From Podospora anserina (taxonomy: Eukaryota): 64,000 nt of DNA. Positions within the stretch are counted from its first letter, which is position 1. Each line of letters begins with the position of its first letter. Shown here piece by piece: positions 1 to 64,000 of the stretch. The DNA lies in assembly GCA_017654855.1 (NCBI GenBank), contig CM030333.1, forward strand, positions 4,898,001 through 4,962,000, given 5' to 3'. The notes under the pieces were generated by a model that was given only the letters and a program-made list of their open reading frames with translations, had not been told where the DNA came from and searched no databases. The translations under genes were made by a program, and so were the position numbers.

Positions 1-1129
1 TTGGATAACCGTTTTTGGACTTTCTCGAAGTGTCTCGGACTGGTGATGACGGTGTTTTGCGGTGTGAGGACGGGACGAACGGCAGGCGGCGCCGTTGAGA
101 GAGGCTTGAGAGGCTTGAAGCAGCCTTGGAGGGGATCCACGACCCCTCCTTCCATCCGCCAAACGCGAGACGACTTTCTCGCCAAGTCCACGAAGAAGGC
201 TGCTTGTCAGCTTCTCAGGGCCCTCTGGTCGACCTGCAGCAGCGTGCATCGACCTCTCACAGTCCTTCCCACGCACCCGGATAACCTTGCCCCCATGAAC
301 TATGCACTCATCGTCCGAACTCTTCTGCCACACTAATCCCCAACATGCCTAACCCGATCCCACGCACTCGGGTAGAATCCGAATTTGAGAGGCAGCTTTG
401 TGGGTCCCTGCATGTAATTCCAAGTTGAAACCGACCAGAGTCGAAACGTCGATGAGGACCATCCCCAGATCCTGGCCGCTTTGCTGGCGGCCCAGAAGCC
501 ACACACAAGAGCCGCTTGTTGACAACCGCACCAGTGGCATCTATTCCCGCATCTCCCGCCGTTGCTCCCGTCCAGGTTGCCACCGCGTGGTTTGGTCCGT
601 GTGGCCGCAGGAATATGTAACTGCCCCGTCAGCAAAAGCAAAAGCATGTTGATGCGGTCACTGTCCGCCCAGTTGCGTTGAGGGTCTCGGTTCAGAGGCA
701 CGAAGCTAGTGGGTAGATATCTGGCTGTTTCACACCGCAGCACGCACCCACAACGAGGAACGTCTTCAGCCTTCAAACGGTAAGCCACACTGGATACGAC
801 ACAGGGCACACGGCTACGAGGCTACGCCCATTGTGACATGGTTGAATCTTGAACCGGTCTATTTTAGACGCTCTTTCCTGCATGCTGCATATGATAGATT
901 CTATGGCACGAGTGAATGAACCGTAGCACAAAACAACGCGCGGGATGTGGATATAGGGGGTCCAAAAACCTCACCATATCATACCTGATTTCTTGTCTAC
1001 TCCCCCACTCCCTCACTCCCTCAGCCTGACCTTCCAAGAGCCCACAGCGAATCAGCACCTGGCATCCTGCCTGGTCGGCCGCGGCACTACACCCACTTTC
1101 CCCCGAGGTAGTATTTTCTCTCCATCACC

Positions 1130-2267
1130 TCAGTCCTTCTCGGCGATAGCCTGTAATCTGTCGTCGATCTCGTCCTCTGTAAGTGTCCTGAACCCAGGGT
1201 ATGTGCCTTCCTTGCCGTCTGGGCGTGGCCCTCCCACAATACCAATCTCAATCTCGGTCTTCTTGAAGTCCATGCTGAGGACCGTGCTCAGTGTTGTGAT
1301 TGCAAGCTCAACAACCTCCTTCCAATCACCGTCCGCATAATCCCGGTTCTTGAGCTTCTTCTCGAGATGATTGAGCGCCTCCTGCTGCTTGGGACCCGCA
1401 GCTGTGCCCTTGTAACCGATATAGTAACCGGCGGGGTCGCACTTGAATAACTGCGGCCCCAACTCGGAATCGAGGGAGATCAGCGTCACAGCGAGACCAT
1501 ATGGGCGCATGTATGCCTAGCAAGGATGTCAGCTTCGATATTCCAATATTCCCCTGCCAAGGCAAGTCAATATTTCCCGTCGTCATACCCGTTGAGTGTA
1601 CACTTGACTGATATTGGCAAGTCTCTTGGCCAGAGCATCGCATGGCATCTCATAGCCAAACTTGTATCTGAACTCGGCCGCTTCTGACTGGGCACGCTGG
1701 GAGAACGCTCGCGCATCTGCGATGGAGCCTGTCATGACGCAACCAACCGAGGGCGAGATCTGGAAGATGTGTGTGACGGAAGAAGGGTCGATGAGCTTGT
1801 CCTGCACCACGCTGTTAGAGCTGACCGGCTAGGCAGCAGAATATCGGTTGCTTCTGACGTACTGGAACCTTCTTCTGGGACAGGACAACAGCGCAGTCCT
1901 TGCCCCTGACGCCAATGGACATGATGTTGGCGGCTGTGATGGCCTTGAAGGCATATTCTGCAGGACATCCCTTTGTCAGTCTCTCTCCTACTCAGACGCA
2001 ACCAGTCCCCATTTCCAATTCTCTCAACTCTTCGACAGCTTCCTCTCCTTGGTTCCTCCTCGTCTACTGCCCTCCTTCTCCCCTTGCCCCTCCCTCTCGG
2101 CTATGGCACTTGTACATACCAACTTGGTACAGTCTTCCTTGGTCGGAGAAAATGGTAATGTGTCGGTCGTAACCAGCGTTGCCTGCGCATCAAGTGTTAG
2201 CCAGGACCAAAGTGGAGCTCGAAGCTCGCCCGACAGCGTCGCAGCTGGTAATCGACGTACCCGCCAT
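1130..2267 (-). CDS. SCL1: 20S proteasome subunit alpha-1 (alpha type-6), 5 exons
   Basis: Spliced reading: ATG at 2267, [63 protein letters not shown]...YMRPYG...[22 protein letters not shown]...LQAIAEKD*. The [20 protein letters not shown] proteasome-alpha signature is present, with GT..AG introns. Confidence 0.96.
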
Positions 2268-2954
2268 CTTGACCGATGCGAGCTGATGAAAGCTTTATTG
2301 AAGGATTGTATGAGCGGATGGGAGGAGGACGAATCGGTAGATGCGCAATGTCAAAGATCGGGCAGTGGTGGTTGTTTTGGTGGTGGTGGTGTTGGTGTTG
2401 AGCAGGCGGCAAGGAGCTTCGTTCGTCGTTGCGGTTGGCCTGGCAGGGAAGCTCCAGCTGCCGATCGACGCGTTGCTCTGCTTGCCTGGAGAAGGCTGAC
2501 GGCCAGCTGTTGCGGGCGGTCTGGCTGCCTTGAAAGTTAGGCATTAATTAGAAAGCAGATCTTGGCTTAAGTGGCTGGGGCCCAAGCTTCAATGGTAGTG
2601 GGGTTGCCCCACATTCTTAACTTCTGCTCTGTTATCGGGCGCAAGACCCCTGTATTGGGCGCTGATAAGCACTGGCGGAACAGAAATTTGCTGCAGGCTG
2701 TTTCTCATTCAACTGGCAGCATCGACACAAACACCCAATAGAACTCACGACATCGCCAAACGGCCCCAATATTTCTTGCATTCGGAAACTCTTGGGTCTT
2801 GTTCAAAACAGCGCTACTCGGCTCAATTTGCACTTTTGCCGTTTCTGTGGGAACCCGCGCCCCTGTCCGTCCTACGTCGTCTGTCTCGGTCCAGGGCTTT
2901 TTTTTCTTCACCTCGGTCGACACCTGTTTGCCTGCTTCTTCTTTGCTGGCCAAC

Positions 2955-4211
2955 ATGTCCGCTCGTGTCCCGGCCTGGAAGCGATTGGGCCTCAAGCTCA
3001 AGGGAGCATCCGACGAGAGCCCTGTCTTGAGCTCGACCGGCCCCAATGCCAATTCCGCTTCGCAAGTAAACGGCAGCCCTGTGAGCGCGCTCAAGAGAAA
3101 GCAACCACTATATCAGTCGCCGGCCAACAGCTATAACAGCAATTCGTATGCGCAAACTCCCAACAAGAGGTTCCGAGCCGACGAAGAAACTCCTGGATCA
3201 CAAAGGAAATCTGTGTCCTTCACAGCGGACACCAAGAAGACATCCGTCGAACCAGCAAAGAAGAAGGCAAAGAAAAAGAAGGCCAAGAAGCCAGCGCAAC
3301 CTGTTGCCAAACCCGAGACGAACCTTGAACCATCCCTCGATTACCTTCGCCAGTGGCACACTGCGCGCGACTCGTGGAAGTTCAACAAGAACCACCAGAC
3401 ATTGCTCATTAAGTATCTCTTTGACGGCGACAAGATCCCGTCAGCCGATATTCCAATTTTCTACCAATATATCAGCGACCTCAAGGGAGGCGTGCGGACG
3501 AGGTTACGAGAGACGGCGGTGGAGATCAAGAAGAAAGATATGGAGCAGGGTGTCAGCGCTTTCCCTGCCGACACCAAGGACAAGGCCACCAAGCAGACAG
3601 AGTACGAGGAGGTTATCTCGCGATTTCTTGAGGACCTGCAACAGCATCAAAAGCAACGTCAGTCTACTGGTACCAATGCCAATGGCAAGCGCCCATTAGA
3701 GGAGGTACAATATGTCATCAGAACCGTGGACCCTCTGGTCAAGCAGCGAGCACTGAGGCGCATCCGCGCTGAGATCGTGGCCGTAGAATTAGCGTCGGAC
3801 AGTGAGGAGAGCACCATAACATCGACAGCCGCTGCGTCAACTATCACTTCTTCCTCTTCGTCATCGTCAGGACAGGAGAACGCAGTCGCAGACAAGAGAA
3901 CACGCAGTGATGATGATTCACAACAGCCTGCCAAGAAGCGCAGACTGAGAAAAGTACGCAATATCAGCGATGATGAGAGCAGCAGCTCGTCCGAGTCGGA
4001 AAGTGATAGCTCTGACGACGATGACGATGACGAAGATGAGAACATGGCGGATGCGCCGAATGGTAAGGAGGATGAGGAAACGAGTAGCAGCAGCTCGTCC
4101 TCCTCCGAGTCTTCATCAGAGGATGAGTCTGATGATGAAGAGGAAGCAGATGATGGGAGCGATTCTGACAGCAGCGAAAGTAGCGAGAGTAGTGAGAGTG
4201 ATTCGGACTGA
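2955..4211 (+). CDS. WKF-domain (DUF2373-like) nucleolar/RNA-binding protein with acidic Ser/Asp/Glu tail
   Basis: ATG at 2955 (MSARVPAWKRLGLKLK), a lysine-rich NLS-like stretch, the motif YLRQW...SWKFNKNHQTLL...YISDLKGGVRTRL and a low-complexity S/D/E C-terminus. Divergent from the proteasome gene. Confidence 0.8.
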   Translation: MSARVPAWKRLGLKLKGASDESPVLSSTGPNANSASQVNGSPVSALKRKQPLYQSPANSYNSNSYAQTPNKRFRADEETPGSQRKSVSFTADTKKTSVEPAKKKAKKKKAKKPAQPVAKPETNLEPSLDYLRQWHTARDSWKFNKNHQTLLIKYLFDGDKIPSADIPIFYQYISDLKGGVRTRLRETAVEIKKKDMEQGVSAFPADTKDKATKQTEYEEVISRFLEDLQQHQKQRQSTGTNANGKRPLEEVQYVIRTVDPLVKQRALRRIRAEIVAVELASDSEESTITSTAAASTITSSSSSSSGQENAVADKRTRSDDDSQQPAKKRRLRKVRNISDDESSSSSESESDSSDDDDDDEDENMADAPNGKEDEETSSSSSSSSESSSEDESDDEEEADDGSDSDSSESSESSESDSD

Positions 4212-4819
4212 GCATCTGTCTTGTTTAGAGGTTATTAGCCGGATGGGTCAAATTTTGTTACGATCTGGTCATCATGTACATCATAAACGAGCTTCACAGC
4301 ATGGCGGACAGTTACTCAAGCTAATTCAGCACTCGGATATGGTAGATCAATGACAACTGAATTTCTAATGTCACAGGGTGTCTCATGTAACAGTAAAATA
4401 GTATACCATAAATAAAAAGAGAGTTGCTGCCACCCAAATGATGTTTGCGCTGTACAGTGTTATCCTGTACTTGATGTTCAAGACGATGCCACCCCCCACT
4501 TCTACCTACTCCTCTTTCTCGGCCATGACAAGAAGATTGAAACAAATGTACGATGGTCCCGCAACGCCTTGCTACAAAAATCGAAAATCATAAAAGCAGA
4601 GAGCCTACCTAATGCTGCGCATAAATACCAGAATACCCCCCAATCCGCTCTAGCTCTGTCCTTGGGTCACGCCAACCCCTGATCACCAACCGACGTGCTC
4701 ACATGATCCATAAATGCAGCCGCTCCCTTCTCTTGTATCCAAAGGAAGATAAACTCATAAACATCGTTGCCTTGACCAGCTCACATTGACTGGAAGCCAG
4801 AACAGAAAAAGAAAAAAAA

Positions 4820-6136
4820 TCATGCCTCCTCCATCAGACTCCCCACCTCAAGAAGTCCAACACACTCTCCCCGATCCATAACAGCGACAATCGCATTATC
4901 CTCATACTGCCCATCCCCAAGCGCAACCCTCATCCCCAGCACCCACTCGGCCGCCTTTTCCACGCTCGAGTCGGCAGCAACAGGCACAAACTCCTTCTTG
5001 CTCGTCACCAGCCACCCCTTCAGCTCCTCCAACCTGGTCACCAGATCCGCCGAGTCCAGCTTCCTGATCCGCCTGGGGGAGATAACATCCCCGGTCTGCA
5101 ACCTCACCCACCCCGAAGGCGAGGCATAGCCCGCCCTGAGCACATCCGCACCCGTAGCCGTCTTTTCTGGGGGGGTATTCAGGAGCGGAATCATCTCCAT
5201 TCGCACCGCCAGTTCCCTCGCGCTCTTTTCACTCGAGCTTGGCTTCCTCAGTGCAGCCCCGATCGCGCCGCCGGGGTGATTTTTGGCAAACACGCTCGCC
5301 ACGCTGGGGTGTAGCTCCCTGCTGGCGACGATTGCGAGCGCATCCCCTACCGTCAGCGCCACCGTCGTGGAGGTTGTTGGTGCCGACACGCCAAAGGACT
5401 TTGTCTCTGGCTCGTGGATCGGTGCGGGAAGAAGGATGGTGTCGGGGCGGTGCTTGATCAGCTCGCATGTTTCCGGGCGGGTGTGAGACGTCAAGAGGAT
5501 GAGAGGAAGTGACTTGTCGAGGTGAGGGAGAAGCGTCAGGAGCTCGGGGGTTTTGCCGGAGAAGGTGATCAGCAAGAAGGTGTCGCGGGGGCCGATCTGG
5601 CCCAGATCGCCGTGGAGGGCCTCGGTGGGGTGGAGAAAAACGGCTTGGATGGCGAGCGAGTTGAAGGTTGCGACGAGCTTCTTGGCGATGTGCCCTGACT
5701 TGCCGACGCCTATTACTACTATCTTGCCGTCTGTCGCTCCTCGGCTGTGGGAGTGGTGTTGGTGGTGGGGGTATTTGGGGTGGTTGCAGCGGGTGATGGC
5801 CTCAACGGCGCGGTTGAAGCCTTCGCGGGCGAGACGGTCGGTGGAGTAGAGCGCCGTCAGGTTCTGCAGGGCAGTGGTCTCGGTGGAGAGGACGTGGACG
5901 GCGTTGGAGAGACGCTCTTCGACGGCGAGCTTCTCGTCGGCGACGGCAATGGCCGGCTGGGAGAGGGAGAGGGCCTCGATCGGCATGCCATTGCAAAAGT
6001 CATCGTCCTCGGCGGGTGTGATGGGGGACGGAGGGGACAGTGGGGGGATGGTTGAGAAGGTCGGAGGCATCTGGCGGAGGAGGTAAACCTCGCTGTTGTG
6101 GACGGGAGTGCGCCCGTGCTGGCGCTGTTCAACCAT
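4820..6136 (-). CDS. SIS-domain sugar-phosphate isomerase, KpsF/GutQ-like
   Basis: Motifs [62 protein letters not shown] and NHPGGAIG. Start taken at MVEQRQH (6136), which is uncertain. Confidence 0.88.
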
Positions 6137-6647
6137 TTTGCCGCAGTGTTTCTTCTTCCGTCCTACAACGAGCGCACTTGCAAAACTCCCTCTCCTGCTA
6201 GACAATTCCTCCCTTCTTCTGCCTCTGTTTTTTTGTTCCCACTGTTTCAATTCCTTCTAGAAGTGTTTTTCTTTCGAATCGGCGCGAGTCGCTCGTGGGC
6301 CACGGCTCACCGAATGCCTGGGGTGGAGAATTGGACTCGGGTTTCCACGGGTCTGGGAAGTACCGGTAAGGGCACCCCTTCGAAAGGATCAAGTTTGCAA
6401 CTGGCACAACTTTGACCAAAAGGTAAAGCTTGAGTGTACCGAAGGAGCGGTAAAGAGATGAACTTCTTGTTCTGAAAGAAGATGAGAGAGTCGGTCAATC
6501 TATCGACCGAATTGCTGACGATGTCCGTCTGATCCGTTCTATCCGCGGTATTATAGTCGCCCCGAAGTCTTGATCTGTATGTGAATGGTGGGGATTTGGT
6601 GGAGGGGTACTTTGATGTTGGTCCCTTGAATACGACGTCCGTTCTCG

Positions 6648-6689
6648 CAGGTGTGTAAGAAGAGACAGGTGTGTAAGAAGAGACAGGTG
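6648..6689. repeat. 18-bp tandem repeat (CAGGTGTGTAAGAAGAGA x2.3)
   Basis: Units read directly at 6648-6665 and 6666-6683, with a partial copy at 6684-6689. Lies upstream of the SIS gene. Confidence 0.85.
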
Positions 6690-8564
6690 CTGTGTAGACC
6701 AAGAACGGAAGAGAAAAGGTCAAGGTGGGAGAAAAGAAAAATTATTAGTTAGAGGGAGGAGGGCATGGTTATGACGGGGCAACACAAAGCCTCAGTAGGT
6801 ATTTGTGATCCTATCATTCCCGGGGCCCTATTTTCCCTCCAAAAATGGAGCCGTTTGATGTCAAGGGACAACCTAACGAGTTCGTTCTTGGGTTGGACCC
6901 CGAGGGGAGGCAAAGTGTAGCGATCTTCAGGGTTTGGTATCCCTCCAAGATCGGGAACTTACCCTGATGGGCAAACGAACCAGGGAAATCAGATCAAAAA
7001 TACCCCAGCAGCGCTAGCCGCAGTTCTCTCTGCCTTTGTGCGGCAGGTGTGTGTGGTAGCGGCCCATTTCAGATGCATGGAGATGGATTCAGGTGGGTGG
7101 ATTGGGGGGGGAGGGGATGGATGCTTGGATACCCACTGCCACGGTTGAGATAAATTGCTTCCTTCGAGGCTTTTGCTGCTGATGAATCAACGGACGTGGT
7201 GGGATGGCGGGGCTCTCCAACCTAGGTTGATTTGGCCCGCGTCTACACGCGTGTTTAGCATATGCTTTCTACGGGTGGCGTGCATGGGGGTCCTCTTTGG
7301 CAAGTGGTTGCGCGAGCTTGCGTGATTTGCCCAAGCCATCCTATACATTCTTTTTATTCTCTTGTTCTCTATAACTGACCTCGTTATGTGTGCCGCCCAT
7401 CCGTATTTCACCGCCAGACTTCCTGGCCTTCTCTTTTGGGCATTTATTCTGTAACCTGGTGGACGCTGCCGAGGCGTCTTATCTATAAGATCAGGGTTGG
7501 ATAAGGCAAGGGGATTTTGCCGAGCGGTCGGCGCGGGGAATAGCCCCGAATGATGTCGGTGGCAGCCTGTTCCGTTTTCTGAACCCTTTTCTCTCCGGGC
7601 TCCGATCGCTCGGCCCCTTTCTCCCTAACGCCGAGATCTGTTCCGGTTGACTGGATCGGTTGGAATATGCTCTGATCTGAGGCACTGGGGATCTTACCAT
7701 CAATCACGTTGATGGCCCTGACGCAACCATCTGCTGCCTGTCCTCCATCGATGTGCTCTACTAGGTACGGTGACGCTCAAGATCTTGGTTTTGGAAGTTT
7801 GCACTTTACAGCCAGACGAATGGAAGAAACCTGGACCGTTGAACTTTGGCGTTGCAACGGCTGCCCTGCCCAGACCAGCCCCAGACTGCCGGCCCGGCTC
7901 CGATGGTTAGTGGTGTCAATCGGAGAATGGAAATAAAAAGTGACAATCCACTCTATGCTGTAGTCCACAAGACAGCTTAGCGGCTCTTGCGTCATATTGC
8001 GAATGCGGAAGAAGGAGGGGATACAATGGATGATCTGGTTTTTGAATTGCCTCTTTGTTCCAGCAAAACGTATGCTGCTCTTGGTGCAATTAGGCAGTTT
8101 GATCTATACCTACTACCATATATATAAGGTATGCAAGTATTGTCCAGAGACATTCTTATTGGACACGACCAGCATACTGTCCATAGCATGGTGTTATTGA
8201 AGTAAAAGATTCTCAGCATCTTCTATCCGTATGAACATACACTCAAGCAATCCTTTTGATACTCTTCTTCATGGCTTAGCGATGCCAAGTCCACAATGAA
8301 GCAACACTTGCGTCCCGTCGTGCCCTTGCACCATGAACCCTAACCCATGACATTGCTATCCCTTATCGCAGCTTATCAGTTTGCCGCTGACCGTGTCGTT
8401 GTCGCGGGGTAGTATTTTTGGAACCTCGTAGATAGACCTCAACAATATCTTTCCACCAATATCTTTCCTTCCACCTGAGCATTTCCATATAGGTCTCTAG
8501 CCTAGCCACTCATTTGGTAGTTTCGTGTATCTCTCCATCGGTTATTGTCATCGCTATTGCAAAC

Positions 8565-9187
8565 ATGGCTGAGAAGATTTCGGTCCTTTTCGTTTGCCTG
8601 GGCAACATCTGTAGATCGACCATGGCTGAAGGCGTCTTCCAAGCCATGGCAAAGAAGGAGCCGTACAAGGATCTGGTTGCCGATATTGATTCTTGCGGAA
8701 CAGGTATGTCTCTCTCGATGATGTCGCCCTCTGTGTCGTCTCCAGCAACCCTAACCACACTATCTTTCTTTGACCAGGTGGGTACCACATTGGTGAAGGA
8801 CCAGATGACCGCACCATGTCCACCCTCGAATCTCATGGTATCACTGACTATGTGCATGCGGCACGCAAGGTAAGGCTCGGTCTATCGATCGGCGGGTTCG
8901 GGCATCGTTTCTAATCGCTGTTGAAGGTGAATGCGTCTGATTTCGACAAGTTTGATTACATCTTCGCCATGGACCGTGCCAACCTCTCCGACCTCCAACG
9001 TATCCAGCAACGCAAATCGAACAACAAGGCCAAAGTGATGCTTTTCGGAGAGTACTCAGGAACCGGCAAGGCCGAGGTGATCAGTGACCCCTACTATGGT
9101 GGGCAGCAGGGTTTCGAGAAGGCGTATGAACAGGCGACCCGTTTCTCGACCAATTTCCTCAAGGAAGTCTTCCCTGACGTTAACTAA
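8565..9187 (+). CDS. LTP1: Low-molecular-weight phosphotyrosine protein phosphatase, 3 exons
   Basis: MAEKISVLFVCLGNICRS (CX5R P-loop), DSCGTGGYHIGEGPD, FDYIFAMDRAN and the DPYYGG loop. Introns at about 8704-8777 and 8870-8926. Confidence 0.94.
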
Positions 9188-10908
9188 GCCCTAGCTTTGA
9201 TCGGTTCTTTGCTGTCGAGCCAAGTGTCGTGGTGTCGTGTTTTCGCCCATGGATAGACAAAAGATACCATTTTTGGATTGATTGCTTATTGACGTTGTGT
9301 CCTCCTCGTCTCAACCCTATGCGCTACCACGCTGCAACTTCCATCTCTGTTCCTGCATTCACTTCACGCACCGGTGTGCTCGTCATGTCGGTTCTGGAAA
9401 ATCGATACTTCGGATGGGGGGCTGAAGGTCCTGCTAGTCTTGCCCTTCCAGTGATTTGCAGAGCAGGGCAACAGATCTACTTATACATATTCTGATCCAT
9501 TCTCGCATGCTTCGAGATTCAAAAGGATGTCTTGCTGATCGCCTCATTATCTCGTAATATGACCAGACAAAGCTTGAAGCGAGGTCTTCGGGAATCGCCT
9601 TCAACTCTTGGGCACTGCATCAATCCGGAATGGTGCCATCTGGCACCCTACACCATGCCATTTTGAGAGGTGCGTCAGCCCTACGACCAATTTCAGTGGC
9701 CCACGACCGGCAGGCCGCCCGGCAGAGTGGTTCTGGATGAGACTGACCCCCGAGAAACGTTGGAAGGATTCAAATTGGAAGCATACTACCTCGGTAGTTG
9801 TCCACTGTGAAGAGATCAAGCTCAGCAGCAGCAGCGTCGTTGACACAACTCGGTCGGGTTGAAAGAGGTGGTGATCTTCCCAACAGATAGTACGCCGTAC
9901 CCCTCTCGGCCGGATTAGTCTGAGCACTGCTATTCGGCGAGGACCGACGATACGAGCAAACCAACAAGGCTTGGAGCTGTCGGTTTGGACCAGTTGCGAA
10001 GAACCCTAGACACCACCGTCATTTCATGATGTCGACGAACAAAGAAGCAGGCAACCTTGAGCGCTTCAGGCGGCTTTTGAAACCCCATTTCTTCATCTCC
10101 CTCTACCCACTTCGATCTGACAAACAGACCCATTTGGGATGAGAACTTCTTCTGCTTGGATTCATGCGAGAGGCGAGGTTTCTCGCGCGCGCGTACTGAA
10201 GCACACTGCAAGTCAGCTTGATTAGCGCCTGGACTTCCTGACAGGGGCTGCTCAAAGTATGTATCTCTCCACAGCACTTTGGCTGGAGAGTGACATGCCC
10301 AGTGTGTCAGTGTCTGGAAAGCAGCGGCCGCCGACGGGTGATTGTGGGGATTCGAAGCCCCAGAACCCCGCCGGCCCCCATTTTTGTGCTCTTCACCAAG
10401 CATCCCTTGTCATTTGTCACGCCAACCGGCAGCCGAGCTTGCAAGCCAGGGTCGCATCTCAGCCCCTCCATCTTGTTCGCTGCGGCGCTGCCTTGCATTT
10501 CTCCTTTCTCCATCAAAGGACGGTTGCGGACGCCTTAAATACCAGACTCACATCGGGCTTCGAAGCCAGACGTTTCTGGGCTGCCTCCTCCTTCTACCCT
10601 TCTACCCCCTCCTCCACTCTTGGTGCCTTGGATCCCTCTGCCCCGCTACCTACCTGACCTCCCCGGTTCGGCCCCTTTCCGTCGCAAACTGTCGTTCCTC
10701 AGCTCGAAACTTGCTCTCCCACTGCTTCCTTCCCATCCCGTCCCACACTCGGCCTCCCGTCTTTTGTGTGTTGCCTGACAGGCTTTGTCCGTGCCTATCG
10801 ATAGCTGCTTACCTGCCCCTCCTTTTTTTTGGGTCCTCCCCGCATCGTTGAGCTCCATCGCCTTTCCCGCCAGCATCTCCCCAGACCGTTCAGGCATAAA
10901 TATCCATC

Positions 10909-12443
<1,535 letters not shown>

Positions 12444-13962
12444 GAGGCTGTCTCTGATGTTTTAAGCACCGAGGGCGAGGATTGGGTGGTTATACCGCCC
12501 TTTGATCTTGACAATAATGGTGACCCGTGGGTGGTACTGCATCTGACTGATATGGTAACGGACATACATGAAAGGACACTGGAGTCGAAAGACATGCCGA
12601 CCTTTCATTATGATGGAACAAGGATACAGGCCCCTGCTAAGCACAAGGCAGAGCTCCCTGTCCCTGACCACCTGGTGCGAGAGAGGGCGTGGGAAAAGGA
12701 GAAGTGGAGGGCCTATAAGCAGCATCGCAAGGCTGTTGAAACGCTCATGATCAAATGTGGGTGCAGAAAAGCGCAAGGGTGTCATCTTTTGGAAGCAGCG
12801 GTCAGATCTTATACTCGGTATGAGAAGGTGAGCTACCGTGGTGGCTCTACTCGATAACTCTGTCCAAGGAAGCGGACATTGTTTATCTCGACAAGCTTAG
12901 CGATTCATGTGATAGCGCGGATTCTTTGTTTTAGTTATCTTTTTGTTTTGATCGCCGTATGTTGGATGGAAGACGGAAGAGGGGGGGGGTGTTCTTGAAT
13001 ACCTACAGAACAAGACAAGACCAGCGAGCGAGCTGGAGTTATAGTTTCTCATTTTAAAATGAAGAGGGTTTAATAAAGCACTAACGAGGGTTGACTGATG
13101 AGAATGTGTGCCCTGCCTCGAGACAAAAGTCTTGTGTGGCCATTGGGAACCTGAACAATGTTGTTGGGATGAAGCAGTCGTCATCGTCTAACATCTGGAC
13201 CGTCTACAAGCAAACAAAACCAGATTTGTGCGAAGTAGCACATTGTCACGACTCCCATCCATTTCAGTAACACATCAACACGCAAACATCAAATCACAGA
13301 AGCACCAAGTCATGGTAGTAAAATCCCCAAAGAGCCTGAATTAAATATTTGACCTTGCCTTTTTGTCTTGAACAGCAAGGTCTTTTCCATCTCTATATAT
13401 AGTACCCTAACCATCCTCCCCTTCAGTCATCGCCTGTCCGCCCACCGAATAATTCACCAAAGAAAAAAGAGGAACCAAAACCATCCATTTTGCAAAGGGT
13501 ATACCCATGAGAAAGAAAAAAACAACCGCCCGGAAATATTGTTCAAAAATGTGCAATATGCGAAGTATTAAATGAGTGAATGAGAACTTGCAAAGTGTGG
13601 TGGTGGTGTTGGTGGTAGTGGTGTATGTGAGATGAGATGAGGTATATGTATCGTCATGGCGCTGGTAGTTTGTATTTGTGATGTTGTTTTGTGAGTGTGT
13701 ATGTATGGTGGTGTGGTAGGACTGGTTAGATAGGTATTTTGGGGAGAGCGGCACGGGTTGAAGGATGGTCGTTGGGGAGAGAACCAACCAACACACCCAA
13801 ACTGGGAGAAAACACGGCAAAGGATGGAAGCTCACTCGGCTTCCATCCATCCCGTCTAACCCACGCTCCTTCTCCCCCCACCACCAAGATCCAAATTTGG
13901 GCGGTTCAGACCCTTCCAAGATGTCCAATTTCATTCGACACACGGAATTATCGAGAAACAGC

Positions 13963-14753
13963 TTAGAAGAACCAGTAAAAGGTGGTGTAAGGAACGCTGT
14001 GCACACCGACACCAGCAACACCGCACTTTTGCCCCACGCCACCGGCTGTGATGACACGGTAAACCTGGGTGATCCCACTCGAGAGGCCCTTCCCGCTGTC
14101 TCCAAGCTGGAGCCAGGCCACGGCTCCAGTCTTGAGAGGGCCCTTGTCAGCGTTGGCAGGGGCATCCACATTATCCAACTTTGTCACACTGGCCTTGAGC
14201 CCGACCCGGTTGAGGTCGAACATCGGGGTGCTGCTGATGTCGAAGTAGTGATGGCCAAGATACTCGGCGATGGGAAAACCGAGCAGCTTCAGGTCCTCCT
14301 CCTTGGGGAATGGCGCTGTGGCATGAGCACCATACTTGGTTCCCGCGAGCTTGTTGAGAGTCAGAGGCTTGAGGAGAAGCGCAGAGGGGATCCTATCCCA
14401 GAGTGCTTTGGCAATGCCGGTCTTTGGCGTTCCTGGGGCGTACTTTGTCACGTCGTAGAGAATAGCAACGGCACCATCGGCCTTAGGGGCAGAGGTGGTG
14501 TCGACGCATGTGTAATTTTGGATACCATGGCCGACGGCAATCTTCTTGAGGGTGAAGCTCGGTGGTGGTGAGGGGAGTTCTCGGGCACCTGTTTCTAGTT
14601 AGCCTCCCGGATCCCTTTCTCTGTCATTTCGATCCAGGTTCTGTGGTACTTACCTCCAGTCTTGGGAAGAGTGGGCACAAATGTCGGTTGGCATGGGGCA
14701 GCATATGCTACCGTGGCCATCGCGGCAAGAAGTATCGACTTGACTGACACCAT
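13963..14753 (-). CDS. Secreted DUF3455-family protein (often mislabelled malate dehydrogenase), 2 exons
   Basis: Signal peptide MVSVKSILLAAMATVAYA. Intron 14653-14589 joins to IAVGHGIQNYTC...GAVAILYD...LGHHYF...GAVAWLQL...VYRVITAGG...VPYTTFYWFF*. Confidence 0.82.
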
Positions 14754-17700
14754 TTTGTCTGTGGATATGAAACTAGGGCTTTAATGCTTCCGGAGCAGAA
14801 TATGTCGTTGAAATGAATCGAGTCCAGTAAGATAGAAAAGTATTAGACGATTGAACCGGACCGGGAAAAGAAACAGAAAATGAGATGGGAAAGAGATGAT
14901 GATTGTGGTGTTGTCGAAGAGGCGGGATACGAAGCTCTTTTATCTTTTCCTCTGGCTGGGTGTTCGAATATCGGAAACTCCTCCACAAGGCTGTTCGGTG
15001 CTGAGTCGAAGGGGGATTTTGGATGCTGTGCTGACCCGGAAGGCACGGTCGAGGCAGGGAAGGTGAGGTTGGTAGAGAGCCAGGGTAGCAGTCAAGCAGG
15101 AGGAAGGCGTGGGGATAAAGAGAAAAAGAGGTCAGAGAGTTTCTGCAGGGCTGGTTTGTGTTTTGTACCTACCTCACCTCATGGGGGAACTCCTGCCTCC
15201 TCCCCCCATCCCCCATCCATCCATCGCTTGTACGGCAAGTCCCATGTAGGAAAGTCACCCACCTGCCTAGGACAAGAGAGAAACAGAAGGGAAAGAGCGT
15301 GCAGTGTAGGACAGGGATGCGGGAAAGTACAGGCGGCACGGAGGTACGTACCGGGCGCCATCTTTGGTACCTCAGTCGGCTGGGAAGGTAGGAACGAGTG
15401 CCCCGTCGGCAAGGGTGTGGAAGCTTGGGCGGCGGCAGGCCGCGTCCCACCGTTTATTAAGGTACCAACCTCGACAGGGATCAGTCGCGCACGAAATGGT
15501 GTTGTCCTCTTTGAGATCAATACTGCAACCTACGGAGAAAGGCCTACTACCTAGGTAAGGTAACTCGCGGCTTGGATATTTTGTCCATTCGGCCTGCCAT
15601 TATTGCCGCTTTGACTTCCTAAGCTTCCCCAGACTCTTCAACCGCCCGAGTACCTTGTATTGATTAACAGACTCTGATAAAGAAGGCGGGGCAATTTCCA
15701 TCTCCCGCCAGACTGTTATGGTACAGGCGCTTGGCCTTGACAACGGGCCTCATTCAGCAGAAGCTGGTTTGGACGCCCGTTGCAGGTGAAATGAGTGGTC
15801 TGGGGACATGCCAGGCGGCAGCAAGCCTCTAAAATGCCAACGGAGGTTCAAGCAAAAACCTGATGACAGCTGCGCCATTGATACCACCCGGGAGAATCAT
15901 TCTCTCCCGGCCGGAAGGCTTGATGATCATGGCCAATCCATATCTTTTTCATGGACGTGGCTACCGAGACATACATAAGTCCATGATGCCTGACGAGCGA
16001 AGAAGTGGGAGTGAGAGTGCGACTGCGGGATTGCACAAGCGACCCGACCATCGAAAGCTGCGCGGCTAACTCGTTGGCTTGGCTCTTGGCAACGACGTGG
16101 TTTAACCTTGTATGGCATGGTCGAATCGTCTTCCCGCTGTAACCCTGCCACCTGCCCAGATCGATCATCATCCAACACGACATCCTACAACCAAAGAAAG
16201 GCTCACCCTAACCCTGAGCTTATGGGTAGCCGGAGAAAGCTCTCTTGATATTCATGAATGAGGTGTGCCTTGGGGAGGCAGGAGGAGTTGGTCACTTGCG
16301 TTGGTGAGACAGAACTGATCTGTGTACTGGGGATGTGGTCTTTGCTGCTGGTCCGTGCTGCTGACAGGAGGAGTTAGCTTTGAGCTTGTTCAGATCATCA
16401 CCAAAGAAACCATCTCATGTCACCCCTCGCTTCCAGATTTCTGTTTTCGTCTTCGTGCTGCATCAGAGCCCAAGACACTCGCCGGTTTCTGAAACATTCT
16501 GACCAGCACACTGGGGAGGCATATTCTGTGTCACTGTCTCAAAGATATGATCTTCCCCTTCGGCAACGCACCCCGCAGACTTGCAGCTGCACGATGGCAC
16601 GGCCCCACGCCCCGCTTGCGGAACAACAGCCTCGACCAGGTTTGCATCTTCTGAATTCCACGAGTATTCTTCCGCCGATCCGATCTGGGACTGGTCTTCG
16701 TCGTGGTTTTCTTGGGCTTCGGGTTCTGCTCTTGAGATCTCATTCAGAAAACCAAGAAACTAATCCCAATTGTAGGACGGAAGCCGGAACGGACATGCTC
16801 AAATCTGATCTCACGCACCGAAATGCATCTCAGAGGATGTCGTCTGACGCACCCTCTCATGGCTGACCACTGAATAACTAATCGTATACACACACACGGC
16901 TTTGGGGCTCACCAACAGCCTGCAAGTAGCTAGACCATCGGCAGAGCTCAACAATCTGGTTGTCAAAATCCCCCGGAGCCGTGGGGTGGTTGCGGCGTGA
17001 GTTTCTTCGTGAGGGGCGGCGCAGGGCGACCACCTCGAGAAGCAAGCAACCCCTTTCTCCGACCAACTGGGACCCTGCGTCTGCAGCCAGGGGAGCTGCA
17101 ACAGTGGCACAGGATGTCCATACGGACACCACAAAACCGCACAAGGCTCGACAGCTTCACGCAGCAGGGACTCTCGACACCGTGGAAAAGAAGCCATGGC
17201 CAGACGCAATGCTATCGATACAAAGTTTTGTCTTTGTCGCCTCTCTCCAACTCACTGGGGGTTGTATCTCTCGCGTTTTGAAGCCACAACTCTCAAAGTC
17301 AATTCTCGCCATATCCAACCTCGGATCCTCAACACCCTCTTTTTACACAGACTCTGTCGGTAATGTTTTGCATGTCTGCAGAGATGTTTCCTTCTGCACG
17401 TGAGCGATTTGGTTCCGTTTCAAGTCTGTGAGTAAAGTTTCTTGTTTCAATCTACTGATTGTTTACGCACTGACATCAAGGGGTAAAGTCGCCGACGGAT
17501 CACTCTTGATAAACCCCCCGCTGCGTCCAGAACTTCGAGCTGGGGGCGCAGTTCAACATCCAGAAGACATCATTGTTGGCTCGCCTGCAAACACGAGTTC
17601 TCTGAAACAGCTCTCTGCGATGTGCCTACCACCTGCTCCTTAGCTCAACATGCTTCTTCATCCATCGCAGGAAAGCCCGAGTAACTTCCAACCCTTCACC

Positions 17701-20700
17701 GAGAGGCCGCACTCACAATGATGAATAACCAGTTCTCGGTTACACGTGCACTGACCTCTCGTCTCAATTCTTCAGAGGGGAAGAGAATACAGTACTGTGC
17801 CGCAACCCCACGGTGCGGCTTTCCAGAACAGGCTTCTCACTCGCCTCTTGGATGTCTGCATGTGGTCATGGCCGTTCTCTCGGACTTCGACCAGCCATTC
17901 TTCTATTCGCTAGCTGGTTGCGAGGATCCAGCACATACAGGCACCGCTCAGATGCTCGCCGTCACTCTCCTTGTAGGCTTCCTACAAAAGTGGTGCAACC
18001 AGATGCCAGCAGACTGACTAATCGCTACACCACCACAACACACGCAGATGAACTTGCTTATATCGCTTCCAATCGAAAAACATTTACAAATACTACCGCA
18101 GTGCAGATGCGAATGCGATCAGTCAATATTCCAAGCATTGCAGGATTACACAACTTTCGCTAGTGGCGCAAGTCTGACCAATGGCGGAGATATTGGCTGC
18201 ATTGCGGGCGCTTAGAAGCGCGGTCAACTGCAGTAGTCGTCCGATTTCTGTTGGCACCAACCTATCGCCAAAACGGGGAGCTTTGCCGCAGAACCGCGAT
18301 ATCAAATTCTTGATGGGGAAAACTGGGCATCTCTGCTTCTTCTGCCCTTCCATCGTAGGCGTCCAAGTTGCTCCAGGTATCGCTTCCTGCATGTGACAAT
18401 GTTTCTTTGCAGCTACGGATCCTTCGCATCCGGCGGTGAGGGTGACCAGTTTCTTTTTTCTTGGTGACACTTTACACCTCACTGCTTCGCAAGTTGCTAG
18501 CGTCGAGGAATCGATAGCCAACATGTATTACAGCGGCAGAGGAGACTCTTAATTGGTCTGTTGGCGCGGTGCCTCGTCTATCGTGTTTCTGAGGAGAGGA
18601 TTAGCCGACCCTCGCGCCGGCCCGCCAGCTTCCTTTTCTTTATCTCCCTGTCGATATTGAAGGTTCTATGCAGATATGCTGTGAGGAGCTCTCCCCATCG
18701 GGGCCTGTATCCTGTGTTACTTACCATGAGCCCGGTGTTGATGCTCACATGACATTGAGCTCCTGCATCCTGGATGGCACTGGGTGAACTTTTGGTTTGG
18801 TGGGTGTTGGGCCCGATGCAGTTTGCCTACCTACTGATAATAGGAGCTATTGGTGGCCACGTCGCTGATATGCTGCTTGCCCTACCTATATTCCAGACTC
18901 TTTGCCTTGCAGGCAGTGCAGAACAGAAGAAAACCATCCTCTTCACTGTCTCTTGATCTCTGTAGAAGTGGCCGTGTGAATCGCAATAGCCAGACACTGA
19001 TCCCACGACTACGGAGCCGAAACAAACAGTAGCCCTTACAGCTGGATGCGGGTAGCTTGATAGGTAGTTCTTGGGGTCATTGATCCCGCCGTTCGTAGCA
19101 CAAGACGCGCCTGAGGCTTGAGGGAAGGATCAAGTAGCAGTTGTACCAGATACTTGTGATACTTGAAGCCGGGGGCATGGGGGAAACGGTGGGTCGACGG
19201 TGGATATTCAGGCATCCTTATTGATAGCCCAGCATGTGTCTGCCATTGTTGCTTGTGAGGAGGCACAGTACATCATGTCTCGTGCTTTGCAATGTAAGTA
19301 TTTAGCGTTCATGGGATCTGGTAGATGTGGGTGTGGGTGGCTGCGAGGGAGACACCTCTTTGGAGATTCTTCATCGCCGCTGTGGAATGGAAGGTGGCAG
19401 CAAGTTCTGGATGAGACTGAATTCTCTCAGCTGGGTCCATAAGAGTGAAAGCGTTCGAAGGAGGGAGTTGACATCTAGTAGCCGCCCCTCAACGGGCAGG
19501 CAGCTCTCAGATAAGACCTCTTTAACATTGCGGGAATACTCAGTCGTCCATTCTGGTGGCCGCTGTAAACAGGGCTGTGCCAGCTACGAGCTTTATCCAA
19601 GGCAGCAAGCCTTCTCGTCCAACATAGCTCCAACATCCTCCTCAAGGCTGGATTGTTGTCCTTGACAACCAACCAGCCATACAGATAGCCGCCTAGACGC
19701 GCCTACATGTTGGAGAACCAAGGCAAGGGATGGTCGATCGTGTGGCTAGGCGCCCCAACAGCATCATTCACATGGACTTCCGGATGGACTAGCTGGTGTA
19801 TGGTGCGTTGGCGTGTGCTGATGAGCGCGGGGGTCCTGCAGATTTGATCCTTAAACCATGTTCTGGGGTGGATGAGAAAGGCTATCAACTTCTGGGGAAA
19901 TATCGTCATGCTTGGTCTCTCTGGCAGGCATACAGATGATCACGGCCTGTAATATGTATGCTCCCTCATAGGATATCGGTACCTGGGGAGGTTCTTTGTT
20001 GGCCGACTTTTACTCATGTGAGATGCAGTTCGCGACATGCGGCACGCGGCAAAGTCGAGGCCGGTTGATAGGGCTGTTATTTACTCGAACATCATTTGTC
20101 TATTTCAAAAGATTGAGAGTCTCTTATCAAGATGCTCTGACCTTGCGTGATGTATCTTGGCTTTCATGTCATGTGCCTGCTGTTCCCGTAACCCGATGCA
20201 GCACGAGAGAGAACTCCAAAGGCATTTCGCTAGCAACAGTGGGAGAATTTTAGGTGGACGAACACCACAAGTAGTTGAATCTCTTGTTTACAGCAAGACT
20301 TGCATGTGTTTACGTTGAAGTTGTTGCGCCGAATCCCGTGGTTGTTCACATGGTGTTCTGCATGTGGCCCCCCATGTACACATCGCTATTCTTCGTGACC
20401 AGCTGCAGCCCCATGCCCAAAGCTTGGCGGGGAGAGTTGAAAACCCCGGACTTGAAATGTCTCTTGTATTCCCTAGGCTGACTATGGAAGAGTGGTGAGC
20501 TATGTGCAGGCAGGTGAGGCACCCGCGGGGGCGTTGCCCTGTGATCCGTCTGAACAGATTACCAGAGCGAAAAGCTTACCTAAGTTAGAGCTTTAGGCCA
20601 TGCGTCAAGAGGTTTTGAGTCCAGGACTGTAAGGCAGTGGCCATTACCCAACACCACTTAGTAGTCACTCAATGCTCGAAGCCATTCAGGGGCACTCAGG

Positions 20701-21492
20701 GGTTGTTTACAGTGAACGGTCAGCGACCCACCAGTGAGACTTTCACGGCAACCAGAGCTCCATTAACCCGAACCCCTCTGCCCCAACAACACTCAAGTAA
20801 ACCCACCTTGCCACGAAGAACAATGAAAATTATGCAAGTTGTCTCAACAACTTGTTGGTTAACGCAATATAAAATGAACAGAAATTCCAGAACTTTTGGT
20901 GAAATCCAACGGAAATGGGCCAAATAACTGTCCGACGCCCGTAACAAGGATGGTGTAAAAACCGAACCTCGGTTCATGCTGACTGCCTGATTGGCCAATG
21001 CCCTGAAAAGCAGCCCCACGTCTGTCTTATCAGCTGCAGAGAATATCTTATCGATCAACTCACCTTCAGTCCCAAGCCTTCGGACGCGACACGCACTCGA
21101 CGAACAGATCAGGCAGCCCGATCCGATCAAAATCCACACCTCCACACGTCACTGAACGGTCGCCAGGAAGACCCTACCTCCTTTCCGGTATTTTCGGCCT
21201 CGAACCCCTGTACGAGAACGTCAACAAAAAAAGTCCCCGTTCAATGATATAAAACCCTTGCCCGGCCCTGCCGTGGGCCGCGATGGCAGTCGACGTAGTC
21301 CAGTCAGTCTTTTTCGCTGCCTCCAAGTGTAGCAACACTCTTTTCTGCTTCGGACGATACATCTTCGTCTGGGCGATCGCCTTGGTCTTCATTCTTGCCG
21401 GCGCGCTGCAATATCGGCTCTCTTCGCTATTCCCCAGGAACGGAATTTCTACGGAACATAAGAAGGCGTGATTTTGTGACGGAGAAACCGAA

Positions 21493-22581
21493 ATGGCTGT
21501 CGGAACGCTCTCTCTCTTTTTCCCCGTCTTCATCCCGGCCGCCACAGCGGGATTGGTCTATGCTGGTCACCGCGCAACTTACCTCAACTGGAGGGCGATC
21601 TTGACCGAGTTCCTCACGGGACCTGGTCGGACAAGTCGGATCCTACTTCTGCTGTTTTTGGGTCTCAACTGGAAGAGCTTGCCCCTTGGGTGGACGGTAT
21701 GTATCTCGTGATATTACCTGGTGACACCAAGCTGACATTTGCGCCGCTAGGTTCGGATCTTCCATTCCTTCATTTTCCACTTCGCGCGCCGCCCAAAGAC
21801 TCTTCCTCAGCGCGCCCTCTTCCACTACAGCGTTACCTCCTCTCGTACCTCTCTCCTCGAAACCGACTACAACTTCCACAAGTCCAACTCGACCTACTTT
21901 GCCGATGTCGACGTTTCGCGTTCCCACCTGGTCACTCATCTGCTGGGCCCATCCATGCCAATCATTGGCGACAACGAGAAGAACAAGCTGGTTCTGGACA
22001 AGGATGGCAAGGTGATTAAGGGGAGCTTTGGCATAGGCCTGGGAGCCGTCTTTTGCTCTTTCCGCCGCGAGATTGGCCCCATGCAAGGTTACGAGATGTG
22101 GAGCAGAATCGTGAGCTGGGATCGCAAGTGGCTTTACATTGTGACGCACTTTGTTGTCAAGGGCAAGGTCAAGCCTACCAGCTGGGACGGCAGGTGGAAG
22201 GGTCCGACACGCAGCAAGATCCAAAAGGCCGAGGATGGGTCGGCCGTGGAGGAGCCGGATTGGAGCAAGTACATTCACGCCACTGCCATCAGCAAGTACG
22301 TGTTCAAGCTAGGGCGCTTCACCATTCACCCTTCGATCATGATCCAGGCTGGTGGCTTGTTGCCCGAGAGACCAGGTGGCTGGAGAGGTGGTGAGGATGA
22401 CTGCGGAGACCTGGTTGACTTGGGAGAGATCGATGCTGAGGGCGAGTGGGACTGGAAGAAGGTTGAGGCTGAGCGGAGAAAGGGTCTGGATTATGCTAAT
22501 CACTTTGGGGCGTTGGACGGCACGAATCTTTTGTTTGATGGTGGCGAGGATGGCGCTATTGGCAACTTCCCTATTGGTTAA
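21493..22581 (+). CDS. Membrane-anchored hotdog-fold thioesterase-like protein (THEM6-like), 2 exons
   Basis: Hydrophobic N-terminus. Intron 21697-21750 (GTATGT..CTAG) gives LETDYNFHKSNSTYFADVDVSRSHL and later FRREIGPMQGYEMWSRIVSWDRKWLYIVTHF. Confidence 0.8.
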
Positions 22582-22792
22582 GGGTAAAAGATTTAGGAAG
22601 GGTGGTATTTGGATGCTTAGAAGGCGGAAGAGACATGATACCCATTTTTGTGTAGGGAGTTCAGAGATGGTATTGTTTAGATTTGAGAGACAGCGCGCTA
22701 GCAGGTGCTCGCAGCGGCTGATGTCTGTGGCAAGAGATGCCAAAATACATCATTATTCTATGGCAGGGGTTCAGCTAACAATGTTGACATTG

Positions 22793-23375
22793 TTACGCTG
22801 ACATCGTCTTTTCTTTGCAAGCCACAAATCCATCTTTGCTCGCACCACTGTGGGTGATCAAGCCCTCGACCACGCTATCGTCATCGAAAATCACGCGGTC
22901 GGGCCCTGGAGGACCAGAGGTGTATATGTCACCTGGCATGATGGGATACTCGAAATAGGGAGGCTCTGTGACAAAGTCGAAGGCCTCGAGGTTCTTGAAC
23001 TGGTGGGGATAGTAGCCTGTATACACGCGGTTGAGCTAAAAAAAATTGCATGTGCTATAGTCAAAAGAAGAGATTCGAGACAGCCCGAAAACCACGTACC
23101 GACATAGCTAGGGTCATGGAGCAGAGCGTATCCCAAGGCAATGGCGCGGGAGACATCCGAAGAGTTATACGTATGAGCGCTGCAGCTCCAGGTTGTTGTG
23201 TTTATGTCGCCTGTGGTCACTAGGATTTGGTGACCAAGTGGTGAGGCAATGGCTGGTAGGGCTGGAACATGGGCGAGAATGGAGAGAAAGAGCCATATGG
23301 TGTTAGCTGATGTGGGGGTAGGGTGGTGAGTGCTGGGGCCCAAACGGCCCACGATTAGCAACTCACCTTGATCAT
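22793..23375 (-). CDS. Guanyl-specific ribonuclease T1/N1 family, secreted; first splice acceptor appears defective (possible pseudogene)
   Basis: YVGYYPHQFKNLEAFDF...YFEYPI...GPPGPDRVIFD...GLITHSGA...FVAC keeps the T1 catalytic His/Glu/Arg/His. Intron 2 (23099-23017) is canonical; intron 1 (23366-23293) ends TGG rather than TAG. Confidence 0.8.
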
Positions 23376-24180
23376 TTCGAACTAGATGAGTTTTTTGACA
23401 TCGATATTCTGTTTCAAAAAGCAAAAAGCCTGGTGTCTTGATGGGGAAGTAGGGGATCGCGGCTCTCTTATCATTGCTGGACAGTGTTATTATATGCAGT
23501 CTCACATATCGGATACAACGGCACACTGTGGACTTTCGGACCACACATGAATTTCGTGCGCCTAAATACACACGGCAATAAACATCTGATGTGATGAAGT
23601 GAGTACCTAATCTGATGTTCTTCGGATATGTCGAGACTATCTCTCATACTTGTGGGTTCAATGCAGTGAGGGTTAGGGTTATTATGTCTACGCGTTTAGG
23701 GCCTTCAGGGGCTCAGGGGGTTGACTCGCAGACGAGTAAGGGGTAACACATGGGGCCAGAGCAACACTGAAAGTCCACATTTAAAATGTACAAAACCTGA
23801 CTCGTTTTACCAACACTTTCAAAGCTATTTCCACAGCTTTGATATGGGATCCTCAATTTTGTCAACAGCAAGAAGTCGTCGCTGGAATGCAGACCCGACA
23901 TGCAATTATGCGGTCACGGCGCCGAGACAAGATGCCTCGGCAAACCTCCGGCATCGCCTTCACATTCTCCAACGGGAGTGGGTTCCCGATTCCACATCTC
24001 GTTTCTAGTCAATCCGAACAATCGATATGGTTGATATCGCAATCCCCACTGCAATTCTCTAGTATTTCAGCCACTCACTCACATATTTTTGCCATCACGA
24101 CTCATTCATTCTTGATCCGTACATCCCGGTGGCCTCTACCTATAATTCTCAAACGTAACCCCTGACCGCAGCACGACAAA

Positions 24181-24903
24181 ATGGCATCCTCCAAAGCCTC
24201 ACCATCACCACCACCATCAACAACCGAAAGTAAACAACAAAACCCACAATCAGAAGAAATGGTCACCCCAACCGCCTCAGACATCTCCTCCGTCCTCGAC
24301 TCCCCGGCCAACAAGGCCCAAGAAGCCCACCACATCGCCTTCTTCAATTCAATACCCTGGTGCTCCTCCCTCCTCGGCTCCAACCCCAACCTCATCATCT
24401 CCCAGTCCGTCTCCCGCATCATCCGCCCGTCTGGGTGCGAGGAGGACGCGCTCATCTCGCAGACGCTAAACTCGCCGGACGCCATCCCGGCCTACATCAC
24501 TTTTTACTCTCCCCCTCCCAAACCGACGGATTATGTCAATGAGGTCAAGTCGCTTATTGCCTTGGGACCGAAGGTGAATGGGTGGGAGGGTATCTGCCAT
24601 GGGGGGATTGTCATGACGCTTTTGGATGAGGTGATGGGGCAGATTTTTGCGGTCAACAAGGACAGCGGGGCGATGGGGAGCAAGATGCCGCTTTTGACGG
24701 GGTATCTGAACACTGAGTTTAAGAGGCCTGTGAGAACAGGGACGAAGGAGAAGCCGGCGATTGTGTTGGTTGTTGCTAGGATGACCAAGATCGAGGGAAG
24801 GAAGCACTTTTGCGAGGGGGTGGTGTATGGGGATGAGGAGGGGAGGAATGAGCTGGCGAGGGCGGAGGCCTTGTTTGTGCAGTTGAGGGAGCAGAAGCTG
24901 TGA
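24181..24903 (+). CDS. PaaI/4HBT-type hotdog thioesterase superfamily protein
   Basis: Intronless 240-aa ORF with NGWEGICHGGIVMTLLDEVMG, TGYLNTEFKRPV, EGRK and ARAEALFV. Confidence 0.88.
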   Translation: MASSKASPSPPPSTTESKQQNPQSEEMVTPTASDISSVLDSPANKAQEAHHIAFFNSIPWCSSLLGSNPNLIISQSVSRIIRPSGCEEDALISQTLNSPDAIPAYITFYSPPPKPTDYVNEVKSLIALGPKVNGWEGICHGGIVMTLLDEVMGQIFAVNKDSGAMGSKMPLLTGYLNTEFKRPVRTGTKEKPAIVLVVARMTKIEGRKHFCEGVVYGDEEGRNELARAEALFVQLREQKL

Positions 24904-25724
24904 AGAGGTAATTTCAAAAGGGTATAGGATATATGCATCGTGGTGTTTTGATAGAGGGAGCGATAATGTTGGAGAGCGAGGAGCTTGGGGTTGCTTGCAT
25001 CTGAATAGACTACATTGGGAACAGTCCTACCTAATAGATAGCATGGAGTAAGAATTACCGTGGTACCGGTTCGCAATTTCAATTTCAAGCGGCGGCCAAC
25101 CTGGAAGACATTGAAATATGTTGAGTCTGCCCACCCAACCTGTCCAGTACCCTCGCAAGATTCATAAACTAAAGCTTCTTGCCAGCTGGGATTTCAATTG
25201 TATCTCTCTTATGAAGAATGGCGAGTTTCTCGATCATGATATGTCTGTCCTTTTCAATGTCGCTTTCAACTTCATTAAGATAAATCCCGTGGACTTGTGA
25301 ACCGTTCATGAGTGGCTCACTTTTCTCAGCCAAATCGTATATGTATGTGTCAAGACGCAAGATACAGCACCTAACGCCGTCCGCCATTTGCACTGACAGG
25401 GAGGGAAGCGCGCGGAGAAAGTGCCCGTATCTTCACAAGATAAACTTGGTCTAAAGCAGAGGTTTCATGTACCACTGTGTGCGGCAATGTTTTATATGTC
25501 CTGTTTTTATTAAGATACTCATGTACATGAAACCATGATCCAATCATCACCAAAAAACCAAATGATGGAATAAAAAGCAAGCCTAATTATCTTATAGATA
25601 AAAATAGAGCCTTGATGATAGCACGCACATACATCACATTAATCTAACCTTTGCCCAAGATCCATAACACCATCGCTCTTAACCCTCGAAAGTAGCAAAA
25701 AATAGAGATAAAAACAACAAAACA

Positions 25725-27962
25725 TCACTCGCAACCCTCCACATCGGGGTCAACATCAGTTTCCCCATCACTAATCTCTGTCTTGCTGCTGATTGAACCA
25801 TCAATGTCAATCGTAAAGGCCTTCTGGACTTCCTCTCCCAGCCTGATGACGTCTCGCCTGCTCTCTCTGTTCACAACCAGCAGATGAGCAACATATGTCC
25901 TTGCCCCATCTGTGTAAAGATCAACCTTGTCTCCGGGGACACAATAGTCAACGCCCAGAACAATCTTGTCTGCCAGGTCCGGTCTTCGGCGCTTGAGCTC
26001 CTCGCATGGGGCTAGCTTTGACGGCCATTGCACAGTACCAGCGGCTGGAGCAGGAATGTATACCAGTCGAGACCAGTACTGTGCTCCCCTTTTCGAATCA
26101 TTGGTGTTGTCACCGAGCACATGGCTGTAGGGCCTAGTGGTCAGTCGTAACCTGTTCTTATCACCCGCAGCAGCCAGCATGTGTGCAGCAAAGTAGTCCA
26201 CGCCGTATGTATGACGTGTTGGAACAGTGACTCGGTATCCAGGCGGGCGGGCATTGATCTCGATCAGCTTGCACTCGGCTCCCGACTCGGGCAAAGATTT
26301 GGCGTGCTTGAGGACAAGATCGATCACGCCATCTTGCTTGCGGTACTCGAATGTGGAGCTCACCATTCTCGCCTCGACATGGAAGACACCGGTGCAAAAT
26401 CCTAGATTGACAAGAATATCTCGGAGTGTCGACTTTGCAATGTCTTGTTCCTGGGCAGGAAGGGCGGAAGGGAGAGTGAGGGCCTCTGGCGAAAAGGTTG
26501 AATGGACGGTAGCAGCGCTCGAGTCAGCATCGCAGGGTGGTTCATCTGCGATTTCGGAAAATAGAATCTCCCCGTCGAGAAGCACAAAGTTGACATCCAT
26601 TTCTGGACCATCAAAGAAGGGCTCAATGACGGCCGCACTGCCATGTCGAGAAGTAGCCTTTTGAACTGCAGTGGCAAGATCGGCGAGGTTGTTGACTTTT
26701 GACACGCATTCCGAGGACCACCCTTTGGTGGGTTTGACGATAAGGGGAAATCTGGGGATGAACTCGGCCTGCTGGTTACCTCCACTTGCTAGCAAAGACT
26801 CCAGCTCTCTCACATTGTGGACTCTGGCAGTCTGACAAGGAACGTTCTGTAGAAGCCGTGATCGATATTTGTCCACAGATGTCTCAAAGGCGGCCACGGG
26901 ACTGGTGGGGAGTCCCAATGCCTCTGCGACCTGAGCCACTGCCACAAAAAAGTTGTCCGACAGTGTCAAGACACCATGGATGGGAAGAGGGTAGCTGACA
27001 ATGGACTGGATGATGCGGTCAACCACTCCTGCATCCTCTGTCATGTCAGTGACAAGGAAGGCTTCCCGATGCATCTTGTTTTCTTCTGTGTCTGCTTGAA
27101 GCCAATGGCCCTCTTCGTCAACGATAACCAAGTCAAGACCTAATGCTTTGGCGGCACGATAGACTGGACCTCCTGCCGTGATGTTTGGTCTACCGCGAAT
27201 GAGCGCCACCCGTTGCCGGGGAATTGGTGTGCTGGAGAGCCATGGTGCATTGTGAAGACGATCACGCAGCTCCTCGGTCAGCCTTGTCCTGTAAATTTCC
27301 AAGTCGACGAACGAGACAGAGGTTGGCAAATCCTCCCATTGAACAACTCCAGCAGCCGACTCAACCAACGTGGCAAGATCATGTTCTGAGGTAACCGGGC
27401 CCGGGGCGGGACAAGTGGCAGAATATTTCTGTAGTGGGCGCAAAGGCTCATGGGTCCGTAATATCTTGTATGGGAAATCCTGGAGGCGAAGTTGGAGGAA
27501 GTCGGATCGGGTCACGTAGCCGTTGGTAGTAGGAAGAACAATGGTAAAAACAGATATGGCTGAAGCAGACCAACTGGGAGAGCCAAGACCGATGGTTTGT
27601 AGAGCCTCAATGAATGGGCTTGGCGGAGTGCTTCTGAGCCCGGTGCTTCCGATTCCGTTGTGTTGAGAATAGGGTTGGGATGGGTTTTGCAGAGCTGAAG
27701 ATTGTGAAGAGGATGGGAAAACCACCACGTTGGCGATGGAATACAGCTCGCAGAGGGGAATAACCTCGCCAAACAAGGGCCGATAGAGATTGGTTGGCCC
27801 TGCAGAGATTTTAGCAATGCTCACTTGGCGGACAGGAAGAAGGGCTGGCTGTTTCTTACTGCTCAGAGGTTGTTGTGTAAAGGTAGATGTAACCGATGAG
27901 ATGCTGCTGGTCAGTTTATGGCCCAGACTGGCCCTTTCACCAGAGAATGTTCCTACTGCCAT
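25725..27962 (-). CDS. ATP-grasp amino-acid ligase (L-amino acid ligase / carnosine synthase / fungal FsqD-like)
   Basis: Intronless 745-aa ORF with ALGLDLVIVD, VAEALGLPT, DKYRSR, PLIVKPTKGWSSECVSKV, IEPFFDGPEMDVN, GVFHVEAR and LIEINARPPG (ATP-grasp ExNxR). Confidence 0.9.
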   Translation of the reverse strand: MAVGTFSGERASLGHKLTSSISSVTSTFTQQPLSSKKQPALLPVRQVSIAKISAGPTNLYRPLFGEVIPLCELYSIANVVVFPSSSQSSALQNPSQPYSQHNGIGSTGLRSTPPSPFIEALQTIGLGSPSWSASAISVFTIVLPTTNGYVTRSDFLQLRLQDFPYKILRTHEPLRPLQKYSATCPAPGPVTSEHDLATLVESAAGVVQWEDLPTSVSFVDLEIYRTRLTEELRDRLHNAPWLSSTPIPRQRVALIRGRPNITAGGPVYRAAKALGLDLVIVDEEGHWLQADTEENKMHREAFLVTDMTEDAGVVDRIIQSIVSYPLPIHGVLTLSDNFFVAVAQVAEALGLPTSPVAAFETSVDKYRSRLLQNVPCQTARVHNVRELESLLASGGNQQAEFIPRFPLIVKPTKGWSSECVSKVNNLADLATAVQKATSRHGSAAVIEPFFDGPEMDVNFVLLDGEILFSEIADEPPCDADSSAATVHSTFSPEALTLPSALPAQEQDIAKSTLRDILVNLGFCTGVFHVEARMVSSTFEYRKQDGVIDLVLKHAKSLPESGAECKLIEINARPPGYRVTVPTRHTYGVDYFAAHMLAAAGDKNRLRLTTRPYSHVLGDNTNDSKRGAQYWSRLVYIPAPAAGTVQWPSKLAPCEELKRRRPDLADKIVLGVDYCVPGDKVDLYTDGARTYVAHLLVVNRESRRDVIRLGEEVQKAFTIDIDGSISSKTEISDGETDVDPDVEGCE

Positions 27963-28397
27963 GTTGATGCCACGATGTTGAACAGTGGATCGTTTGGTGA
28001 GTCAGAGAACAGAGAAAGAGCAAGAGTGGGAAGGTTTTGGGGACGGAGGTGAGTGTGTTGGAATCAGGAGCAGAAAAAGGGCGAGAGTTGAGGGAAAAGA
28101 AGGCAACTTGGCAAGAGCAAGGCGACAATGGGACAGGCTGGATATTTTGTTGCAAAAAAGGATGCCACGACCAGACCACCAAACGAGGGTTGCTCACCGC
28201 TGGACCCGGACCTAAAGAAGATTCCAAGACATCCAATGCCGCGGAAGCAGTGGAACAGGGCACACAATACCTAGCTTGCATCGGCTGCGTCATGGGGGCA
28301 CGCAGCAGTACTGAGACGTCGATATTGGCACGGCATGACGGGAGTGAGACTCACGGGCTGATTGAGCCGGAGACGGAGATTGATCTAGAGGGTGAGA

Positions 28398-28913
28398 ACC
28401 TTGATGGGCTCCATCTGATAATCTGCGATGATCTGATAAGCAAATTTAGACCCACTTGTGCCCTTGCGACCCCGGCCACACCCCTATCTCCTTCCCCTGT
28501 GTTCCCGTGCCTGGCCCTTTCCTTTTTCTCAACGTCTGTGCCCCCTTGCCTGTGGATTGCTCTTGCCCCAAATATTAAATGCTCAACCCCGTACCTTCCG
28601 GCAGAGCAAGCAACAACGGCTCCGTTAGGACTTGCCATAGGAAAGAATGGAGCCGATACCGCAGCAGACACAGAGAAGAGAGGTGACATTGGGCCACGAC
28701 CGAGTGAAACATGCGGCTTCGGATAAAATTTGTCCAGACAGCCAAGAACCTTGACGGCTGGAATCAGACACCTCAGTGTGCACCTTGATGGCCATATTCT
28801 GCGGCTTCAGCATTAAAAGATGATCAAAACGGCTGGTTGGATCCTCTGCGGAGGGCTTCATCTCCTTCCCAAATTGACTGACGGCCTCAAAAAAAAATAG
28901 CGCTCATCAAGGG
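28398..28913. promoter_or_regulatory. Bidirectional promoter with candidate iron-GATA (SreA/SRE) and zinc (ZafA/Zap1) response elements
   Basis: ATCTGATAA at 28413-28421 and 28431-28439. ACCTTGA(T/C)GG (CCRTCAAGGT on the - strand) at 28398-28407, 28748-28757 and 28782-28791, plus a near match CATCAAGGG at 28905-28913. Confidence 0.62.
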
Positions 28914-29314
28914 GAATGGAACACCGCTTGTCTAACAAACATGCGTCTCGTCCGGTCCTATGTGGGCACCCTGCGGGCTGATCTGCAGGTGCAGAGGCTG
29001 CAGCAGATATAGAGCGTGATGCTGCTGTTTACTTTGGGAGGTTTGCTGCTTGCGTGCAATTCCACCCTTCTCGAAGAGCAGCAATTTCCATGTTGTTGAG
29101 ATCATCGGTCACACACTGCCACCGAGACCATCTCTGAGCAACTGCCACCACAATAGTCACCACACTTGTATCTCTTCCTGAGTGCCTATATCAAGCAGCA
29201 GCAACACTCTTGCCGCCATATCTTGAGTGACAAACCCTCACGGAATCTATTATCCCGAACACACATCTCAACACTCACAGCCGCACGCTCCGTCATCCGG
29301 TTTCACCCGTCACC

Positions 29315-30423
29315 ATGCCTCTTCTTGCCTCCTGGCTGCGCATTGGTAGCCCCACAAAAAAGGTCGACGCATGTTCTCGTTCGTCCCAGGATTCTTTAAC
29401 TATTGTTGAGAAAGCCGACATCCTTCAGAGCCAGAAGGCAGATGCCAGGGAGGAAAAGGTTCAGTGGCTCGTCCGGAGTATCGTCAACACCCACACCGAG
29501 CTACTCAAGCTTCCGCACCTTCGTCCAGCGCCAGCCATCAATAAGCTCTTGGGTAACCTTGTCGCCATCTGCAGCGAGATCCACGACCAAGATATTGTAG
29601 ACAAGGTGTGTCGAACTCATCACGGGAAACGTGGAAGACACGAGCTGACAAAGCCAAGGTTTTACAAAATGTGAGCGTCCAGGCTGTGTTACCGTCTCTT
29701 AGACAGATCTGTGCCCAGTCAGAATCATGTCTTGAGCTTCACTGGGCCGAACACATTCTGGAAGGCCAGACCCAGCAAGAAGTCGTCGAGCGCCTCGAGA
29801 GTTTTCCATACTATGAGAACTATGAGGATTTGACCCGACTAGAAGTCTGCTCCATCCTCTCGGCGACAAAAAAGGCACCGCGACGAGTTGCCTTCATCGG
29901 CTCCGGCCCGCTCCCTCTCACCTCGCTATGCCTTTTGCAGGCTCTCAAGAATGATGTGGCAGTGAGAAGCTTGACACAGCCAACCACCAACAACACCACC
30001 GCCACAGACAACGCAGCGAATCAGGAGCCAATTGTCCTCAACGTCGACTACGATGAAGCGGCTATCTCTGCGTCTCTCAAGTTGAGCCTTGCTCTGGGAG
30101 AGAGGGGGAATGGAATGGAATTCATCTGTGCTGAGGCAACCTCGGCTTCGGCGTCACGAGATCTCAGCGAGTTTGACGTCGTGTACATGGCTGCGTTGGT
30201 GGGAGTTACGCAGACAGACAAGGAGAAGATCATGCTGGAAGTGATCAGTCGGATGAGGAGAGGGGCGCTACTGGTTGTCCGCAGCAGTTGGGGCTTGAGG
30301 TCATGCTTATACCCAGAGGTCGACCTTGCAACTGAGACACTGCTGAAGAGGCTTGAGCCCTGTGTGGTAGTACATCCCTATAATCAGGTGGTCAACTCAG
30401 TCATCGTTGCGAGAGTGCGGTAG
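29315..30423 (+). CDS. NAS: Nicotianamine synthase (SAM-dependent aminocarboxypropyl transferase), 2 exons
   Basis: Exon 1 29315-29605, intron 29606-29658, exon 2 to 30423. NAS motifs LELHWA, FPYYENYEDLTRLE, RVAFIGSGPLPLTS, FDVVYMAALVG, GALLVVRS..GLRSCLYP and HPYNQVVNSVIVAR. Confidence 0.93.
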
Positions 30424-32046
30424 CCCCAATCTGGGCCGGACCCGGGGAAGCCGTGAGAGTCCAGTGAGCATTAAACTGGCGATAGAACTGCATGGAAGTC
30501 ATTCTTAGACATGGTTGGATATTATACTGGTATAGTCATCATATTTCTCAGAGCGGTGATGTTAGCCATGGCGTGATCCTTCGCTTCAGCCGCAGCCGTT
30601 ATCGGACTTCTGAGTACTCGGGATACGCTGGATCGATACCGTAGCAATGGGACCAATTTTATCCGCTCATGTCTTACCTACAACTGCGTCTTGTGGCTTT
30701 AGTAAACCGTCTTTGGTTTGAAGTGTGTGTGAACCAGTACGAGGCTTTAAGAAGATACGAATCAATAGTACGGGCTTCAAACCAATCACGCCTTTTCCGC
30801 TGCCACAATCTTGATGCATTTTACCTAAGATCGACCTCAGCCCTACGAACAGGGCTTGTTGAGGGTAAGCAAGCGGATAAATCCTCCGCCCGTAACCTGC
30901 TTGCTGCGAAGCTCGTGAGTGGATCGTGTTATGGGCTTGTTCGCACTCTGCTAATGCCGTTTCCAGCCACTCCGAAACATGTACCGAGATCTTCCAATGG
31001 GAAGTAAAGTCCGTCCACTGGGGAGCTTGGGAGCTGGGCGGTGCAGGTCACCAGCCCCTTCCCCGACAGCCTGACTAGCACGCCACATCTGGTGGGTGCA
31101 AGAAACCAGAAAGCGAAAAGGTTCCATTCACTCCAGTCCAGAACCTCAGATGCGAGTTCAAGATTTCGCTTTCTAACGACCTCACCAGGACTCGTACGAA
31201 CCAACCCCAAGACAATAGAACACCACTGCAGCTCTGCGGCTGAGGACGAAGCGAGGGTAAGGTATGATGTTGTTGCTTGGCATTAATGAACCACAGCACT
31301 GGATTGGGCATCGTCATATACCTGCACTGGAATACGTGCAAGATCTCGTATTCCGGCAAGCGATGAACCTCATACATACCTCCCAAACTCATGATCCAGT
31401 GCCCGACCTATTACCCTTTCGATACCACTATGCCGACCGACTTTACAGAAGGAAACAGCGGTAAGTCGGAATTCGAAATGAAAGACATGTCACCACCACG
31501 AGACTTCAGGTTTGCAACTTTCTGTACGGTCCAAGCGGGCCAAGGCTCGTGATGGAGGATATGCATTTTTCATAGGATCGACACGTAGGAACGTGCCGTA
31601 AATGTTGTGTTCTAGGTGTGTAGAGGTTGAACATGGCGGTGTACTCTGTGACTGGCGAACTACACCGAGATGGACTCGGGAGGCCCAGAAGGGAACTTGA
31701 AAGGCGAACACTCAGTGGGCTGAGGTACGTCTATTGCTTCGCCGAGAGCAGGTTTACTCAGTGTCTATTCTTAGCCCGCACCTTTGTCTTGAGGATGGAG
31801 GCCGTGGGGAGGCAGTGTGACGATGATGTTATGGTCATGAGCTGGAATGAGTGTCGTGATCTCTCGGTGTAGGTGAGGATGGAACAGGAGGTCGATGTGT
31901 ATATAACCTCGCCCTGGTCCGTCATCATTCTCATCCGTCTCATCATCACTCAAACAATCTTCACACTCACAATCAGTTTAACAACCACAACAACAACCAC
32001 CATTCCTCATATCCATATTCCAACTCAACCAATACACAAATTCAAT

Positions 32047-32637
32047 ATGTTCTCCAAGACTACCATCGTCGCCTTTCTCACTTCTTTGGCCCTCACTTCG
32101 GCCGCTCCCGCTGATGAAATCTCTGCCCGCCAGGCACCAGCCGAGATTGCTCCCACCACCGTCATCGGCCACGCTCTCGCTGACGCCTGGGACAACTACT
32201 GCTCTGCCCCTACTTCCTACGGCTATATCGCCCGCAACGTCTGGAACGGTCAGGAGTATGGCCAGACCACCCTCTTCACCTTCACCTACCCCGCCGCGTC
32301 GGCCGGCAAGCAGTGCTGGCTCGACTTCTACCACGCTCAGCCCAGCTGGATCTCCAACACCAACGGCATCCAAGTCGACGTCTTCACCTCTTGGGGCGAG
32401 AACACCTGCAACGCCGGCGACAAGTCCAACAAGCGTGACGCCAACCTTGGTCGCCTCAACGTTCCGGCTACTGGCGCGGCTACCTGGGCGGCCAAGTACA
32501 GCACTTCTTTGACTCAGAAGGGTCCTTGCAAGGCTCCTGGCTCCGTGGAGAGGCTCGAGTTGGTGGCTGTCGGGGATAACACTGGACTTTCTTACCCTCA
32601 AGGCCCTGGTGCTGGGTTGAGGATCCTGTACGCCTAA
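32047..32637 (+). CDS. Small secreted protein (possibly But2-like beta fold)
   Basis: MFSKTTIVAFLTSLALTSAAP signal peptide and an ARQ propeptide site, four Cys, strong C-ending codon bias; about 196 aa. Confidence 0.75.
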   Translation: MFSKTTIVAFLTSLALTSAAPADEISARQAPAEIAPTTVIGHALADAWDNYCSAPTSYGYIARNVWNGQEYGQTTLFTFTYPAASAGKQCWLDFYHAQPSWISNTNGIQVDVFTSWGENTCNAGDKSNKRDANLGRLNVPATGAATWAAKYSTSLTQKGPCKAPGSVERLELVAVGDNTGLSYPQGPGAGLRILYA

Positions 32638-34460
32638 AGGGATTCAGTTCACTTTCTTTCTTCAAGGGGCTGGAGTGAAGGGTGGTTTATGAGATCATTT
32701 GATCGCTTTCTGGACTTTCCTTAACATGTGATATCATTACGGTACTTTTAAAGCATACTTTCCTTTTTAGTTTTTCATAGACAAATAGTCACTGGTCAGG
32801 TTTTATCGATAACAATTCTCCGAACGTGGTTCCTTGTGATGATTGATAACGAACTGGGAAATGGAAGGCATGACCGGTAAGACGGGCCGGCACTTGCTCT
32901 GTGGCGGGCATGTCATCACTTTGGAAGCGACAACCCCCATCTGTCCTGCTTGTTCTTGCCGGGCAGTTCCCACTGGTTGGACCCCAGCTGCATGGAAATA
33001 TCGGCCGAGTTTGAAGAGTTCATTCCGCCCCTCCCGAAAAGAATCGACCTTCAAACCTGTACGAATTCACGCACGAAACACCTAACGAGCTCAAAAGGGA
33101 AGCAGCCCATCCAGGCAATAGTTCTTTCATGAGCCGACGAAAGCCAGGCTCAAAGCTCCATGCTATGATCGCCGCCTCGACGATCATGATCTTCCCACCA
33201 TCTTCCTCAAAGTGGGGTTGCATTCTTTGCTTTTTAGGGTTGCGATGCATCCGACTTTGAAGCTGACCTTTTGGTCATGAAGATTTCCCAATACTCATGT
33301 CTTTCCGCACAGTGACGAAACTGAGACAGCAATGCTGAATAATACGTAGGTCTTCTAAATCTACTCATCCCCTCGATTTTTTCACGATTCTCGGCCGATT
33401 ACTAAACAAGATCAACGTTGAAATAGGCTCGGCAAAATCAAGATAAGCTTTCTGACCCAGGCGGAAGGGCACTGTGGCGAATATGCACTATTTGATGTGA
33501 CGAGACACACTACTGACAAGGGCTTATTCAGCTTACAGTGACAGAATTTCTCAGTGTTTGTGAGTGCTTCACGCCCAGGTGGAGGATTTGGAGCTGGGAC
33601 TTTCAAGCGAAGTGGCGTCGGTGTTAGCGTGCCTCTTTGCAGATGCTGTGATGCGAGCCACTCGTCACTGTCGTGTGGTTCGCCAGCGATCCCATGTCCT
33701 GCAGCTCGAAAGAGGGCTTGCAGTTCGAATCGATAATGCTCGTGGGCACAACAGAATGACTATCGAAATTGTGAATTCCTTCCCCTCGCTTTTCCACTAA
33801 AGTCGAGCGAGACCGAGACACGGATATCGCGGAAGTACCCTTCTGGTCGTCCTGCCCGCTGATGCTTTGTCGGCATGTCCAAAAAGCCAATGAGACGCTG
33901 TCAACCCGACGATCCTGCTGCCAGCTTGACGCACGTCAGACATGAAGTTCTATTCAATGTTACTCATCTGCTGCTCCAAGAGAACCATTACCACCATATG
34001 GTGGGGGCGATGTCAAATGCAGCTGGACGCCAGAGACAGCATCTGACCTAGCCTGTTTAGGTGTCACCGCCCTTGCTGTTGAACATCGTCAAGTCCAGAC
34101 TCCCAGTTGGTCGGTAACCTTCACCGTTCCGGCACTACGACAGGGCTGGACAGTAATCGTAGCAATGACTCGGCTTTGCCAAGCTCGATACCCTTAGCTG
34201 CCGCGGAGGTGGGTGGATCGGGAGCGAACTGGGACAGGCATTTGAAGCATGGGCCTTTAACACACAGCAAATACCCAAGACAACATTGGCTGTGTCTCAC
34301 CTGGGTGAGTTCCTCTTACACCTCCTCCCCCCTTCACCCGGCTCTTCAAACTACTTTTCTTCAGTCACTCGGACAGCCTTCTCAGCACCACGACTATCCA
34401 GGATTGCATCTCGGGGAGGTCGCGGGAGGTGCCAGCACACCTTCCATTTACATTTCTAGC

Positions 34461-36056
34461 ATGGCCAAATCGGCAGAGGCACGATGGCATCTCGGCCACT
34501 GGGTGCTCCTTTTTTCTCTGCCCACACCATCGCTCTGCGGTTCCATGGCAGCTTGGTGGACTGACCTCGGGCCCTCGCTTGTTCTTCAGAATGCTTCAAC
34601 CGGCCTCCTCACCTATTCCTTCTGTAACAGCAACGGCACTCCCATCTATCCACAAGATCCACCAATCGCTCTCAGGACCACTTACGCCCCCAAAAAGGGA
34701 ACATCACTGGCGGCTACTGGCTGGTATGATCAAATCGGGTCGACGTGGGCCTCGGTATTCTACCAAAACAACAACGATGACATTGTCAACGCTGTCTACA
34801 AGTGTGACAACAGAACCGGATTGTACGACCAGCAAGAGAGCAATGTCATCTCGGACAGACGAGGGACCCCAAGCCCCCACACGGATTCAGGAATCTCCGT
34901 CACTTTACTGGGGGAGCAAGAGGGTTATAGGGTATTCTACCATGACAGATCGAAGGCGCTCCAGTCATTGCAATTCAAGTCAACGGACGGCTGGTCTTAT
35001 GGAAGTCCGGTATCGAGCAACACAAATCGGTCAAGTATGGAGATCCATTCGCAATTTTCGGGTGTTCGTAACGTCACAGTGGTGACCCCGAGAGACGCTC
35101 GAAACATGGAAACAGCCCGTCTCAACGTGGACAGCACCTACTTCATCGGTAATTTTTTCCTTTGCCAAACTGTACTGAGAGAAGTTCTAACAGGGCCCGT
35201 AGATACGTTTCCAACACCACTCAAAGGAGGACTCAACAATACCAGCGCCTCTAACCGGACTTCATTTCCATATGATACCTCCGCAACCCCTTCATTTGAG
35301 CTTGAGGCGTGGGATGGCAACCCAAAAGCAATCGGCATTGCTATTGACACTGACACGACCCGTCACATTTTCTACATTGGAACCGATCGCGCGGTCCACT
35401 GGATTGCGGCGTTCGTCTCGGCCTCGGTTGAAGGTGGTTTTCGCGCTCAGGCGTCTCAGAACACCGACGTCTGGCCTTTGGCTGACGAACCAAATTCCGA
35501 CTTCACCATTGCGAGTCACATCGAAAGCAGCAGCATTCGACTGTACTATGTCAGTGGAGGCCGTATAATCGAAACGAAGTATCGTGATGGAAATTGGGAC
35601 CGAGCCGCCCCTGTGGAGAGTGCCAACACGACGATCATCGCTGATGAAGGTGCTGGTACGGGTGATGCTGGTCTTACAACGGGAGCGAAGGCAGGTATTG
35701 GTGTCGGGGTCAGTGTTGGTGTCCTTCTCATCGGCGCAGCAGCAGCAGCTTTTTGGATTCTTCGAAAGAAGAAGTCCACACCCCCTGACGAGGAGGCCAC
35801 AACAGCTGCCGACAACACAGCTGCTACGGTTCCGCCCATGTCTGAGACGGGAAGTCAAGGCGCCTCCTCTCCAACAGCTGGTGTCGCGCGCACCGGTAGC
35901 GGACTCAGTGCAGACAAGTGGGACGCTGAAGTCAAGGACAAGCCGCTTACACCTCCACCGAGAGAACTTGAGAGTCCGAATCTTGCGTCTGAGCTGCCGC
36001 ATACCAATGACAGGAATGAGCTTCCTACTAAGCATCATGTCACGGAGCTACCTTGA
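34461..36056 (+). CDS. Single-pass membrane protein with fucose-lectin-like beta-propeller ectodomain
   Basis: N-terminal signal, then repeated propeller-like blades (GTSLAATGW, ASVFYQ, GYRVFYHD, RHIFYIG, IRLYYVSGG), TM GLTTGAKAGIGVGVSVGVLLIGAAAAAFWILRKKK and an ELP-repeat tail. Probable in-frame intron 35149-35202. Confidence 0.75.
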   Translation: MAKSAEARWHLGHWVLLFSLPTPSLCGSMAAWWTDLGPSLVLQNASTGLLTYSFCNSNGTPIYPQDPPIALRTTYAPKKGTSLAATGWYDQIGSTWASVFYQNNNDDIVNAVYKCDNRTGLYDQQESNVISDRRGTPSPHTDSGISVTLLGEQEGYRVFYHDRSKALQSLQFKSTDGWSYGSPVSSNTNRSSMEIHSQFSGVRNVTVVTPRDARNMETARLNVDSTYFIGNFFLCQTVLREVLTGPVDTFPTPLKGGLNNTSASNRTSFPYDTSATPSFELEAWDGNPKAIGIAIDTDTTRHIFYIGTDRAVHWIAAFVSASVEGGFRAQASQNTDVWPLADEPNSDFTIASHIESSSIRLYYVSGGRIIETKYRDGNWDRAAPVESANTTIIADEGAGTGDAGLTTGAKAGIGVGVSVGVLLIGAAAAAFWILRKKKSTPPDEEATTAADNTAATVPPMSETGSQGASSPTAGVARTGSGLSADKWDAEVKDKPLTPPPRELESPNLASELPHTNDRNELPTKHHVTELP

Positions 36057-37559
36057 TACCTGAGGGAACAAGCTCCAGGAGACATATTGAAAGATAAAGA
36101 TAGAGGTGGTATGGCATGGCGGCGCATGGAGTTCGTGGGGAGCGGATGTGATATGTGGATGTACATGGTGATATTCAATGAGTCTAGAACCTATCATTCT
36201 TGCTCACAGTACAAAGTTTTGATCTGCCGAAAGATGCTGCTGGCTTATTAACAGTTTCTTGATGCAATTCTTTTCAATAGTTTCTCCGAGTAGTAATTCA
36301 GATGCATTGGGTGAACCTGACTCGGCAAGGGTTTCCCAATGTTCAACGGAGAAACAGAGAGTAAAAAAGGAATGAGACATGTTACCTCTGTGCGCTACTG
36401 TACCCTCGTTCGAACCGTCAACTCATTCTGTTCCACTGCCTTCGTGGATTCTGGGAAGACACAGGGAGTGGCTGTGTGGGAAAGGAAGGTCCGCCGATCG
36501 TGAATGAGGTGACCGTCTCACTGCAGCTTGCTCATGCCCGACTTTGCGGGCTGGCCAATGGTAGGGGGACGCGACACACCCTTAACGAATACTCGGGATT
36601 TTGTGAAGCAGGACCCTCGGCAAAGAGGAAAGACTGACTTTACTGGACCGAATGGAGTCTTGATGGGGTGAGGGTGCTGAATCACGTGGACATGTTTGGT
36701 GCTTCATGTCAAAATTCTGCCGATTTCTCCTTGCACGCAGCAGCCATGGGATTTTGTTTCGCTGGGTAGATACGGTAGAGAGGTTTTTCCTTTAGAAACA
36801 GAAGTCATTGACTCTGTCGCACAGCATAGAATGGGCTCGAGGAATGGTAACCATCGTCGAGGGCTAGATTCATGTTGTGTTTTGCGGTTTTAGACATGTC
36901 GTACCACTCCACAGAGTCCAGACTTTTGTTGGTCGCCTCTCTGGCTCTGAGTAGAGCGGGGGATACTATGGTAATATTCTTTGCCAAAACAATCATCAGT
37001 CTATTGGGGAACGCGCTGAATCCTCACATTTAGTCTTCTTTGTTTGTGGACCGTGCACCCTGGTCATGGTGAAAAAGGGTAAATAGGGGTAATCTTGGCA
37101 TCTCCACCTAGCAAGCCCCTTAGCTGAAACTAAAGTAAACAATCTGAACACCATCTCCAGTTCTCCGCAACTCCTCGGGAACCAGATATATAGTAGACCA
37201 CTAGAAAAGGTCAATTTGTGGATGCAGGTACCCAAGCCACGATGCTCAAAGTTGTATGGACGATTGATCCAGGTGACTACCGGCTATATCCTCCGGGCTG
37301 AATGACAAGACATTTTGGACGTCACCCATTGGATGAACCAACCTGCTCAGGGCGGCTAGAATCTATATAACCTCCCCATTTCAATCTTCCATAGAGATTC
37401 CCCGCAGATCCATGCCGGTATATCGTGGTTGACGTTGGCCATGACTGTGAGGATGAATCAAGCTTGAAGTAGCTATATTTAGTTAACCAGAGAGAAAAAC
37501 ATGTTTGCTCACTTCTCATTCTCTATCCTCGCATGTGAAAGCCCAAAGAAAGTATCACA

Positions 37560-38387
37560 ATGCTCACCCTTCTGATCGCCTCCCTCATCCTCGGGGCCAC
37601 CACCGCCCTCTCCCTCCCCCGACAGGCCGACCCCATCGAAGAAGAAGGCTGCACCCGCGCCCTCCTCACCCGCTACACAGAATCCTACCTCTCTGCCCAA
37701 AGCATCGGCGACCCCTCCATCCTCTCCCCCTCCCCAGAAGTCTCCTACACCGAAGACTTCCGCGCCATCTCCATCCGCGACTCGGTGCTCAACACCCCCT
37801 TCCGCATCGCCCACAACCGCTCCCTGCTCGACACGACCCAATGCGCGACCTACACCGAGATCATCGTCACCGACCCCGCCAATCCCCGTGTGATTGGCAC
37901 CCAGATCAGACTTGACGCCACGGGGGAGAACATCGTCAAGATCGAGACGTTGGTCACCAAGGAGGGCGACTGGGCGTTTAACGCGTCGCTGACGTATCAA
38001 TACGCGGCGAGGGAGACGGAGAATAACTGGTGGTTTACCATTCCTGAAGCGGACCGCGACACTAGGGAAACGATCCAGGCTGCGGCGGATGCGTATTTGG
38101 ATTTGTTCAATGACCCTACTGTTGTTGTGCCTTGGGGTACGCCGTGCAACAGGTTGGAGGGAAGCTGGTACACGGGCAATGGGAGCGCCACGGACAGCTG
38201 CAATGTGGGGGTTCCGTCTGGGGTGCCGATCACGCAGAGGAGGTATGTGATTGATGAGACGGTCGGGACGGTGGACGCGTTTGTGCTGTTTGGGACGCGG
38301 CCGGATAGCCATGAGTTTCGGGTTGAGAAGGGGAAGTTGAGGCTGGTGCATACTTTGACTGTGATGAGGAATGGGACTTTTGTCTGA
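37560..38387 (+). CDS. Secreted protein of unknown function (conserved fungal type)
   Basis: Signal peptide MLTLLIASLILGATTALS; 275 aa; CTRALL..YL, AADAYLDLF, PCNRLEG and DSHEFRVEKGKLRLVHTLT; biased codon usage. Confidence 0.8.
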   Translation: MLTLLIASLILGATTALSLPRQADPIEEEGCTRALLTRYTESYLSAQSIGDPSILSPSPEVSYTEDFRAISIRDSVLNTPFRIAHNRSLLDTTQCATYTEIIVTDPANPRVIGTQIRLDATGENIVKIETLVTKEGDWAFNASLTYQYAARETENNWWFTIPEADRDTRETIQAAADAYLDLFNDPTVVVPWGTPCNRLEGSWYTGNGSATDSCNVGVPSGVPITQRRYVIDETVGTVDAFVLFGTRPDSHEFRVEKGKLRLVHTLTVMRNGTFV

Positions 38388-38700
38388 AAAGGGGTGACTA
38401 CCTGTAACATTGGTGATGGAATGGTATTCAGAGGCACAAAGTTCAACCGGCAAGTCTGACAGAACATAAATGGCGTGAGAAAACCGGCAAGTCCGCTTCA
38501 CAAATTCTATCTCCTATCACGCTGAGCACCACTCAGTAGCAACGACATCTTCGTATCCATTGATTTTATTCCTATTGGCGAGTGTCCGATTACCTCCCCT
38601 GTGGCTCAAAGGATTCCCGAGTACTACCTTGCCTCATAGCTGACTAGGACCAACGTGGTCAACCTCTTGAGTGAGTGAAGCAAAGTCTGAAGTTCCTTAC

Positions 38701-39815
38701 CTACTCGAACCGCTCATGGGGAAACACCTCGCGGTTGAAAGTGAAATCGTAGTCAATACCACGCTCGTCCATTGCCCCCTTAAACTCAAGAAGGTTTTCC
38801 TCGGTCCACGGTGTTCCAAAGCGCGTAACCTTGAACTCTTTGTTTAGCGACAGGTCGAAAGAGACCAGGTTGGGTACAAATTTGTCGAGTAGCGGCATTA
38901 CGTCTTCGGGCCCGAAGTGGAACCTGCAGGAGAATTCGTTACTTCCACCGTCAAACCTGAAATGCTTCAGGTTGGGGCAGGCCTTGATGATGGGTCGCAA
39001 GCTGCGATTCTTCAGATATGCTTTGGAAAGTGTAAGGCGAGCGAGCTTCTTTACTTTGATTCCCTCCAGCGATTTGGACCCCGAGGTTTCCTCAGACCAA
39101 TGTTCGCGGAGACCCTCAACTGTGCATTTCTCGAGATTTTACCCCTTTCGGAAAGATGGAAACCAAAAGGCAGGGCGAAAGGTTGGGGGACTCCCCCTTG
39201 CCGACAAGCACGATCTTGGTGAGGAGTTGCATAGATTATGGGGCGTTCAGACTGAGCAGTGATTCGTCGCGGCACAGTAAGATGCCTTGATAGCCATCAC
39301 CTTTGGACAGAGGGAAGCCAGTATCTCAAGCCTTGTGTTGTTGCTAACAGGCCGTACTGAATACCTCAGACGAGAGCCTCTGGGCTTCGTGTACACCATC
39401 CAGTAATAGTAATCGAACTCCAGGTCCCATAGTGTAGTTAGGTCAAGCTTGTGCAGCCACTTCCACATGAAGCTTTGCGAAAAGAAGTGGTTCGGGTAGT
39501 ACTGGGCAAGCTCAATTGGTACCATTTTGGAGGTCTCGGGACACCATTGCCCTGCTTCTCGATAAGGTAAATCTGTTTAACGGCTTCAGCAAGATCGGGA
39601 CGAAGAAGTAGCGTGCGGGCGAAAAGCCACCGCTTCTGGGTGGTGGGTCGGTGGTAAAGGTGAGGTGTTGCCACTTGGCTTAGGGTTCTGGAGGTCGACG
39701 CCAGAGCTAGCAGAGTAGAAAAGTCTGCGAGGTCACTCTTCAGTACACAGTAAGGACAGAAGTGTCCGACTATGAGCTTGCGGAGCTCGAAAGGAAGTTC
39801 CACGACGAGAGTCAT
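38701..39815 (-). pseudogene. Disrupted F-box-like/LRR-type gene
   Basis: N-terminus ELPFELRKLIV...LLALASTSRTLSQVATPHLY resembles an F-box. The coding sequence continues in shifted frames (about 39550 and 39280) and through a stop (about 39140) to IIKACPNLKHFRF. Confidence 0.6.

Positions 39816-64000: not shown

Follow-up and report, generated by a model that had tools for sequence, protein, structure and literature searches.

The window analysed here, a 64,000-nucleotide stretch of the Podospora anserina genome (contig CM030333.1), holds a gene for an ATP-grasp ligase and a gene for a nicotianamine synthase (NAS) that are read away from each other, which raises the question of whether the two enzymes serve a single pathway and what it would make. 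An initial annotation had placed an intact ligase and an intact NAS head-to-head across a 1.35-kb spacer and had seen in them a candidate NRPS-independent metallophore pathway. The reading that we favour, with modest confidence, is that the two genes make up a conserved metallophore module under metal control, whose ligase would tailor nicotianamine (NA) by amide formation.

Gene models and identity of the two enzymes

The head-to-head arrangement was confirmed by the ORFs, by the Pfam matches, and by the measured distance between the start codons of the window ORFs (1352 bp). The corrected gene models are as follows.

25725-27962, minus strand: ATP-grasp ligase gene with one intron (ORF list)
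25725..27799, minus strand: ligase exon 2, stop codon included (ORF; PF18130, PF13535; RNA contigs)
27800..27859, minus strand: ligase intron, 60 nt, in frame, GT..AG (spliced RNA contigs; splice sites read)
27860..27962, minus strand: ligase exon 1, ATG at 27962 (ORF, RNA contigs, splice sites)
27963..28378, minus strand: ligase 5' untranslated region, minimum extent (RNA contigs)
29067..29314, plus strand: NAS 5' untranslated region, minimum extent (RNA contigs)
29315-30423, plus strand: NAS gene with one intron (ORF and Pfam)
29315..29605, plus strand: NAS exon 1 (sequence, Pfam, translation)
29606..29658, plus strand: NAS intron, 53 nt, GT..AG, phase 0 (RNA contigs)
29659..30423, plus strand: NAS exon 2, stop codon included (PF03059, 87.7 bits)

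Both genes are transcribed, with spliced RNA contigs in four of four RNA-derived runs from four studies. RNA contigs over ligase exon 2 span 25652, 25653 or 25665 to 27798 and are joined to 27859, and this joint (27798>27859) is spliced in all four runs; because the 60-nt intron lies in frame within a 745-codon ORF, the ligase has 725 amino acids, not 745. The earlier description of an intact single-ORF ligase is thus retained for the catalytic motifs, which look intact, and given up for the single ORF. On the 5' side, ligase contigs extend to 28366 (run X1), 28378 (X2), and 28350 (X6), and NAS contigs start at 29067 (X6), 29094 (X8), 28514 (X1), and 28794 (X2); such contig ends hint only weakly at where a transcript ends. 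The NAS intron is spliced in three of the four runs (X1, X6, and X8) and retained in the X2 contig, and the spliced protein has 351 amino acids. An intron at a conserved position is reported across fungal NAS genes in the accessible text of PMC10248798. Judging from invariant motif columns, both genes look catalytically intact.

The exon-2 part of NAS matches PF03059 with 87.7 bits (cut-off, 27.1), whereas exon 1 by itself stays under the cut-off with 22.2 bits; exon 2 is 100% identical to the NAS of Podospora pseudocomata. In an alignment of 42 fungal NAS, columns C115, E119, E123, Y152, and V278-G279 are invariant, and the C-x3-E-x3-E...Y spacing equals that of C69/E73/E77/Y106 in AtNAS1, a correspondence taken from the spacing and not from a direct alignment with AtNAS1. 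The accessible part of PMC10248798 describes E77 and Y106 of AtNAS1 as catalytic, and E73 and the VGMD motif as specific to NA-forming enzymes; the window NAS keeps the VG of that motif, with VT in place of MD. By this comparison, the window NAS appears to carry both the catalytic Glu/Tyr pair and the NA-specific E73 and VG positions. A quick tree groups it with the Neurospora crassa NAS in a Sordariales clade (SH-aLRT, 98), and on tree placement it is shown to be the orthologue of NCU09855, which is listed as NAS (PMC6437048, Table 1) and which likewise has a ligase gene, NCU09854, adjoining. The recombinant N. crassa enzyme is described as a stand-alone NA synthase and reportedly forms NA with SAM as its sole substrate, consuming three SAM molecules (accessible text of PMC10248798). 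The window NAS is accordingly predicted from its residues to be of the three-SAM, NA-forming type (class III fungal NAS).

These data bear on the order of the two reactions. The ligase might act first and supply a dipeptide or aminoacyl acceptor to which NAS then transfers the aminocarboxypropyl groups of SAM, in the way that CntL alkylates histidine, and NAS-like enzymes from bacteria and archaea do start from amino acids such as Glu, D-His, or L-His (PMC9175090; available part of PMC10248798). We consider this order improbable, since the N. crassa enzyme, which comes from a paired locus, is reported to need SAM alone, and since the window NAS keeps the NA-forming residues. The suggestion in the initial annotation that NAS alkylates a ligase-made dipeptide is therefore disfavoured, and in the module that we prefer NAS acts first.

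The ligase matches PF18130 with 73.2 bits and PF13535 with 34.5 bits (cut-off, 27 for each). The predicted ATP-binding lysine (VKP), EPFFDGPE, and E-I-N-A-R (E-x-N-x-R), the last presumably with an Mg/phosphate-binding role, are invariant among 57 aligned sequences, and the first two align to 3vot. A structure model of the ligase (pLDDT, 86) finds L-amino acid ligase 3vot as its best PDB match in Foldseek (E value, 1e-25; TM, 0.83 on target), followed by BacD/YwfE and RizA, and the sequence match to 3vot has an E value of 1.7e-9. BL00235 (3vot), BacD/YwfE, and RizA, the closest structural and sequence matches, share the PF18130 plus PF13535 core, whereas the fungal ligase has about 180 additional residues that form an N-terminal domain lacking a clear fold match, no PF18603 (LAL C-terminal domain 2) reported at E values up to 0.01, and an identity of about 20%. 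From the alignments and the model, the protein is shown to be an ATP-grasp enzyme of L-amino-acid-ligase type and the orthologue of NCU09854, the ligase of N. crassa. Five ligase orthologues among the matches listed carry the source label "Carnosine synthase 1." Because a paralogue clade of the family has the same N-terminal domain and many of the invariant residues, the ligase fold says nothing specific about NA, and the alignment and fold comparison brought out no NA-specific feature.

Conservation of the pair in fungi

Nineteen metagenome loci encode a relative of the ligase, and 15 of them have NAS upstream on the opposite strand; the other four (L004, L011, L013, and L017) have at most 1000 bp upstream of the match and lie outside the adjacency count, leaving adjacency at 15 of 15 testable loci. 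The paired loci represent about eight sequence lineages, with ligase identities to the window of 40 to 65%. Consecutive protein accessions were found in all 10 species pairs asked, including N. crassa (NCU09854/NCU09855) and the Dothideomycete Myriangium duriaei, and by locus tags the pair is adjacent in six species and four tags apart in Ophiocordyceps camponoti-leonardi. The adjacent, divergent pair thus spans Sordariales, Ophiocordycipitaceae, and Dothideomycetes, and the conservation in other genomes on which the initial annotation had staked its proposal is borne out wherever it could be tested.

Every testable ligase orthologue has NAS alongside. NAS is also present in Xylariales and Leotiomycetes, groups with no ligase orthologue among the best 120 of 171 matches; a ligase always found with NAS, and a NAS also found alone, is the pattern expected of a NAS-dependent tailoring enzyme. 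In the gene-tree comparison that had been recommended, both trees follow taxonomy (the Sordariales clade has an SH-aLRT of 98 in the NAS tree and 97 in the ligase tree). Ligases linked to NAS fall into a clade (support, 100) separate from the paralogue clade (100), for which no NAS linkage was seen among the matches listed. Coupling of NAS and ligase is well supported by these observations.

No third gene is conserved with the pair: the other window genes are absent from the distant loci, where the neighbours belong to unrelated families, and neither a racemase nor a transporter adjoins the fungal pair. A conserved transporter, regulator, or backbone synthetase was not found beside it, and secretion is not indicated because the fungal module comes without a conserved transporter. 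The lack of canonical cluster features in the window (transporter, transcription factor, backbone synthetase) is what would be expected if the adjacency were due to chance or purely historical, with no functional meaning. We regard this as very unlikely, given that adjacency and orientation are kept in all testable cases; the conserved spacer motifs and the bacterial parallel described below point the same way.

Putative metal-control motifs in the spacer and a bacterial parallel

In N. crassa, a lack of zinc reportedly induces NAS. The spacer between the two genes carries the following elements.

28192..28200, minus strand: conserved GCGGTGAGC element within the ligase 5' untranslated region (spacer comparison)
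28398..28407, minus strand: ZR-type motif copy 3, CCATCAAGGT, the nearer GATA site lying 5 bp away
28413-28421 and 28431-28439, plus strand: two ATCTGATAA sites, SreA/SRE-type GATA motif, the only two matches in the window
28748..28757, minus strand: ZR-type motif copy 2, CCGTCAAGGT (spacer comparison)
28782..28791, minus strand: ZR-type motif copy 1, CCATCAAGGT (spacer comparison)

In seven of the eight lineages, the spacer footprints comprise CCATCAAGGT in two to three copies, a fit to the ZafA zinc-response motif, together with ATCTGATAA, the SreA iron-repressor motif, of which one copy is conserved in the same number of lineages; order and orientation are kept across spacers, and the spacer of lineage L018 has neither motif. 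Nine-mers from GGCCATCAAGGT and ATCTGATAA are common to seven of eight lineages, against a maximum of 3 to 4 in 100 shuffles, and GCGGTGAG occurs at a similar place in seven of nine spacers examined. Within the window, CCATCAAGGT is confined to this spacer (2 matches; 0.11 expected), and across the loci its count is 13 within the 10,112 bp of spacers, as against 0 in the remaining 109,932 bp. The corresponding counts for ATCWGATAA are 7 and 1, and its two occurrences in 64 kb are not rare alone (at least two in 31 of 100 shuffles).

The ZafA footprint consensus is DYYVYCARGGTVYYY (PMC6070888), and the SreA motif is defined in PMC2610380. Three CAAGGT-core copies are present in the window, two of which fit DYYVYCARGGT, the 11-nt 5' part of the ZafA consensus; the full 15-nt consensus has no match in the window and five in the spacers of eight loci. 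Binding by ZafA and SreA was shown in Aspergillus, and the Sordariales sites are predicted from those motifs. We infer that shortage of zinc, and probably of iron, would induce the pair.

A shared promoter need not mean a shared product. The aspf2-zrfC locus of Aspergillus fumigatus likewise has one spacer with CAAGGT-core motifs (three ZafA ZR there, two to three here) between divergent genes, and it is a precedent for a ZafA-controlled pair without a common pathway (PMC6070888); its genes are different ones, and the spacer here adds an SreA-type GATA site, which in the window is separated by 5 bp from one of the ZR-type copies and in the other lineages lies no more than about 60 bp away. By analogy, a bidirectional metal-responsive promoter could drive a ligase that makes an unrelated amide or dipeptide useful at low zinc or iron and never touches NA. 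The want of any NA-specific ligase feature and the paralogue clade, not seen beside NAS among the matches listed, are compatible with this alternative, to which we assign perhaps one chance in a few. It sits less easily with a ligase that is never apart from NAS (15/15 testable loci, 10/10 accession pairs), with an adjacency that outlasts all other synteny across fungal classes, and with an independent bacterial NAS-to-ligase operon, where promoter sharing of the fungal type does not apply.

Of 80 prokaryotic loci with NAS, four (in Sorangium, Pyxidicoccus, and a Nitrospirota MAG) have a gene for an L-amino-acid ligase with PF18130, PF13535, and PF18603 directly downstream on the same strand; the other 76 are without a ligase. 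The Sorangium cluster (L027) also encodes a TonB-dependent receptor, an ABC-2 permease, a PhyH dioxygenase, an MFS exporter, and an aminotransferase. ABC-2, PhyH, and MFS genes are found at the Pyxidicoccus locus (L040), and at the Nitrospirota locus genes for ABC-2 permeases and for a CobW-type GTPase lie nearby. The bacterial pairs thus sit among metallophore-type genes, independently of fungi. Between the NAS-linked ligases of fungi and those of bacteria, identity is only 26% over 271 residues, and the two need not be sister groups. The gene order of these operons is compatible with a ligase that acts first, but the residues said to be specific to NA-forming enzymes are retained in the Sorangium NAS as well.

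Proposed pathway and comparison with known systems

In the module that we favour, both genes would be read outward from one spacer at low zinc, and probably at low iron, and NAS would make NA from three S-adenosylmethionine molecules. The ligase would act downstream on NA, phosphorylating a carboxylate with ATP and joining it to an amine: it could add an amino acid or amine to a carboxylate of NA, or acylate the NA terminal amino group. Either route would yield an amide-extended (peptidyl) nicotianamine chelator; this ligase chemistry is what we infer. As genomic logic, the candidacy for an NRPS-independent metallophore pathway is upheld because of the adjacency, the transcription in four of four runs, the shared motifs, and the bacterial NAS-to-ligase operon. 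Counted against it are the missing fungal transporter, the domain common to paralogues, the low fungal-bacterial identity, and the ligase-free NAS loci. Consistent with the initial annotation, no description of a fungal NAS plus ATP-grasp pathway was found in the searchable literature, nor any mention of NCU09854 in the open literature.

In the mugineic-acid pathway of plants, NAS is followed by the NAAT aminotransferase, DMAS, and the IDS2/3 dioxygenases. An NA core is made and then tailored, and the myxobacterial clusters likewise hold an aminotransferase and a dioxygenase near NAS, whereas the fungal module has neither; we know of no ATP-grasp step in plants.

The stand-alone ATP-grasp enzymes AnkG, FsqD, and Cp1B of fungal natural-product biosynthesis form amides with ATP outside NRPS logic, as we read the window ligase to do; in the accessible text of PMC12568646, functions for AnkG and FsqD are no more than proposals, a structural comparison is drawn between Cp1B and glutathione synthetases, and, unlike the window ligase, none of the three is linked to NAS.

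Staphylopine and pseudopaline are made by the NAS-like enzyme CntL together with CntM, an opine dehydrogenase, both encoded in Zur-regulated cnt operons. These systems combine a NAS-family enzyme with one adjacent finishing enzyme, induction by zinc shortage, and an aminopolycarboxylate chelator (PMC9175090), a scheme that the window pair would share, with induction and product predicted here. The partner in the window is an ATP-grasp amide ligase instead of an NAD(P)H opine dehydrogenase, and the NAS appears to be of the three-SAM, NA-forming type; no CntM-like opine dehydrogenase was found in the long ORFs scanned at 21.7 to 53.3 kb or in the flanking sequence scanned at the fungal loci. The copper-responsive cluster of Pseudogymnoascus destructans, with a SAM-utilising enzyme, an opine dehydrogenase, and an MFS protein (PMC12113139), is like the window pair a proposed source of a fungal NA-like metallophore under metal control, the control in the window being predicted from motifs; it differs in being of opine-dehydrogenase type, in having a transporter, in responding to copper, and in lacking an ATP-grasp enzyme. 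Set beside these systems, the Podospora pair points to a previously undescribed pathway for a modified-nicotianamine chelator, a variant of the nicotianamine-type metallophore pathways.

Structure and transcripts of the divergent gene pair

The initial annotation placed an ATP-grasp ligase gene head-to-head with a nicotianamine synthase (NAS) gene, and the ORF positions, the Pfam matches and the gap of 1352 bp between the facing start codons bear out both the arrangement and its coordinates. The features of the pair are as follows.

25725..27962 (-): ligase of the L-amino-acid-ligase type, an ORF of 745 codons matching PF18130 (ATP-grasp N-terminal domain, 73.2 bits) and, second, PF13535 (34.5 bits)
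27800-27859: 60-nt in-frame intron within the ligase ORF, leaving a protein of 725 aa
29315..30423 (+): NAS, with a PF03059 match of 87.7 bits for the second exon
29606-29658: 53-nt intron of NAS, leaving a protein of 351 aa

The second exon of NAS is 100% identical to that of Podospora pseudocomata QC762_213390, and the whole proteins are not identical. In order to refine the gene models, contigs of four public sequencing runs from four studies were placed on 23500-32500. These runs are labelled only "RNA?"; they were treated as RNA-derived because their contigs have GT..AG joints, carry adapter remnants at their ends and leave some stretches uncovered. Contig depth was not used for ranking genes, and uncovered parts of 23500-32500 were left without interpretation. 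Contigs from all four runs cover both genes. The ligase intron is spliced in all four, and the NAS intron in three; the contig of the remaining run (X2) crosses 29606-29658 unspliced, which may reflect intron retention or pre-mRNA. On the ligase side, contigs from three studies extend to 28350-28378 with no loose end there, and on the NAS side, two runs have contigs starting at 29067/29094, the others at 28514 and 28794. Such ends were taken as only weak hints of where transcripts end, and those on the ligase side indicate a transcript start weakly at best.

The same contigs revealed a difference between strains: position 26967 is A in all four runs and C in the window, which replaces Leu332 (counted in the 745-codon ORF) by Phe, the residue of the family consensus (GVFTLSD); the window strain thus has the minority residue. 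The gene after NAS (30741-32637) has a weak match to the But2 C-terminal domain, at 16.8 bits and under the cut-off, and is covered by RNA contigs of very high word depth; transcripts upstream are spliced by alternative joints (30863>30966 and 30914>30967), with a further joint at 31118>31187. The G+C content of the window drops sharply to 0.17-0.22 at 58-64 kb, with 0.41 at 56-58 kb and 0.385 at 48-50 kb; our guess is that these low-G+C stretches (56001-64000 and 48001-50000) are degraded, RIP-like repeats.

Conservation of the adjacency in fungi and bacteria

A metagenome scan with the ligase alignment yielded 19 loci, and in 15 of them NAS lies on the opposite strand, upstream of the ligase; in the other four (L004, L011, L013, and L017) 1000 bp or less precede the match, too short to judge. 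The 15 loci represent about eight sequence lineages, with ligases 40-65% identical to that of the window. Protein accession numbers of ligase and NAS are consecutive in all 10 species pairs looked up (N. crassa, Myriangium duriaei [Dothideomycetes], Apiosordaria, Madurella, Lasiosphaeris, Cercophora newfieldiana, Rhypophila, Naviculisporaceae sp., Apodospora, and Bombardia) and, within the clusters, also in N. tetrasperma and N. hispaniola. The pair carries neighboring locus tags in Mycothermus, Remersonia, Hirsutella minnesotensis (Hypocreales), Humicola hyalothermophila, Cercophora sp. LCS_1, and Chaetomium olivicolor, and tags lying four apart in Ophiocordyceps camponoti-leonardi. Of the two N. 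crassa OR74A genes, NCU09854 is the ligase and NCU09855 is NAS, the latter as given in Table 1 of PMC6437048. Metagenome DNA, accession numbers and locus tags thus place the adjacency beyond chance.

The conserved unit consists of these two genes. No third conserved gene was found, other genes of the window recurring solely in the closest loci, and distant loci are flanked by unrelated families (carboxylesterase, GH71, HET, LGFP, and acyltransferase). Downstream of the ligase, two genes with thioesterase folds (4HBT_2, 21751-22581; 4HBT, 24181-24903) were considered as further members and placed outside the module, because their synteny is limited to the closest relatives (L011, L013, and L016). 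The window also encodes a HET-domain (heterokaryon incompatibility) protein at 45351-47417 (-), and an unrelated metagenome locus has another such gene beside its pair (L014:9918-11447), probably a coincidence of HET-rich genomes. No ligase-NAS fusion was detected among 8000 scored candidates, a weak search in which the longer NAS relatives amounted to just two proteins, neither with an ATP-grasp domain. These over-long proteins, from Chaetomium olivicolor (VTI74DRAFT_6368, 684 aa) and Diatrype stigma (660 aa, containing an alpha-kinase domain, PF02816), may be true fusions or products of merged gene models.

Quick maximum-likelihood trees, with SH-aLRT as their sole measure of support, agree with taxonomy for both NAS and ligase, and the Sordariales clade is supported at 98 and 97, respectively. 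Hypocreales and Dothideomycete members are placed outside this clade in the ligase tree; in the NAS tree, they stand among Xylariales/Leotiomycete sequences, across the Sordariales split. The ligase tree separates a NAS-linked clade (100) from a clade of paralogues (100), to which an Aspergillus tubingensis protein and a second Madurella copy belong. NAS is more widely distributed than the ligase, being present in Xylariales and Leotiomycetes, from which no ligase orthologue appears among the 120 matches listed of 171. The two genes are thus distributed unequally: every ligase orthologue that could be tested had NAS beside it, while NAS often occurred with no ligase.

A similar pairing exists in bacteria. 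Prokaryotic genomes were scanned with the NAS alignment, and 80 loci were kept of 146 relatives found. In four of these, from two Sorangium species, Pyxidicoccus fallax, and a Nitrospirota MAG, NAS is directly followed on the same strand by a ligase with PF18130, PF13535, and PF18603. One Sorangium locus (L027:190-13816) encodes a TonB-dependent receptor, an ABC-2 permease, a PhyH dioxygenase, NAS, the ligase, an MFS transporter, an aminotransferase, and an acyl-CoA-dehydrogenase-like protein; the Nitrospirota locus encodes ABC-2 permeases, NAS, a ligase overlapping the NAS end, and a CobW-type GTPase. Another Sorangium locus (L021:7046-10004) contains PhyH, NAS, and an aminotransferase and belongs to the 76 loci without a ligase match, indicating that the bacterial ligase, like the fungal one, is an accessory of a NAS core. 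The NAS of Sorangium has 39% identity to fungal NAS and keeps the same key residues; fungal and bacterial NAS-linked ligases share only 26% identity, and we make no claim that the pairings have a common origin. PhyH-type dioxygenases and class I/II aminotransferases accompany NAS in the myxobacterial clusters L021:7046-10004, L027:190-13816, and L040:4063-11374, resembling the mugineic-acid logic of plants (NAS, aminotransferase, dioxygenase).

Motifs of the shared spacer

Comparison of the spacers of eight independent lineages uncovered two elements whose 9-mers are common to seven of the eight; in 100 composition-preserving shuffles, the maximum was three lineages (91 shuffles) or four (9 shuffles). 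Element one, (G)GCCATCAAGGT(T/G), occurs in two to three copies per spacer, always in ligase-sense orientation. Element two, ATCTGATAA, occurs in one or two copies, always oriented opposite to element one and at most about 60 bp from one of its copies. CCATCAAGGT was found 13 times in 10,112 bp of spacers but not once in the 109,932 bp forming the rest of the same loci, and the corresponding counts of ATCWGATAA were seven and one. Both elements are confined to the ligase-NAS spacer within the 64-kb window, where the count of the GATA motif alone is not significant (at least two in 31 of 100 shuffles).

Element one fits the Aspergillus fumigatus consensus DYYVYCARGGTVYYY, which PMC6070888 describes as the DNase-footprint consensus of the zinc regulator ZafA, with an essential CARGGT core; the same source describes three ZafA motifs driving both genes from the divergent aspf2-zrfC promoter. 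Element two corresponds to the extended GATA motif that PMC2610380 gives for SreA-type iron repressors and that in vivo sites of Ustilago and S. pombe also satisfy. In the window, two GATA sites and one ZafA zinc-response-like copy (28398-28439) fall in the interval left between the contigs of the two sides, whose furthest points are 28378 (ligase-side end) and 28514 (NAS-side start). Judged by these motifs, ligase and NAS would be jointly induced by zinc shortage and repressed by iron. N. crassa NAS is reportedly induced under zinc deficiency. Across nine spacers, the Zap1 palindrome ACCTTNAAGGT has no occurrence, a Mac1/Cuf1-type copper element is present in one, and CCAAT and HGATAR are common and uninformative. 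Separately, a GCGGTGAGC element at 28192-28200 (-) lies inside the ligase 5' UTR, with a similar place in seven of the nine spacers; it resembles a splice donor, and the RNA contigs have no joint there.

These results support a functional two-gene module in metal homeostasis, and the genomic support for coupling of NAS and ligase is strong. The main rival explanation accepts this coupling at the level of the promoter and holds that the two genes are co-regulated without shared chemistry. A predicted complex of ligase (model residues 57-724) and NAS (36-351) scored 0.27, where the mark is 0.34, and counts neither way. Three points favor a ligase working on the NAS product: the strict dependence of the ligase on NAS in genomes, its accessory distribution, and the reappearance of the pair in clusters that also hold transporter and metal-related genes.

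Enzymes and the proposed ligation step

Both enzymes appear intact. Window NAS retains the invariant C115, E119, E123, Y152, and V278-G279, spaced as C69/E73/E77/Y106 and the VG of VGMD in AtNAS1, whose E73, E77, Y106, and VGMD are reported as necessary for activity. Recombinant N. crassa NAS is described as forming nicotianamine (NA) from SAM alone (PMC10248798). The predicted structure of the ligase is confident (pLDDT 86, pTM 0.84), and its best PDB match is BL00235/3vot (E 1e-25, TM 0.83 on target), also the top sequence match (E 1.7e-9), followed by BacD/YwfE and RizA, with PurT and biotin carboxylases ranking lower. N-terminal to the ligase core is a structured domain of about 180 residues, present in the paralogue clade too. 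Folded alone it reaches a pLDDT of 77; it has no clear fold relative (the best VIA-align hits, small alpha/beta chaperone-like folds at Z 6.2, are within background) and no usable match in the ESM Atlas.

NA has three carboxylates and an alpha-amino-acid terminus, so that it could stand on either side of an ATP-grasp ligation, and we infer a ligation step on NA. Tentatively, fungi of several classes (including N. crassa), some myxobacteria, and Nitrospirota might make undescribed peptidyl-nicotianamines, in which the L-amino-acid-ligase-type enzyme adds an amino acid to NA to give a zinc-/iron-starvation-induced chelator; that this amino acid is a metal-binding residue such as histidine is pure conjecture. 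To our knowledge, only plain NA has been reported from fungi, from one enzyme studied alone. A ligase constantly beside NAS would mean that the physiological end product of fungi may differ from NA itself, which is supported by the shared promoter with zinc- and iron-type motifs and by the same arrangement in bacterial clusters with transporter or metal-related genes. The presence of the pair in the model N. crassa (NCU09854/NCU09855) as well as Podospora makes this directly testable by gene deletion; yeast is not known to carry either gene.

The initial annotation knew of no described fungal pathway combining NAS and ATP-grasp enzymes, and no paper linking NAS with an ATP-grasp or amino-acid ligase was found in the openly searchable literature, as distinct from subscription journals and supplements, where expression tables naming NCU09854 may exist. 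The pair is genuine and out of the ordinary, and adds a further form, of putative chemistry, to the NA-type metallophore pathways. NA-type chelators are central to plant metal nutrition and to zinc piracy by bacterial pathogens, and plants finish the NAS product by an aminotransferase/reductase route. Few fungal ATP-grasp enzymes are placed in natural-product pathways by PMC12568646, with functions proposed for AnkG and FsqD and proven for Cp1B; if ligation of NA is true, it would provide a function for one of very few fungal enzymes of the L-amino-acid-ligase type, a new tailoring logic for the NA-type metallophore class, and the first NRPS- and NIS-independent fungal metallophore. The cnt operons finish the NAS product by opine dehydrogenases (PMC9175090), and the NA-like cluster proposed for the fungus Pseudogymnoascus destructans belongs to the opine-dehydrogenase type as well; it includes an MFS transporter and responds to copper (PMC12113139). 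Ligation would then be a third way of finishing the NAS product, after opine dehydrogenases and the aminotransferase/reductase route.

Follow-up and report, generated by a model that had tools for sequence, protein, structure and literature searches.

Two divergent promoters of Aspergillus fumigatus are the closest described counterparts of the region analyzed here. The first lies between aspf2 and zrfC, depends on the zinc regulator ZafA, and contains three ZR motifs; according to the available text of its description, mutation of the three cores lowered the activity of both reporters more than 500-fold and abolished induction (PMC6070888). The accessible portion of the same study identifies CARGGT as a core that is essential for ZafA binding, on the basis of electrophoretic mobility shift assays (EMSA) and footprinting in A. 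fumigatus, and reports that sites located less than 1.2 kb from an ATG tend to be functional, that at least three sites occur in just 1.2% of the motif-bearing genes of that species, and that its divergent pairs are co-regulated for spacing under 1,200 bp (PMC6070888). ZafA is also functional in the Sordariomycete Fusarium oxysporum. The part of that report available to us gives no motif (PMC6988419), and we found no published ZafA motif for the Sordariomycetes.

The second counterpart is the bidirectional ftrA-fetC promoter of the SreA regulon, in which, as described in the accessible part of the source, the 9-mer ATCAGATAA is combined with a second, inverted TGATAA (PMC10294635). The extended, partly palindromic 9-mer ATCWGATAA is the site of the iron repressor (PMC2610380, in its available portion, and PMC10500206). 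The sites used in vivo by Urbs1 of U. maydis and by Fep1 of S. pombe conform to this extended motif, as far as the available text of the SreA study relates (PMC2610380).

One of the two genes considered here encodes a nicotianamine synthase (NAS), an enzyme that is also present in Neurospora crassa. The N. crassa NAS transcript reportedly rises under zinc deficiency, a result said to have appeared in FEBS Letters in 2006; the promoter of that gene has, as far as we know, not been analyzed. Nicotianamine is an iron chelator in plants (PMC10341464), and its production is established in N. crassa according to the accessible part of PMC10248798. The N. crassa NAS (NCU09855; identifier from PMC6437048) comes from the same order and the orthologous enzyme family; over exon 2, it is 50% identical to the protein described below. 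The literature that we searched yielded no link between a fungal NAS and SreA, HapX, ZafA, or Zap1; the papers examined for such a link speak of nicotianamine in plants or bacteria. It also yielded no report of iron regulation or of an iron role of a fungal NAS, and nothing on nicotianamine together with ATP-grasp enzymes in fungi or on nicotianamine in Podospora. A search of articles returned no metal data for NCU09855, which is named in one of them, and no metal-stress expression or binding data for the gene pair examined here.

The DNA that we analyzed is a stretch of 64,000 nucleotides from Podospora anserina, referred to below as the window. Protein matches place it in a filamentous ascomycete of the Sordariales, near Podospora, Apiosordaria, and Triangularia. 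It contains a NAS gene on the plus strand (29315..30423) that consists of exon 1 (29315-29605), a 53-nt intron (29606-29658), and exon 2 (29659-30423, including the stop codon). The encoded protein of 351 amino acids matches the NAS family of Pfam with an E value of 1.1e-54. Compared with the annotated 351-residue NAS of Podospora pseudocomata, exon 2 is 100% identical and exon 1 agrees at 96 of 97 residues, beginning with residue 1.

On the minus strand, a gene for an ATP-grasp ligase of the carnosine-synthase or L-amino-acid-ligase type (25725..27962; Pfam ATPgrasp_N and ATP-grasp_4) points away from NAS. Its ATG at 27962 was set by the N terminus MAVG, which is common to seven homologues in an alignment. 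The closest solved structure is that of the L-amino acid ligase 3vot (E = 1.7e-9), the best named homologues have 83 to 84% identity, and some orthologues bear the name "carnosine synthase 1." Within the reading frame, positions 27800-27859 (minus strand) form a 60-nt in-frame GT..AG interval, the 20 residues of which are missing from six of seven aligned homologues and retained in a 98% identical one (P0001). This interval is probably an intron, in which case the mature ligase would have about 725 rather than 745 amino acids. A profile scan of genome contigs found distant relatives of the ATP-grasp core, all of them bacterial, in five metagenome-assembled genomes (MAGs) of Actinomycetota and one of Burkholderiales; these six sequences (L001-L006) are 28 to 36% identical over approximately residues 261-638 at most. 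Two ORFs of the thioesterase superfamily (4HBT, 4HBT_2) lie just past the 3' end of the ligase gene, at 24166-24903 and 21751-22581, both on the plus strand.

The arrangement of the two genes is divergent, as originally predicted, with the ligase ATG at 27962 about 450 bp from a pair of GATA boxes and the NAS ATG at 29315. The spacer from ATG to ATG (27963..29314, 1,352 bp) is a candidate bidirectional promoter. A hidden gene or RNA within it was rejected: five of its ORFs match no Pfam family, and a scan of 27963-29314 gave no Rfam family and no tRNA. Among the 25 ORFs of the window scanned with Pfam, we found no other metal-related gene. Domain-bearing ORFs elsewhere in the window include a long one with a heterokaryon-incompatibility (HET) domain (45351-47417, minus strand) and others with DUF1996 (52527-53429), PAP2 (43162-44136), SIS (4820-6256), and WKF (2742-4211) domains; none of these is metal related.

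The neighborhood of NAS and the ligase extends beyond Podospora. Six species had positional locus tags in both of our protein lists, and in five of them (Mycothermus thermophilus, Remersonia thermophila, Hirsutella minnesotensis, Humicola hyalothermophila, and Cercophora sp. LCS_1) the NAS and ligase orthologues bear consecutive tags. In Ophiocordyceps camponoti-leonardi, the two are four tags apart. In many further species, the two orthologues lie on contigs of equal length. Judged by these tags, the pair is conserved from the Sordariales into the Hypocreales, where it is represented by Hirsutella minnesotensis. The earlier case for a metal-related role of the ligase had been built on the position of the GATA pair, which was taken as independent support because the pair is nearer to the ligase ATG. 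The position itself was borne out. As independent support it is weak, since an element in a shared promoter acts in both directions, as in the available account of ftrA-fetC (PMC10294635), and proximity does not tell which gene is the target. That the two genes have stayed neighbors in other species would be the better argument for a metal-related function of the ligase.

Each of the 62 CARGGT cores in the window was compared with the 15-bp A. fumigatus consensus DYYVYCARGGTVYYY, as it is given in the accessible part of PMC6070888; the authors of this consensus allow one substitution outside the core, and two for secondary sites. None of the cores was perfect, four had one flank substitution, and nine had two. 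The spacer holds three of the four one-substitution sites and one of the nine two-substitution sites, all on the minus strand. Site 1 (28394..28408, CCCATCAAGGTTCTC) has a CAAGGT core and two substitutions, and it stands 5 bp from the first GATA box. Site 2 (28744..28758, GCCGTCAAGGTTCTT) and site 3 (28778..28792, GCCATCAAGGTGCAC) have one substitution each. Site 4 (28964..28978, GCCCGCAGGGTGCCC) also has one substitution and has CAGGGT as its core; located 337 to 351 bp upstream of the NAS ATG, it is the zinc-type site nearest to NAS, and it was absent from the original prediction. The counts for sites 1 to 4 are thus 2, 1, 1, and 1, relative to a consensus that comes from a Eurotiomycete.

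Three of these sites had been recognized beforehand as copies of the 10-mer ACCTTGAYGG, beginning at 28398, 28748, and 28782. We recovered these three and no others in the window, a count that compares with 0.28 expected and was reached in none of 100 shuffles. The first copy ends at 28407, and the first GATA 9-mer begins after a gap of 5 bp, as the original prediction had it. Its reading of CAAGGT as the ZafA core likewise agrees with the literature, where CARGGT forms the indispensable core of the element footprinted with ZafA (PMC6070888, available portion), and the spacer sites fit the longer consensus as well as the core. By length alone, 1.3 CARGGT cores would be expected in the spacer, which contains four of the window's 62 (three CAAGGT and one CAGGGT). 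Over the window as a whole, CAAGGT occurs about as often as expected (36 copies versus 35.3).

On the plus strand, the four sites read as the 11-mers ACCTTGATGGG, ACCTTGACGGC, ACCTTGATGGC, and ACCCTGCGGGC and have the pattern ACCYTG..GG in common; four of the seven matches to this pattern in the window are in the spacer. The extra conserved bases coincide with the pyrimidine positions (YYVY) of the ZafA flank consensus. A protein of the Zap1 family would contact approximately 11 to 15 bp, which would explain why the copies have 10 bases in common and not 6. The sites lie 432 to 1,016 bp from the ligase ATG and 337 to 921 bp from the NAS ATG, within the rule of about 1.2 kb stated in the accessible text of PMC6070888. 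The spacer itself, at 1,352 bp, is slightly longer than the 1,200-bp limit within which co-regulated divergent pairs of A. fumigatus are reported there. A PacC-like GCCAAG (28741-28746) directly adjoins site 2, and at 28902-28913 the opposite strand reads CTCATCAAGGGG, which resembles the repeats except that a G replaces the essential last T of the core.

The GATA boxes form a direct repeat on the plus strand. Box 1 (28413..28421) and box 2 (28431..28439) are both exact copies of ATCTGATAA, 18 bp apart from start to start, as originally predicted, and both are of the extended SreA/SRE type in the sense of the available text of PMC2610380, which bears out the assignment of ATCWGATAA to SreA. 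These two copies are the sole exact ATCWGATAA matches in the window, in which 17 matches are found at a tolerance of one mismatch or less. Their number in the spacer exceeds the expectation by length (2 versus 0.04), and window-wide it is unremarkable, since 7 of 100 shuffles reach two copies of ATCTGATAA. Generic HGATAR is not enriched in the spacer (3 versus 2.9 expected), and it was scarcely enriched in the SreA study either, according to its accessible portion (PMC2610380). The signal is therefore specific to the ATC-extended form that the same text links to SreA, Urbs1, and Fep1 (PMC2610380). We rejected a tandem duplication as the origin of the pair. The sequences between and after the copies are unrelated, the nine bases that follow each copy differ, and nothing is common beyond the 9-mer, which makes a recent 18-bp duplication unlikely.

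Other candidate elements of the spacer were rejected. Neither the PacC hexamer GCCARG (3 versus 1.6 expected) nor the CCAAT box (3 versus 2.4 expected) is enriched. Copper control through the Mac1-type motif TTTGCKCR was also discarded: the spacer has no exact match and five matches with one mismatch, of which there are 131 window-wide versus 187 expected.

To put numbers on chance, we simulated sequences of spacer length (1,352 bp) as first-order Markov chains, 20,000 for each of two background models. Two or more ATCWGATAA sites were present in 1 and 7 of the 20,000 sequences, respectively. At least three ZafA-consensus sites with no more than one flank substitution occurred in 6 and 2 of 20,000, and at least four with no more than two substitutions occurred in 8 and 7. 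When 1,352-bp frames were slid along the window, 15 of 1,253 reached four zinc sites, and all 15 overlapped the spacer. As a control for the choice of motif, the columns of each motif were permuted 1,000 times and the matches were counted in the spacer. None of the 1,000 permuted ZafA motifs reached three sites with one substitution or four sites with two, and 1 of 1,000 permuted GATA 9-mers reached two copies. The clustering of the motifs and their fit to the longer consensus, not their window-wide counts, are far beyond chance. The composition of the window bears on those counts: GC content is 17 to 22% at 58001-64000, 38% at 48001-50000, and approximately 52% elsewhere, so that tallies of GATA and other AT-rich motifs over the whole window are inflated. 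AT-rich blocks of this kind are typical of repeat-degraded DNA in this fungal group.

Set beside the two Aspergillus promoters, the spacer combines features of both. Like aspf2-zrfC, it is one region that separates two divergent genes and contains several elements with a CAAGGT core less than 1.2 kb from both ATGs (PMC6070888, available portion). The genes differ: those of the A. fumigatus pair encode a ZIP transporter and a Pra1-like protein, those of the present locus NAS and an ATP-grasp ligase. The spacer has four sites, with one or two flank substitutions each and all on one strand, it has the SRE-type GATA pair in addition, and it is known from its sequence. The resemblance to ftrA-fetC consists in an exact ATCWGATAA with a second GATA nearby, within a promoter that in A. 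fumigatus is shared by two metal-acquisition genes (PMC10294635 and PMC2610380, as far as their available text goes). In the spacer, both boxes have the full nine bases, point in the same direction, and are 18 bp apart, whereas in the accessible account of ftrA-fetC a 9-mer is joined to an inverted TGATAA. The genes next to the spacer are not known iron-uptake genes: they encode NAS, identified by Pfam, and an ATP-grasp ligase.

The likeness to the yeast element is looser. The Zap1 element of S. cerevisiae is the 11-mer ACCTTNAAGGT, and the spacer sites have the same initial ACC and the same GG at positions 9 and 10 (PMC2535606, in its available part). Measured against ACCYYNAAGGT, with N counted as a match, sites 1 to 4 agree at 9, 9, 9, and 8 of 11 positions; all four lack the final T, and none conforms to the yeast consensus. 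The plus-strand 11-mer of site 4, ACCCTGCGGGC, is one base from ACCCTGCGGGT, a candidate yeast element in a table of the same source (PMC2535606, available portion). The exact palindromic yeast element has no match in the window, and we therefore claim a likeness only to the filamentous-fungal ZafA form.

Taken as a prediction from its motifs, control by both zinc and iron is the best reading of the spacer, and both genes probably respond to metal supply. The parts of this reading carry different weight. A zinc response through the CARGGT sites is likely, and the prospects of an iron response through the GATA pair are evenly balanced. The full proposal, that the spacer works as a promoter in both directions, responds to metals, and places NAS and the ligase jointly under zinc and iron control, is tentative, and we put its chance somewhat below even.

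The competing account to which we give the most weight, though it is doubtful, retains the zinc half of the proposal: the CARGGT cluster would be a real ZafA/Zap1 target, and the GATA pair would serve NIT2/AreA or a developmental or light-related GATA factor, or have no function. Two or more HGATAR sequences within approximately 30 bp constitute a classical strong site for NIT2/AreA, the single-finger nitrogen GATA factor. Both boxes contain TGATAA and are 18 bp apart, an arrangement that fits this pair rule too and does not separate SRE from NIT2/AreA. Zinc is, moreover, the only signal for which we know of a reported response of a fungal NAS, and the literature searched connects no fungal NAS with an iron regulator. 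TGATAA also satisfies the generic HGATAR, as this is defined in the available text of PMC2610380. Against these points stands the ATC extension, which alone would favor SRE over NIT2/AreA. Both copies have it, a single-finger factor does not need it, and its double occurrence would be a coincidence of approximately 1 in 4,096 if the copies are independent. A recent 18-bp duplication offers no explanation, given the unrelated flanks; two such 9-mers are as rare in the simulations as reported above (1 and 7 of 20,000), and the spacer shows no excess of generic GATA sites.

The zinc half can be questioned as well. If the ACCTTGAYGG repeats were real cis-elements of a different DNA-binding protein, their likeness to zinc elements would be coincidental. 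The three copies do have 10 bases in common, with 14 of 16 identical between copies 1 and 3, which is more than the 6-base ZafA core needs; no copy fully matches either the Aspergillus or the yeast consensus, in the form available to us, and no ZafA motif has been defined for the Sordariales. The extra common bases fall, however, exactly on the ZafA flank (YYVY) and on the second half of the yeast 11-mer (..GG.), as the accessible sources give them. A fourth site, with the CAGGGT core that the ZafA consensus permits, belongs to the same cluster, and the gene served makes a chelator of zinc and iron. We consider a different protein very improbable. That neither motif set functions, both being chance or neutral features chosen after the fact by a reader with metal motifs in mind, is also quite unlikely. 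The motifs were indeed found by eye, with freedom of choice, and the window-wide counts of ATCTGATAA and CAAGGT are unremarkable. Yet both motifs come from earlier literature, neither cluster was equaled in more than 8 of 20,000 simulated sequences, and the permuted motifs matched the clusters in 0 of 1,000 cases for ZafA and 1 of 1,000 for GATA. Both clusters, furthermore, occur in the window's only spacer to serve a gene for a metal chelator, with no other metal-related gene found by Pfam among the 25 ORFs scanned.

We infer factor binding, the direction of regulation, and the co-regulation of NAS and the ligase from the kinds of site present, and under dual zinc and iron control they would take the following form. 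In low zinc, the four Zap1/ZafA-type elements (28394-28978, on one strand) would recruit the ZafA/Zap1 orthologue, which would activate NAS and the ligase. When iron is sufficient, a two-finger repressor of the SRE/SreA type may occupy the GATA pair (28413-28439) and damp the same promoter, as such repressors do at genes for siderophores and for reductive iron uptake. Zinc site 1 and GATA box 1 are only 5 bp apart, and the two factors could therefore compete for DNA, although this is speculation. The spacer presents known kinds of cis-element in a promoter for which the literature searched describes none, and we regard it as a predicted new target of known regulator families.

A further step, which we consider unlikely but worth stating, concerns the product. 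NAS and the ligase might form a short pathway to nicotianamine or to an amino-acid-extended derivative that would act as a small-molecule metallophore in the Sordariales, and the promoter would integrate activation by a zinc sensor with repression by an iron sensor. Such a system would be a fungal one of the small-molecule, zincophore-like kind, regulated in part like a siderophore cluster. According to the available text of a 2017 review, the protein pair Pra1-Zrt1 is the sole zincophore system to have been proven in fungi (PMC5812535).

The analysis suggests a promoter that may link an uncharacterized, conserved NAS-ligase pair to metal sensing, with a small-molecule chelator pathway possibly under zinc and iron control. 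If this is true, the four CARGGT sites would be a first candidate set of ZafA-type elements in a member of the Sordariales and would help to calibrate genome-wide prediction of the zinc regulon there; if it is not, the locus amounts to a NAS gene plus a neighbor. The promoter would be a combinatorial one for zinc and iron, joining two regulons that have so far mostly been studied separately, and an uncharacterized ATP-grasp ligase would be switched by metal supply jointly with NAS. The locus would also open a testable way to ask why nicotianamine is produced by filamentous fungi at all.
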